A stretch of DNA of 63,990 nt, filler included, from Dirinaria sp. TL-2023a (Eukaryota), in NCBI GenBank assembly GCA_051941275.1. It is 7 parts of 7 records of this genome, joined end to end, with 100 filler letters (N's around TTAATTAATTAA, not from the genome) between each part and the next. Parts side by side here need not be neighbours in the genome. Positions count along the whole stretch, not along the records: positions 28,041 to 37,272 come from JAVEBF010001078.1; 6 more parts are not named here. The stretch is one strand, 5' to 3'. Shown here in pieces: positions 1 to 63,990 of the stretch. Under the pieces are notes generated by a model. The model had not been told where the DNA came from. It was given only the letters and a program-made list of their open reading frames with translations, and searched no databases. The translations under genes were made by a program, and so were the position numbers. Each line of letters starts with the position of its first letter. Within the stretch, counting starts at the first letter, position 1.

Positions 1-351
1 ATCTTATTAAGTTATCAACCGAAAAAAAAAATTCGAACAACCAGAAAAGTCATTGAAAAGAGCCACGAAATGCTTCTCTAAGGTACTATCAAAGTATCGC
101 ACCCTCTAACTCTTCATCATTGTTAGACAATTTCTTTATACCGTCGCATACGCAATTGTGTTACAGGCACGATATACCTATCGCATGATATATCTCACGA
201 TACGCCTGCTGCATGCCTATGTTTTTACATATCTGCGGGTCGATCGGTTTCTGATTTGATTAGCGCAACTTACTTATGAAATTCAGCGTTTAACATACAC
301 ATAAAATGTACATACACAAGGTCGTTATCTCCTAGATAGTCACTATACGAT

Positions 352-890
352 ATGGCATTCGAGCACCTTTTTCGACAATCATCCATCAACATAACCGCAT
401 GACACTCGCTATCATTTAACAATGTGGAAACCGAATTGTCGTCAACCTCCAGCGACTGATTGAAAACCTATGGCTTCAACAAACACGTGAGCAGTTTGGA
501 ATAACTCTGATTGCTTTATTCTGCCGGGAGCGACTGCTTTCACACACTGCCGACAACACCGCTCAGCCCATCACAGGTAGCTACTTGACGGACTTCGATA
601 GTATCTTGAATGGCCAAGAGATTGGCAATAAGCGGGCGGTCTTTCAAAAAATGATCTCGTCACTACGACGCGTGCTATCCGACACGAGTCAAGAAATAGT
701 TCTATTTCTTACAAACTTTCTTAGCAAAGCCCCATCGCTCCTGGAACCGCTGGATGGTAGCTTGGATCAGTATTGCGCTATGAAAATTCGTGGGCAGGAT
801 CACCAAAAAGCTTTCGAGGAAGTTCAAGGGGAAGTTTTCAAATGCATGAAAACAATGTTGCAGCGGGACCAGATTGCTGGTGCTGACTGA
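352..890 (+). pseudogene. Decayed hypothetical accessory gene (two apparent exons)
   Basis: ATG at 352 reads MAFEHLFRQSSINITA*HSLSFNNVETELSSTSSD*LKTYGFNKH with two in-frame TGA, then a GTGAGC donor-like site; ORF 585-890 follows. Splice phase not resolved. Confidence 0.4.
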
Positions 891-1226
891 ATAGTGATTG
901 TGGGACTAAATATTGGTGGATAGTGTCGTTTCTTTGTCGCTATTTAAAATTTGTCACCATGCATCAGTTCACGCCATCGAGTAGATAAACGTCTACATCA
1001 GTCATCACAAATTTCAGTTTTCAACAGATTACGAGCCCGGGTTTCGCGCTATATACTCGGAGGATGGCACTCCCTCATATATAGCAGATGCTAGCATGTT
1101 ATAACGATGTTCTACGTTGGCCAGTCACGGTCGCAAAAAAGCGAGTTGTTCGGAAGCCTTGCGTTGGGCAAGCCCACAAGTTACGTCTTTTAGGCCAGGA
1201 AGGTCTCTTGTTAGGTCAGGATGACC

Positions 1227-1717
1227 TGTTATTGGGTCAGGAAGACTTCGTTTCATCGGACTAGGCTACGATTAAGACCTGTCAACGTCAACGCCCACGG
1301 TACTCTTCCCGATGGAATTCCCCGGAAGAGCGAGGTTTGCGGGTTTAAGAAGGCTATAAGAGAAGGACATATACACTATGAGGAAGAAGTAGGTTTTGCA
1401 GGAAGCAGTGTCAGTTGAGAAGGTTTACCTTACACAACAAGGACGACGATATGGGTCAAGCGGGCATTCAGTATGGCGACGAGGTATCGCTGAGTATCGC
1501 TCAAGAGGTTGTGTTGGAAATTCGCTTATACCTAGCGTCTTGGCATGATCATGTGTATTTAAGGGCCCAAATCCTTCTAGCATTCCTAGGTGTAGATGTA
1601 GAAGTCATAATGTAGTGGCCAGAAAGTACGATATGATGCTGAATGTGGCGGCTCCGGCGCTAAGGGGTAGCTAGGTGGCTAGGTACCGATAGAGATGGCT
1701 GGTGCTCGGACATAACA
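1227..1717. mobile_element. Possible solo-LTR relic
   Basis: Bounded by inverted termini TGTTAT...ATAACA with no convincing coding content; no matching target-site duplication. Confidence 0.3.
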
Positions 1718-1773
1718 GATAGGACGGCGTTACTCTTATCATTCTCGGAAACGAACCTGTTGATATCTTTGTA

Positions 1774-3490
1774 ATGAGCTATTCCAGACAATTTGATACT
1801 ACGTATATACTAGGCAGAGAAGTATCGGGTTGCAAGCTTCTCTTCGAATAACGCATAGATCAACAGCACTTCCAAATCATGAAATATGCGGTAGATCAAA
1901 GCAATCCTGATCCCGCTCTCCAATTTCTAACTAGGGAACAGACCGCTTTGAGAATTCTCGAAATACGGCGCCGAGGATGCAGATCTGCACTCGAATCTTT
2001 GTACGCGTCGTCTGAAACGCCGGAGCAGCCGTGCATATCGAGCGTTGGTGGTAAATCTGGTGTTCGAGGCAGACCAAGCTTGTTCGAAATGCTAAGGTGG
2101 TTACAGCAGCTTGGTCATACTGTAACGATGTACTGCAATGCATCACTCGAACATAAACTAACTGATCAGTAGACTGCTGATATTAATCGTCTCAACATCA
2201 TACACATAGCGGGGACCAAAGGAAAGGGCGGTACTTGTGCATATATCGAATGTCTCTTGAGAACACATGAACAAAGAATCGGTTTTTCGACGAAAACTGA
2301 GCTTTACACTTTCTCGCATCTCATCGATATCGAGAAAAGAATTCGAATAAACTTTCGACCTTTGGAAAAGGAGGTTTTTGCAAGATACGTGCTGGAAACT
2401 CATGAAGTCTTGCAATCCTTTTTCAGAGATTCTCAGAACGCACCTCGCTATCTTCAATTTCTTGCATTGGTGTCGTTTCACGCATTTATTAAAGAAGGAG
2501 TAGACGTGGCGATATATGAAACTCATCAAGATGATGAATTTGATGCAACGAACGTCACACCGAAGTTCGTTGTGACAGCGATCACCTCAATTGACGAAGA
2601 TCATATGCATCAACTCGATTCATCTCTCGAAAACGTTGCTTGGCATAAGACAGGAATCTTCAAAACTGGTTCTCCTGCGTTCTCAGCCCCGCAGCAGAGT
2701 GCAGTAGCTGCGGTGCTTCAAAGTCGAGCAGTTGAAAGAGGAGTATCGCTAGAATTCGTCGAGGTGTGCAAAGATCTCATAGTTGACGCTTCACAATTGA
2801 AGCCGGAGACTAGACAACTGAATTTTTCCTTGACTCGTGCCGTCAGCAACAGTTTTTTGCGACAGAGAGCGGCACAAGACAATGCTGTGCTTTCATTGCA
2901 CGACATAGTTCGGGGAGCACAAACAGCTTCTTGGTCAGAACGTTTTCAATCAATTTTGAATGATAATCTCACGTGGTTGCTGAACGGAGCACATAACAGA
3001 ATCAGTCTCGAAGTATGTGCACAATGATTCGCTCAATCCTGTCTTGAAACGAAGCAGAATTCAAAAGACTCGCAAGTCTGTCAAGTTCTCATTTTCAGTC
3101 ACTATTTCAGTCATCGAGATCAAGTCGCACTTCTAGAGTGCCTAGCTTGTGCTCTTCTAAAACACCGCGTATCAATTCAACACGCTATTTTTACGATAGA
3201 TCAATACACGGGAAATGCAAGCAACGGTTCGCGACTTTCACTATCGAGAGAAACAATACTAATAAGTTATAGATGCGCAGTTTCACCTTCTTGAACAGTA
3301 CAAGAAACCGTGGGAGAAGATCTATCCCAGATCCAGAGTATATAATATACGCAGTGTTGAGACCGCTTTGACCCTGGCAAAAGAGATTGGAATCAAGGAA
3401 GGTATCACGCATGTTTTGATAACTAAAAGTTTACACGTGATTGGTGAGGCTCTTCGCATTCTAACTTCTTCAGTGCAGAACGACCCCTGA
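1774..3490 (+). pseudogene. Folylpolyglutamate synthase (FPGS/FolC family) paralog, hypermutated
   Basis: P-loop HIAGTKGKGGTC near 2203; degenerate FPGS motifs ELYTFSHL (GLYTSPHL), VDVAIYETHQDDEFDATNV (..GGEYDATN), LNGAHN (LDGAH), HVLITKSLHVIG (LVTGSLHLVG); premature TGA at 3025; terminal TGA at 3488-3490; introns present; start approximate. Confidence 0.85.
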
Positions 3491-4080
3491 GTCACGATGA
3501 GAAAGGATGAATTTGGGAATTTATAAAGGACTAAATTTCGGGATTGCGTATCGAAGCTGCGATGATCCATATAGTCCAAGCTACTGTACTTTAAAAACGA
3601 CTAACTCAACGATAGCTCGGATGATTAGTAAACTCTCGGCCCTCAACGTTTTCCTCGTGACCCTCGCACTAGTCCTAGCTCAGTAAAGCGGACCCCATCT
3701 CAATGTTCTCTAGAACCACACGACGTTTAGCCCATATCTGTAGACGGTTCAGATTCGCTTTTCATCTCAGCACCGGCGTCCGTTGTCAATCTGTTATCGA
3801 CATCAATGTTCAGGACATTCATGAAGCCTTGTTAATCACGTCGGAAGAATTACATTGCTCTGCGACTTCTCATCGACACAATTTACACATACGCCTCTCA
3901 TCACCGCAGCTGCCTAGAAGACCCTCCTCGTCGGTATTCTGCGCACAGCAGCATCGACGAGACCTTGGTCTGAACTCGACCGTATAGAGTGGCGGAGCAC
4001 AAAATTTAAAGACTTGAGACTCATGTCTCAAGAGAGCCAAATTACATCAGTTGATGACATTGCACATGATGATCAAAAGC

Positions 4081-5332
4081 TCAAGAAGAAAGCCACACAA
4101 TTAGTAGAATCTTAAGACTTGCAGCGATCCTTCGTTCGCTAATACAGTGTAGTCTGGCGAAGATGTCGTCCGAGATCTCACGGAGACGAGTGGAAAAGAT
4201 TTTGAAACGATAAATTCTACAGTTTGTGTTATGCTTGTAAAGAAACATGGCATCAGAGAAGTCGTCAGAATTTTCAGCGATCCTGTAACGAATGTAGTAA
4301 CAGGTCCGACACAAAGAACTGAATTCGTTATTGTCGTTAAAAAGTCTGATGAGAATTGCAGATTGCTTGGGAACCCTTCACTTCGATATTTCCGACGCAG
4401 ACCTTGAGTCGATAACATATTTGACCAAGACCTCGCCCAATCCAAGAGAACTCGATTTTCCTCTTCAGTCTCAAAGACGACTCCAATTTAATATAGATGA
4501 ATGGAGATGATATCTCAGAAAATGAACAGGTCATCTGCAAGGTTGGACAGCTGACTTCGTATTGATGGAGAAAATTGAGAAGATCTGTGATCTTGAGGTC
4601 TAACTCAAAACTGTCTCTTTGCGATAAAGCTTGCTCTGCTTCAGAGTCATACTTATTCAGGGGTTGATATGTGATCTGAGTAGAGAACTTCGCCTTGTGT
4701 GAAGATTCTTCTTGATATCCTTGAGCAAGTCCCAATAAATTGTTCTCAGACAGACCCGTATGCTTGCTTTGCAGTGAATGCTGTTCTAAAGTGACTCCGT
4801 AATCAGGGTTGTTGAGGACGAAGAAGCTTGATATACCAGCATCAACAGCAATCTCGAAACGCTGGCGTTTCCGATTCGAATTGCTCTCAGACAGACCCGC
4901 ATGCTTCCTTTACGATGAATGACGTTTTCGATTCGAAGTCATCAAAGAACTGATTGAATTGACCTTGCAAAGTTCTCTGCTTGTTTCCGTCAAGCCTGCT
5001 GAATGCGAGGTCGTTTTCCACCATTTTCTGAGTTTCGGAATGAGGGATTTTGACGATACGCTGCTCAATTTCGAGATGGATGTACACAAAGTGCACAACA
5101 GAAATATCTCTTGCTCTACACCAAAGAAGACGTCGCTTAAGAGTGTACGTGCTCGATCTCTTGCGAAGCGGCGTGTTCTCGATAGTTCTACTGTGTACGT
5201 CTCCTTTTTCTCGAATAACTCGCAGCACAACTCAAATGAATCCTTCTAGTGTTTGAGCAACGGATAAGCGTGATCATCGAAACTTACTCTCACGGGTTTC
5301 AGCAGCTCAATGAATCATCCAATCCATGGCAT
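4081..5332 (-). pseudogene. Decayed multi-exon hypothetical gene
   Basis: ATG at 5332 (MPWIG*FIELLKPVR) splices in frame via GTAAGT..TAG to KDSFELCCELF...RARTLLSDVFFGVEQEIFLLCTLC; further broken frames at 4337-4735 and 4081-4314; 3' end uncertain. Confidence 0.45.
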
Positions 5333-5375
5333 GATGAAAGAGTCAGTGAAAAGCTATGAATGATCTTTGAAAAAG

Positions 5376-5426
5376 AGCGAGTCAGAGCGAGTCAGAGCGG
5401 GACAGAGCGGGACAGCAGAGACAGAA
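5376..5426. repeat. Short 10-bp tandem repeat (GAGCGAGTCA/GAGCGGGACA)
   Basis: Four near-identical 10-mers read directly from the sequence. Confidence 0.7.
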
Positions 5427-6164
5427 CAGTGTGTCGAGCCAATGATATGTATTTAAGAGTGACAAAAATGTATCCTATTGCATTAGAGATGTAGGAGTGT
5501 GGGACTAATGTACGCCATCGAGTCAAAGTCGGATGATGAAGAATTCTGACTAAGCGAGTTGCAGCGATACCGCGAATACTGATCGTATTCAGAAGTCAAG
5601 AACATTATGCAAAGATATCGTCGTGGAGTTCAGTTATATTCTTTCTTCGATTCGTCGTGTCATATCACATCATCTGTCAATCATCCACCTCACGCTCGAT
5701 TAATTTCTCAAGATGTGGTTTCCCGTAGAACTTTCGAATGCTCGAATGTTGACCGTACTCTTCAGAAGATGGGAATTGAGATTTGCATGTGCTTGATTGA
5801 CATGAGTTGACTCCATAGGTCGCTTGATTACAAGTTGAATATTCGATGTCAATATGCCCGCAACTTTACTTAACACCTATCTGGTTCTCTCTGCCTTCTC
5901 TCGTCCTCCTAGCACTCGGATACCCTAGACAATCTCAAGGAGAGTAGATGTGATATGATGAACCACACTTAAGAGAAAATAATTCATCTAAGGGAAAGCC
6001 TATTCTGTCCCATTTCAAAAATCGGCATCACTCCCAGATCCCAGCTCAGGTTCAGCCAGAGCTCTGCTCACTTAGAATATCGTAATTAGCCCCGAACTAT
6101 TATTGATATATCATGTTTCAGTTGCCAGTTTGACTTACCGCAATAGTCATTTCAACAGACTTAT

Positions 6165-6392
6165 CTATTGGGAGCTCTGAGAGCTCGGAGAAGTTTTGCC
6201 CGAGCAAGCTGAACACAAACCAGGCAGATTTTGATCTCGTGCATCAAGAGCCCGTGGCACATCTCGAATTGACCCACTCGCAGAGAGACAGAGTTTCCGA
6301 TCAGAACGTGCAGAAGCTGTTGCACATCTAGAATAATCGTAGACAAATATATGGTTACACTGTGCGTAGTGATGAGAGTTTTGCTCGCACAT
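6165..6392 (-). CDS. Small Cys/His-rich protein (75 aa)
   Basis: ATG start; pattern MC..Y..C.H....C....C...CxxC typical of small fungal zinc-binding-like proteins. Confidence 0.45.
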   Translation of the reverse strand: MCEQNSHHYAQCNHIFVYDYSRCATASARSDRKLCLSASGSIRDVPRALDARDQNLPGLCSACSGKTSPSSQSSQ

Positions 6393-7203
6393 TTTCTAAA
6401 GATTTTTAGCAACCCGAACGCAGGTAAGAGGGTAGATGTGTCTTAAGATACGACGGAGCGTCTCTTCTTCAAATTCAATTGAGGGTAGAAAAACTCGAGA
6501 CGAAAAGGTCCGAGATAGCGCGATGTCTTGAGACATTGTAGATTTAGAGACCCGCTCTTCGTACCCGTGGGTTTGCTTACGTACTCGCCAAGCCGGAAAT
6601 TTGTTAGGGCTGTTGCAGGGTTATTAGTAAGCACCCACAAATGGAAAATTTCCAATATCCACATACCTTATATTCTGCGTCTACTACTACATTGCTTCAT
6701 CCTCATGAAACGATCGCCTGCTTCGTTTATTGCCGAGAACAATCTTCTGTCTTCATCAATCATTGTGATTAGGGTTAGAGTTACACCTAAGATGATGATG
6801 ATGTGGGAAATGCTGATGTGAGTAACCTTGGCGAGCCTCGAACTCTGCGACAACTCTAAAAGTTTTTCCGGCTTGGTGTTATGGACCAAATGGTGGGCCA
6901 AATCTAATGATATTACCTATAAGGTAGATAGTCAAAATAGCTAATAATAATGGAGATGCCCTGGGAAATCTGGGTGCAATCGCCTGCTAAATAGACCATA
7001 CCTGCCCCAGGGGTTTGCGCCATAGGCCCGGAAGCATCTGAAACCGGCATTGGTGCGGAAATGCGCCAAGTGCATGGTGCAAAGCCATAGAAGTAAAAGA
7101 TAAAAGCTAGTACTAAAATGCTAGTCCCAGAAGCACAGGAAGAAGCATGTGAAAATCCATAACATATACTCTCATAACACATCGTTTATATAGTACTGAT
7201 AGT

Positions 7204-7490
7204 TGTTAGGGCCTGCACAGTGCTCAATGGCATATGGGTACAAATAGACTAGGACACTAACTATGAAGAAGAAAAGGAAAGGAAATCTATCTACAGAAAA
7301 ACTCAAATAGGGGCCCGGAGCAATATCAGTCCGGGGACGCTAGACCTGATAAGGCAAAACCAAACCACCTCTAACAAAACACCTGGTATAGGCCAAACCA
7401 CATACCAAGGACCTTTCTTCAGGGTTCAGGGAGTCATGTGATCTGATCATGTGACCTGATCTAACGTGCTCCAGGTCTAGATTCATGACA
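7204..7490 (-). repeat. 3' LTR of the Gypsy element (287 bp)
   Basis: Termini TGTTAG...ATGACA; begins 3 nt after the polypurine tract on the minus strand; candidate TSD ATAGT at 7199-7203. Confidence 0.75.
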
Positions 7491-8972
7491 TTACCCCCCC
7501 CTCCAATAAGTAACGTCCCTGTTGCGGTTAAAATAAGATTACTCCGAAGTATTTTCTAGCCAATCAGAATTTTTTTAGAACCATTTACTGTAATCGAGAA
7601 ATCAGTACGTGATCTCAATGATGTTGATTGAGCTTCATGTTGCAATGAGGGCTTGACCGTGTGATGATTTTATGATGCTTCTTGGTGAAAATCCCCGCGA
7701 AATTGACCAGGCTTCACCCAAGTTTTTTAGTCATTATGCTTGTCTTGAGCTCTTGCGTTTGTTGACTTTGTTGTCGGTGTTTAGAGCCTTGTTATTTGCG
7801 CCGTCAGGCTTGTCAGGATATCGTGTGTGGAAGTCGTTAGTTATATTCTTTGTATGCTCAAACTCACTCTCATCAGTATGGTACCAAGTTCTATCGCGGT
7901 GCTTTCAATCAACTCATTGACACTGGTATTATAAGCGCTCATGATGCCATCTCGAGTTGACAACATCTGCAAGCTCCTATTCATCGCCTTCATCGGTTAC
8001 TATCTTGTCAGGAGGTTCTTGTATCTGACCTGATAAGAGGTCATCAGGATCTTTGCGAAGCAGGTTAGAATAGAATATATTATGTATTCTTATTGTGTCA
8101 GGTAGTTTTAGCTCATAGACAATACCATAACGTTTGACTATCGGGAAGGGTCCTAACATCTTGTCTTCTAGCTTCTTTGATGATCTATCGGTGTTAATGT
8201 TCTTACTGAATAGAAATACCTGATCGCCGACTTCATAGAAAATTTCTTTGCGGTGTTTATCAGCTTGATCCTTTATTGCTTGCTGAGAATTCTGCGCCGC
8301 GGAGCGCATAAATTCTAGAACATTTTGCATGTTATCAGCGATACTTTCAGTCTTTGCTGCCTGCATGCGATCGCGGGCAGTAGCATATTTGATATCGTTC
8401 GATGAAAAGATCATGCGCGGATGATATCCTTTGTTTGCAAAGAAGAGAGTCATATCTGTTGCTGTAGAAACGGCATTATTGTCTGCAAACTCCGCAATAG
8501 GTAGTAAATCAACTCAGTCGTCTTACATGTGATTGCAATATAGACGAAGCTGCTTTTTCACATCTTGATTTGCGCGTTTCGTTTGGTCATCAGTTTCAGG
8601 GAGAAAGGTAGTTGACAACTTGCATTTAATGCCTAGACGTTTACATAGTGACTTTCAAACGATAGTCACGAATTGAGATTCTCGATCTGATATTATTGAG
8701 TTTGAAAGACCGTGGGTGCGAAATACTCATTGAAGCAGTATCTCCGCTGTTGTCTCTGCAGTAGTGCCTTTCTTCAACGCCGTGCAAGATATATAATGTC
8801 TCTTCTTGATTAATTTATCGATGATGATGCAGATTGCATTTTTTTCTCTTGACATAGGAAGCTCGATAATGAAATTCATAGAGATATCTTGTTATCGTTG
8901 TTACGATACTGAGGCAGATACTAGTAAGTCATTATACTTATCCAAAGACGCTTTTAATCTTAGGCAATCATA
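7204..8972 (-). mobile_element. Ty3/Gypsy chromovirus LTR retrotransposon, 3' part (integrase, chromodomain, PPT, 3' LTR), inactivated
   Basis: Integrase core with stops (about 8454-8970), C-terminal KLEDKMLGPFPIV..YELKLP motif (ORF 7977-8453), degenerate chromodomain below 7977, polypurine tract GGAGGGGGGGG (minus strand) next to the LTR. Confidence 0.9.
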
Positions 8973-9271
8973 TATAAGGTCGTATGCGCCGGTTACCCGC
9001 CAGCGCAGTACTTGTGTGAAAGACGTGGCAGTGTAATAGATTATATGGCTACCTGATACTGTAGTTCCTGCTAGAACTAATCACTAAGGACTCCCCCCGA
9101 AAGGGTGAGTGATCCTCTATACTTAACCGCGAGCGTTAACATTGCCTCACCGTGACGAGCTCCGCGCTGACGGGTCACGAGCGCTCGTAGGCACAATGCC
9201 CTATAAGCGTCAATCGCTCACTGGCTCCTAGTTAGCCTCGGGATTCAACCTTCCGACGCTGGCTCCTAGAC
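8973..9271. mobile_element. Second element (probable LTR) inserted into the Gypsy integrase; truncated by contig end
   Basis: Integrase frame stops abruptly at the zinc-finger (YDCLRLK); the new sequence starts TATAAGG, consistent with a RIP-altered TGTAAGG LTR end. Confidence 0.5.
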
Positions 9272-9371
9272 NNNNNNNNNNNNNNNNNNNNNNNNNNNNN
9301 NNNNNNNNNNNNNNNTTAATTAATTAANNNNNNNNNNNNNNNNNNNNNNNNNNNNNNNNNNNNNNNNNNNN
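9272..9371. other. Artificial contig spacer (44 N + TTAATTAATTAA + 44 N)
   Basis: Identical 100-nt linker with stops in all six frames, six times in the window. Confidence 0.99.
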
Positions 9372-9489
9372 CCTTCACGCGGTCCTAAATCGTCATCTTC
9401 AGAAAAGATATCTTACCTTGCCTCACGAAGTATGTCTAGTCGATCAGGCGAGAATATAAAGCTTGCCCGATTAATCAAATCTAATATTT

Positions 9490-9557
9490 AGAAGAAGAAG
9501 AAGAAGAAGAACACAATGAAAGAAGAAAAAAAAAAAAAAAAAAAAGAAAAGAAAAAA
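9490..9557. repeat. (GAA)n microsatellite and poly-A tract
   Basis: Read directly from the sequence. Confidence 0.85.
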
Positions 9558-11000
9558 GGTAATCCACTCGCCAGAACCACACTACCTCTAAAACAATATT
9601 ACGCCCATACGTATCCCCCCTACCTCCCCCTCTTCCACTCTTTTGGATTATTTTTTTCTATTTTTTGTCTTCGTGCGTGGGCGATCGGATCGCCAACTCG
9701 GACGTAGTTTCCCGATGCCAATCCTTCTCTTTTTCTAACAACTTTCTTCTTTCTTTTAGTACCAAAACATCACCCAGAACACCCACTCAAGAAGCCCCAT
9801 CGAAACACCAAAACATACCGAGCTGATTCCGAAGCGTTCGCGCACATAGTTCGAGATAGTCATAGCTATGATTATGACCTTATCCGCAATGATGTTAAAC
9901 GACGATTTATCCTGCATTCAATTTTATTAATACTATGTTAAGCCACTTTAGCGTGTACAAATCAGCAAAAACTTACGATAAGTTCACTTTTGCATATATC
10001 AAAAATCTCACTTCATCCTATAATCCAGCAGCAATCTTTCCGTCAGCCTTTAACGTATTTTGCCAGAAAAACAAGCTGAAATTAAATTACCCTCGATTAT
10101 TATCAAACACATCAGCTATGACGGAGTTTCGACGCGTTCACAGAAACAAATAAATTATAGATGAGATTCAGATCACGCTTACTTTCATCTTGAACTTCCA
10201 ATCTTCTCGTCTGTAATTTTTTTTTCTTCTTTCACCGTACGTTCTCAATTTTCAATCGTCGCCATTCAATCACAGCATTCGCGAGCATGAAGCAGAAATC
10301 TAGCATAGCTTAAAGCGATAATCTACGCGAACGATTCACGTCGCGTTAGCATATTCAATTTCATTCCATCGTACGAAAGAAAATTCTCGTTGAAGTTGAT
10401 TTTAGCGTCAAATACAGCACCGCTCTTGAGATAATAGCTGCTTTGACTAAATAAAATAAGATAATAGCAATAGAGAACACTCAAGAAAAATACCGGAGAC
10501 GGATATAAGTCAGAGCTAGCCAACCCAACACATGGCTGACAAAGAGCATCATCTCGATGACGAAAAAAGATCAAACTCGTCAGCGCTACCCCGCTGGCAA
10601 AGAAGGTCAGCTTCGTCATACTATCCGACGAGAACCTACCAGAATTGTCAATCTTCAAAACTCAAAAACCGCAGCGACATCTGATTCATTATAAAGGAAA
10701 TGCATGTAATCTGTCAAGGAGCCAGAGATGATGCACAAGAGAAACAAGATCAAATCTGTTGATCATTTTCAATGCTGCGAAGAAAAATTTCAAACTAACC
10801 CAAGGGCAGTGCTGATGATCGAACATCTCAGAGACAGATATGCTGATGAAAGAATGATGATGAAACGCGGGTATGAATGATATGATCTGCTTTGAACGGA
10901 TAAGAATCTGCAGGAGACGATTAAGCCTGCGGATTAATTGATAGATCAAGAAGAAGAAGAGGATGACGAGGACGTCGTATTTTTTTTTTTTTTTCCCTCC

Positions 11001-11354
11001 TGTTGAGCGGCCTCAGACTCTGGGGTGCGGCTTGGGCAGCCACTTAGGTCAGAGTAGGAAGCAGGTAGTACTTAGGGGACGATTATTCTCCTGCCAAATG
11101 CAAAGCATCTTTCTTCCAACTCATTATTTTTCCTACCAATTGGTAGCAAATAGGTTCGCGCGGATACGATTGAGGTTGACATGCGGCGGAAAGGGTGATT
11201 AGAGTTAGAACTAAATGAAATTCCTTTGTATTTCTGAAACTGGGGGATGTTTTGAGATTTTGGATGGAGGTAGTGTAAGGAGATGATAAGATAAATAGTA
11301 GTCGTAATAATAGTGAATCTTTTCAAAAGATAGGGAACGAGGTGCAGATCAACA
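11001..11354. mobile_element. Possible solo-LTR relic
   Basis: Perfect 6-bp inverted termini TGTTGA...TCAACA in an AT-rich degenerate region; no TSD. Confidence 0.3.
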
Positions 11355-11754
11355 AGGGTTAATTATAATTGCGGAAAACAATAACAGAGTTTTATTATTA
11401 TATAAAAAGGTAAGGTACCTTGGCACTCGTCTTACGCAGCGATAGTTTTTCTATATCTACTTTATATTGGTAGGTAGAGGACCCAAGCATGCGCACGGGG
11501 TAGTATTGAAAAGGAAGATTCGGGCGAAGATTTTTCTTTCAGACAGAATATTGTTTTCCATGGAATAAAGGAGTATGAACTGATGTGGCTGAATTGCAAA
11601 ATGATAGAATTCATCATATTTTCTCCAAAAAAATAAAAATAGAACAATTGACCCATTATCAGCAGACGAATCGAATCCGGAGGATGAACTAACTATACAA
11701 CCCCTCAAACGTCGTAAACTTCGTTCCTGGTGCATAATTGGCGGCTCATTTGCA

Positions 11755-12198
11755 TTAAATGCAAAGCCCGGAATTGCCCTGGTACGAGCACGCTAGAAAG
11801 CTCACTGGATCAAGCATATTCATACAAATCATGGGAGTTTCGTGTGTATCCGAGATTTATATAAGGTAGATATCGCCGTTGAACTTTTGACCGATGCCGT
11901 TGATACATTAAGCGCACTCTGTGCCCTCCGGGTTGATGTCCTGCGTGTTCATTTGGGTGCAAGCTTCATGAACAACGGCTACAGATTACACATGATGAAT
12001 TCGTTCCAACTCAGACTCGATCAGGGGTATTATGCCACGCTGCGTGCTACTAGCATGGAGGAGAAAGGGCAGCTTATAGCCTCTGATAGTGTCGTATGTA
12101 TTGTTCGCAACCCATTCTCCGTCTTCTGCCTGTGTCCAAGCGTGGCAGCTGGAGGCAAGGAAGAGCACGGCAGGAACGAGGATAGAAGGGAAAAGCAC
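11755..12198 (-). pseudogene. Small secreted cysteine-containing protein pseudogene (3 exons)
   Basis: Signal-peptide-like (V)LFPSILVPAVLFLASSCHA, then WTQAEDGEWVANNTYDTIRG / VVHEACTQMNTQDINPEGTECA*CINGIGQKFNG / CSYQGNSGLCI*; start codon reads GTG, first donor reads ATAAGC, internal TAA. Confidence 0.65.
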
Positions 12199-14636
12199 TT
12201 TGATTGGAGGGTGTGTGTTTGAATGAATGTCGGAAGATGATAAGCTTGTATGGTTTGAACTGATATTTTGAGTGTCTGAATCTGGAGAGAGAGGACTTTC
12301 AAAGAGTGATGACGAAGTCCATTTATATAAGCCTTTTCTCATTCCCTCCTGGCGCCCACTTGTCCAGGAAGAACAATCACCTGCTCGATCAAAAATAAGC
12401 GTGATAGCTCTGAGCCGGGCGACTATTCCAGTGCAGCGTATCCCATGCCTTTCCAAAGATCGATGCACTTTTCAGGGGCACGCATGCTTTTGGTGGCAAG
12501 AGTAGGGTTGCGGGTATATCCAAGACTGATATAGCTTTCTCAACGGACATTGGGTCTCTCAAGCTTAGGTTGAATGAGTAGCAGGTTTGGTGCTGATCGA
12601 GACCCGGGTCATTTGACGACAGCTCTAGAGAATCCATTCATACATGGACGAGTTCAAAAAGATAAGTGCTGTCATTTCTTTGAGCTGACGTTTCGTTATG
12701 CTTCAAGATAACGCGGAGAAAAACGGCGCAGACATTGCACTTAATCACGATTTTCCATCTCCAGTTTATGGCACGTACAAATTGTTGACTGATATTGTAT
12801 GGTGCGTAAATGGTCGCCTGATCGCCCGAGAAAGGCCTTCCACAGCTCAAACAGCTCACAATCTAGGGGCACAAGCAACAAAAGGCGTTGCATGACGACT
12901 GGAGGGATAAATAATTCTGTGAGTGTCCCAGTAGCTCTTTCCAGGATTGAAAAAGCGCACTCATTTTGATCAAACAAATGCTAAACCAGCATAAAGTTTG
13001 CCGTCCATGTTAAAGGAAGGTGCGTAAGGGAGGATTCGTCTCATGATTTCTGGTCCAGAATTGTAGCTTCTTATCATAGAGCACCTTGCCACAAGCGTTG
13101 GCAGGCAGTGCAATAGCTTAAAGCACATAAGATCGTCTGACTGGAAGAAGTGCATTCACAATGATTGGCCAACTCTAATTATCGCCTACTACCAGACTTC
13201 GTATCAATACAGCGCGGTCTGCGAAAATAATTCCGACGCTTTCATGCGAGATAAAAATTTGCAGCTTTGGACTTATTTACCTTGAGATCAGCACAATAGT
13301 AAATGTGAAGGCCTAAGCTATCTTTGGAGCTATGAAGATTATCGGAGGTTGAGCTCAGACTTAGCATGGTCGCCATCTTAGTAGATGAAGAGAGGCGCGT
13401 AAGCGTAGAATTAGCGTGTATATCGTCGATGATTGGGTTCAATATGACTGTTCGCCTATATTTAGGTACATGGCCTGCATTCCATGAGTTTCAGGTAAGT
13501 AGAAAGACTCCGTCCTGGATTTGCAGCTATCGAGAAGTAGATGAGAGTGAACCCCTCGAATAATCACCTGAGATTCTACGTTGATTTAATTCTCCGTATG
13601 ATGCATTGTCCAAGGTACGAATCTTGCCGGATGGTTTCTGAATTGGTGAAATGGAATAGATGTGGCGCCACAGTACAATACTGCGCCTGCATCTAATATG
13701 TGCAGAAGTGTTGCAAATTACTATACCATGAAAGTTTTTCACTCCCTTACATGCACAATTATATGCACATTTGCATGCCAGGATGGTCGTGATGGCGCAA
13801 TTTCCAACGCTGTTGCAGAGCACGGTGTCGCCCTGAAAGGTATCATGGCTCTGGAAGATAAGTATTTTAAGCTGCTGGTGTGAGGAAAATCTTTGCATGA
13901 AGTTGCGCGGTCAATGGGGTTTCTTTGCTTATATGGTTGGCTCAGACAACCCTACCTCAAGTGAAAAGACTCAGAAGGAGCTAGAATAGAAGCGCATCCA
14001 GATCGGCTAGCTGGAAGATCTGGAAGCCAACTATTTCTCTTAAATATTCGCCGGCGCTGGAAAAGGCCAGCTGGTTGCATCAATAGCCATGAACTCAGTG
14101 AGTAGGCGTGGTTTGCTTTATCAAAGCCCGTCAGCTGAGAATCGTCTTGCCCTGTCATATTCTGGTTGACTCGATCTAGGTTCGTTCGACGCTTCTGTGA
14201 ACACCCTATAGATTGACGATCGTTCAGCTACTCATGATACACACCTGATGATTTCTCCAAGCGGAAATGGTAGCCTTCGCATTGAGCGAAGCCGACAGCT
14301 GATCCTCGAAGCGATCTTCTTTTTCACCTAGTCAGTGCAAGCAGCTTGAATTCGCGTATGATGTTGCTGGTAGTGCGCTGTCTTGTTTTTTCTCTTCACT
14401 AGAGTGGTACGGCCATTGCTTGCAAGTCTCTGAGACTTTACGAACCATGGTGCGGAACCGAAAACTTATCCAGGCTGGTTATTTCGAAGGGTCGGAGACT
14501 TAACTTCCATGATGTTGTGGTCGCTTACGTTCCCTCCCAAATTAGACGCATGATTTTCTTAGCTTTGCCATTTCACTCTTACAATCCAAGGAAAGTCCCT
14601 TTGGACATGCATCTCAGCGGTGCCCCGCTGACGCCA

Positions 14637-17088
14637 CTAGCCATCTGTAGGTCTCAGCAGTAGTTGTTGTTCATCTTCTTCCACCTTCACTATCCTCTTC
14701 CAAACCCCTGCATCTTGAACGCCACTGGAAGTACACTTAAAGTCCGGCGCCGCGGGGGAACTCCACGCCAATGCCACCAACTGACCCGCATCAGAGCATC
14801 CTCCGTATACGCGGCCAGTGATCGCTAGTAGAACAATATGTGTCGCCGCCACAATCACATATGCAATCAAGACCGCTGCTGCGAAAATAGTCGGCAGACT
14901 CTCAAAACCGTAGCCGTAGCCGTTTCGCTGCACTGTGAATGTGATCTCGCTATAACCATTCTGTGGAGCCCACTCGTTCCATGGCAAGATCGAGCTATTC
15001 CATCGAGAGCCACGAGTTTCAACCCAATCAAGCTGGCCATTTTTATAGCCTCTCTTTGGCTCCGAGTCATTGATGTCGTTGAGGTAGCGAACGTACGAAT
15101 GTGAGGAGTCCTTTGCTTGGCGGTACAGCATAGAACCTCGATAACTATCCTGAAAAGCTCGTGCAAGAGCTTCAGTGGTATAAAGACCAAGCACCGTTGA
15201 CAGTCTCCAGTCGATGGACTTCATCACGTAATATAGGGAGGGTTCAGGCTCGGGGAAGATCTCGTATGGTTGACCAACCTTGTCGGCGCTGCCAAGTTTT
15301 CCAAGCAAAAATTCCACCACAGATGTAGGCGGGTCACCTAGTGCTAAGTAATCCACATTTATTGTATTGGCCCATTCAAGAGACATTTTCATTTTGACCA
15401 GGTCGTTGAAAGCTACTTTCGCTGTTCCATTCAACATATCCATCGGATTTGGTGAAGATTGATAGAGGGTGACCGTGTCTCTAGGGTCTATGTAGAGCTA
15501 GAGGTGTTTTAGCTAAGTACTAAGAGAGCCTTTGCTGGGTGCCAAAGCTTCAATAATAGCTGAGAAAAGAGACAGATAAGGGCCTTACCTCGACTGGTGC
15601 CCATCGTCCGTCGATTGAACACGCAGTTAAAGCATCCTGTTGTCCAGTTTCATTCCTTGCTCTGTAGAGTATAACGGCACCAAGCGAAGGCGCTCCCTGA
15701 GCAGAGAAGTTTGAGGCAGCATCGAACCAGTCAAAAAGTATGTGGGGATGCTGAGTATCGTTCATATCGCCAATTTTACTATCATTGCCTTTCAGATTCA
15801 AGATAAAAGCATTGGGAAGTTTCCACGTCTCGTGCTTAGAGTGGTCCAACGGTGGTGTCAACAATTCGTCATGTGGAAAAGCGAAGTTTCCATTTGCCCA
15901 GTCAGGTTCCAACCACGTCTGACACTGGGTTTGGACAAGGGGCTTCTTGAGCTTCATGGTTGAATTGACGAAGTGTGGTCGAATCAAAGGCCGAGCAATC
16001 TTCGTTGGCAGGGTTGTATTCTCAACCAACCATTCCCAGTAATGGACGAGATCTCTAGCAAATATTGAACTGGCTGTTGACGTCACTGTCCAGCTGGAAT
16101 TGTCGGGAGGACCACCTTGAGAGGTCAGATATCTTATGATTTCAGAATCCTGAAAGATAGTGATGTTCGGTTTTGTGCCTTGATCTTGGTGATCCGTGAT
16201 CCAACTGCCCACAGAATCCATGGCTCTCACCGCACAGTCTTGATTATCAAAATTCACTGGACGACAAGATGTGGTATTTGCATAGATGGTATTTGTGATA
16301 TCCTGCGGCCAGAGTTCGTCCTCCGTTCTATTGAAATATACCCTGTCCTTGTATTCATTTCCAAAAGCCTTCGTTTGCGGGACGTCCCACCAATCCAGCC
16401 TCGGAATCATAGCAACAGCTGAAGATGGCCCAACGACCAAAGTAAGTAAAATACCAACAAGGATGAGAATACTGATTGGGTAGAAACGCCGGCCGCCGTC
16501 CGAATGCTTCCGTACTACTGAAGGTCCTAAAAATTGCTTTGTGCAAAGATAGAACGGCTCGCCAAGTTTGAAACCTCCTGTCAGCAGACCGAAAGGCAGC
16601 CCCTGGTTGTCACTAAGGCCATGCTGAACTTGATGGATGACTATCGCGGACAGCGATGCAGTCATCATGATCTCGTGAGCTTTAGCGGCGTACTGCAAGG
16701 CCTGAAGGATTGCTTTTTGGTGGGGAAGACCCAAGTCCTGCCAATAGACTCCGAAGATGTTGAGACCAAGAACAATTAAAGTCACAGCTAGAGGGATTGC
16801 ATGAAGCAAGCATTGCACTATGCTTGGGCCTCGTCATTTTTTGAAAGCGGCTTTCGACTTCGTGACACCTTGATCAGTCGTCGTTGCGTAAGAAGAAGTT
16901 GGCGCCAAATGCGGCTTCTGTGTTGGACGGTTTGGCTCATCACTCGTAGCTTGCTCGACTTTGGGAGGACCAGAACTCATGGGTCTCCGATCCACGTCGT
17001 CACCGAGGCGTGATGCTGATGGCAGGCGCTGATATTTGCCCATATTGTTCCTACCCACAGAATCCAATTCGATCCCCGTAGCAGCCAT
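14637..17088 (-). pseudogene. Uncharacterised fungal multi-pass membrane glycoprotein (about 786 codons) with one in-frame TGA at 16834-16836
   Basis: ORFs 16834-17088 and 15550-16818 share a frame; intron 15498-15588 (GTAAGG..TAG) joins in frame to ORF 14637-15443; several hydrophobic helices and NxS/T sites. Confidence 0.7.
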
Positions 17089-18607
17089 ACCTGATTCTTG
17101 AAGGTTATATGATACGGATATGTATATCGCAAATTTAACCGGGGAAGAAGCAGAGCATAGGTAAGGTATGCTGAGATGGTTTACAAATCCACAAGCACCA
17201 ACAATACTTCCTTCCTGATGGACTCAGAATAGCGCCAAACATTGAGAAGTATACTACCTTAAGGCAGTTGAAGGGCTCGCTAGATGATCGAAACATATCA
17301 TTATTAAGAGCGCTGGGGATTCGATCTGATCGGCACTATGCTACCGCATTTGGATGACAGAAGTTGCTTCTTTAGGTCACTCCATCTGCAGGATGTCGTT
17401 AAGTCCAATGCCAAGACGACAATACTCTTGACAGATGACTCGGAGATGATCAGGCAGGTGTGTTGATGGGGCCAATCACACACATATAGCAATGTACGGA
17501 GGTCACCCCGTCCTTTTTGCCTCCTTCTCGTCATTGTCGCTGTCGCACACCTATAATGTTGATTTTAAGTACGGCCACCCATCCACTCTATACCCCGGTC
17601 GCTTCAAATTGAGAAAACTCGCAGTCCGCATCGTGGCAAACCCAATGACTCTTACGTGCTTTTGGAGTTCATTGGCTATTGCTCTAGGGAAGGTGAGGTT
17701 CGATCGAGCGATCGGAGTTATGATGGAGTGTCCATGCTGGCCCACCACACACACGCACAGACAGATGTTTGGGGGTGTGTGTTGTCGGTACCATACACCA
17801 AAGCTCCTCCTCGTCCTTCTTATTACGACCTCCGTTCGCTCTTTTAGGTTAACGCTCAATTCGGCTTCCGCCTATCAAACTGCGTCATCCTGCACGCTGA
17901 GTCCGACGTGCACATGCCTACATCGCAACACACACGCCACGGAATCACAAATCCGAACCTCGTAGAGTATTAAAACGTATGTTGATTAATGGAAAAATGT
18001 CCTACGTGCAGGAGAAAATCCTCGATTTGCATACAATGGGATCGGAGTAAATTTGCGGGAGACTTTTATAAATGCCGAATCAATGAGAGATCTAGCTTAG
18101 GGTTTAACCCTAATATTTTTTTCTTTCTTCAGGAAGAGGAGTAAAATCGATGACCTTCGTGAGACGCAGCTGTCGGGATCAGGTTCTATCTAGCAACAAT
18201 AAAGTGTGTGGAATAACTGTACGCTTCCTTTCAGGGGAGGGAAAAATTTAGGCTCTTTTTCCGTCTCCTACCTATCTTATACGCGTAGAACCTAGTAGCA
18301 TAATCCAAGCCAGTAGGGCTGAGTGCAATTCCTAAAGCGGGCTAGAAACTGTTTTTCCATGAGCAGCATATGGGCCGTTTTTCGTGAAAGGGTTGATGAT
18401 TGATTTAGTAGTACTTTACAATCCGTACGGTTTATGTCACTCGAGAAAGGGCCCATGTTATGCCCAGACTCACTTCCTCTCCTCCCCTCCTCCGCCCGAA
18501 ATAGCCAGGAACGCAACCGCGGCGAGAAGCCACCAGTACCTGTGAATATCGATTAATTTTCTTCAAAATCTCTCTCCTCCTTCATTTTGCCAATCCAGCC
18601 TTCTTGC

Positions 18608-18707
18608 NNNNNNNNNNNNNNNNNNNNNNNNNNNNNNNNNNNNNNNNNNNNTTAATTAATTAANNNNNNNNNNNNNNNNNNNNNNNNNNNNNNNNNNNNN
18701 NNNNNNN
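18608..18707. other. Artificial contig spacer
   Basis: 44 N + TTAATTAATTAA + 44 N. Confidence 0.99.
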
Positions 18708-20818
18708 ATCCTCCGTCGGCGCAACGTCCGACTCATCGGTTTCGAATAACGTAAGTTTTGCCGCATCGGGTCTGAAAATGACTGCCAATACCAAGTTGAT
18801 TTCGGCATAGGCCAAACTAGCATCTTTCGTGAGTCCAAGGGTATTTACGAAAGGATGAATTCGAATTTATGGAAGATGGTTTTGTGGCAGGGCTGGAAAG
18901 AGGGGGGAAGGTGGAGTTCTTTCCTTACTTCATGCCCAAACAGCTCCTCGACCCTCTGCTGAAAGGAACCCAATTTCGGTTCATTTTGGGGTCATAATCG
19001 CCTAGCCAGCGCTCGGGGACGAATTTCAAAGGTTCTGGATAGACTTCAGGATCGGTATGCATTCCGTATGATGCCATTCCGACGGGGGTGTTTTTGGGGA
19101 CCGTCCATTGCTTATATTGGAGCGCAACATCCGGAGAGCAGCGAGGGAGACGACGCATCACGCCGAAGCTCAAGCTATTTATCAGCCATCGGTTAGCTGA
19201 AACTTTATCTCAAACAGATTCCACACCAGAGAGATCGTACCGAAGACCTTCTCTGATGATAGCCTGCAAGTACGGCAACTTCTCCAAGTCAGACCATCTG
19301 GGCAAGTTATGAGGATAGTCAGCCATGATATCTTTCAGCTCGTTTCCGAGGCGTTCCCGTATAGGTGGATTGTGGAGAATGTGGTAAGACATGATATCCA
19401 ATGCCCGTGAAGTCGTAACTGTCCCGGCGCCATGGAGTATTTGAGCTTCTTGACTCAGCCGTTCAATCGAGCGCTCGGATTCAGGCATGTCGCTGGAATT
19501 GATGTGTCGAAAGATGGAAGTCGTCGCGCTCTCGTGCTCCTTTTCAGGACTGGGCTTCTCGCGCTTTGAATCTTCAATGTGCTGTATTGTGAGCTGGAGA
19601 TGGTTGTGAGCTGGTGACCGGCATAATGAAGGTTTCTCAGGATTTTGAAAGGGAAAGGGGAAATTGTGAGATATTACCTCTCGGAACGAATTGAATTTTG
19701 CGGCTCCTGGAGAGACGCGGCATAGGATTTTTATTGGTATCATTCGAACCAAGCTGTTTCTGTTAGAGGCCATGCGGATACCTTGCTACAACGAAACTTA
19801 CGACATCAACAGAGGGAAATGCATGAACACAATACCCTGCCTTCCCAATCCCTCAATCAAGTCGTTCCTATTTTTGTCCCATTACCAAATCTCCTGACGA
19901 GGTCGGAATTTCACGACAACTTACCACTGCGCAGCAAAATCAGCTTGTTCCATCATCTTCGGCGGCGTCTCACAGAGGATCTTTCCAATCACATCCCCAG
20001 CGAATGCAGCGAACACATGATCAAGTCGAACAAATTTTCTCGACCCTCTCAACTCTTCCAGTCGGGTGTCTAATAGCTTAACCTTTTCAACTATCATCCC
20101 TTCAATCCTGTCGATGCCAAGACGGGAAAAGAAGGGCTCAAGAGGCTTGCGGCGGCGGCGGTGCAACTCGTGGCTAGCACTCATTGTATGGGAGCCTTCT
20201 CGAATTAAATCAGGCACGAGGAGATAGGCTGAGAGAGACCATACCGTCTAAGCCGATACCTGTCCTGTAGCGAGACCAAATCTCTGTGCGGCGGGTGTTG
20301 CCGGCGACGTAAAGCTCGTTGTAGAAGTCGGGGTCATTGATCACGATTTCGTTGGGATTGATTCTGACGATAGGGCCTATTTCACATGAATAATCCTCAG
20401 TCGCGATATCGTCGGATGTTTGAAGAAAAGAAAATCTGAGATCATTGACAGGGAGACGCCCGCCAGGCGTAGAAAGATTCGTTTTGAATCGTTGCAGACT
20501 GCATGAGATTGAAAGGGAAAAGGCGAATGATAATGATAAATATACTATACCGTATTTCTTATGCATCTCCTGGATCAGATATACATAGCTTCCCCTTCTT
20601 ATTACATCATAATAGAACTCATACCATCCAGTAGCAGCTGCAATTCTCGGGCCGGGAAAGCCTGCCAATGGATCAAAGTAGAGACGATAGATGACCAGTG
20701 AAAGGCCGTAAATGCACAGGGCCGCGCCGAGAGCTGTAGCAAGCATACCATATTTTGCCAGCACGGAGCTTTCGGAGGCAAAGGACTGGACTTTGTTGAA
20801 TAATGAGTAATCTTCCAT
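18708..20818 (-). CDS. Cytochrome P450 (trichodiene oxygenase/CYP58-like), multi-exon, 3' end cut by contig edge
   Basis: N-terminal TM anchor and PLAGFPGP, GPIVRINPNE, I-helix GAGTVTT, EGLR (ExxR), FVPERW, heme motif FSRGSRSCLG; canonical introns; last exon LAYAEINLVLA runs into the spacer. Confidence 0.93.
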
Positions 20819-21711
20819 GGTTGCTATTGCTTCCTAATTTTGATGTGAATTCAAGATCTCTTAGAGAGTTCCAAAGGTAAAAGAGACATGCGGGGCGGGG
20901 TAACAGTATAGAAAATATATAAACATCGACAAAGGATTTAGTTGGTTGTCTTTACCCTGTTGAGGTAAAGACAAGTACAAGTAGTGGGGGCGGGGTACCT
21001 TAGGAGTCTAATCAAAGCAACAACGGCCTCGCGAGTTTAGGTAGCTACGATTTTATCGAGGATAATCCTTCGAGTTTAGACCCTTTCGAGCTTCAACATG
21101 TCAAGCGCGCATACAAGCTCTCGTGGCGGCGGCTAACAAGCCCGAGCGTTACTGAACAAGTCCGCGCTCTTCTTATCCATGGTTTGAGGCATCGAATCGT
21201 GGAAGGGCCCGTTTCCCATGGGTCGAGCCGTGCGAGTGTCACTATCGCCAAATATGGGATTGGCTCATGTCAGAATCGATCCCTTATGGAGCTGATGCAG
21301 TAGTCACGCTATAGTGCGTCGATTTGCCCATTTCTTAATCAGCGGGTCAGGTACAAGGCTCGTTCAAAGAGCTCATGCACCCAACCTATGTCAGCAATCG
21401 CGTCCCTTACGTCGCCAGACCCAACGACCAGATTGCTGGTCATGTTGCTGCATCTCCCGACGTTGGTTGATAACTTGCTGCGCTCCGAGCGCTAGTATGC
21501 GGTATGCCTGCCACCCTCGAAGCTGCCAATCATTGCTTCCTCCGTGCTGCATTTTAATTGACATCGCATCAATGACTGAAATATCTCAGATACGTCGCAT
21601 ATCGCAGGAATTTCGAGCAATGTAGTTGCCATAAAGTTAATTCAACAGTCCCCATGGACTTCGACGTGCGAAAGCGTCTCGATTGTGTTCGATCGTGGAT
21701 TTGCAGTGAGA

Positions 21712-22746
21712 ATGCGCCTCATCATTGCATGGTCCTTGTGGCTGTGCGCAACTCTAGCAATCCAACGAGTCTTTTCTGTGCCGTTGGTCTCTATCGAAAG
21801 GGCCGTGCAAGGAGAACGGGTAACATTTGCAGAAAAAGCACACACCAAGGATGTGACTGTTCGAGGTGCTGGGAATTCTTCCCTCGGTACTGGCAACCTC
21901 ACCAAGATCCTCCCGGCTAAAGCATTCAGCGCCGTGCCCCCGGAATTCAGCATCATCCCTTTGACTTTTGGCCGTCCCGTCAGCGCCTCAACCTACTTCC
22001 TCACAGTCATCGAAAACTTCGCACAACTTTCAAAACGCAACCTGTATGAATACTTCAGCGACTGGCACGGAACCGGGGTTATTGAGGTGCTCGGCCCACC
22101 TTTGGCTATGCGGGCATGGCCCACAACTAGCATGCCCGTCCGCCTAAGAATGGTCTATTACGCCCTGGTAAAGCTCTCTGAAGAACAATTCCTAGCCCAG
22201 ACGGGTCTAAGGGAGATGCGCGTAAAGATAGTGTTCGCCGGCCGTGCAATCGCGAGGCTGGATATTTCATCTCGGGAAGGGCCGGCTGTCCCAATGCTGT
22301 CAGCTGTACCCGGGAATGATACCATAGCGGCGTTGGAATTCCCCCTCATCGAGGGGTTGCGTGGTCCAAAAGAAGTTTCAGCCCGTGACATTGTCATGCG
22401 GTATGAATGGGACGTATCCTCCCCGCTCGATCAGATTGCCACCTTAGGTGGCCTTACACAAGCCATAGCCGTGTGGATCCCTGAAGGCGTCGAAGCTTAC
22501 CAAGAAGGGTTTCAGCTTGAAGCGTACGGGCTAAGCTTCACGGTTTTAAACATCGCACTGGAGAGCAGAAGACCGTACGAGGTGGATAATGATCACTGGA
22601 TAGGCGTTGTGCGATCGGCGGCATTCCAGCAAGCGAGGGTGGGTGGATATTGTGGATTGAAATTGGAATTCTTGGAGCATGGGCAACTTATTGGTACTTT
22701 CACTTATACAAGGGCGGATAACGGACGAGACCGAGGTCTGGGATGA
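21712..22746 (+). CDS. Putative secreted protein (about 344 aa), unknown function
   Basis: Long intact ORF; ATG at 21712 gives signal-peptide-like MRLIIAWSLWLCATLAIQRVFSVP; N-glycosylation sequons. Confidence 0.7.
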   Translation: MRLIIAWSLWLCATLAIQRVFSVPLVSIERAVQGERVTFAEKAHTKDVTVRGAGNSSLGTGNLTKILPAKAFSAVPPEFSIIPLTFGRPVSASTYFLTVIENFAQLSKRNLYEYFSDWHGTGVIEVLGPPLAMRAWPTTSMPVRLRMVYYALVKLSEEQFLAQTGLREMRVKIVFAGRAIARLDISSREGPAVPMLSAVPGNDTIAALEFPLIEGLRGPKEVSARDIVMRYEWDVSSPLDQIATLGGLTQAIAVWIPEGVEAYQEGFQLEAYGLSFTVLNIALESRRPYEVDNDHWIGVVRSAAFQQARVGGYCGLKLEFLEHGQLIGTFTYTRADNGRDRGLG

Positions 22747-24599
22747 AGCTTCGAGCTATTAGCACGTCACAAGGAAACCGTCCCTCGAAACCGTGACAGG
22801 GTGATTATTTCCATTTCCTTGGATTGAGCGCACGTACAGCATATGCGCAGTCTCTATCAGGTCCTCCATGCGTAGCATTTGTCAGATGTATGACCCAGCT
22901 GAGAGTCGCTCAAGGCGTCAACAATAGTCACGTTATATCGCGAGAAGCTTAAAACCCGTATATTGTTCGTCGCCAGCGCCACACGACTGATGCTGTTTTA
23001 ATCTTGAGCATACCCGTGACCAACCCCAACCGAGAGTTTCTGGTACAGCTCGTATCAAACAGGCGTGGGGACACTCTTGAGCTTCGGCCAAGTGGTTTTG
23101 AGGAATATTGCGCTATTGATTGACGTCCAAAAATAATTTTCCGATTCAGATTCGAGCTCTTTCGCGGTCACCGATTCCTTGTCATTCATGAGGATTGTAA
23201 TACGGATCGCATATCATTGCAATTCTGGCTCGTCAAGCGCGGCTGCTGAGCTTGTGCATAAAGCACATAGCTTCATTCAAAGTAAAGCACGGTTGTCTTC
23301 TGGTGCCGTATGCGGGTTCATATTGAATGAATCGAATTGAGCGAAGAGAAGCTTCTTGCCATTGTAGACTACCGCACCTGAAAAGTCAGCGAGGCTGAGT
23401 TGGATGGAGTTGAGGGTCAGAGGAGTGAATGCCGAGAAACCGTCATAGGTCGTCTGGAACTCCCTAAGGGTTAAGTGCGTTAATGCTAGGGTCGAGAAAG
23501 TAATGAACATAGAGCTGTTCAGTTTTCCTTGATTTCCTGGACTTATAGAAAATTTAAAAGCGCGGTGATCTAGCGAAACACGCATTTGAATGAAGGCCAT
23601 GAATTCCAGGCTGCTTGTCTTGCTGAGCGTCTAGAGATGCGGAGGCATATGTGCTAAAGTGCGAAAGCCTCAAAAAAAAAAGTAAAGTTACGTCTCAAAG
23701 TTCTGCCGCGACTCATGCCCTAGTGAGGTGTTTCTCAACGTCGCTTTCCATAGACTGCTGATGGAACAAGAATGCAGGAGGGTGAGCGAATGCGTTACAA
23801 TGAATCTTGAGTATTTCCATGACGATCTATATCACGTGATTGGGCAACGTTTCCACAGCCACATGTTTCTCCCTTGTCATTGTCTTCGTCGATTGGGTAC
23901 CCCTGAGAGCCTCCACTTCCACCTTCTGTGCAATCCTGAGCGTGTTCATGCGCGCTTCGTACCTTTTCCCTACGACGGTGGCTTGGCGCGGCAGTCGCTG
24001 GAGCAAGTGGTAAGGCATAAGTACGTAGTACCAGTTCTTCCAACTTTGTAGGAGATGTGCAATATCGTATATAGTGTCCTAAGCATCGGATACCCAAAGT
24101 CAAGGCTTGCAGCAGATTTCCCGCGAGATTCCAATCCACAAGTCGAGGAGAAGATTGACCTACATTGATCAAACGAGAGGGGGATTTGGTACCACAAGCC
24201 AGTGTAACTATTAGTTGTTACAGGTCAGGTCTTCAGACCGTTTGCCTGAGCTATTGCGAGAATGGCAGTCATCCGACAACAGTAGAAATTGTTTGAGAAG
24301 TTCGATTAACGCGATATCTCCGTCCTATATGTGTTTTATTTAAGTATAGTAGCTGCCGAAGTCGTCGCTCCAAAGGAAGCAGAAACGTTGGTCAGATAAC
24401 GAGCTCATAAAGCTGTTTCATATACGGATAGCATAGTTCCTACCTTCACCTAGTGTGTATGTCTGCCGTTCCCTTTTCTAGCGTAGATTGCGTCAAGCAC
24501 CCTTGCACCATCGATTCCTCTAGCCTGCATTGTGTGCCGATCTCTGTATACGCTATGCCAAAAAGCGAATGCGAACGAGAATTCTTGAGCCTTGTGATC

Positions 24600-25877
24600 C
24601 TACGACCTCTCGCCGAGCAACCGCTTGCTCTCATCCACCCATGTCTCGCTAGTCCACCTATTGTCTTTTTTTCTAACAGCTCCGCAGACAACTGCCTCAA
24701 CGACTCCAGCTTTTTTTACTCGAACCGCTTGTTCTCCGCTACGCGCGAATTCAGTGGGCTTGCCTTCTCTTGCCATGGTCAACTTCTGAACTTCCATCCT
24801 CGCACACGCATAGGGACTTTCTCCTATAGCAGCGAAAAGTAACGTCACACCAAGCGCATATATGTCTGCTTCCAGTGTCGGCAAGGTAGGTATTCCACGC
24901 GAAGTAAGGGAAGAGAGCAGCTCGGGGGCCGAATAGTCAGGTGTCAAGGCTGTGATCTCGGCGGTGTTGTCGGAGGTGATGGCTGAGGAAGAGAAGTCAC
25001 AGTATACTGGCTCATGGCCCGAGTCTGTGCAACGCAATAATATATTGGCAGGTTTCACGTCCCCGTGTATGCAATCATGCTGATGCAGGAACGCAAGCCC
25101 AGATATTAGATGCCTTGCCAAATCCCTCCACTCCCCAAGGCCCATCACGGGGTCGAACATCGTTTGTGCCGACAGATTGGACTTCGCATTCGCAGCGCAG
25201 CTTTTCGCGTACGCATTGAGATTGAGAGGGATCGGTTCGAGAAGTATGGAGTGCGCTGGGCCATCATAGCCATGAAAAGGGACAATAAATTTCTTCGTAC
25301 CGGGGAATGAATGTAGGTACGTGAGAATTCTAGCTTCGTGGTCGAGGATTTTGTACGCATCGCGGCGGGCTGGAGCTTTCAGTGCGAAGAAGCACGGCCT
25401 TTGAGGGGATTCCGAGCCGGCCCTATTGAGGGGTGAATTTGGTGGTGTTGGAGGAGCTGAAGAAGGCGAAGCGACGGTATGTGCACAGTGAACGATGGAC
25501 CAGACGCCGCGACCGTACTCGGCGCCGGAGGCATTGTGGGACTGAAGTTTGTAGGACTGGGTGGTGGCCTGAGGTATTGTTGCTTCCCAGGTGGTTATGT
25601 TCCCTGCGCCTTGTGGAGTCTCCGTTGAAGAAGAGTCTTGCGGGTCCTCTTCATGGACGCTGCTCAATGATATGCTGCCTGCGCTCGATGTCGAGTAACC
25701 ATGTCGCGGTCGTACCGGTGTGGCCGGAGGTGTTATGGGTTCGATGGATTTGAGCGCGTTCATCGTTTCGAGAGGAGAGCTAGGGGTGGCTATGGGCTGA
25801 AGGCGCTTGTTGAGGGGCATAGCTGGCAGACTTTGGAGTGGCCGACGAGGAGGCTCCGTCTTCTCGTGAGACTCCAT
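24600..25877 (-). CDS. Serine/threonine protein kinase (425 aa, single exon)
   Basis: YGRGVWSIV loop, ALK lysine, HEARIL helix C, HGDVKPANILL, DFS, YSAPE, DIYALG. Confidence 0.92.
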   Translation of the reverse strand: MESHEKTEPPRRPLQSLPAMPLNKRLQPIATPSSPLETMNALKSIEPITPPATPVRPRHGYSTSSAGSISLSSVHEEDPQDSSSTETPQGAGNITTWEATIPQATTQSYKLQSHNASGAEYGRGVWSIVHCAHTVASPSSAPPTPPNSPLNRAGSESPQRPCFFALKAPARRDAYKILDHEARILTYLHSFPGTKKFIVPFHGYDGPAHSILLEPIPLNLNAYAKSCAANAKSNLSAQTMFDPVMGLGEWRDLARHLISGLAFLHQHDCIHGDVKPANILLRCTDSGHEPVYCDFSSSAITSDNTAEITALTPDYSAPELLSSLTSRGIPTLPTLEADIYALGVTLLFAAIGESPYACARMEVQKLTMAREGKPTEFARSGEQAVRVKKAGVVEAVVCGAVRKKDNRWTSETWVDESKRLLGERS

Positions 25878-26115
25878 TGCGCTTGTTCTGCTCTTGAGAA
25901 ATGACGGGTTGGGTCAGACGGCACGCCGAATGTAGGTCTCCCAACCTAGATAGTAGAACATACGAGTCTCCTGTCGCGCATTATTTCAGATGGCAGTCTG
26001 CCAGTAAGGATGGAAGCGATAACATGTCGCGAGATGGATGTCTGGAGAAAGCGGGATCTCGATGGGCTTGAGAGTAAGAGAGAAGGGTATATTATTGCGG
26101 CAAGTGCGAGATGGA

Positions 26116-26149
26116 GCAGTAGCAGCAGCAGCAGCAGCAGCAGCAACAG
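26116..26149. repeat. (CAG)n microsatellite upstream of the kinase
   Basis: Read directly from the sequence. Confidence 0.85.
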
Positions 26150-27407
26150 TATCTGACAATCCGAGGGGGTTATTGAAAGCCTTGGCGAGCGTTGAGTTTC
26201 GGCCAGTCATCCATGCCGTGCACCACGTGGGCTGCCGATAAGGCAGCGCATGTTGTTGATGGCATTCCTAATCCAGATAGAGCGCGATCCTTTTCGGATA
26301 TTTGTGGCGATGAGATCCGGAATCTGGAACTCGCTGGCGTCGGCATGTTCTAGACTCTGATGCTGGATGGACAGATGAATGGCTGAGTTTCTATGCTACA
26401 AGATATCAGCAGTGTATCGAGAGATCACGCGCCTTGTTGTTTTTCTGGACGTAAAACGCCAGATAATTCAGCAGCGAAGAATGGTGACACCAGGTTTCAA
26501 AGACGCAGTCTCGCAAGCTTCGCATTATTTTTCGGAGAGAAACTGCCGCGAGCCAGTTCAGGTAGTGCAATTACTTTACCGCTTCTGGTGTACTATCGCG
26601 AGCCGCTTCTTCACTAGCCCGAGGGACCGACGACTCATCACTCAATCCTGAAGGATCAAGCTTCAGAGATAGTATCGGCAATATAATGCGCGTCTCTTAG
26701 GTAAGCAATTTCTTTGAGCCTTCAAACATTTTTCATTTTTGGTTTTGTTGTTTGTTCATAGGGCCAGCTAAAACTATGTCCACGAAGTATCTTCAGCTAG
26801 TCAACCATTGCTGGTTGAACATGGTCCTCGAGGACGCTGAACTTGGTATCCGCCAGTGTAACGGAGGGCAACTTTCATCACTATTCTATCGTTACGCGAA
26901 GATGATCTCAGGCAGTGAGGACCCATCAGTACAATATTGGATGGGAATCAGAACTCTTATGCCATCTCACCAAGCAACCATGCAAGACTATTGGCGTTTC
27001 GCGCAGTATTCGTAGCAGAAAGAAATTATTTAGGCTGGAGGCATTAAAATCTCTGCGAGAAATACGATGGATTCCAAGACGGGGTCCTTCTGTGAATATT
27101 GAGCACGATCGAATACACGCATGAATGATTACGATTCTAAATTCTAAAGCGGTCTTCTTGTCTCTGCCAACAAGTCTACAATGCCTCAGGAAACGCCTTC
27201 GAGCATCTTCATACGAGCGGGATCCAATTAGCTTGAGCATTCGCAAGGCGATAAGAAGAAGCTACCGGAAATATGACAGTACGAAAAGATTCTATGAACA
27301 CAGGCATGCTCTCGCACACCAGTTCGAAAAGGACTTTCGTGCTTTGGCTCAGCGTTTGAGCAATGAAAACGCACTGGGATCTGGACAGGAACACTGTTCA
27401 ACGCGGT

Positions 27408-27514
27408 ATTCGATTAATACTGAACCAAGGTACGTTTATTATTCCCTGATTTTAAGCCGATTCGATTAATACTGAACCAAGGTACGTTTGTTATTCCCTG
27501 ATTTTAAGCCGATT
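27408..27514. repeat. 52-bp tandem duplication (2 copies, 1 mismatch)
   Basis: CGATTAATACTGAACCAAGGTACGTTT(A/G)TTATTCCCTGATTTTAAGCCGATT at 27411 and 27463. Confidence 0.92.
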
Positions 27515-27940
27515 GGTTATCTCTATGCCAATTCCTCTTGGATCAATTCACAGTTTCATTACACACATGCTCAAGTACCAATCTTTATTCTACTGTGATC
27601 AATGAGCCAGGATAAAGTCGACCTTACGGCGGCGATTTCCAATCCGACCTTCAACAGTGCTCCCCAGCTTGCCGCCGGACGGTTCAAAATTTCACCTCCT
27701 TTTGTAGTCAACGCTCGGATTGAAGCTCATTTTGCAACTTTCATTTCCTAGTCCGGGGTTATAGTCTTTCTTTCGACGTATGCTTCATGTCGATCTGACC
27801 GCATGGAACGTAAATAGGCAGTGGATTGAGCTTCACGGCTTCATGAAGCTTAGCGAGTCATGGTAGGATGGGTCTCTTGTATGTACTCCGGGCCATCGCA
27901 GGGGGTTATTCGCATTTCACGAAACGGGGGCACATTGTGC

Positions 27941-28040
27941 NNNNNNNNNNNNNNNNNNNNNNNNNNNNNNNNNNNNNNNNNNNNTTAATTAATTAANNNN
28001 NNNNNNNNNNNNNNNNNNNNNNNNNNNNNNNNNNNNNNNN
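27941..28040. other. Artificial contig spacer
   Basis: 44 N + TTAATTAATTAA + 44 N. Confidence 0.99.
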
Positions 28041-28142
28041 TATATATATATATATAGTTTCCCCGAACCCAGGCCAACACGTGACCGCTGGCTGACTCAG
28101 GCCTCGCCGCTTTGCTCGCGCGCTAAGGCCCGTTTCGTCAAT

Positions 28143-28206
28143 ATGCTCCCTCGTTGCTCCCTCATGCTCCCTCATGCTCCCTCGATGCTCGCTCGTGCTC
28201 CCCCTC
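28143..28206. repeat. Six copies of a 10-11 bp repeat (ATGCTCCCTC) upstream of the captain
   Basis: Read directly from the sequence. Confidence 0.8.
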
Positions 28207-28546
28207 AGCCACTTCCTACTTTCTCGCCCTTCTTTCCGGCCGTTGCGTTCCTGCAACTTTAAACGAGAGCTTGTATTGGATGCTGGTCAAGAGGCTCCAT
28301 ATATGGCTTCACCCGCCGCCCACCATGGTACCCTCTCCTCTTGCCCTCTTACCCTCTTGTTCTTTTCTTTCCTTTCCTTTCAGTTCTATCTGCTTTGCGG
28401 TAACTCGTCAGGATACCAATTGTTCTGTTTTCCGAGTTCTCATCTTATATCTACTCTACATATAACCTGTTCTCCTCGCTCTATACGTCTTAATCGTCAC
28501 TTGTGCTTTGGGTTTTAAGTTCCTTCTCGCTTTCATCTTGTTTACA

Positions 28547-31500
28547 ATGGCGAAAAAGAAGAGAACTGCTGCGCAGTTCTTCGATGATGCGAAAACGCAT
28601 GACTTAGAGCCCTTGATAAAGACCGATCTGAACAGCGACAAGGTCTCCAAGCATCTTGAATCTGGCACCGAAATAAATTACAGCCGAATGTTAGTCCTTT
28701 GAGATGAGTCAGTCTTCATGTCTTTCCTTATCATCGCAAAATTTATTTTGAATCCTTGTTGACCGTGTCCTGTCTCGATAAAATAGATACGAGAGAAGAA
28801 ACCCTGAAGTCACACCGTACGATAGAAAGACGGCAAAACACTTTATAGAGGGTGTCGTCCGCGGCTGCTGTGCCGATAAGAAGGAATCGTCCATGTATAC
28901 TATGCTTCAGAAATGAACAGACTTCGGCGCTGATTGAAAACGTCGACCCGAGAACGACAAGATCTCTCCTGAAGTATCCGAATTCATCTACTTTGTTCGT
29001 GTCTCTATCTACTCTTGTCTCCATTTGCGAGGTCTAACGATCTCCCCAGTATATACAAATCGAGTTGCGGAAGAAATTCGGACTTTCGATCACTCGACGA
29101 ACCCGACACTTTATGACGATGAATCACTTCGTCATTGTCATCAAGCACATGTGAGCGAAGAACTGACATCAATACAGGCATGAACGGATCCTCGTCCAAG
29201 ATCACGCTGTCTATATGCTTTTCATCTATTCGTCGACGCGAGTGAGCGAGTATTTCGAATTCAATATGCGCAGAGACTCCGGTCGTGAATTGCTGTACGA
29301 GGTGAGTGGGTGAACTACAGAGCACTATCGATTAAGGACGAGTCTAGAGCTTCTACTTACATTTTGAACAGATCATTGACTTCGTCGTCTTCAAGAATGA
29401 AAAAGAAAAGGCAGAGATTGAGATGCGAGTCACACGGGACGCCAAAGGCTTTTCCGAGACGCCGCATAAAAGGTTGCTTCACTGTTTGACGCTTCGGGAT
29501 CGTGCTCACGAGCAACCTTTGCTGACTGTTCCGATGCAATTCTAGGCCACAGCATGGCATGTATGAGGATATGAAGCCGCTGTTTGCGAACCCGATACTG
29601 CCCTTGCTGGCAATCGCCTTGGCGGATCGTGCCTTCCAGAACTATGCGACTTTCGAAGAGATCGAAGAGATTCCCCCGCCTGCGGATGAGTCCTTACACC
29701 ACCTGCGAATCAAGAAGGACATGCTCCGTGTACCTTTCTTCCGAATAGTATCCATCGACGAACCCACGAGAAAGATTCAGGGAGCGGGCTCGTTCAGCAA
29801 TCGAACAGTGAATCTGAGTCATCGTGCCGAGTACGAGAAAAACATCGAGATACATGATATTCGAAGGAAAGCCCTCGTCAAGACTGATGATAAGTTCTCG
29901 AGAGGGACATCTCTGATGAGGCACGCTGACTCCGCTAAGATGACGAGTACTTCATTGCCGAGAGGATGAAATTCGCAGATCATAACAACGCAGATACCTT
30001 CTTCGACTCATACGCGTCGAAGCTGAGTACGATCGACGGTATGACAAGCTACTGAAATAAGAAACGTCGCACCGTTCATCTGAAAGGCTTTCGCGATCTA
30101 TCGCTCCATCATCATCCTCAGCTGCTGCAATCCCTTCTCGCGAAAGTGAAAGCGGACCTCGATAACTGTTCCGAGTTCATCTTCGTCAACAAGAAGATCG
30201 AAATGCTGAGAAAGAAACTCCGAGGCATCAAAACAGAAGATGAAGCCCAGCCCGCTCGGGCTCGACGAGAGGAATTGTATTGGCGGAAGCGCCAGCTCGT
30301 GGTCGAGGAGCTCAGCAAATGACAGCAGATTCAATCACGTAAGATTGCCTCAGACATCGTAGATGAAGCATCTCAAGTCGCGAGTCTCCCAAACTACTTC
30401 AACCGCATTCGCCGTTTCGATTCGCCGCGTGATCGATTGACATCTTCGCTCTTTCTCAACGCTTCTCTCCGCAGCGTGCAAGGCCGTAGCGCACTTCAGA
30501 ATATGATCACGTTATGTGAAGAGAACCCGCGGGTAGCTTATCGTCTAAGTTCGCGGCCGGAAAACGATCGTTGCCCGATACCTCAATGTGCACGGGATAT
30601 GAATCGGTTTGTCTACTTTTCCTTTCTAGTTTCCCACATCATTGATTGTTGATGCTTGACTGACTAAATATTCTTCGATTTTACAGAATCAATCTTGCTG
30701 ATAGGTGAGAACATATTTATCGTTGCCGTAAGAGCGACCTTGAAAGGAAACACGGCTTTGCCGAGCTTTGTTTTCAATGCGACGAGTGAATCACCGCTGC
30801 GGCCGAATGATTTGAGCACTGTCAACGTCACCTCAACGACCTCGACACACTCTCAGTTCAATGCAACCCACTTGTCTTCCGCCGAACCCTTGCTATCGCC
30901 GAGCAATGTCTGTTTTGTCTCTTCGATCTAAAACTCTCATCAACGAAACGTTTCCATCAGTTCTTGATCAAGCAAAGCTGAAGAGAGCATCTGCAGAAAC
31001 ATTTCTGGCAATTAGAAAACATGTACAGTCGATTCATAGAGACCGGTGAAAGCAAGGCAGTTTCATGTCCTGATCCGCGCTGTGCACTTTCGTTCGACTC
31101 GATTCAAGATCTTCAGTGTCACTGTCAGAATGTACACTGCATTGAGCGAGTCAAGCTCGACCCGATCAAAAGACGTCGCCGAACACCTCAGTCTTCGCTG
31201 AATGTGAAGACTTTATTCGGCGTGGGCATCAAGCTGAAATACCGTTGTGACCTCGTAAGAGAGAAAAGTCCTTTTAAGAATGTCAATAAATCTATGAATT
31301 CGTCAACGCTCGAGCCAATTGATGTTGATGTGATCGTTGCCACAGAATCAGTGAGACTGAACGAGAGAAACAGCGTCACTCGACGCTGCTCTCTTCCTTC
31401 AATCGACACGATAGCAAGCCAAGACAGACAAAATTCGTTCACAGCAACTTTCACACATTCGGAAACCTCGCTTTCGATGACTGATTGGACCTCGGACGAG

Positions 31501-31620
31501 GCCGCATATAATAAGCTGACGCCGACATCGTCAGTCTTCTTCGACCTTTCACTTTCAATCGACCCAAGACTCCTCGACGAATCCCATCAGTTGACTCCGG
31601 TTCCGCAGCCGAAGAGCTAG
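28547..31620 (+). pseudogene. Starship captain: DUF3435 tyrosine recombinase with C-terminal Cys/His zinc-finger-like region, multi-exon
   Basis: Spliced frame gives SSTRVSEY (catalytic R), HGMYED..PLFANPILPLLAIALADRAF, HDIRR (HxxR), FADH (FAGH-like), SYAS (Tyr), then CFQC..HCQRH, CLFC..H..H and CPDPRC..HCQNVH; 11 in-frame TGA and a GT>AT donor change at 29890. Confidence 0.85.
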
Positions 31621-32131
31621 CAATAAAAGGCTACTCCAGTTCTCTAAGTATCGTTGCGCGCTTGAAGTGCTTTGTAGGGTCCATGAAGAGCTGAATGAGA
31701 CTTGTAATATGAACTTGATCCTGATCAGATTGAACCAGATAGCAAATCGATCATGTTGCATTTGATGCATATTTTTCAATCTTCACTTCTACATAAAGAG
31801 TATGCTTTCTACAAAGCAAGTCGTTGCCTCAAATACTGTGCTCTTGGGCTATATAGCCTCAATTTAACTCCCAATGACAGCGATCCTTGACATGGATTGA
31901 AACAGTCCTCCAAATAATAAAGGGGCAGATATTGACCTCCGTGCCCCCGAGCCCCCGATTGAGGGCTCCAATTTTGGCTGCCTAAGAGAGGGTGCCAAAA
32001 CTGACGCTCTATGAGAGTGAAAAGCTTTTGAAGTCCCACTTGGCCTCTTTTCATCCCCGGATTCCTTACACTCTGAGATTGAGATTACTGAAACGATATT
32101 GGATGTTCATCATACGAAAGACTTGTCACAA

Positions 32132-32883
32132 AATGACTTCCCGTCGATCCAATAACGTGAAACGCACGAAATGAAGTAGAAAGTGCAGAGAGATACTATC
32201 AGCTCATATTTGTAAGAGCCATGATTCTAGTGATCAAGCTTTTGCTAACAAGAGCTAAGATAATAGACTGGGAATCGCGATTGAAGCCTCACAGATGCGG
32301 CTCAAAACTAATGCGAATGACCCTTATACGTGGGAAAGAATGAAAGAAAAAGAGCACCTGTTCTCCAAAAATCTAAGTGACCTTTCGTCTGACCAGCTTA
32401 AGGATTTGTGTGACGATGTCGATAAATCGTTCGTAGCCATTCATAAGGCCCCAGTCCAATCGCTACCTCAGACACAGAATAAGGAAGCATCTGTATACAC
32501 TAATCATCCTCCTCTATGCAACGTATAGCTGACTGCTCAATAAGTTTCTCGAACTTCCTAGATCGAAAGTTAGCTTTGCGGCAAAGATTGACGAACTCCA
32601 TCAAGACAACGTCAGATTAGCTCGCGATATTAGGAAATGGGAATGCGAGACTGCTATAGAATCGAAAAGAAGACAGAAAGCTGAATTGAAGGTCAGTCAG
32701 TTAAGAGTTATCATTCGGCAGCTCCACATGAATAACGAAAAACTCGAGAAGCACATAAGTGAGTGAAAATCAATAGCAGAGGAATCTAAGAGCAAGGCAG
32801 TCAAATACTGCAGAGAAATGAGCAAGGTTTTTGTAGTACTGAAGGAGATTAAGTGTGAGCTAGCTAGCACCTGCACCAAATAG
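32132..32883 (+). pseudogene. Coiled-coil cargo gene, decayed
   Basis: MTSRRSNNVKRTK*..., ORF 32295-32528, and a heptad-rich last exon KVSFAAKIDELHQDNVRLARDIRKWE...HISE*KSIAEES...CTK*; TGA stops. Confidence 0.5.
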
Positions 32884-33251
32884 CATCCCAGATAGCACCC
32901 GTTGTTACGCTGACAAATGTGAGCCAAGGAGATCTGTGTTTCCCATTAAAAGCTGCATTTCAGACGTATTATTTCCTGTAAGTCTTCTATAAGAATACGT
33001 TTTCGTGTTATTCTGAAAACTCTTCTCGTCTTTTGTTCAAAAATTTGCCGCCCAAATCTTATAAACAATCTAACGGCATTAAATGAGAGGTTGCGATGCT
33101 TAATCGATGATTATTTACAAGCAACGCAATTCTCTAATAAATACCTTCCGCTTCTCTTTTCGATGATGGTTACAATCATAATGATGACCGATTCTCTGAA
33201 CTTCTCCCTTGCTCAAATATGCATGCTACCCTCACTGCTTATGACTCCAGC

Positions 33252-33306
33252 TCCACTTGACTCATTCACTTCTGACTCATCCACTTCTGACTCATCCACT
33301 TCTGAC
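33252..33306. repeat. 15-bp tandem repeat (TCCACTTCTGACTCA); may encode SEVDE repeats of a decayed minus-strand gene
   Basis: About 3.5 copies read directly. Confidence 0.7.
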
Positions 33307-33896
33307 GTCCCTTCCCTACCATAGCTCACTATCTAATTTTGGATTCCCCAGCCATGTCAAAGTCTCAATCAGCTTTCTATCCCAGCATCTAAATCGATTA
33401 TGATGGACTTGCGACGATGATTTGCAACTACGGTTGGTGATTGAGCAAGGTCTGCAATCTATTAAGTCAAGCAAGCGGCAATACGTCTTATTGGAAAACG
33501 GTTTGATACTATCAACCTAAGGAGCCGTAATGACAGATAGTTCTAACATGAAAGTGTAAAGCGAAACGCGAGATACCGAACGAAAGACAGCGTTCGTCAG
33601 AAAATGTTGCTCCGAACGAGTGATGATAGTCACGAGATGTTGCTGTAAAGTAGAAATGAGTGTCACTTAAAGAAGTGTTTTAAGAGTGCTTTTAATGAGA
33701 GATATAGCCGCTTGATCCTCCATGTAATTTCTCTTGAACTAGATCGCTGCAAAAAAGATGTTATTGAGATCGATGTCGATTTTGATACGATTCTGAAATT
33801 GTCGAGACTTGGATATTGATGCTAAACTGAGATTAGTCTGTTTAGTTTGAGTCGACGACTAGATTTCCAAACCTTCTTCTAATTCGCATTTGTTTT

Positions 33897-36023
33897 TTAT
33901 GCAGTCACAGACGTTGCCGATTGTCGCTGATATTGCTGAATAGTCTGTTGAACCGCGCTGACAATCATTGCCTGAACTGCGGCGGACGAAATCATATCAG
34001 CCTGATTTGATTGAGCAACTCCTGACTGAGTCGTTTCTGATTGACTGATTCCTGACTGAGTGACTCCTTGAGTGACTGCTGGCTGGGTAACTGCTGATTG
34101 GGTGACTCCTTGGGTAACTCCTTGAGTGGCTCCTTGAGTGGCGCCTTGAGTGACCGCTGGTTGAGTAATGGCTGGCTGACCGACTACTGCTTGGGCGATA
34201 CCTGGTTGAGCAAACCCTGATTGAGCAATTCCTGATTGAAGGACTCCTGGTTGATCGACTGTAGTCTGAGCTGCTTTTGTCACTTTGAATTGATCGTTCT
34301 TAATCCGCTGCATCGCTTTCATTTCTTCATTCAAGAGTCCAGCTTCTGTCTGTGACATTATGAGAACTCTTCGTCCTTCGAACTTCATCATTTTGCGATA
34401 TGATAAATGATTTTGTAGATCTTGATCAACCCGTGCCTGACCAGCTAAGCGAATAAGATCACTACGCGACATGAGCGTGTCTTTCAATTCTTCCAGCCAC
34501 TCCACCATCATAGTAATCCGGGGATACTGCCCAGTCCCCGATGTTATGGCATCGTCGACCGACATAGCAATTCAACGCATGCTCTTGTATCGATGTTTAT
34601 GTTGAGTGATGAATTCTTTTGTCGATTTCTGAACGAAAGAAATATCCTCGAACTTTAAATCGCCACACAGTTGCGTCGACTTCCACACATGCAATCCTGA
34701 TTTCTTCTCGACTAGAAATTGAAAGTTCTTAAAGACTTGACGCTTGGATAGGATCGACTCGCCGTCCAAAGTCAGTTTGTTCATGGCCTCACTTATCGCT
34801 GTGTCGCCATTGGTCGCAGATTCTGCATTAGCAGTTGGATCTGCTGCATCCTTCATGTTCGTGTCCTCGCCATTGTCAGTATCATTCGCATTGCCAGTGT
34901 CAGATTCAACAGCAGCATCATTACCAGTGCTGAATTCAGTAGCAGCATCAATATCAGTGTCGAATTCAGTGCCAGCGCCAGAACTATTACCAGTATCATC
35001 AGCAGAACTAGATCCGGGTTCCTCGACTTCTGAAAGTCATGCAGACTCCTTAGTGATATCAGCATATTGCCAAGCCCACGTGTCAGACAAGCCACGGTCA
35101 TTGCAGAATTCCTGAGTTGCGACGCAGAGAGTCTGAAAGATGGCGGCCAGCTCCTTTTTTTGTTCAGGGTCGGTCGTGTCTTTATACGTCTTCCTCAGTG
35201 CTTGCGTGTTTTGATACTTGTCTTGAAGGTACTTCAGAGGAAATTTTCCGCGACCTGGATTGTAACCTTTCTCTTTATTGTGGGCTTCGATATCGCTATT
35301 CATCTTCTTTACAAAAGCGAGCGCTTTCTGATTGAAAGATTCAATTTGCAGTCGGCGGATGCTTTCTACGAAGGGCGTTGTATTCCAAAATCTTTTATGT
35401 GATTGCTTGAGCCTTTCTATTTCCTCCGATGTGTCAGTGGAAAGGTCGAATTTATCTCGAGCTTCATTTAAAACTGTTTTGTGATCAGTTTTCCTGTCTT
35501 TGATTAGAATTCTTTGCTTACTTGAGTGCGCCTTTGTGGCCTTTTCCTTCCAGTCTGAAGTCTGCTTATCGGGATGAGTCAGAAGAGCAAGTTGCCTATA
35601 GACTTGCGTCATTGCAGCTTTGTCCGCATGATGGAATTGTTCAAGCGCCTCGTCGAGGCCATCATCGATGATTCGATCGATTTCATAATGCTGTTGCTCG
35701 CGAAGCTGATTTTGACTCAAATCTTCGATGGGGCCGAGCGATTCAAGGGCGACTTTTCCCCCTTTGACAGATGACCTTGTTTGTCGTGTGATACCAGAGG
35801 GTTGACCGGACTCTTGGTTTGCGATACTGAAACTCCCACTTGCGGCATTGTTGAAGGTGCCACCTGCATTATTGTTGGCATTTCCGCTTGACGCATCATT
35901 CGTCGAACCCTGTGCATTACTGTTCGTGACCGCATTGCCGTTGGGGGTTCCGGCTGAGATACCCGATGTGCTTGGAAGGGTAGGGTACTGAACACTATCG
36001 TTGTTCGGGGGTGTTGAGCTCAT
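33897..36023 (-). pseudogene. J-domain (HPD) cargo protein with acidic linker and Gln-rich short repeats; two in-frame TGA
   Basis: ORFs 35037-36038, 34572-34856 and 33897-34565 are one frame; YRQLALLTHPDK, 48-nt GTAAGC..ACAG intron, then ILNEARD; C-terminal Q-[P/S/G]-x-x-(x) repeats. Confidence 0.75.
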
Positions 36024-37272
36024 GGTTAAGAAACTCAAAGAATAGAATCAACGACTGTAGATTTGCCCTGTAATCAGGTCAACTGATTTTAGCTGCGAAC
36101 GTGTTTCGAATCGAGTGATTTCTAGTGGCAAAATATACTGTTGGGCCGACGAAGCTTTGAATCTTTATCAGAATGAAGTTTAGAGAAACAAGGGAACACA
36201 AAGAGGATACTTATAGATAATGATAACAGTAAGCCAGCCAATTCATGCTCATATGGGCGCCAGCTTTTGGCTGGGTTATCGACGTGATTAATTCTGGCTG
36301 CATTTCGATTCAAAACGTGCTCCTCAGAAGTGCATCCATAATGGGCGCCTGGGGATCCAGAACGAGTGCTGAACTTATGTGATTAATAAGGAATACGTTT
36401 CTCCTCGATGTTTCTGTTCACTACACTGCGAACATGAAGAGAATAAAGCTTTTCACATTATTGATGCTGTGCATCGTTGCAAGATGAGTACTTCGACTCA
36501 GAGCGAACAAGCTAATAGCTTCTCTCAGTCGTGCGGACGAAATCCTAGAGACCATCAACATCGAAATCGATATATCATGAAACTCAACGAGCGTCAATGC
36601 TAGCGCACAAGCGTCGATCAACAGTGCAGAAACGTCTTCCAGCACAGACTTCAATGCTACTCCAGGAAGAGCTATGGCAGCAGTCGTATCAAGCAGATCT
36701 GACGGTCAAATTGAGCCCACATTTGCAATCACTCAATCATCAGAGGCGGGGCCATTTGTCGGGACCCAGATGAACTCTTCTATGCCCACAGACTCATCTT
36801 GGCCTGGCTACCGTGGTTTGACTGGCTCTGCTCCAACGGCAAGTCAGTCATCGGGTTTGAAGCAGTCAAACAGCAGTCTCTGAGCGATCGATAGCCTGAG
36901 ATCGACAGCGCAAGCCTCTTCTTCTCCATTCTCTGGAGAGGCGTCGACAAGAAAAGTATCGAAGGAAGACGTTGACTTGCTCATCGTCCTTGGCTGCGTC
37001 ATTGAAATATTTCTATAAATAGATCTTAGTGAAGATAGAACCCAGACAACACGGAAAAGATTCCAAGAGCCAACGTAACAATCAAGACTGAGATATAGAC
37101 GTCCGACACCCTGAAGCCTAGATATGGGATGCCGGTCAAGTGAAACCTGCAAGACGCAGATGTCTGCATGTGAGGTAAGCATGACATAAATAAAATGTGA
37201 CTGCGCCATCTAAGCCTGCATGAAATAGTGCGGCTGAGAGACATCGCCGGAACTGACTGCCAACTATGCGCT

Positions 37273-37372
37273 NNNNNNNNNNNNNNNNNNNNNNNNNNNN
37301 NNNNNNNNNNNNNNNNTTAATTAATTAANNNNNNNNNNNNNNNNNNNNNNNNNNNNNNNNNNNNNNNNNNNN
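37273..37372. other. Artificial contig spacer
   Basis: 44 N + TTAATTAATTAA + 44 N. Confidence 0.99.
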
Positions 37373-37822
37373 CTCCGCCGCCTTGTTCGCACGCTCCGCG
37401 TGCATCTGCACCAACCGCTCCCCCATATGGAAGGGGAGGCCCCTCGCCTCCGCCTCCTTCTCCTCCTCCGACGCCCTCGTCGCCATCTCCCGCAACTCCT
37501 CCTCCGTCGGCGCGGCCGACACCGCAAGCGCCCGGCCAATTTCGTCCAGCGCCTCTTCGGCGCTGACGGAAGGGGTCGGGGGTTCCTCGTCGAGGATTGC
37601 CCCCTCCCCCTCGGCCGGCAACTTGACGCCGGTGTCGCCGATGGCGTTGAGGAATTCGGCGACGGTGAACACCGTCGCCTCCTCGGCGCCCTCCTCGAGT
37701 GGCGCTTCCGCCGCCACGGTTGACAGGAGGAGCGGCGGGGATGGCGAGGGCGGTGGCGGGGTCTTTGGGGACACCGGGTCCCGCTCTTCGATCTCCCCCG
37801 CCACCGCCGGGTTGAAGATCAT
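37373..37822 (-). CDS. GC-rich acidic/Pro-rich hypothetical protein exon, truncated at contig edge, probably element-borne
   Basis: Open frame with strong GC3 bias (EEGAEEATVF..., EEELREMATRASEEEKE); possible upstream exon at 38120-38512. Confidence 0.5.
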
Positions 37823-38519
37823 GCTGGAGAGAGCTCCAGCGAGCGCGTCTTCTCCTTCCTATCGGCGAGTTAGCGATGTTTCGAAATATATATTTGGAAC
37901 GATCATGTGCGTTTGACGGGCGACAATAGGAGAGCATGAGGAAATCCAGACCCGCCATGTCAGAAGCTGGGCCAGAGCCAAGTATTTCTGAGGCATGAGA
38001 CGGAAAAGGATGAGACGGAAAAGGCTTTGAGAAAGGATTGCAGTTCATGACATATCGCTGCACTGCTGTGGAGGAAGCTGTCATCGCGCCGATCCTCGGC
38101 ACTCGAGCGACTTTACTCACGCGATGCGTTGAGCGAGTTACACAGTAAGAGCCACGGCGCGACGTCTCCTTTAGCAGAGCAGAACTGCCAAGCGGCCAAG
38201 TACCTTAGGCCATGTCGCCAGGCTCTCCTTTACTAGGCTCAGTTGCGAAGTTAAGGGGCAGGAGCAGCTCGGGCCAGTTCAAGTGACCCGACGCGTCAGG
38301 TGAAGCGGCCAAAAATGCGTGCATCTTGCCTTGGGCACAGAAGGCCGGGCAGTCATCGCAGCAGTAGCAAGAGAGGGTAACAGCAGCAGGAGAAGTGTAG
38401 TTGGAAGCCTCACCGTCGCCTCGATGATATTCCACGGGATAATATTCCCGGCGCTCGCCTCACCCTCGCCCAGAGGCAAAACCAGATCAAAATCCTCGCC
38501 GTGGTGAGACATGGTTGCT

Positions 38520-39520
38520 TAAAAGCAGAGCAGAGTTAAAGACGAAGCACACAGAGCGGATTTAATGATGAAACACGAAGCAGGGGCTTTTGGTTCGGAG
38601 CAGAGCGAGATATGATGGAGCACAATGCTGGAACCTTTGGTACTGCTGGTGCTGATGATCTTGGTGAGGGGGTGATGGTGGTGAAGAAAGAAAGAAGAGG
38701 AAAGATGAAAAAAAGTGAGGTGAGCTGCCTTATAAGCAGGCAATCTTCTCGGCGCTCTAGCTCGTTGTGGCGGGCCTCGAGAAAAAAAAGATCGAGGAGG
38801 CGGGGAGGGAGAGTGAAAAAAACGGGGAGACAGGCGCGTCAGTGAGGTGCCAACGTGTTTCTTACGTGCTTTGCTCTTTGAGCATGCATGCATGCAGATG
38901 ATGTCTACTACTAGGGGTTCAAGATGTGTGTGTACAGAGAGAGTGTAGGGGGGAAAGTCTAAGGTATGTGATGAAGCTGTTGCCCCATGGTGCGACTTAC
39001 CTTGCCAGTGCTCATCTTCTTTGATGATGAAGGCATTGTCTCTGCTATATACTCCTGATCCCACTCACAACTCCTTGTCAGCAAGTGCACACACATGAAC
39101 AATGAAGGGGGGAGAGAGAGATGACTTACAGGTATGTAGTATAGCTTTCGAAAGCGGGGTTTAATGGATAGATGTGACGAGAAGAGTGAGGATGATGATA
39201 ATGATGATGATGGTGGTGATGACACACACAGAGCAAGAGTTGGTGGCCGTACACACAAGGAGCGAGGTTTTGATGATGTGACACGTTAAAAATGAGGATG
39301 GTGGTGATAACGCGCCGCACAGAGCAAGATGAGATATATCGAAACGCGGAGCAGAAAGGATGTGGACCACACAAACACGCAGAGCGAGGATAAAGATGTC
39401 TCACACGCAGAGCAGATGTTTATGTTGACTCACACAATAAAAAGCGGGTTTAATGATGCTACACACGCAGAGCAGTAAAGTTGGTCGGAGCACTAAAGCA
39501 GAGACTTTGGTGATGCAGAA
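38520..39520. repeat. Degenerate repeat array (ACACACGCAGAGCA, GCGGGTTTAATGATG units), probable transposon subterminal region
   Basis: Related units near 38545, 39151, 39222, 39374, 39402 and 39441. Confidence 0.5.
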
Positions 39521-39899
39521 TCCGCTCAGTGCAAGAGGGTAAAGAGAGAAAAGAAAAAGAAAATTTGTTTGTGAACGCCTCAAAGTTCACTTTTATAAGA
39601 TATCCACGATCATCAGCAACGCTAGTGCCACTAGTGCACTTTTTTTCTGCTATTTGATAAAGTAAAGATATCACGCGCTCTGTTAGGCGAGCTTTAAACA
39701 AGATTTGTATTCTTCACTGACAATAATAATACTCGCAAAACGCTCACTTTATTGTGCTTGGAAACAAAAAAAAGTCATGTTGTCCTCCTATGCAATGCCA
39801 TGCCAGACCCGCTCCCCATACCATTTCACTCAGCAAGCTGGTGATTGGTAGAAATCACATAACTTCAAATCTTCTTTCTTTCTTTCTTTCTTCCGTTCA

Positions 39900-42474
39900 T
39901 CAACTATTCATTTGTTGGCCCTCCCGAACCCGGCGATCAACCTTCTCCCGGTGCAGCTTATTCTTCAGATGCACTTCGAAATTATTCACTCCCATCTCCG
40001 GCCCCGGGGTATACAGCTTGCCGGGACAGTCCTTACATTTAATGCGGGGGTAATACATGAACTTGACATTATCGGGCGCGGGCTCGTTGGGTCTTACACT
40101 GATGGGCAGGTCGGTCACGGTCGAGACGGCGGTATAACGCATCGTACCCTCGAAAGCGTCTTGCGGATATTGTTGCTGGAGACGGGCAAGAGCGGCGGTG
40201 AGCCATTCCGGCGGTGGAGGCTGCGATGAACAGGTCAGCTGTTGCATGGGGCGAAAAGAGAGAAGTGTTGGAGGGTAGAGTGGAGCTTACAATAGGGTGT
40301 TCAGGGCTGGGTGGGCCTTTGGCATTCACCCGCCCGATTTGTGCCGCGTGAGGGTGAAGGTTCACAGTTGGTGGGGGATGCTGCCCATCTCGCCCTGGCG
40401 CCGATGAATGGCCCGTTCTGGGCGACCGGCTAGATTGCAGGCCATGTGTCGTGGACGGTGGGGCCATGCTCCCGTGAGCAGGCGTGCCGTGGCCCGGCGT
40501 GCCGCTCTGAGAGCGGCGATGGGCGCCAGGTGTCGGTGTGAGGTTTCGGAGAGATTCAGGTTTTGAGCGCGCTTTTTGATCGCGCATGAATTGTCGGAAG
40601 CGTTCACGGCCGAGTTTGAGCTTGATTATTAATTTGGGCGGAGCGTCGTCGTCACTTTCCTCCCTGTAATCTTTTCGCCGGCCCGATGTTCGTGTTTCGT
40701 GGTGATGCAGGGTGGATTCAGGGGTCGCTGAACGGCCGATGGTGCCTCGCATGGCTTGTTGGGCTACTGTTGCGGCGCCTCTCATATTACGCGTTCGAGC
40801 TGTGCCTGAGAGCAGATGGGATGGGATGGCGGGAGAATTGGGTGCTGACTCTTCACTTTCTGACTCATCGGAATCGTCAAGATCCTCCATGTTGCCATAG
40901 CCAGGACGTCGTCCTCTGCCTGAAGCGGGAGGCGCACGCTTTAACAGCCTGCTATCTTCTATCGCTTCGGCGGCGCAGGGCAACACAGTGGACACCACCA
41001 TGGTCCGTATAGTTCGTCGACGATCCTTGAGATCTGGCATGGCAGGGCCGCCACGACGGTTTACAGATCGCTTCTGTCGACGCTCTTCTCTAGAAAGTGA
41101 CAGCTCGGACTTCTCCAATTCTTGCTCGCTAAGCATGTAGATGAAGGGCCCGAATTCCTTGGCAGCTTGATATGGACGGAAAGGAGACGGTAATGGTGAG
41201 GGTTGGAAGCCAGCTTTAAGCTCTTGGTCCTCGACTGGCCGGCCATCGAAAGGATGGCCGGTGACATATAGACTGCGGATGAACAACTGACTTTGCTCCC
41301 GTATCGAATGAGCGATGGCGGTCGTGAATTCACCAGACAATGAGAGGTCGGTGGTCATCTGCTCCGCAAACTGTTCTGGCGAATTCATCGGATTATTGAT
41401 CTCCCATTCGAATTGATCTACGAGTGTGTGTTGGCCAATCGTGATGTTGAGCTTGATTACTATTCGCATCTCATCGTCCTTGTATGCGTTATATGGCAGA
41501 TGCGGGTCTAAAGGTTCCTCCTCGATAAATATTGGGGGATAGAAATCCTGAATCTGTTCATGTATGCTCGCCGCAACCAGCTGAACCAAAGGTTGGCAGT
41601 TTTCTAAAGGCAATTGGAAATCTTCTACCAGCTGCTGCGCAAATAGTTCCGGTGGCACTACGCGGTCGTGCAGATTCCATGTGAATGTATCGCGTAATCT
41701 GACTTTATCCCATTCGATGTCCAAGCGCACAGGCACCAATTCGTCGAACTGTTCAGATTGCATGGTAAGTTCTTTTTTTGGAATGCGAAGCTCCCGGGTA
41801 TGCCTGCCACCGGCTCGTTTCCGCTGTCCAGGATAAACTATGGCAATGCCCCTATTTGGCATATTTGTTGGTGGGCCGTTGCCAAAGCGCTCGTCATAGC
41901 CTTTCCCATAGACAGAGACAGGGTCGATCAGCCGGCCGTTGGGATGTCCCTGCTCACGCAACTTGAGGTAGCTGTCCCTTTCGGCGTTTTTTGCGAGGAC
42001 AAGGTTATCATGCCACTTCCAAACTGAATCGTGCATTACTGAGTCGGTCCACTGACGATAGACCATTTTCTCTATTGTCTTGGGAGTCCTCAAGTCTCGC
42101 ATCTCCTCCGACGAAGATTTTCCTTCCCTAGCCGGATGGGATATGCGGGTGCCAGACCTCGACCGCTTTCTTGACGGCACAGCACCATTAACCACGGTGG
42201 CTTTCGTTTTGTTCTCCATCTCTTGCCCAGTTCTCGTGTCACTACTTGTTGACTCATCTACAGAAAGGCCCGATGCTGCCATAACGGCCTTCGCTTTCTG
42301 CTTCCCCTCTTGTATTTGGGTCTGTGGTTGAGGCGTAGGCGACTCATCGCTCGGACCCGTAGCCTCGGGCATCTGACCTTCAATCCATCCATTCTGCTCG
42401 ATCGGCGCTGCGCTACTTGCGGAAACGTCCTGTTGGCTCTGGACATTGTCTGACTGCGCGGCTGGTGAGGGCAT
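39900..42474 (-). CDS. SNF5: SWI/SNF complex subunit Snf5
   Basis: SNF5 repeats LVPVRLDIE..LRDTFTWN and IKLNITIG..LVDQFEWEI..FTTAIAHSIREQ; intron 40221-40290; C-terminal CKDCPGKLY..HLKN..H. Confidence 0.95.
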
Positions 42475-43414
42475 TCTTTGGATAACGGCAAGCGTGTTGG
42501 ACGATGAGAGCGAAAACGCTACATGCGTATCATTCGAGGCATCGAAGTATGCTTCTTCAACCAAAGTCAGTCATGGCCCAGCGACATGGATGCAGTAGTA
42601 ACACGCGCAATGCCGCCTTGCGTGGCCCACTGGCAAGAGAGCGCCGTTTAAGGAGCAAAGGGCATTAGGAGGGGGGTTGGTGGAGCAGCCAGAAAATAGC
42701 ATCGGCATCGAGCCTGACAATTAATACTGAGGCTCTAATATCCAAATTACGTACCGACTGATGTATCCAGGGAGTCCGGGCCGAGAACTTGGATCGCGTG
42801 CAGACGTCAATAATGGAGTGATTGCCCTATCCCGAGTATTGGCGTGTCGCAAAGCTGATGAACTCCAAACGTGAGCGACTGCCGAGTGAAACCAAATGCC
42901 TGATGCCTCCTTCGTCCTAGTGTCATGCGGGTACCGCTTCTAGACCCAATTATGCTCAATCGACAGAACCAGCAGGTAAGGTAAAGTCGGATGCTTTGCT
43001 TTCATGCAAACTGCGCTGTGTCTAAGAAAGGAGGGAGTATAGCAATTACCCCCTAAAGTCTCTTCGCAGTTCGCATAGCGGGAACACTTCCAAAGATCGT
43101 GAAGCGCTCTCCCAGCAAACCTGAGAACAGTATACCTGGGAACCTGGGATCTTGACTCCTACCACATACCAAATATGATCAACAAGTCCTCATGGGCATT
43201 GTTGAGGAGCGCAACCCCATTATTGTAGAACCTCATCTGATGCTCCGATGCCATTCCAATGCAAGCAGTAATTCATACACCATCCTTCGAATATCTACGC
43301 AGCACCTGTGGTATCTGACGGACCCTTGAAAAATCAAGAATCATACACCTCCAACCGCTCACCGCTCGCTATAGACTCCATATATTTCGCTCACATCGCC
43401 GCCGTCGGAGTGCC

Positions 43415-44689
43415 ATGGTAGGCTCAGTGCCTGACATGCCCGGCGCGAAGGCCGAGGGCGACCTGCTTCATAACTTCCGCCTCGAAGTCGCAGAATTGCT
43501 TGGACGTCATTCACTAGGATTTCCAGGCGCACAGCCCGTCAGCTTTGCTTCGCGACATATCGCAGAACTCCAGAAGCAGGACTATTATGTCTGCGAGAAG
43601 TCCGACGGGATCCGTTGTTTGATGTACCTCACTGGAGATGGCACGCAAGAAATAACCTATTTAATTGACCGCAGGAACGACTACTATCATGTCCAAGGCT
43701 TGCATTTCCCAAAGTCTGCCGAGCAAGAACTGGACTTCCACACAGGTACTTTGGTGGATGGCGAACTTGTCAACGACAAGCAAAGAGATGGATCTGTACG
43801 GCTCAATTACCTAGTTTTCGACTGTTTAGTCCTTGATGGCTCCAGCTTAATGCACCGAACACTGGATAAACGCCTCGCGTATTTCCGGGACAAAGTCTAC
43901 AACCCGTACAAAGCTCTATACAAGAAATATCCCCAAGAATTAGAATTTGTCCCGTTCCACGTCGAATTCAAAAACATGGAATTCGGCTACGGTATCGAGA
44001 TGATGTTTCGAGATATTCTACCAAATCTGCCACACGGCAACGACGGCCTCATTTTCACCTGCCGCAACAGCCCCTACCAATCCGGCACGGACCAGCATAT
44101 CCTGAAATGGAAATTTAAAGAAGAGAACTCCATCGACTTTCGGTTGTTTTTCGAATGGCCTGTGCTCGAGCTTGACGCCGGAGACCAGCCAAATGGTGAC
44201 AACGAACCCTACCCTGATTATTATAGCAAGCCCACGTTTCACCTTGCAGTCCACAAAGGCAACGGCGAGGATGTTCCCTACGCTACTATGATTGTCGACG
44301 ACGCCGAATGGGAGCGCATGAAAAGCCTCAATGAGCCCCTAGACGAACGAGTTGTCGAATGCTGCCTCGATAAACAACAAAACTGGCGCTTCCTACGGTG
44401 GCGGAACGATAAGCAAGATGCGAACCACATTAGCACCGTCCAAAGCGTCATGGAAAGTATACGGGACAGTGTCACCAAGGAGGAGCTTGTGGCGAGTAGT
44501 AGAAAAATCAGAGACGAATGGAAGAAGAGGCAGGCTGAGGAAGAGGCTAAGATAAAGGCCGAAGCAATGGCCCGGCGGGCTCCCAATGGGCACACTGTGC
44601 CTAATGGGCAAAGGGAGGTCAGCGTGAAGAGGAAGCTCGAAGACGGTGACGAGGGAGGCGAGGACGCGAAGAGGATGAGGCCACCTTGA
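43415..44689 (+). CDS. CEG1: mRNA capping enzyme alpha subunit (guanylyltransferase)
   Basis: FPGAQPVSF, motif I EKSDG, DGEL, VFD, DGLIF, LKWK, RNDK..AN. Confidence 0.97.
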   Translation: MVGSVPDMPGAKAEGDLLHNFRLEVAELLGRHSLGFPGAQPVSFASRHIAELQKQDYYVCEKSDGIRCLMYLTGDGTQEITYLIDRRNDYYHVQGLHFPKSAEQELDFHTGTLVDGELVNDKQRDGSVRLNYLVFDCLVLDGSSLMHRTLDKRLAYFRDKVYNPYKALYKKYPQELEFVPFHVEFKNMEFGYGIEMMFRDILPNLPHGNDGLIFTCRNSPYQSGTDQHILKWKFKEENSIDFRLFFEWPVLELDAGDQPNGDNEPYPDYYSKPTFHLAVHKGNGEDVPYATMIVDDAEWERMKSLNEPLDERVVECCLDKQQNWRFLRWRNDKQDANHISTVQSVMESIRDSVTKEELVASSRKIRDEWKKRQAEEEAKIKAEAMARRAPNGHTVPNGQREVSVKRKLEDGDEGGEDAKRMRPP

Positions 44690-45140
44690 GCTGGCGTTTT
44701 TCGATTGGCCTTTCCCCTTCTATATCGTACTCATGATACCCATGCTTTCAGTTCGTTTTGCTCTTGGCATCTTAGCAACGGAATGCTACGTATAAGTTTC
44801 GTTCTGCACCCTTCCACCACACCCTGCGCATTGAATGAACACGGGAGTCTTGGAAGGGGTTGGCTTTGTTTTAAAATGGAGCCAAGGTTTTGAGATCATA
44901 CAACCAGGCGTTCTATTATTGCGGACCGAGCATAATCCTCTATCATATAAAATGCAAATTGAGTGTGCCTCGGCAAAAATTATCCAGAGAGCCGAACCAA
45001 GTAGCAAGCGGCTGCTCATCAGCCCATCCAACTTCTACTGACTTGATACAAAATTCCGGGAATCCTCTCCCAATCCTCTCCCCTCCCCCGCCTCCCAACC
45101 TGATATCTGCCGTCGTTAGCTGCTTCTGTCATCACCTATC

Positions 45141-46599
45141 ATGCCCTCTCCCAGCCCTAAGCACATCGTCATTCTAGGGTTAGACCTCCTATTCCCTTTC
45201 CCCTCCCCCGGTCCCTAAAATCAACCACTAGGGCACATTAAAAAGCAAGATTTACTGAAGAGAAGATGTGATTCTGTAGGGCAGGCATCATAGGCCTGCA
45301 GACCGCTCTAGCTCTCCAGGATAAAGACTATACAGTCACGATTGTAGCGCGGGATTTCCCCGGCGATGAAGATCCAAAGTTGTATACCAGTGCTTGGTAA
45401 GAAACGTGCTGCCGTTTAATTTGCGTTGTGGGGATCATTTTGGGAGTGTTGGAGGTATTGATAGCTTGGTCTGCTATCGTGCTTCTTGTTTCTTTTTCAA
45501 TTTGGGAAAAAGAAAAACGAAAGTTTTATTGTACGGCATTGATTCCCCACCCCTTTCGTTTGGGAGGGAGCGGCGCGAGATCGGTAGAAGAAGCTTGAGT
45601 CTTGCGATATATAATATACTGCAGTGATCTGATACCGAAACTAGGGCAGGGGCACACTGGCGCTCACATGCTGGTTCGGACGACGAGGAACAACAGAGCT
45701 GGGATAGACAAACTTACGAGCAATGGATGCTGGAGATCAAAGATGGCAAGGGGGAAGAGCAGGGTCTCGCCGTATGTTTTGCTTCTTCCTCCCATAAACT
45801 ACTCATCCCTACATCGAAAAACGCGGTTACTTGACTCTGACTTCAAGGCGTGATCGTGTAGACATATCCATCTTACCTCTACTGGTATCTTATGTCCCGC
45901 TCGCTCGCTCAACAGTCCCCGTTCGCCTCTTTCTATCAATTGACTGCTCACTGGGAACCCTCTTTAGGCCTGACCCGTCTCCTCCGTCCGCATCCCCTGA
46001 AGCTCATTGGTGGGCCCCATATGTCTCTTCCTTCAATCTCCTCGAACCTTCCTCCATCCCTTCCAACGCTGGTATCACATCCGGCGCCTACTTCACGACC
46101 GTCACTGTGAATGTGCCTCGCCATCTGACCTACCTCCTGCAGAAATTCGTTGCAGCAGGCGGGAATTTTATCCGTGCTTCTCTCCCCCCAAAGGGCGCTC
46201 TGAAAGAGACTTTGCAAGTCACTGATGACCTAGTCCAATCTAAAGGGATAGATCACCAGATTCAAGGCTTCGTGAACGCTACAGGATTCGGTGCCAAAGA
46301 ATTGGTACCCGATGACAGAGTCTACCCGACCCGAGGACAAACTTTGGTAGTGAAAGGCGAAGCCACCGCGGCGCGTACTTTCGAAGGCCTCAGCAGCATT
46401 CGCTACGTGATTCCCCGGCCATACAGTGGAACTTCTATCCTAGGTGGGACGAAGCAAGCGCATAATTCGTCCACGGAGGTAGATGATCAGACAACGAAGG
46501 AGATAATGGAGGGGTGTAAAGCTTTGGCGCCGGAGCTGTTGGATGCGAAGGGAGAGTTCGAGGTTTTGAAGATCAATATAGGGCTGAGACCGAGCAGGG
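45141..46599 (+). CDS. D-amino acid oxidase (FAD-dependent), multi-exon, 3' end cut by contig edge
   Basis: HIVILG/AGIIGL (GxGxxG split by an intron), YTSAW/AGAHW, VNATGFGA, YPTRGQT, YVIPR, LGGT, GLRPSR. Confidence 0.92.
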
Positions 46600-46699
46600 N
46601 NNNNNNNNNNNNNNNNNNNNNNNNNNNNNNNNNNNNNNNNNNNTTAATTAATTAANNNNNNNNNNNNNNNNNNNNNNNNNNNNNNNNNNNNNNNNNNNN
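46600..46699. other. Artificial contig spacer
   Basis: 44 N + TTAATTAATTAA + 44 N. Confidence 0.99.

Positions 46700-46751
<52 letters not shown>
46700..46751. repeat. Poly-A tract at contig start
   Basis: 52 consecutive A. Confidence 0.9.
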
Positions 46752-46753
<2 letters not shown>

Positions 46754-47376
46754 CATGAGGGTTGGTCCTTCCCCTGCCAGTTTCCCCCATCAACTCCATC
46801 ATCATCATCTCAATTTCCCACGACCAGGGTCAAGTCTTTATTTATCAAAGTCTCAGCTTACAAATTTCTAATAATGTAGAAAACTTCTCCTCATTCAACC
46901 CATCTACAGACCACGAAATAAAATAAAAATAAAACCGAGTATGAAGGGTATCAAATCTATCGCCAACTGAAAAAAAAAAAAAAAAAAAAGCTGAATTAGC
47001 AAAATAGCCTTCCCGCCCCCGGCCTTTGGTATGGGATTATTAGAAACCCGCTCGCTTGGAAGTTGAAACTTGAATTCAAATCTTTCCTCCCCTTTTTTTG
47101 GTAAAATGAATCAAATGCCACGATATAAACTCCGAGAGGCATGCGGTCATGGATGTCTCGTTTCGCAAAGTTCTGCTTGCTTGCTTCGACTATGCTGATG
47201 GTATGGTTATGATTATCTTTTTTCCCCCGCTCCACTATTGCGTTTAGATCGCTTGTCGCGGTCGTGTCGCGTTCCAGGCCTACTTTGATTTGGGGAGAGA
47301 CGCCAAGGAGACGCACAATGGACTGCCTGCTGGATTATTTCGACTTCTAGGGTCTTTTTTTGCAATGCGACGTCGT

Positions 47377-48384
47377 TCATCTCTGGACCCTCCTGCCAGG
47401 ACTCGGTGCCGTTGGTGGAGTGGGCACCTGTGGTATCCTCACCACGGTATCAACTGTACCCGAACTGCTATCCATCCTCGGAGTCCCCATCACTTTGGTC
47501 GTCTCTGGGGCCGGCTGTACTTTCGGTGTCTCTGGCGTGCCGGCAACGAGAATCCTGGGCGTACTGCTCTTGTCGCTGCTCCCCAGGCCTCTCTTCATCA
47601 TCCTACCCAGTATCCCAACCATTTCCGCCGCATCCTCGAACATCTCATCATCCATCCCTTCTTGCGCGTTGTATACATCTCTGATAGCCTGCTGCGCAAT
47701 TCGTCGCGAGCCGTCGCCATCGTGAAGGCAGTCGTAGAGATAGGCGCTGTACTCCGTCTTCACGCTGAGGCGGATCGGATGGGAGCCGGGCAGAAGATCG
47801 TCTGAGTATGTGGCAGCGGCGTTGAAGCAGGCGCTGGCTGTAGGGATGTAGTTCATTGCTGGAAGGAGAAAGCTAGCTGACGGTTTAGGGACTGAGACCG
47901 GAGCGAGGCCGGGAGGTAAAGAGCCAGGCAGGCGTATAGGGCCTCCTTCGAGCGGATTTGGCGAAGACCGGATAGAGCTGCGATCGGCGGCTTTGCCTTT
48001 ATTGGCAGACGTAAAGCTAGGGATGGCCGTTTGGTGGATTGAGGGCTGGTTGTGGAAGAGGACATAGATATGATAGAAGCTAGCGCGAAGCTTGAATGCC
48101 AGGACCTTGAGCTCAACATAGCCATCCACCATTGGAAGAATGTATTGTTCCATCATCACCAGTCCCTCTCTTGAAAGCCATATTATGTGGTGATACAGTT
48201 GGAGGGATTTGGTGTCGCGGGTGGTATCGAGTTTCCGCAGACGGCGCGCTCGGACGAGTTTTCGGGAAAGAAGGACAGAGAGACCAAGGACTTTGTAGAG
48301 CCACGAAGAGAGAAAGGGATTGGTGTTGTTGGTTTCGCGAGCGAACCTGCCTAGGAACTTCTGATCCACCTCCGAAGAGGCCAT
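47377..48384 (-). CDS. Divergent fungal 14-3-3-like domain protein (335 aa)
   Basis: KVLAFKLRASFYH and LPGSHPIRLSVKTEYSAYLYD..AQQAI..MFEDAAEMVGIL match 14-3-3 C-terminal helices ([33 protein letters not shown]). Confidence 0.85.
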   Translation of the reverse strand: MASSEVDQKFLGRFARETNNTNPFLSSWLYKVLGLSVLLSRKLVRARRLRKLDTTRDTKSLQLYHHIIWLSREGLVMMEQYILPMVDGYVELKVLAFKLRASFYHIYVLFHNQPSIHQTAIPSFTSANKGKAADRSSIRSSPNPLEGGPIRLPGSLPPGLAPVSVPKPSASFLLPAMNYIPTASACFNAAATYSDDLLPGSHPIRLSVKTEYSAYLYDCLHDGDGSRRIAQQAIRDVYNAQEGMDDEMFEDAAEMVGILGRMMKRGLGSSDKSSTPRILVAGTPETPKVQPAPETTKVMGTPRMDSSSGTVDTVVRIPQVPTPPTAPSPGRRVQR

Positions 48385-50506
48385 GAAGCATGCAAATTCG
48401 CAGTCAGACCGCTTCTACTACTGCACGCGCTGATTAGTCCATGCAATAGAGTGTTGATCGATGTTTGGAGCGAAGCGAGATCAGTAGAATCCAGAACAAT
48501 CGAGGATGGCACGAAGCACAGCGAAGCCGTGGATCATGGGTCTCATTTCTTAGAGGGGCGAGGAGTGGGTGATGGTTGCTGGTAGGAAATCGCTACTCAC
48601 CTGGTATCGTGTGTTCTATTATTCCACGAAATATTTGGAAGCGTGACGCCTGGAATTGGGAGTTGAATATGGCCGTGGGTACGTGACGTGGCGGGAGACT
48701 GTGACCACACTGCCGGCATGCTCACAGGAGTGTTGTAGTTCGAGTGATGATGATTTGAGAATAAGCCTCGATCAGATTTTGTGAACGACCTTCCTGAACC
48801 CTCTATACGCCTCAGGTGTCAAACTCAGCTCTAATGTGCGGGTGCTGCTATTATGTTCCCAGTGGTAGATTTCGGTGACTTTTCCCAATTGGTTGTATTC
48901 GGTCCCTCATGCGCAAACAAAGCGCCAGTTCTGATTGGAGCACACGCGTGAATGACAGACGGTGCTGAATGCTTGTAGATGTGCCACGATTGTAGCCGTT
49001 GGTATGCTTGCAAGTTCAAGCACTGACTGCTGAAAGTTTAGCATCTTGGACTTGGAGCTGGGTACATGTTTGTGCTACCTTCCAATGCCCACTTGGTGTG
49101 CACCGAATTTCCGGATGGCGGTCCAATTGGTATGGTGTCCTCTGCTGCACGATCCCCAGAGATCTCAATCACGTAGATACAGAATCTAGGTGAGGTAATG
49201 AGGTTTAGTAGCTGGTGCGAAAAGGTGGAACGATTGGTGAGGCGCGCAAAAATGCGGTCAGAGGAGCTCTAGATGGTCGACTGCATCACTTAGTGAATCC
49301 GCGCCTCGCCATCCGGCAATTGGCAGACGGCGGGCGGGAAGGCTAGAGAGTTAGGGAACAGTAGCCAGACTGGCGGGCAATAATGTGGCTTTGCTTTTTT
49401 TTTCTTCTTTCAGTTCCTTGATTCTTTTGAGGGGAGGTGCGAGGGTGCAATTTGCGGTGAGTGAAAAGAGAGATTGAGATTTGCGGCGATAGTTCGTTGC
49501 TTGGCGGCATCTGGCATCAGCCAGATGATGCGGGCGGGAACGCAACCCTCATTGCAAGCAAAACGCAGCAGGATCTCGAAAAAGATACGGCACCAGGAAA
49601 AACAGGCGACCATGATGCACGCAACAAGGCGTGCATATGGCGAGAGCCATTGAGCTAGGCATCCTTCGTGGCTCGCTGTAGCTGAAAGGTAGCAGAGCGA
49701 CTCGGTGGGTTGATTGACGGGCGGCCGTGGTTGAGTTGGTCCTGCATGCCGCTTGCATACGTGTCAGTCGGAGCGTCCATCTCTGTTTTGTGCTTGCAGA
49801 TCCCGGCTCTCTGCTAGTTAGCTGGGGGGGAAGGAGCGGCAGACTAGGTAAAGTTCATGACTATTGATGATGATAGCAGGGATGGCCTTGAGTACTTAAG
49901 CGTGAGATAATTGGGATGGGAATAATACTGTAATGGGATGTTGTGGGTTGAAGTTTGAAGGCTACTTAGATACAACAAGACCGCTACCACTAATAGCTGG
50001 ACAGGAAGGGGCGCCCTTCTTGTACCCTTTCGACAGTAGTCGTAGTAGTAGTGGAGAGCGTGACCTCCACCTTCCACCCTGTCAGCTCCCTTGATCTTTT
50101 CCCCTCTCGTCACGGGCAAGCACCTCATGTGCACCGCGACTAAGTAGAATCTAGAATGGGGATGAGAGCAGGCTGAGCAATACACCGCCCGGCAGTAGAA
50201 CTAAGTATGTACCTTAGGGAATGGAATGAATAATAATATCTTGGCATTGAGGCATTCTAATGAGCCTCCTGTCGCTAGGTCGCTCTCTGCTTCTGTAAAT
50301 CTATCTGAGAACTGAAGTCAAGTAAAAAAGGAAAACTCGCCGCGCCTTCTCGTTGATGGAGCGAAATTTGGGCAGAAAAACAACAATCAGACGGGGTTGA
50401 AAAAAAAAGCAGAAAAAAAGAACAAACTCATTCAAAGCAAGGATCCCACTGGTCGCCGACGTGCTGCTGACATTCTCCTACCTCCTCCACTTCCCACTTC
50501 CCAACC

Positions 50507-53183
50507 TCAAGACCTTCTTGCCCTTCTTGCCCGGAATTCTTCCTCGACTTCTCTGTCTATATCCGACTCCGTCCAATCCTCTCCCTTGTACTGACTCATC
50601 GGGAACTTGGATGCGGCAAAGATCAAGGTAGCGGTGTCCATGTCTTCCATGGCTCGTACCTCCTTTCGGAGTCGCTCCGTGCAGCGAGTCTCGTCGAACA
50701 CCCTCGGATTGATTCCTCGGTACCCGTTGTACACCCACATCGCCAGCTCCTCCCATTCCTCCGGCTGTAGCGGGTCTTCCCCGCAATGCTTCTTCGCCCG
50801 CAGCGCCTGCTGCGCTTCCCGGTGGGTAAAGGTCCACCAGCGCGGCAGCGGGGAACCCCGGAGTGCTTCGATGCGGCCGATGATCTGATCCCCTGACCGG
50901 CCGTGGGTGGTGAGCAGAGGCCGAAGTCCGGGCCATCCGTCTCCTCTGAGCGTGCCGTCGAAGATGATTTGGTCTTCCGCGGCACTCCAGGCTCTCTCGC
51001 CGTCGGCGTGGGTGACGGTGCTTGGCGTTTGGGCGTAGTACCCTCCGATGTAGATCGGCGCACCGGACTTGGCGTGAGGCGGCACCTTGGTCAGCTGTCT
51101 CATTGTTAGCAAATGTATGCATTCTGGCTGTTGTCGGACCGCGACTTACCGGCCAATATTGGCCGTTGGTACGGGTGTGATTCCAGAACGCGCGCATCAC
51201 GGTGTTGGGGTCGCCCCCTCCGAAAGTGCGTGCCGGTGGGTGGAGGACGGGTGCCAGATGCTCGGGGATCCATTCTGACGTGTCGTCGCCTCTCCAATGA
51301 GAAGCCGGGGCTGGCTGGTCCAGGCCATCATCACGAGCCATGGCAGCTAGCCTCGTCACCAGCTGGTTGACTGGACCCTGGAATACCAGTCGTGTGGGGT
51401 TATTAGCCACCGGCGCCGGGGTGAACGGGCTGGGCTGAGTGATGAGGGGTGCGTCGAACTGAGGCAACGGTGGGATTTGCGCATCGACTCTAGCTCTGGC
51501 AAAGGTGCTCCTGTCTACTGCAGTCGGCGCGAACACAACACGGCGCGAACGTCTTCCAGAGGCCCTACCTGCTGCTGAGTCGCCTGGCATGTTGTCCTGA
51601 GTGTTCCTCTGAGTGCTATCAACTGGGGAAAGACTCATCTTTGAGGTCCAGTGGCTCAAATCGCCGTCCGTTGGAATACGACCGCTGGAAGATGGAGAGG
51701 ACGACCGTAGTGGTGTGACACGAGCACCAGGAGCTCTTACAGATGGGCTCTCGAACGCTGAGTTGGAAGCCCCACTGGCAGCAGAAGTCTGATTCGAGCC
51801 TATTGCGTTTGATGGGATAGGATTCGAATACGCTTGAACGGATGAAGCTGTTGTAGGCCCACTGACTGGGTTCCAGAGGCTGAATATTCGGTCTGCTGAA
51901 GCGTCGCTGGTCGATTGCCGATTAGTCGACTCAAACGCGGAACGATAGACCGGTCGCTGCTCAGTTCCTGCCAGTGGTTGATACGATTGGAGACCTGTAG
52001 CCTTCACGAATGAGCCTTTGTTGCTCTCAGTTACTGGCAGTCGTGAGTAGTTGCCGTGAGCTGGAACTCTGCCGACGAACGGACCCTGGTTGCTTGCAGG
52101 ACGCCAGCTACTGTAAACCTGGTTCGCTAAGGAGCTGGAGTTGGTTGAGTCGAAAGCAGGAGCAGGTGTTGGAGTGTGTCCGACGATGGATGAATCTGCC
52201 GACAAGCCAGGAGTCCGTGAGATCTTCGTCCAGCTGGAAGGGAGCCGCGGAGTCAAGATTTGTCTTGTACCTAGACGATTTGCTGGAGAGTCGGTACTAG
52301 AAGTTGGGTTGGTCGTCGGAGCAGGAGGAAGTGGAGAGTTGTTAAGAGGAGCTTCTTGTGATGATGAAGTACCAATATCTGAAGCAGGCGCGTTCCGAGG
52401 CACGGTCACCGTGGGATCTGCGGGATATGGATATACAGAAGCTCGAGGTGCGGTTGCCGTTGGATCTGCTGGATATGTATGTGCAGAAGCTCGAGGTACA
52501 GGAGTTGCTGGACCTGCCGGACTCGGGCGTACAGAGGATCGAGGTACAGTGACCGTGGGATCTGCTGGATATGGGTGCACAGGAGCTCCAGTGGTGGGTA
52601 AAGTGAAAGGAACCGAATTACCCTGCTGCTGGAGATTCTGATTCAGCGCCGAGGAACTAGCCACAGTGGTCTTCGAAGGATATCTCGGCAGGTTTGAATT
52701 TGGAATCAAAAGTCTCGGCGTCTGATTTGCACTCTGTTGTGTCGGACCTGGATAACTTGGATGCACGATTGCAGAAAGAGATGGGTCAGGTCTTTGAGCA
52801 CTCTTCAGTTGCGCTTCAAGAAATTGACGCCGAGCTTCGATCATCCTATACTGCTGCACCTCACTACTCTCGACATTTGTATCCTGCCACACTACCTTTT
52901 GAGCTTGAGGTTGATCTTCAGCAAGATCCAGCTGCTGTTGGTAGGAGGAGTTATCAGCTGCTCCAGCCCGGGAAACGCGTTGATGTCCATGCTCTAAAGC
53001 TGTTTGGGAGCTGTCTTTACCGATTTGCTGATGGCCTGGGTCTAGATTCAGCTGTGGGGTGGGTGCACTGTCTAACATTATGACATCCTCATCTGAGTCT
53101 GATATAGATATAGGCCGTGCAGCCGACGCGCCCTCACGATGATCATGATCCATAGGATCACCTGCTGCAAAGCCCTCCATCAT
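50507..53183 (-). CDS. Large low-complexity protein (about 873 aa) with C-terminal Myb/SANT-like segment
   Basis: Exon 53183-51150, intron 51095-51149 (GTAAGT..CTAAC..CAG), in-frame exon 51094-50507 containing WSAAEDQIIF..GW. Confidence 0.7.
52398..52577 (-). repeat. 45-bp coding tandem repeat x4 (YPADPTVTVPRxSVx)
   Basis: Seen in both DNA and protein. Confidence 0.85.
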
Positions 53184-53414
53184 ATAGATGTCTTGCTAGT
53201 CCACACACAAAGATGCACACAATATGATACAAGCAGAGATTGTGCGTGTCTGTACGAGATGGAGATGCGGACAAAAATGCAGACGCGGATGAAACGCGAG
53301 AAAGAAAACAAAAAGTTAGTGATCAGCTTAGTGTTGATTGTTTTCTTATTCACTGTCGACTCTCGCGTCTGCCTTGCTCACAACACAATGACCCCCGAAC
53401 CCTAGGAATGGCAT

Positions 53415-54414
53415 CTAGGAACCACCCAGCTTCTTCCTCAGTGTTTCCGGATCAACTCTCTTCCCAGTCTTATCGAAGAACTTGGAAGAAACATAAGCCC
53501 ACTTCCTTGCCTGATATTGCTCGCTGAGGGCAAAGAGGGTTTTCATCTCAATGATTCAGTCAGCAAACCAGCATGATAGAAAGGGCGAGGGGCCTCACAT
53601 CTTCAATACCTAGGCCATCCTTCTCATCGAAGTAAATCTTTGGACGGCCGTTATCAGGTGGGCCATCGATGACTTTATGCTTCCCTTTGCCCTCATCGCC
53701 AGCTTTCCCTACTCCCTTGCCCTCCTTCCCTTTACCTTTCTTGCCAGTCTCCTTTCCTTCAGCGTTGCTTGCCATGCTCTTAGCAGCGTCGGCAGCCTTT
53801 GCATCACCACCTTGCTTCTCCAGTAGCTCTTTGTAGCGCTCTCTCAATTCGTTCTTACCCCTCCCTTTGATCGCTTCGCCGATCTGTGCCCAGGTCTTGC
53901 GGTCTGCTTTCATCTTCATCAGAGTCTCATCATCAGCCTGTGTCCACGCTGCGCCTTTCTCCGGTTCGGCCGGTGCTGCTGCGGAAGCGGGCTCAGGTGC
54001 TTTCTCCGCTTCAGGAGCTTTATTCGTTTCAGGAGCCGGAACCTTTGCAGGTACTGCTACTGCCGGGGGAGGCGGACGAGTAGGAACCCCATCTTGGGGT
54101 ACTGGGCTAGTGACAGGAAGAGACTTTGCAATTCAAGCGTTAGAGCAGCAAAAGAAAAAGTGAGCACTTACTACGATCCGTCTTCCATGCCTGTCTCTAT
54201 TTTGACGAGGCAAGCCATAGAACAGAAGACTTGCGAAGCTGGTGCCTGCATCTCTCGCCATGTCGTCAAGCGGTGGCTCGTCGATTTCTTTCTTTACAGC
54301 TTCTCTGGGGCGGGAGATTTTGGGCTTGTCTTTGTCTTTCTTTGCTGCTCTGCTGGGGCGGGAGATCCTGCCTTGCCAAGGACCTCCTGTAGAGGGTAAT
54401 TCTATCCTTGACAT
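53415..54414 (-). CDS. Myb/SANT-like domain protein (3 exons)
   Basis: WTQADDETLMKMKADRKTWAQIGEAI..LRERYKEL, last exon YQARKWAYVSSKFFDKTGKRVDPETLRKKL; GTAAGT..AAG and GTGAGG..GAG introns. Confidence 0.8.
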
Positions 54415-54901
54415 GATTGTGAATACACGATGACCTGAGGATCTTGGCACTTTGTGGGAGCTTTCACAGCATGGGACAATACATGAAGAATAGAGAGCAT
54501 GCTACAGCCAGATGGAAAGGTATCTTATGGTTGGAAATTATAGTTGATCGTTTACAAGTAAACGAATACCTCGCTATGACTACAGTAGTTAGGATTTTAT
54601 GCAATGTTATGCATAACACAACAGCTACCTTTGAATAGAAGGGTCCATCAGTAACCTTGAAGTTGTATCCGGACATTAATGTAAAATGTGTTGCTCTCCT
54701 CATTTGTCTGTTCCTCCAATCCTGAGTCTGTTGATACAGTCCTTCAACTATGACAATCCGTCCTCTCCCAAGGATTACACGGCCTTGGCGACCGCATCAA
54801 GCGACAGCTTCCACCTCACCTCTACCCATCTTGCCCTTGCTCCTTTCCACAGCTTCCCACGCTTTAGAGTCTGAAATTCCCTACCATCAAGCTCTGAAAA
54901 T

Positions 54902-55825
54902 ATGCTACCACGCCCCTTGTCGCTATGTCTCGCCCTCCTAAGCCTCGCCTCGCTCGCGCTGGGCCATAATATCCAAATGGGCGCCCATAGCCGAGAATGT
55001 TTCCACGAGCAGCTGCATAAAGACGACAAGATGACCGTGACGTTCCAGGTTGGCGACAGAGAGTTCGGTGGCGCCGGGAATTTGGAAATTGATTTCTGGG
55101 TACGGTGCCCATACTTTTCTTTCTTCCCGCTTCACCTCGGTCTCTCTGCTGCTCATATTTTTTTTGCTAACCCCATCACCCCTGATTCACAGATACAAGA
55201 TCCTGCCAACGGCTACACGGTCCACGAGCGCTCTGTCTCCTCGGGAGATCACAGCTTCGAAGCCGCGCTGGATGGGAAATACGTATACTGCTTCAGCAAC
55301 GAGCACTGGTCGGCCAGCAGCAAGGAGGTCTCCTTCAATGTGCATGGGATAGTCTATGTGCCCGAGAGCGAAGCGCCGAGCGATCCCCTGGAGGCGGAAG
55401 GTAGGACGCCCACCCCTTCTCCCCACGTATCGTACCCGCATGGTGGAAAATCCAAGCTGTGTTAAAGCAGCTATGGACACGAATTTCAAGGTTTAGGCAG
55501 AATCAAGGGGGGGAGTTCCGTTTGGTAAAGACTGCTAATACCCCACGACAGTGAAAAACCTAGCCGAGCTGCTCAACCAGGTCAAAGACGAGCAGTCGTA
55601 CATCGTCATCCGCGAGCGCACCCACAGAAACACGGCCGAGTCTACGAATGGGAGGGTGAAGTGGTGGAGTATCTTCCAGCTCGGGGTGTTGATCGGAGAG
55701 GGCATATTCCAGGTGTGGTGGCTGAAGAGGTTCTTTGAGGTGAGTCTTCACCTTCCTCCGGTCTGGTTCACAAGCTGTAGGGAAGTAGCCAGCTAATGAA
55801 ATCGCAGGTCAAGCGTGTCGTTTGA
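54902..55825 (+). CDS. EMP24: p24/GOLD family cargo receptor Emp24 (4 exons)
   Basis: Signal peptide, ECFHE, GKYVYCFSN, KEVSF, EQSYIVIRERTHRNTAESTNGRVKWWS, FFEVKRVV* tail; three canonical introns. Confidence 0.95.
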
Positions 55826-55911
55826 GAAGAAACTGTAAAATGCCACTGTACGATAGTAATCATTTCAGGTTATGTAGTTCTATACACAGCGAACCAAGGC
55901 AAGTCATAGCT

Positions 55912-56011
55912 NNNNNNNNNNNNNNNNNNNNNNNNNNNNNNNNNNNNNNNNNNNNTTAATTAATTAANNNNNNNNNNNNNNNNNNNNNNNNNNNNNNNNN
56001 NNNNNNNNNNN
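55912..56011. other. Artificial contig spacer
   Basis: 44 N + TTAATTAATTAA + 44 N. Confidence 0.99.
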
Positions 56012-56288
56012 TCGTCAACCCGCCCACCCACTAGACCACGCTACACCGAGTGCAAGAAAGAAAAAAATAGGTAAAACTTTGATTTGGATATATACTTCGA
56101 ATGGCAGCAAAGCGACTTCATCCCTCGCTTCCATCCCTGCACCGAAGAAGAAGAAGAAAAAAAATTAGAAAAAAAACTTGATGGGGGGTATTGATTGATA
56201 TTCTTGCGAAGTAGCGTAGCTTCCACTGATTTTTTTATATTTTTTGGGCTAAATTTCATTCCTTCCAGCACTCTAATTTTTTTTTTTT

Positions 56289-57925
56289 TCATCGCAGCGC
56301 AGCATGGCCCAGCCTTGGACTCTGCGGCGGACTCTCCACGCGGCCCTCAGTCGTGACGGCCTGGCCGAAATTCATGCCTTGAGGCTGATGATAACTCGGG
56401 CTCGCCAGCGGGCTCGAGTAGGCGCCGGGGATGGGCACGGCGTCGTAGGTCTGTTCCCCGGGAGCGGCGGGGACGTGTTCGTTGACCACCGGCTGCTGCT
56501 GAGGAGGAGGCGTGGAAGCGGGTTCGAAGCCATCCTGCTCCACGCGCGGCGTCGCGTGTTGGACTCGGATGGGCGGGGGCTGGAGGGTGAAGGGTTTGGG
56601 TTGGGAGAAGGATTGGTGCTTCGAGGCGAATTGCGTGCTTTCGCCGTTTTCGGCCGCGGAGTAGGAGTCTTCTTCGTTGTGGGTGGTCGGGAAGAAGGCG
56701 GGGGAGCGCGGGCCCTGGAAGCCCGGGGTGTTGGGCGCGGATTGGGTGCGGAGCTGGGCGAGGTAGAGGTCGGAGCGGGCCTTGTCGCGGAGGTCCATGG
56801 ATTTGTGGAGCCGGCGTTTGGAGTAGAAGCGGTAGAAGACGATGCCGTAGATGGCGACGGTGATGACCTCGACGATGATCTCGATGAAAGCGCAGATGAG
56901 CGACCAGTTCTGCAAGCGGCAGATCAGGGCGTAGTCGACGTCCTGATCGAAGAGCGTTTTGCGTTTGCCGTCTTTGCACGACCAGCCCCACATATCCTTG
57001 CCGCCACCGTTCTTTTTGCTCTGGTTGAGAATGGCAGCGCCGATGGCCCACATCACGATGCTGAAGACGAAAAAGCCGACGGCGAAGACGGTGTAGTAGA
57101 CGGCTGCCTTCTCGGCTCGTCTGTGGCCTCCGCGAAAGTATGCAAAGATTACACCGAGGGACAAGGCGAGCGAGACGCAGGCGATGCAGAGGAGTGTGAT
57201 TTGGGGCCATGTTTTCTGATGTGGTGCCCATGCTGGTAAGTTGGCTCTTGTAGGGAGATTTTTCGATGCGTTGAAAATGGAGAAGGTAGTAGAGATCATA
57301 GCAAGGACGATGAGACTGCAGCTGAAATTGACGCCTCGAAGCGCCATCTTTGCCATTCGGACACGGGTTTTGACTTTCTACACAACATATTAGATCCTGT
57401 CGCTTCTTCGCCTTCTTGCACAGCACATACCAAGTCTGCTGCGTTTCTCTTTTCAGCAGTCGCCTCGTGCTTTTCCAACACCTGCTCCTCTCTAAATGTG
57501 GGGCTCAGAGGGTTGAGTCTTCCTGGAGTTCCTGGCACTTTCAGAGCGCTCTTCAGCGGCGATGCAGGTGTAAGTGGCACCTCTACACCAGCGTACGATG
57601 CATGCTTCGAGGCCTGGTTGTCGGACATGTAGCCGAAGCCTACATCCGACGGCTGTGGTTGAGGCATGAGGTACCGAGTTTGAGGAGGATCGGCGAAGGG
57701 AGAGCGGCCTGTGGCCGTTGGGTCTATAGGAGAGTTGACTGATGTAGCTTCGACGAAGCGTGCTGTGCGTGGAGTTTTGAGGGACAGTCCTAGTGACGAG
57801 CACGACGAATTTCGTGACCGGACTGTCACTTTCGCCTGCTTCTTGTCTTCGTAAAGTATTGATTTCTCTGGATCGTTATCGATTGGTGACACTTCCTCGA
57901 ATGTTTTTGGCGGCTCCCTCGACAT
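56289..57925 (-). CDS. ham-8: Hyphal anastomosis protein HAM-8-like four-TM (MARVEL-like) protein
   Basis: KTPRTARF, PLKSALKVPGTP, NPLSPTFREE, intron 57378-57430, KVKTRVRMAKMALRGVNFSCSLIV, WGWSC, LYLAQLRTQSAPNTPG; four hydrophobic helices. Confidence 0.85.
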
Positions 57926-59303
57926 AACTAGCGTGTGCGGCTGACGTGAGACTCGAACTTGGCTAACAGTTATAGACCTTCGCAACCGGTTCTACACTAA
58001 AGCGGCGAATCTTCAAAAACTTCAGTAGGAAGGCGAAAAAATGAAGTTGTGAAAGTCCGATGAGACAATGTGAGCAACTGTACGGAGTAGAGAAGCAGAG
58101 CTGCGAGGTAAGCCTACGGACAGCGGGTGTACCAGGCTTTTCTGGAAGCGCCGCGAGGAGATCGAGGCCGCAATCCTGAAATTGCTGATCCGTCAATCTC
58201 TCAATGGCGGCATAGCTCCACAAAGTGAGCGTTTAGACACTGAAGAAGAGAGGATGGGCTGCCGTACCCATATGTAGACGTGGGCGCGAAGCACTGGGTG
58301 AAGGATTGGGCGGGGAAGACATTTGATAGGTTGACTGGCGGATTCGAGGAGCCCCCAGAAATAGACGCTCGGGAAGGCCAGATGCTCTCCCCTGCTCCAA
58401 TCTGCAGCCTATGCCCGATGCGCTTTGGTGTTTCGGCCACTGCTGTGCTTCGACCCTCGGGAGCAATTCTCAGCTGACACGAAACTTAAGAGGCAATCGA
58501 GGTTGTACCGGTGAGGCACAAGAGACTGAAAGCCATGCTGCACAGTCACCCTTCCTGAGTCTTGCAGTCCAAGAGTTGCCCATTACGACAGCCATGATAT
58601 CGCATTGAACTTCGACGGAGACGGACAACATTTTCGCAGGTGTAGGGAAAGGCTGGCGGTTATTTGGTGACACCCTGCAGAGTGATTGGCATAAAGCGCC
58701 GGCTAGTCTCAAGCTCTAGGGCCTCCAATTGAAGATGGTTGGTTGACGGAGCTGCATGACAGTCGAGCTAAGAAATCATCCCTGCAGCGATTCTGCGTCG
58801 AAGGAGCCACAAGACCGGATGCCTCCCACCATCATTCGAAACATTGAGATACCCACTGCGGCGGTTAGGACGTTAGATTCTGTGGGTGGTTTCAGGCAGA
58901 TACAGATGTGGCAAGAGAATTTGAAACGTACCTTGGAAGTAGACAATCAATGCTCGACTCTTGCCCCGGTGGCCATGCCCTCATCAGCAGGACTATCATG
59001 CGTACGGCAAAAGTCATGCCTGAGTCTCCTCCACTTCAGCTCTGTTATCTGTACCTGGCCTGGTCTCTGAAAGTGTCCCTGTTCAAAAAGACCCCAAATT
59101 AGCAAGATGTGATTGCCGTTCTAGCGTCGCATTCTGCTATTTTGGGTTACTTTATGCTTCTTACCGAGCATGGGTAAGTCTTGGCATACATTAAAGTCCT
59201 GATTTGGGACTTCAGCTTCCTGGGTGTTTTTCCACTGTAGATGGAACAATGCAAAGTAGATGTTGTTTGAAATCACTTGTCGCCTCTAACAAGCGAAGAG
59301 ATT

Positions 59304-59660
59304 TGATTGAATGGGACATATTAGAGAACTTCGACAGTAGCAAAAGGTTGATTGGTCCCTTGATAGACTCGTCAGCTGACGAGATGCTCTCGGAAAGATC
59401 GAACGGGACATATAAGAGGATATCAACATTACCTAGCAAAGAATTGATCTATTAGTAAACTTGATAGCTGACAAATCCCCTCAGGAATGTGTACTTGAAT
59501 AGAATATAGAAGCGAGTTATGACAGTAGCAGAGAGTTGAGCTATCAGTACATTTGTCAGCTGACAAGATGCTCTAGAAAATGTATGATTGAATGAGATAC
59601 AGAAGAAATTATCGACAGTAGCAAAGGTTTAATCTAATTGGACACTTGTCGGCCGACACG
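59304..59660. repeat. Degenerate ~92-bp tandem repeat, about 4 units
   Basis: GCTGAC/GCCGAC near 59375, 59468, 59559, 59652; GACAGTAGCA at 59333, 59521, 59614. Confidence 0.65.
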
Positions 59661-60146
59661 CGGATCCAGAAATTGTGTGATGATTGTTGTTCGATTAGGC
59701 AGAGCAAGCCGGTCGAGCTGTTCGTGGAGCCCCAAAATAGCCAAGATCTGTGCATTGCTATGCGTGCTGTTGCTATTTCTGTAGCTCTATGATGCTCTCT
59801 ATCTACAGTATGCTTTTCCAAACTCAATCTATCGCTGCTTGACCAGCTGTCCAAGACCTCCGGGGGCAGAGCTGTCAGGGGGCCGTGATAACGATGCTAT
59901 GTGATCATGCCGTGTTGTGAATGCTGAAGCTAAGGGTGTGGCGAGTGCTAGGATAAGTCGAGTCCGCTCAAAAGTCCTTTCGCGTCCACGGCTCAAGTCA
60001 GAGTGCTAACCGTTGCCTCTCTCCAATTCTAAACTCGTCAGCTTGCTAAATGATGATGCCAAGATTCTATGCTCCTTCTCCCCCTATCTCCACTCTAGCC
60101 AACTAGGACTGCTGAAAGTCGCCTTTTGACCTGTTCTCCTCGCGGG

Positions 60147-61304
60147 TCAGGAGCGGCGAGGATGTCGAGGTGGAGGAATTGAGGTGATCTTCAAGGTGCG
60201 AATTCGCCCTTGCCACGCGTTCTTAGGCAAAAGCCGTTCCACCGTTTTCTTGCGTCGCAGCGCATGACAATTTTCTCCACATTCAGTATCAAGCAATTCG
60301 TGCTCTATAATATGAGCTTCGACCTCGAGAGCGCATTCGTTCTGACTAAGGCCTCGGATCTTGATTTCGGCATCTTCAAGGTTGGTCAGATCTTCCAATG
60401 CTTCGAGGGCCCTACGCCACGTGGCGTCTTTGTCAATGTCTTGCGGCAGGTCCCTCAACGTGAGGTCGAGCTTGATACGGCGTAGTCCGGCAAATTCCAT
60501 CCCGACGCGGTCGAGCGTTTCGGCCCAGGCGACGTCATGCTTCCATTTCCACAGGCAATCGTCCTTCATGCGTGACCAAGGACGTGTTGAATGTATAAGT
60601 TCTATATTTCGGATCTCTTCCTTTGAGGACGCTGGAAGCATATTGAGAAACGCTCGAAGAGGGCCAATGTTGGTGAATCTGAAGGTATGGAGCCGGTAGA
60701 AGTACTTCGCGGCGCGTTCTGCAATACGCGGATGCACATGAAGCAGCTGCAAGAATCCAGTAGGGATTCTATAGGCCGGGACTTTGTTCTCGCTTGCATG
60801 GGCTCGTTTAGGGTAGTCAAGCTGTCGACGACGCAACTTGGCCGACGGCTGGACATGAGGCTGGCAACACGGCAGTTGATTGGGCAAGCTGTAGGTCAGA
60901 GCCTTGCATCTGGCGGCGATGAATTTGACGTGGAATGTCATTGGATCTACGAAGAGGTACTGGTAGACTTCATCCTGCAGCTCAAAAGGAAGATCCAGAA
61001 ATGGAAATGTCTTGCGTGGTGGCAGACGCACAGTAATGCTGGAAGTAATCTCGGCCTGATCGATCGTCCGGCTCAGTGCCTCTACAGATGGTGCGTCCAC
61101 GTCCAGCTTCGCAGGATTGGCAGGAGATGTAGCCAGACCACCTGTCCGCGTTGTGGGAAGCTTCACCTGGACCTTCCATGGTATCTTGGGCTTCACCTCT
61201 GCAGCTGCTTTTGCCTCCTGGATCATCTTATGGACCTGCGCTTGTTTGCCTGTCTGTGACTTCTTAGGACCAGGACCGCGGTTCTTGCCTTTGGGTTTAG
61301 CCAT
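60147..61304 (-). CDS. F-box-like fungal protein (385 aa)
   Basis: Intact ORF with FPFLDLPFELQDEVYQYLF, then LLHVHPRIAERAAKYFY..TFRF..LRAFL..IRNIEL. Confidence 0.8.
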   Translation of the reverse strand: MAKPKGKNRGPGPKKSQTGKQAQVHKMIQEAKAAAEVKPKIPWKVQVKLPTTRTGGLATSPANPAKLDVDAPSVEALSRTIDQAEITSSITVRLPPRKTFPFLDLPFELQDEVYQYLFVDPMTFHVKFIAARCKALTYSLPNQLPCCQPHVQPSAKLRRRQLDYPKRAHASENKVPAYRIPTGFLQLLHVHPRIAERAAKYFYRLHTFRFTNIGPLRAFLNMLPASSKEEIRNIELIHSTRPWSRMKDDCLWKWKHDVAWAETLDRVGMEFAGLRRIKLDLTLRDLPQDIDKDATWRRALEALEDLTNLEDAEIKIRGLSQNECALEVEAHIIEHELLDTECGENCHALRRKKTVERLLPKNAWQGRIRTLKITSIPPPRHPRRS

Positions 61305-62667
61305 TGCAGAAGCTCCAACTATACTTTGGATAAGTCGGTAGGGGGGAGGTGGTGTAAGGTTCTGTGTAAAGGAGTTGTTCAGCTCTGCTGTGCAGTTTCT
61401 GGAGATGCTGAGTTGGAGTATGACAAAAATGTGTGAACGGTTGAGTGCAATACTACAAGGCTTCGATGTTGTCTGCAGACAACATTGACAATTCTGGAGC
61501 CTTGGAATCTTGGAGATGGTAAAATAGGTGGAGATGTGAGAAGTGATTGAAGGGAAGTGCTGCCTAACTGCCCTTCTGACAATAGAAGTGAGTGGGCGAG
61601 GAGAAAGGTGGCTGGGATTGCCTTCACTTGCTATTGTTCATTGTATTATTATATAGTGGGTCTTCACTTGCTATTGTCAGTGCTAGTAGCGTGATTTTGA
61701 ATCACCGGACATTGCAAGCGAGGAGGCTGATGAACTTGGATTCGTTAACCTGGGTTTCACGCTTGAGATGAATCGACGAGGTTTCCAGAGTCGCTTCCCA
61801 AAAATGCTTGTTAAAAGGAAAGAAGCGTTTTAAGGTTCGCCAAGAGGTCTTTGATAGGTTAATATAAATTCAATATTTTTTCAGGCAAGAACATTCTAAG
61901 GATTTCTTCTTACTCGTTCGAAGTTGGAGCTGAGCTCGAGATTACAATGGCTGGCAGACTGGACGAAGGGGAGGAACAATTACAGCCAGAACCGCAACTA
62001 TATAGTGAAAAACATGATGGCACTCGGGATGGAATTGCCATGGAGGTGCAAGTGCAATATATGCGCAGTGCCAAGAGGCAATCATATACCTTAGGTATTA
62101 CCATGCTGGCAAACACAGGCAAACACAGGCCAACACAGAGCACAGACAAAAGGGCAAGGGAGATTTCCAACAGTATACCTCCATTATCCACTGGAACCGA
62201 GGAGATTCGTCACATAGTGGACAGCATGTGCCAGATATCGGTGACTGTGATATATTATGAATGCAGGTGCGCATCATCATGACTGGTGGCCATAAAAAGG
62301 AACAAAGAGATGCACCTCCTGTAGAGTAAGAAGCAGGGTCCCACTGCCACGACGATACTCTCTTCTACTGGCAGACCACCCTCCCCACCAGACATCCGTT
62401 TTCACATGGTAATGCATCCGGTCTGACCCCTCTGATGCCCCGATGTTAAGCATGGTATCAATTTCTCTGCTCTGACAAACGTGAGTTTTAAGCATAGAGG
62501 TTTAATGAAATAACGATAAACTACTTCGTCACGAAAGCGGCCCCGTACAAGCGATAAATCATTGAAGGTTGAAGATGTTAGGAAACCATATGAGAGAGGC
62601 AGTATTATTTATAGATGAAAACGAGATAGATGAAAACGAGTAATAATGAGGAGATCGCGGCAGCAAA

Positions 62668-62892
62668 GTACCTTAAGTAGAGATGGTGGTGTGGCGGCAG
62701 TAGTAATTAGTAGTAGGACCCGAGAAGTACATATCTAACCGGAACAACCAGCCGGAACCCGTACGAGTATCATACCTTAAGGTAAGATCAGATCAGATAA
62801 TTCCCCTGATTGGCCAATGACGTTATCCGGCTTTTTCTGCCTCGAGCTCCCCCCAGAACACACGCCTACCTTAAGGTACTAACGCTACCTTA
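62668..62892. promoter_or_regulatory. Cluster of TACCTTAAGGTA palindromes plus ATTGGCCAAT upstream of the URA6 locus
   Basis: Perfect palindromes at 62773-62784 and 62867-62878, partial sites at 62669 and 62886, inverted CCAAT pair at 62809-62818. Confidence 0.5.
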
Positions 62893-62934
62893 CTGTACTG
62901 ATCGACTATCCTACCGGTTGGGTTCCTTATCCTT

Positions 62935-63990
<1,056 letters not shown>

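Follow-up and report, generated by a model that had tools for sequence, protein, structure and literature searches.

The contig at positions 28041–37272 of the window, the 63,990-nucleotide stretch of seven contigs joined through N spacers that was analysed here, is supported as the front end of a Starship-type transposon that starts at a TA repeat, as had been proposed in the initial annotation of this DNA. A TA-tract junction characterizes this transposon, which represents a new Starship-like family, and its copy in the window bears a non-canonical repeat-directed mutation signature. These features are probably explained jointly if the complete 9232-bp contig comprises the initial 9.2 kb of a Starship-type element of a lichen-forming fungus, an element that carries cargo, is exchanged at a TATATA core, and has undergone RIP-like hypermutation at CpC sites. 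Starships are captain-led, cargo-mobilizing elements of Pezizomycotina, described within the starfish framework (PMC11162782). No sequence shared between this contig and the other contigs of the window was found.

The very first bases of the contig are (TA)8 (28041–28056), as initially reported, and together with the following G they form the 5′-edge junction tract (28041–28057, plus strand), of which the TATATAG end also occurs in 10 of 10 related copy groups. Because the contig start cuts the repeat, the true tract comprises at least eight units. It adjoins a conserved 5′ terminal sequence, NN-TCCCCGAAC...CAACACGTGACC (28058–28092, plus strand), which was delimited by the alignment of element ends and the start of homology and in which the TCCCCGAAC motif lies at 28060–28068. 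The leader ahead of the captain gene also contains 5.8 tandem copies of ATGCTCCCTC (28143–28202, plus strand).

The position of the 5′ boundary was examined in 24 related loci, 21 of which match the contig. The match begins within 10 nt of the first base of the contig in 13 loci, and the remaining eight are cut contigs. In an all-against-all blastn comparison of the 13 loci, likeness between pairs without a common flank sets in only 9 to 30 nt before TCCCCGAAC. Twelve upstream flanks exceed 300 bp in length; they form nine groups without mutual similarity and carry ordinary host genes such as those for Sld2, a kinase, ATP11, and an MFS transporter. These nine unrelated groups together with L006 set the boundary. 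Homology between copies hence does not extend past the TA tract, in agreement with the proposed left edge near 28057. Within the element, the likeness between copies extends over more than 13.5 kb, as far as the retrieved loci reach. An alignment of 13,584 columns between L010 and L011 shows 98.9% identity; these two copies have different flanks and retain intact captains, which shows recent mobility of the family.

The expected TA flank is also present in the other copies. The sequence TATATAG-NN-TCCCCGAAC occurs at the aligned ends of all 11 distinct copies, with (TA)6–11 at the junction in seven of them and (TA)3 alone, adjoining a degenerate TA-like flank, in the other four. Nine of the ten (TA)≥5 runs found in 308 kb are located at an element junction. 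A blastn-short search of flanks against element starts in 10 loci gave no match at E≤0.05, and an Rfam search of seven loci (141 kb) was likewise without a match, so that no 5S rDNA or tRNA target was found there. These junctions could be explained by a captain that cuts and rejoins the element at a TATATA core common to the element ends and the target. Such a core would be AT-rich and palindromic, and in TA microsatellites the strands could be exchanged in many registers, so that junction tracts of varying length would result.

A less probable reading, though one with an appreciable share of the odds, is that the TA tract is the terminal microsatellite of the element itself rather than its target, with the true edge just upstream and a length that varies by slippage. 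Every copy, including the L010/L011 pair, does have at least TATATAG, microsatellites change rapidly in length, and no empty site was seen. On the other hand, a tract belonging to the element would not readily account for the four of 11 copies in which only (TA)3 stands beside a degenerate TA-like flank, and the direct repeats of the Starships described in PMC11162782 mirror the cores of their targets. The arrangement upstream of L010 also favours the target reading. An inverted GTTCGGGG-TG-TATATA is found there, adjoining a DUF3723 gene, and constitutes one candidate 3′ end; behind this inverted end motif stands a TATATAG of its own, 3 nt ahead of the next TATATAG, which is the layout expected for an element with TATATA on both sides.

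Starship boundaries are generally marked by direct repeats and sometimes by terminal inverted repeats. Among the loci searched, GTTCGGGG...TATATA at a plausible end was present in none except upstream of L010, and no inverted partner of the end motif was found within the 28041–37272 contig. The element runs on to the end of the contig (36165–37272), where the alignments with L003, L005, and L017 extend to 37271, and past this position two run X1 contigs continue with a mutual agreement of 0.88. The end of the contig is therefore a break inside the element. Two public runs each contain 0.05 of the sampled words and hold diverged copies at 80% likeness; they yielded 140 and 374 pieces, of which six and 15, respectively, are at least 99% alike, and are silent on habitat and on the left flank.

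The first gene of the element is a captain pseudogene encoding a DUF3435 tyrosine recombinase (28547–31620, plus strand), whose model was built from tblastn alignments to homologues and from splice sites. As the initial annotation had anticipated, it is a multi-exon gene whose ATG (28547) lies 490 bp beyond the TA tract. The model comprises seven exons (28547–28707, 28787–28994, 29050–29301, 29372–29472, 29546–29889, 29940–30606, and 30687–31620) with 888 codons and a TAG stop. Five of the six introns are of the GT..AG type and one reads AT..AG, the donor of intron 5 being AT at 29890. Eleven TGA codons, without any TAA or TAG, interrupt the frame, and these stops together with the introns are why the gene is absent from any ORF track, an explanation already offered at the outset. 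The predicted R, HxxR, H, and Y residues are recovered by alignment to homologues as R187 (29239–29241), H344 and R347 (29853–29864), H370 (29981–29983), and Y380 (30011–30013). The zinc-finger-like tail is seen as a Cys/His-rich region, and UniRef names two of the homologues 'C2H2-type domain-containing'. The captain reads inward, and the same layout, with the captain first, is seen in 13 loci.

An HMM search places the captain close to the family threshold. DUF3435 (PF11917) matched one of 83 stop-to-stop ORFs (29526–29966; E 1.1e-5; 25.1 bits, cut-off 25.8), and exon 5 scored 25.1 and 23.8 bits; the score lies just below the cut-off because only a fragment of the interrupted protein can be scored. 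The full-length homologues P0013 and P0012 reach 63.4 and 61.5 bits for the same family, and six of 12 captain homologues have a precomputed PF11917 assignment, the best being 79% identical. The named homologues belong to lichen fungi, and Exophiala is also in the hit list. Captains are intact in L002, L004, L005/L017, L006, and L010/L011, and across the family they measure 861–888 aa with the Cys/His tail.

The copy in the window is dead and cannot move. Eleven of the 14 captain Trp codons are TGA, aligned to conserved Trp, and three are still TGG. Of 465 conserved codon columns, 86 differ from the homologues; 46 of these need only G-to-A changes (42 after G) and 16 only C-to-T changes (15 before C). 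Beyond the TGA codons there are 35 G-to-A changes, which replace Gly, Glu, Asp, Ala, or Val at conserved positions. A repeat-directed C-to-T process struck CpC at its first C, with CCA as the most frequent context, and C-to-T change at CpC accounts for the 11 conversions of TGG to TGA on the coding strand, the loss of one splice donor, and the many altered Gly and Glu residues. There is next to no chance that the in-frame TGA codons are instead read as Trp, through a reassigned code or a suppressor, in a functional gene. All 11 in-frame stops are indeed TGA at conserved Trp, and long frames open if TGA is taken as a residue, but ORFs of 833 and 905 aa in the standard code are present on other contigs of the window, three TGG codons persist, intact related copies use TGG, and the splice donor is lost. 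The 35 further missense changes and the extension of GG depletion into non-coding parts are equally foreign to recoding, which is ruled out by the missense pattern and the neighbouring contigs. Deamination at CpG (CGA to TGA) is ruled out as well, since CpG shows no depletion (odds 1.05) and TGA is aligned to Trp rather than Arg.

Several genes of unknown function had been predicted after the captain, and conserved genes are indeed found downstream. A stretch at 31887–32931 is conserved between copies at 70–76% identity and contains short ORFs without a known family. It is followed by a Gln/Thr-rich gene of unknown function with three in-frame TGA codons (33900–36164, minus strand), which shows 61% identity over 585 aa to a 592-aa ORF of L011 and has relatives in lichen fungi. 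No Pfam family was found for this gene, and its L011 orthologue gave no Atlas hit. In related copies a ferric-reductase-like gene sits further on than the genes of unknown function, beyond the reach of the window contig, and it is present in four independent copy groups (L001, L005/L017, L010/L011, and L015/L016). Its FAD_binding_8 domain scores 39 bits (cut-off 22) and is the only domain above its cut-off. Ferric reductases are one of the four auxiliary families of Starships named in PMC11162782 (DUF3723, FRE, PLP, and NLR).

Starship identity is further backed by the captain that comes first and reads inward, by the more than 13.5 kb shared between copies, and by the ferric-reductase-like gene. 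None of the three refuting outcomes set out in the initial annotation was observed. It is quite unlikely that the element is instead a smaller transposon with a tyrosine recombinase, whether Crypton-like or unclassified, that carries no Starship cargo. Such a reading could draw on the fact that only 9.2 kb is visible in the window and that the part common to the copies contains no DUF3723, patatin-like (PLP), or NLR gene. Crypton-type transposons, however, are a few kb long and consist essentially of the recombinase alone, whereas the copies compared here have more than 13.5 kb in common, including two or more further conserved genes. The recombinase itself is of the DUF3435 type, and the ferric-reductase-like gene common to the copies represents a Starship auxiliary family (PMC11162782), both of which argue against a small element.

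The substitutions in the window's copy show a strong preference for CpC. In this copy, 33% of CpC sites are changed (C to T), compared with 11–17% in other contexts and 12% at CpA; part of the 11–17% background is ordinary divergence because the polarising reference comes from other subfamilies. CCA sites are changed most (49%), with a preference of CCA>CCG~CCT>CCC, and the 3′ neighbour of the C decides while the 5′ neighbour does not. The dinucleotide odds of the contig shift accordingly from those of the other contigs in the window (GG 0.60 vs 0.90; GA 1.44 vs 1.16), with a strand bias of GG 0.60 against CC 0.83. Among the A-for-G differences between public contigs and the window, 11 of 13 sites follow a G. 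In a related copy the CpC figure reaches 68% and the onset of the signature coincides exactly with the element edge.

The confinement of the signature to the repeat rests on L015/L016 and L001, as the window's copy comes without a flank. In L015, the GG odds differ between the element (0.15) and its flank (0.89), as do the CC odds (0.21 and 0.88), with the switch at the boundary; both strands are equally affected (147 vs 133). In L001, the element has CA odds of 0.39 and the flank of 1.12. The CpC signature is present in L014–16 (one locus in three separate assemblies), in L020/L021, and in the window's copy, and contig 1 of the window contains a second affected stretch. The classical CpA type is found in the relatives L001, L009, and L012. 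In some assemblies an intact copy occurs alongside a mutated one.

Canonical RIP is premeiotic and depends on RID or DIM-2; it converts CpA to TpA, raises TpA/ApT, and lowers (CpA+TpG)/(ApC+GpT). The process seen here resembles the RIP of Neurospora and other ascomycetes in comprising only C-to-T and G-to-A transitions, in being confined to repeats with a sharp edge, in creating stop codons, in approaching saturation of its sites, and in depending on the 3′ neighbour of the C. Unlike RIP, it prefers CpC rather than CpA, and TpA shows no increase. For the contig, the classical indices are 0.58 and 1.34, values that count as 'not RIPped' by the thresholds in PMC3897900. Canonical RIP is thus ruled out for the window's copy by these indices and by the CpA figure of 12% against 33% at CpC. 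In its behaviour the mutation process is nevertheless RIP-like, and a RIP-type enzyme presumably lies behind it. A defence shifted to CpC would turn Trp codons into TGA and remove nearly all GG and CC while the classical RIP indices would stay unchanged, and the same transposon family in other hosts would have encountered the classical CpA type.

An origin of the CpC changes in another process is unlikely, be it a deaminase of the AID/APOBEC type working on single-stranded intermediates of transposition or an artefact of sequencing or assembly. The strand bias of the window's copy and the joint occurrence of intact and mutated copies would fit such an origin. Against it stand the recurrence of the same signature in the window, in the three assemblies of L014–16, and in L020/L021, the equal treatment of both strands in L015, the dependence on the 3′ and not the 5′ neighbour, the onset at the element edge, and the second affected stretch on contig 1. 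A non-exhaustive literature search found, among the papers listed, no title or abstract that claims CpC-dominant RIP. According to the kingdom-wide screen described in PMC12543289, RIP-like defences share a preference for CpA, and a repeat-confined, near-saturating CpC-to-TpC signature runs counter to this recent conclusion.

The family agrees with Starships, as described in PMC11162782, in its DUF3435 captain placed first at the 5′ end and reading inward, its sharp 5′ boundary, its several kb of further genes including the ferric-reductase-like one, and its multiple copies at unrelated sites. It differs in its junction at a TA dinucleotide tract and, as seen here, is known from its 5′ part alone. 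The targets named in PMC11162782 are 5S rDNA, AT-rich or TE sequence, and TTAC(N7)A, and the word 'microsatellite' is absent from its main text; the Glutinoglossum row of its supplement gives 14 recombinases and 0 elements. Similarities also exist with Tangerine and the other lichen-fungus Starships as described in PMC13486527, namely hosts among Lecanoromycetes and lichen-associated fungi, a captain near the 5′ end, RIP on associated repeats, and captain clades in common with Chaetothyriales (here represented by Exophiala). The Tangerine captain, however, has 283 aa and lacks the core-binding domain, and Tangerine was seen at a single locus, whereas the present family has captains of 861–888 aa and occupies at least 10 sites.

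Our data raise the possibility, which we regard as tentative, that some lichen fungi combine a RIP-type defence shifted to CpC (CCA to TCA) with a Starship lineage whose insertion sites are TA microsatellites. The family explains assembly breaks at the point of the TA tract, as had been suggested for this contig, and the combination of hypermutation and introns is a reason why gene finders miss such captains. CpC-type defences may be under-counted because the usual RIP indices and AT-richness screens are blind to them. This multi-copy family, in which some captains are intact, the 5′ end is known to the base, and the candidate target is very simple, makes the site choice of a captain directly testable. 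If TA targeting is true, microsatellites would join 5S rDNA, AT-rich DNA, and TTAC(N7)A as insertion niches of Starships.

The window consists of seven contigs of approximately 9.2 kb each, separated by N spacers, and positions 28041-37272 correspond to one complete contig of 9232 bp. This contig starts with (TA)8 followed by G, and the ATG of the captain gene, encoding a DUF3435 tyrosine recombinase, is located at 28547, 490 bp past (TA)8, as proposed by the initial annotation. A model of the captain with seven exons, six introns, and 888 codons, ending at a TAG stop (31618-31620), was obtained from tblastn with two full-length homologues, P0012 and P0013, and canonical fungal splice signals. 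The recombinase residues R187, H344-x-x-R347, H370, and Y380, which the annotation had recognized, align with those of the homologues, and the predicted zinc-finger-like tail is present behind them as a Cys/His-rich segment. In an HMM search against Pfam DUF3435, exon 5 scored 25.1 bits with one fragment and 23.8 bits with another, just under the cut-off of 25.8 because a single exon was scored, and the full-length P0012 and P0013 scored 63.4 and 61.5 bits. The reading frame contains 11 in-frame TGA codons, which together with the six introns explain why the captain is absent from ORF lists, as had been anticipated. Its relatives occur in lichen and lichen-associated fungi (Stereocaulon, Gyalolechia, Puttea, Exophiala, and Geoglossaceae). 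The database gene models of three of them, P0005, P0006, and P0008, run across introns or begin within the gene, and that of P0006 translates intron 5 and has the last exon in the wrong frame; for this captain clade, public annotations are therefore truncated or chimeric. The leader between the element end and the captain ATG carries 5.8 tandem copies of ATGCTCCCTC at 28143-28202. In X2, one of two public lichen-type runs, the summed contig depth reaches 1237 across the opening 308 bp of the contig, versus 22-529 in the other bins.

Metagenome contigs were scanned with an alignment of captain homologues, which gave 24 loci (L-numbered below), and 21 of these match the contig by blastn. The match starts no more than 10 nt from the first base of the contig in 13 loci; the other eight are contigs cut inside the element. 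In every copy, the junction consists of TATATAG, two variable bases, and TCCCCGAAC...CAACACGTGAC, and the upstream sequence differs per copy. All-against-all blastn showed that pairwise likeness begins only 9-30 nt before TCCCCGAAC, with the exceptions of {L005, L017} and {L014, L015, L016}, each of which is one locus in different assemblies. Twelve flanks exceed 300 bp and fall into nine groups that are mutually dissimilar and unlike any other locus, and the 115-bp flank of L006 was compared by eye only. The left boundary suggested near 28057 is thus borne out by the alignment of other copies. The captain is the first gene of the element and is oriented inward, and the copies resemble one another as far as the fetched sequences extend, over 13.5 kb from the left end. 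The shared part includes a conserved gene without a Pfam family at 33900-36164 on the minus strand, with relatives in Puttea and Psora, in keeping with the further genes noted behind the captain. Beyond the end of the window's contig, it also includes a ferric-reductase-like gene (FAD_binding_8 at 39 bits, Ferric_reduct and NAD_binding_6 under their cut-offs), which is present in L001, L005/L017, L010/L011, and L015/L016. Collectively, these data support the identification of the contig as the 5′ end of a Starship-type element, a class of which members from lichen fungi are already described in PMC13486527.

Among the 11 distinct copies, the window's included, (TA)6-11 is found at the junction in seven (the window, L001, L003, L004, L006, L014-16, and L021), and TATATA alone beside a TA-like flank sequence in four (L002, L005/L017, L010, and L011). 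Runs of (TA)≥5 occur ten times in the 308 kb of window and loci, and nine of them are element junctions, indicating an association far beyond chance. The 5′ edge of the element, as initially described, sits at a TA tract, whereas the Starship targets listed in PMC11162782 are 5S rDNA, AT-rich or TE sequence, and TTAC(N7)A; a search of 141 kb of loci gave neither 5S rDNA nor tRNA. The TA tract may be either the insertion target or the tip of the element itself. A TATATA core on both sides is favored by a single case, in which the TATATAG of the L010 element follows by three bases an inverted end motif, GTTCGGGG-TG-TATATAG (L010:8380-8480). A gene of the Starship auxiliary family DUF3723 (113 bits, L010:1050-2095) is located 6-7 kb upstream of this motif, and the two may represent the right end of a neighboring Starship at the same TA-rich spot.

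The captain is uninterrupted, at 884 or 861 aa, and retains every splice site in L002, L004, L005/L017, L006, and L010/L011. The L010 and L011 elements share 98.9% identity over 13,584 columns, occupy different sites with unrelated flanks, and both carry intact 861-aa captains. The family was therefore mobile recently. The flanks of L011, L003, and L002 have normal G+C and contain host genes (Sld2/Drc1, HET, protein kinase, ATP11, AMP-binding enzyme, MFS transporter, and mannosyltransferase), so that these insertions lie in gene-rich DNA rather than AT-rich islands. The L011 element is approximately 130-370 bp from the start of the Sld2/Drc1 gene. The L010/L011 pair points to a transposition into gene-rich DNA that took place recently.

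The window's captain is in a different state. Each of the 11 TGA codons aligns to a Trp conserved in the homologues, and only three Trp codons are still TGG. A genetic code in which TGA specifies Trp was rejected on four lines of evidence: standard-code ORFs of 833 and 905 aa are present on neighboring contigs; the donor of intron 5 is AT, versus GT in relatives; the captain protein differs from its homologues at 86 of 465 conserved columns; and a dinucleotide skew extends over the whole contig, non-coding parts included. The 86 differences comprise 46 explained by G>A only (42 of them after G), 16 by C>T only (15 before C), eight requiring multiple changes, and 16 other or ambiguous ones. The dinucleotide odds of the contig are 0.60 for GG and 1.44 for GA, compared to 0.90 and 1.16 in the other six contigs, with CC at 0.83 and TC at 1.25; TpA shows no increase (0.59) and CpG no depletion (1.05). 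The stops are therefore mutations, in which TGG became TGA by G-to-A change in a GG context, equivalent to C-to-T at the first C of CpC on the other strand. Many diverged copies were also present on contigs of the two public runs, differing from the window mostly by transitions; among 38 tabulated sites, A in the window for public G follows a G at 11 of 13, and T for public C precedes a C at six of seven. The copy in the window is thus a relic and dead.

Each copy was polarized over 3.6 kb against the majority of ten little-mutated copies, and the share of C-to-T change was sorted by the next base. In the window, this share is 12% for CpA (51/440), 33% for CpC (130/395), 11% for CpG, and 17% for CpT. 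The corresponding values in the same order are 11%, 68% (280/409), 9%, and 10% for L015, and 19%, 39%, 14%, and 17% for L021. The classical CpA type is shown by L001 (15%, 4%, 7%, and 4%), L012 (28%, 5%, 7%, and 5%), and L009 (12%, 1%, 2%, and 0%), and L005 is almost unchanged (2%, 2%, 0%, and 1%). The 5′ neighbor of C has no effect on the rate. The third base matters: in the window's copy, 49% of CCA, 32% of CCG, 25% of CCT, and 16% of CCC are changed, which explains why Trp codons are so often altered. The L015/L016 element has odds of 0.15 for GG and 0.21 for CC, falling to 0.00-0.02 in single 1-kb windows, versus 0.89 and 0.88 in the 4.9-kb flank of L015, and the switch occurs at the left end of the element. 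In L014-16, near-saturating CpC-to-TpC change is accompanied by 12-14 TGA stops and by intron donors turned to AT in three to four of six. The L001 element gives the classical picture (CA 0.39, TG 0.48, and TA 1.42), and the captains of L001, L009, and L012 have TAG and TAA stops with CpA-to-TpA changes. One transposon family thus displays two hypermutation types, CpC-to-TpC in L014-16 versus CpA-to-TpA in L001, L009, and L012. Almost unmutated and CpC-hypermutated copies occur within single assemblies (L003/L014, L005/L015, and L017/L021), which could reflect either invasions at different times or different fungi of one lichen.

A second stretch with loss of GG/CC and gain of GA/TC was observed in the first contig at 2001-6000, where the odds are 0.35 for CC at 2001-3000 and 0.44 for GG at 4001-5000. 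A folylpolyglutamate-synthase-like ORF at 2173-3342 contains in-frame TGA codons and scores 21 bits for Mur_ligase_M, under the cut-off. This stretch may be another duplicated sequence altered by the CpC-type process in the same assembly.

The process is confined to the repeat, has a sharp edge, affects both strands, and produces transitions only, and thus behaves like repeat-induced point mutation (RIP); classical RIP prefers CpA, whereas the preferred site here is CpC. The classical RIP indices of the contig are 0.58 and 1.34, which by the thresholds quoted in PMC3897900 would be called 'no RIP'. CpA preference is described as common to RIP-like defences in a kingdom-wide, pattern-agnostic screen (PMC12543289), and a non-exhaustive search of titles and abstracts found no published claim of a CpC-dominant RIP-like form. 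Taken together, the captain stops result from non-canonical, CpC-directed, repeat-confined hypermutation, a more surprising result than the TA-edged Starship-type end.

Follow-up and report, generated by a model that had tools for sequence, protein, structure and literature searches.

RIP is the textbook fungal defence, and its context preference (CpA, in some lineages CpG or CpT) underlies, to our knowledge, every index-based detector. RIP-like signatures favour CpG or TpCpG in Microbotryum, Tuber and Aspergillus and CpT in Magnaporthe, Botrytis and Sclerotinia, and the accessible text of the surveys concerned gives CpA, CpT and CpG only (PMC4352252, PMC2621366), with dinucleotide preference linked, in the accessible text of one of them, to Dnmt1 subclasses (PMC4352252). 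RIPCAL defines a CpC index, and the accessible sections report no CpC-dominant case (PMC2621366, PMC4352252). A survey published in 2025 and spanning 1,239 genomes describes, in its available part, a CpA preference shared by RIP-like defences (PMC12543289). In lichen-fungus genomes, the accessible portions of recent papers report ordinary AT-rich RIP regions (10.1101/2025.11.25.690456, PMC12542154) as well as Starship degradation by RIP (10.1101/2025.11.25.690456). The literature that we searched, with subscription papers and supplements outside its scope, held no description of CpC-dominant hypermutation in fungi, and as far as that search extends, a CpC preference is new for a fungal repeat-mutating defence.

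Here we analyse a window (the whole stretch of DNA studied, 63,990 nucleotides with filler) that is made up of seven excerpts, each of about 9.2 kb, from a single fungal genome, joined by N44+TTAATTAATTAA+N44. The captain and cargo of a Starship-like element, together with at least two degenerate genes on another contig, are probably pseudogenes produced by a RIP-like, DNMT-type cytosine mutator specific for CpC. Excerpt 4 (28041-37272) starts at the 5' end of the element and covers its 5' part, the 3' end and full cargo falling beyond the excerpt. The features at this end are as follows.

28041..28440, + strand: 5' terminus of the Starship-like element, with a (TA)n junction, the conserved terminal block CCCCGAACCCAGGCCAACACGTGAC and short subterminal repeats of the GCTCCCTC type
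28547..31620, + strand: captain (DUF3435 tyrosine-recombinase) pseudogene, 7-exon model
28547-28707, 28787-28994, 29050-29301, 29372-29472, + strand: captain exons 1-4 of the gene model
29546-29889, 29940-30606, 30687-31620, + strand: captain exons 5-7 of the gene model
29890..29895, + strand: intron 5 splice donor, mutated to ATAAGT (GTAAGT in the relatives) by a G>A change after G

The seven exons join into 2667 nt in frame, with homologues that are 50-80% identical, 5 of 11 of them carrying PF11917 in a precomputed listing. Read through its stops, the window captain matches DUF3435 below threshold (21.6 bits vs a cutoff of 25.8), as expected after hypermutation, and short single exons compared with Pfam gave zero matches. 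The first-pass annotation had read eleven in-frame stops in this gene, all of them TGA, and we recovered each one (28700, 28914, 28935, 29152, 29164, 30053, 30320, 30706, 30787, 30808 and 30979), with no in-frame TAA or TAG except the terminal TAG. Codons that canonical RIP would convert indeed persist, as had also been claimed, 35 CAA/CAG being left alongside 21 CGA and 3 TGG. The proposed origin of the stops in Trp codons is borne out by the homologues: all 11 TGA align to Trp at the protein level, and in 14 related DNA copies the codon is TGG in 132 of the 136 cells present, the remaining four being 3 TAG and 1 TCG. The intron 5 donor, read earlier as G|GTAAGT turned into G|ATAAGT at 29890, is GTAAGT in 14/14 relatives (the base before it is G in 10 and A in 4). 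The suggested loss of motif Gly and Pro residues is likewise seen at conserved columns of the protein alignment, where by our count Asp/Glu/Ser/Arg replace 20 Gly and Ser/Leu replace 11 Pro.

A gene whose seven exons would then form one open frame, with all 11 TGA at Trp positions, might be functional if TGA were read as Trp through a code change, read-through or RNA editing. This reading is scarcely credible. The 14 long core ORFs contain 79 TGG and zero interrupting TGA, and 8 of them have TGA directly after the frame; since they keep 79 TGG in open frames, TGA is not recoded. For two of the core products, SNF5 (1-225 of 225) and an mRNA-capping enzyme, the Pfam domains are matched over their full length. 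Furthermore, the replaced Gly and Pro residues and the destroyed donor all lie in GG/CC context, and non-coding DNA carries the same dinucleotide shift.

The direction and context of the changes were obtained by polarising the DNA of the captain region against nine related copies. The 252 lineage-specific changes comprise 136 C>T, 58 T>C and 58 transversions. Per site, C>T affects 75/207 CpC (~36%), 30/239 CpT (~13%), 16/227 CpA (~7%) and 15/230 CpG (~6.5%), so that the enrichment at CpC over the other contexts, which the first-pass annotation had predicted, is pronounced (Fisher odds ratio 5.9, p=2.9e-19). Stricter polarisation, with the outgroup copy L010 agreeing, gives 56/151 at CpC vs 12/176 at CpA, 10/168 at CpG and 18/170 at CpT (p=1.3e-16). 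Within CpC, the +2 base matters: CCA is hottest (36/62), followed by CCG (18/54) and CCT (16/59), and CCC is hit in 3/27. The 5' side has no such influence, in agreement with the earlier claim that the 5' base is irrelevant; C>T rates by -1 base are.184 for A,.118 for C,.156 for G and.188 for T, and by -2 base they span.123-.188, vs.358 for C at +1 and.073-.113 when +1 is any other base. Each 400-bp bin of the captain region contains both C>T and G>A.

UV damage in a sun-exposed lichen would produce C>T at dipyrimidines, and CC and CT are both dipyrimidines with raised rates, the CpT rate by about two-fold. The 142 isolated CC pairs, however, yielded 53 changes to TC, 6 to CT and 0 to TT, and both the absence of tandem changes and the preference for the 5' C (53 vs 6 for the 3' C) are at odds with such damage, as are the lack of any favour for TpC over ApC/GpC and the unaffected core excerpts. 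We therefore regard UV as an extremely improbable source.

Two degenerate loci in excerpt 1 and one cargo gene show comparable damage.

33900..36023, - strand: cargo gene with 2 in-frame TGA, 35037-35039 and 34572-34574, at Trp codons
2173..3342, + strand: folylpolyglutamate-synthase-like (FPGS-like) pseudogene in excerpt 1, with a TGA at Trp codon 3025-3027
7980-8891, - strand: Ty3/gypsy-type integrase fragment in excerpt 1, with Pfam rve and SH3_Tf2-1, 3 TGA and 1 TAA

The cargo gene has a weak Pfam DnaJ (J-domain) match (18.8 bits vs a cutoff of 27.8) and a Gln/Pro/Gly-rich C-terminal repeat. Against homologues P0132-P0141 (57-86% identical), 137/647 columns differ, including 39 G>A (29 after G) and 29 C>T (27 before C), and both TGA are Trp in 10/10 homologues; past about 34.5 kb the cargo region was compared at the protein level only. 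The FPGS-like pseudogene has its closest relatives in lichen fungi (64-74% identity in the aligned portion) and differs in 65/311 columns, with 20 G>A (16 after G) and 14 C>T (9 before C); its TGA at 3025-3027 is Trp in 13/13 homologues, and a second TGA lies outside the compared columns. In the integrase fragment, 42/161 columns differ, with 20 G>A and 9 C>T (7 before C), and the CpC signature is less pure than elsewhere, as only 11/20 G>A follow G; codon inference is noisy here because the homologues, from a representative search, are about 50% identical or less. The claim that cargo and contig-1 genes also break at TGA thus holds for both cargo stops, for the compared FPGS-like stop and for two integrase TGA that align to Trp, and fails for the integrase TAA, which derives from a Gln CAA codon, so that outside the captain the rule of TGA alone does not hold strictly. 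Pooling the four genes in protein-level alignments gives 136 G>A (105 after G) and 78 C>T (66 before C), together with 32 A>G, 9 T>C, 73 transversions and 39 multi-base changes; C:G to T:A changes dominate, with 214 G>A plus C>T vs 41 A>G plus T>C.

The affected DNA forms tracts that can be recognised from composition.

28441..37272, unstranded: hypermutated tract 1, with CC/GG down and TC/GA up on both strands, reaching the excerpt end
1801..6400, unstranded: second hypermutated tract, in excerpt 1, (TC+GA)/(CC+GG) 1.8-4.3
7601..9271, unstranded: third hypermutated tract, in excerpt 1, from composition, with the Ty3/gypsy-type integrase fragment inside
9772..10900, unstranded: possible fourth tract, in excerpt 2, from composition only, ratio up to 5.0

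The depletion of CC/GG and excess of TC/GA that had been anticipated for contig 4 relative to core genes is evident, since (TC+GA)/(CC+GG) is mostly 2-5 in affected excerpts 1 and 4 vs a median of 1.13 (95th percentile 1.68) in core excerpts 5-7. Excerpt 4 overall has rho(CC) 0.72 and rho(TC) 1.34, and in excerpt 1 the 1-kb windows between 2001 and 6000 have rho(CC) of 0.54-0.67. Strand-specific counts show CC and GG both depleted in the tracts, whose edges lie at about 28440, 6400 and 7600, and the shift extends to non-coding DNA; the core genes are spared. The case for a fourth tract is weak because 9772-10900 is AT-rich and partly low-complexity, and no recognisable gene was found in it. 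With the standard RIP thresholds (TpA/ApT above 0.89 and (CpA+TpG)/(ApC+GpT) below 1.03), indices are positive in 1/116 one-kb windows and in 0/26 of those with (TC+GA)/(CC+GG) >= 2, confirming the expectation that such indices would miss this DNA. Indeed, affected DNA has no TpA excess, keeps a GC content of about 0.46, and is negative for the product, substrate and composite indices alike. A CpC process would be missed by the usual RIP tools because it barely lowers GC and does not raise TpA.

The element terminus is common to ten related loci with upstream DNA unrelated among them, and it comes after a junction that reads (TA)n or TATATAG, the captain start codon being about 500 bp inside. 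Related copies occupy at least 7 different insertion sites, and the family occurs in several lichen-derived assemblies and metagenome contigs. The terminal 28041-28440 is largely spared, 4/44 CpC sites being hit vs 30/64 in 28441-29240. Sister copies in other assemblies carry a different signature: copy L013 shows classical CpA RIP (CpA 59/219 vs 4-9 hits per ~200 sites in other contexts) and L001 classical CpA-type RIP (CpA 34/249), and together the two show TAG at three Trp positions that read TGA in the window. Recovery of classical RIP in these two by the identical procedure serves as an internal control. Small C>T clusters with a raised CpC share occur in L003 (11/22) and L002 (17/59); as a second CpC case these two copies were dropped, the clusters being too small.

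Starships are reported, in the accessible part of one study, to move between lichen-associated fungi (10.1101/2025.11.25.690456). The CpC signature might accordingly have been acquired in an earlier host and imported with the element, in which case it would say nothing of the present fungus's own machinery, and the variation of signature type among related copies in other assemblies fits such a history. The FPGS-like pseudogene and the Ty3-type fragment on another excerpt, and possibly a third excerpt, would nevertheless all need to have been imported, which makes this origin improbable.

The changes are context-specific and confined to probable heterochromatin, features that would also suit base-calling or consensus errors arising systematically wherever cytosines of repeat DNA are methylated, with an intact true sequence beneath. 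The usual base-calling error pattern is motif-wide, unlike a partial CpC change with CCC spared. Only about one third of the CpC sites are changed here and CCC is nearly untouched, and the CpC-rich clusters of L003 and L002 lie in related public assemblies. In addition, the depth of public run X1 partly reads the window's A, other letters making up 12.8 of 22.9 depth at 30981, an argument weakened because X1 is perhaps the window's own source. Together, these observations make an artefact very improbable. Two public runs, X1 and X2, hold many contigs 80-99% alike at the same places (in X1, 1274 transitions vs 115 transversions), which indicates a multi-copy family; they contain only 5% of the sampled words and are not taken as evidence of habitat or strain. 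Among 40 of 2,234 difference rows, a subset neither large nor unbiased enough to yield a spectrum, 17/20 differences with A/T in the window vs G/C lie in GpA/TpC context.

How might such a mutator work? We propose a burst of C>T changes on both strands, in which the 5' C of the CpC pair is converted, with CCA the hottest target, then CCG and CCT, and CCC cold. TGG is CCA on the opposite strand, so that Trp codons become TGA and not TAG; Gln and Arg codons are spared, Gly (GGN) turns into Asp/Glu/Ser/Arg, Pro (CCN) into Ser/Leu, and a G|GT donor into G|AT. A DNA methyltransferase of the RID/Masc1 or DIM-2 class may deaminate cytosines, or methylate and then deaminate them, on duplicated DNA in the sexual cycle, with a CpC 3'-neighbour preference replacing CpA in this lineage. 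The direction and context of the changes, their presence on both strands, their restriction to tracts that leave core genes untouched and the contrast with CpA-type sister copies are all observed, and from there we infer duplication as the trigger, as well as the timing and the enzyme of the CpC mutator. No RID/Masc1- or DIM-2-class methyltransferase gene was found among the window ORFs scanned against Pfam.

The CpC mutations could also be real and yet independent of duplication-triggered RIP, stemming from slow deamination of 5-methylcytosine that a CpC-biased DIM-2-type enzyme deposits in heterochromatin, or from a separate cytosine deaminase that attacks mobile DNA. Any 3'-neighbour-reading enzyme on silenced DNA would fit the context, the strand symmetry and the bounds of the tracts; no duplicate of the tracts was seen inside the window, where no repeats are shared between the seven excerpts; and the spared terminal 400 bp could equally reflect a chromatin domain. 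Slow decay is nevertheless hard to reconcile with a pattern in which about one third of CpC sites are hit and transversions and reverse transitions are moderate, which points to a burst, with captain frames that have neither indels nor non-TGA internal stops, and with the burst-like classical RIP of sister copies elsewhere. Dependence on a 3' neighbour is a trait of DNA methyltransferases and of RIP, and AID/APOBEC enzymes read 5' neighbours. A separate deaminase of the latter type should show -1/-2 dependence, and none is seen. We consider these non-RIP origins unlikely.

Returning to a RIP-like mutator, it is quite possible, and we put it forward tentatively, that a lichen-forming ascomycete lineage switched the target of its repeat-mutating defence from CpA to CpC, with CCA as the hot spot and the mutated C thus one base upstream of the canonical one. 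Were this so, one Starship family would record both specificities by host, TGA here and TAG in L001/L013; comparing the target-recognition regions of RID and DIM-2 between hosts could pinpoint RIP dinucleotide choice; and RIP surveys that rely on TpA or AT-richness would consistently underestimate this defence in such fungi. A CpC-dominant process would alter estimates of how common such defences are in lichen fungi, and it leaves an easily scored footprint of Trp>TGA, Gly>Asp/Glu and Pro>Ser/Leu. The CpC copy and its CpA-type sister copies form a natural experiment for tracing which feature of RID/DIM-2-type enzymes decides their target, and the finding documents the disarming of Starships in lichen symbionts.

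Compared with known systems, the element resembles lichen-fungus Starships such as Tangerine, with a DUF3435-family captain ~500 bp from the 5' end followed by cargo, and differs from them in the CpC type of its degradation; here the element is known from its 5' part only. APOBEC3G-type editing likewise changes G>A in GG context and turns Trp into stops. A3G acts on the 3' C of a CC pair (TGG>TAG), reads 5' neighbours and works on one strand of ssDNA, whereas in the window the 5' C is hit (53 vs 6), the -1 base is irrelevant and both strands are changed. Canonical RIP of Neurospora crassa, which depends on RID and DIM-2, shares with this locus two-strand C:G>T:A change, 3'-neighbour dependence, the bulk creation of nonsense codons and dense tracts confined to DNA that is mobile or duplicated. 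Dense, bounded tracts mutated on both strands, as in RIP, are observed here; the CpA preference of RIP is absent (CpA 16/227 vs CpC 75/207). Unlike canonical RIP, the process targets CpC (CCA) with CpA at only ~7%, converts Trp to TGA and not TAG, and spares Gln. In having its own C>T dinucleotide preference, the locus is akin to the species-specific RIP-like signatures, among which that preference varies from one fungal lineage to another.

Canonical RIP changes CpA to TpA; the first-pass annotation had read every stop of the captain, a probable DUF3435 tyrosine-recombinase pseudogene of a Starship-like element, as TGA and had proposed hypermutation of CpC to TpC instead.

28547-31620, plus strand, excerpt 4 (28041-37272): captain, 7-exon model, 2667 nt in frame

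Indeed, the model frame has 11 TGA at exactly the coordinates first read (28700, 28914, 28935, 29152, 29164, 30053, 30320, 30706, 30787, 30808 and 30979), TAA is absent and TAG occurs only as the terminal stop. Many CAA/CAG codons had been said to remain, and 35 are kept, along with 3 TGG and 21 CGA. The CpC proposal depended on Trp at these positions in homologues, and Trp stands opposite 11/11 TGA (tblastn and MAFFT, 11 homologues). Furthermore, metagenome contigs supplied 16 related loci; in the 14 aligned for codon comparison, these codons are TGG in 132 of the 136 cells present, the rest being one TCG and three TAG. Of the six introns, all but intron 5 are GT..AG; the donor of intron 5, which had been read as mutated, is ATAAGT at 29890 versus GTAAGT in 14/14 relatives, preceded there by G in 10 of the 14.

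In the unaffected excerpts, Pfam matches of standard-code ORFs are to usual fungal genes (SNF5, mRNA-capping enzyme, protein kinase, P450, p24/GOLD protein, adenylate kinase). A change of code at TGA was rejected: 14 long ORFs of these excerpts hold 79 TGG and no interrupting TGA, TGA directly follows 8 of the 14, and both the SNF5 domain and those of the capping enzyme are of full length. The genes studied have their closest named relatives in lichen-forming ascomycetes (Stereocaulon, Gyalolechia, Puttea, Squamulea, Psora), and one of the two runs containing part of excerpt 4 is labelled "lichen metagenome"; the source is thus probably a lichen-type ascomycete. The window (63,990 bases) consists of seven excerpts of about 9.2 kb each, with N44 + TTAATTAATTAA + N44 as spacer between them.

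At the protein level, 123 of 610 captain columns differ from the homologue majority. Each was assigned its minimal single-base change, and the direction is fixed because distant homologues (Exophiala, Geoglossum, Glutinoglossum) also have the Trp, Gly and Pro residues.

Captain changes at the protein level
G>A: 57, of which 49 preceded by G
C>T: 26, of which 23 followed by C
A>G: 8
T>C: 3
Transversions: 19
Multi-base: 10

For the DNA, the earlier state was set by consensus among nine related copies wherever at least 80% of them agreed (1,714 sites), and a stricter polarisation required the outgroup copy L010 to agree with it. The window copy has 252 changes over these sites: 136 C>T (both strands folded), 58 T>C and 58 transversions.

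C>T rate by context (stricter polarisation second)
CpC: 75/207 (36%); 56/151
CpT: 30/239 (13%); 18/170
CpA: 16/227 (7%); 12/176
CpG: 15/230 (6.5%); 10/168

C>T is thus enriched at CpC (odds ratio 5.9 versus the rest, p=2.9e-19; stricter polarisation, p=1.3e-16), in agreement with the proposed context and, as also claimed, regardless of the 5' base: the −1 base has no effect, nor has the −2 base in the captain region. Within CpC the +2 base matters (CCA 36/62, CCG 18/54, CCT 16/59, CCC 3/27). CCA is the complement of TGG, so that 11 of 14 Trp codons have become TGA and none TAG. Both strands are changed in every 400-bp bin, with plus-strand G>A about twice C>T. Among 142 CC pairs with non-C flanks, 53 have become TC, 6 CT and none TT; on these outcomes, and on the lack of −1 and −2 effects, UV damage and A3G-like (APOBEC3G) editing were rejected. 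A methylation-linked base-calling artefact is possible. In the public run X1, part of the contig depth agrees with the window at mutated sites (e.g. 30981), although X1 may itself be the sample from which the window comes.

Symmetrised dinucleotide ratios were compared by region.

Dinucleotide composition: rho(CC); rho(TC); (TC+GA)/(CC+GG)
Excerpt 4: 0.72; 1.34; 2.22
Excerpt 1: 0.77; 1.23; 2.08
Excerpts 5-7: 0.94-0.98; about 1.14; 1.07-1.13

CC/GG is depleted and TC/GA in excess in excerpt 4 relative to the core excerpts 5-7 (2.22 versus 1.07-1.13); these ratios reveal no TpA rise and no CpA or CpG depletion. Standard RIP indices had been predicted to miss the signature; they flag a single one-kb window out of 116, and 0 of the 26 with a ratio of at least 2. 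In 400-bp windows (core median 1.13, 95th percentile 1.68), (TC+GA)/(CC+GG) delimits the following.

About 28441-37272, excerpt 4: hypermutated tract
About 1801-6400, excerpt 1: hypermutated tract
About 7601-9271, excerpt 1: hypermutated tract
About 9772-10900, excerpt 2: possible hypermutated tract

The last is AT-rich, geneless and partly low-complexity, with ratios up to 5.0, and is possibly another hypermutated relic. Between the two excerpt 1 tracts lies a ~1-kb island of normal CC/TC composition (6500-7500; ratio 0.7-1.1) that has no Pfam match and may represent unique sequence separating two repeats.

Other affected genes (columns differing from homologues)
36023-33900, minus strand: cargo gene; 137/647; G>A 39 (29 after G), C>T 29 (27 before C)
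2173-3342, excerpt 1: folylpolyglutamate synthase (FPGS)-like pseudogene; 65/311; G>A 20 (16 after G), C>T 14 (9 before C)
Excerpt 1: Ty3-type integrase fragment; 42/161; G>A 20 (11 after G), C>T 9 (7 before C)

These genes had been said to break at TGA as well. TGA does stand at Trp in all three: both in-frame TGA of the cargo gene (Trp in 10/10 homologues), one in the FPGS-like ORF (13/13) and two in the integrase. Exclusive use of TGA fails in the integrase, where one TAA (8523-8525, minus strand) goes back to a Gln codon, CAA, and T precedes four of the G>A changes; its CpC signature is less pure than in the other genes, pointing to some CpA-type change or ordinary decay alongside the CpC type. 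The cargo gene lies downstream of the captain and shows a weak match to the J-domain as well as a long Q-P-G-rich repeat tail; its close homologues (57-86% identical) come from lichen-derived data, one being named 'Glutamine-rich protein 2' (Puttea exsequens). The FPGS-like pseudogene might have been carried by a different mobile element; the members of its paralogue group (64-74% identity across the aligned part) are mostly from lichen fungi, and the group is distinct from housekeeping folylpolyglutamate synthases (42-50%).

The same polarisation, run on each relative, provided an internal control. Classical RIP is found in related copies from other assemblies, in L013 (C>T at CpA 59/219 versus 9/201, 4/195 and 6/214 in other contexts) and in L001 (34/249 versus 6-7 per ~240 sites), where CpA C>T reaches 64/73 in the downstream part and the flank (L001:5001-7000) has GC 0.33-0.40 and TpA/ApT 1.4-1.85. 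All three TAG cells at captain Trp codons come from L001 and L013, and the window has TGA there; within one element family, TGG has thus turned into TAG in the CpA-type copies and into TGA in the copy of the window. Small copy-specific C>T clusters with a raised CpC share (L002:5500-7000, 17/59; L003:6000-6500, 11/22; CpC is ~22% of C sites) hint weakly that the CpC type also occurs in other lichen-derived assemblies.

The element's 5' end lies at the start of excerpt 4 (28041-28260). Ten related loci (among L001-L012) have a common terminus, TATATAG + 3 bases + CCCCGAACCCAGGCCAACACGTGAC, with unrelated upstream DNA, indicating that the target resembles (TA)n and that the distinct insertion sites number seven or more. 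Short subterminal repeats of the GCTCCCTC type differ in number among copies. Hypermutation spares the element's first 400 bp, where 4/44 CpC sites are hit, versus 30/64 in the 800 bp that follow.

Enzymes of the cytosine methyltransferase type typically follow a 3'-neighbour rule, which is established for RID/DIM-2-dependent RIP. On this ground, we propose that a RID/DIM-2-class enzyme with a CpC (CCA) preference would act on duplicated DNA. We infer duplication as the trigger because the family is multi-copy in two runs, copies occupy at least seven insertion sites in metagenome contigs, and single-copy genes are spared. In the available parts of the sources, CpC>TpC is a formal possibility in RIPCAL, with reported cases at CpA, CpG and CpT (PMC2621366); CpA, CpT and CpG signatures are tied to Dnmt1 subclasses (Amselem et al., 2015; PMC4352252); a survey of 1,239 genomes states that CpA preference is common to RIP-like defences (PMC12543289); and lichen-genome papers identify RIP from GC content or with RIPper and do not analyse context. 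Searches of freely accessible main texts turned up no account of fungal hypermutation dominated by CpC. RIP-like hypermutation itself is known; the CpC preference appears to be new. Like RIP, the process seen here makes C>T-direction transitions on both strands, follows a strong 3'-neighbour rule and is confined to dense tracts with definite limits, in a mobile element and pseudogenes, with core genes spared; it differs from RIP in the dinucleotide, which here is CpC.
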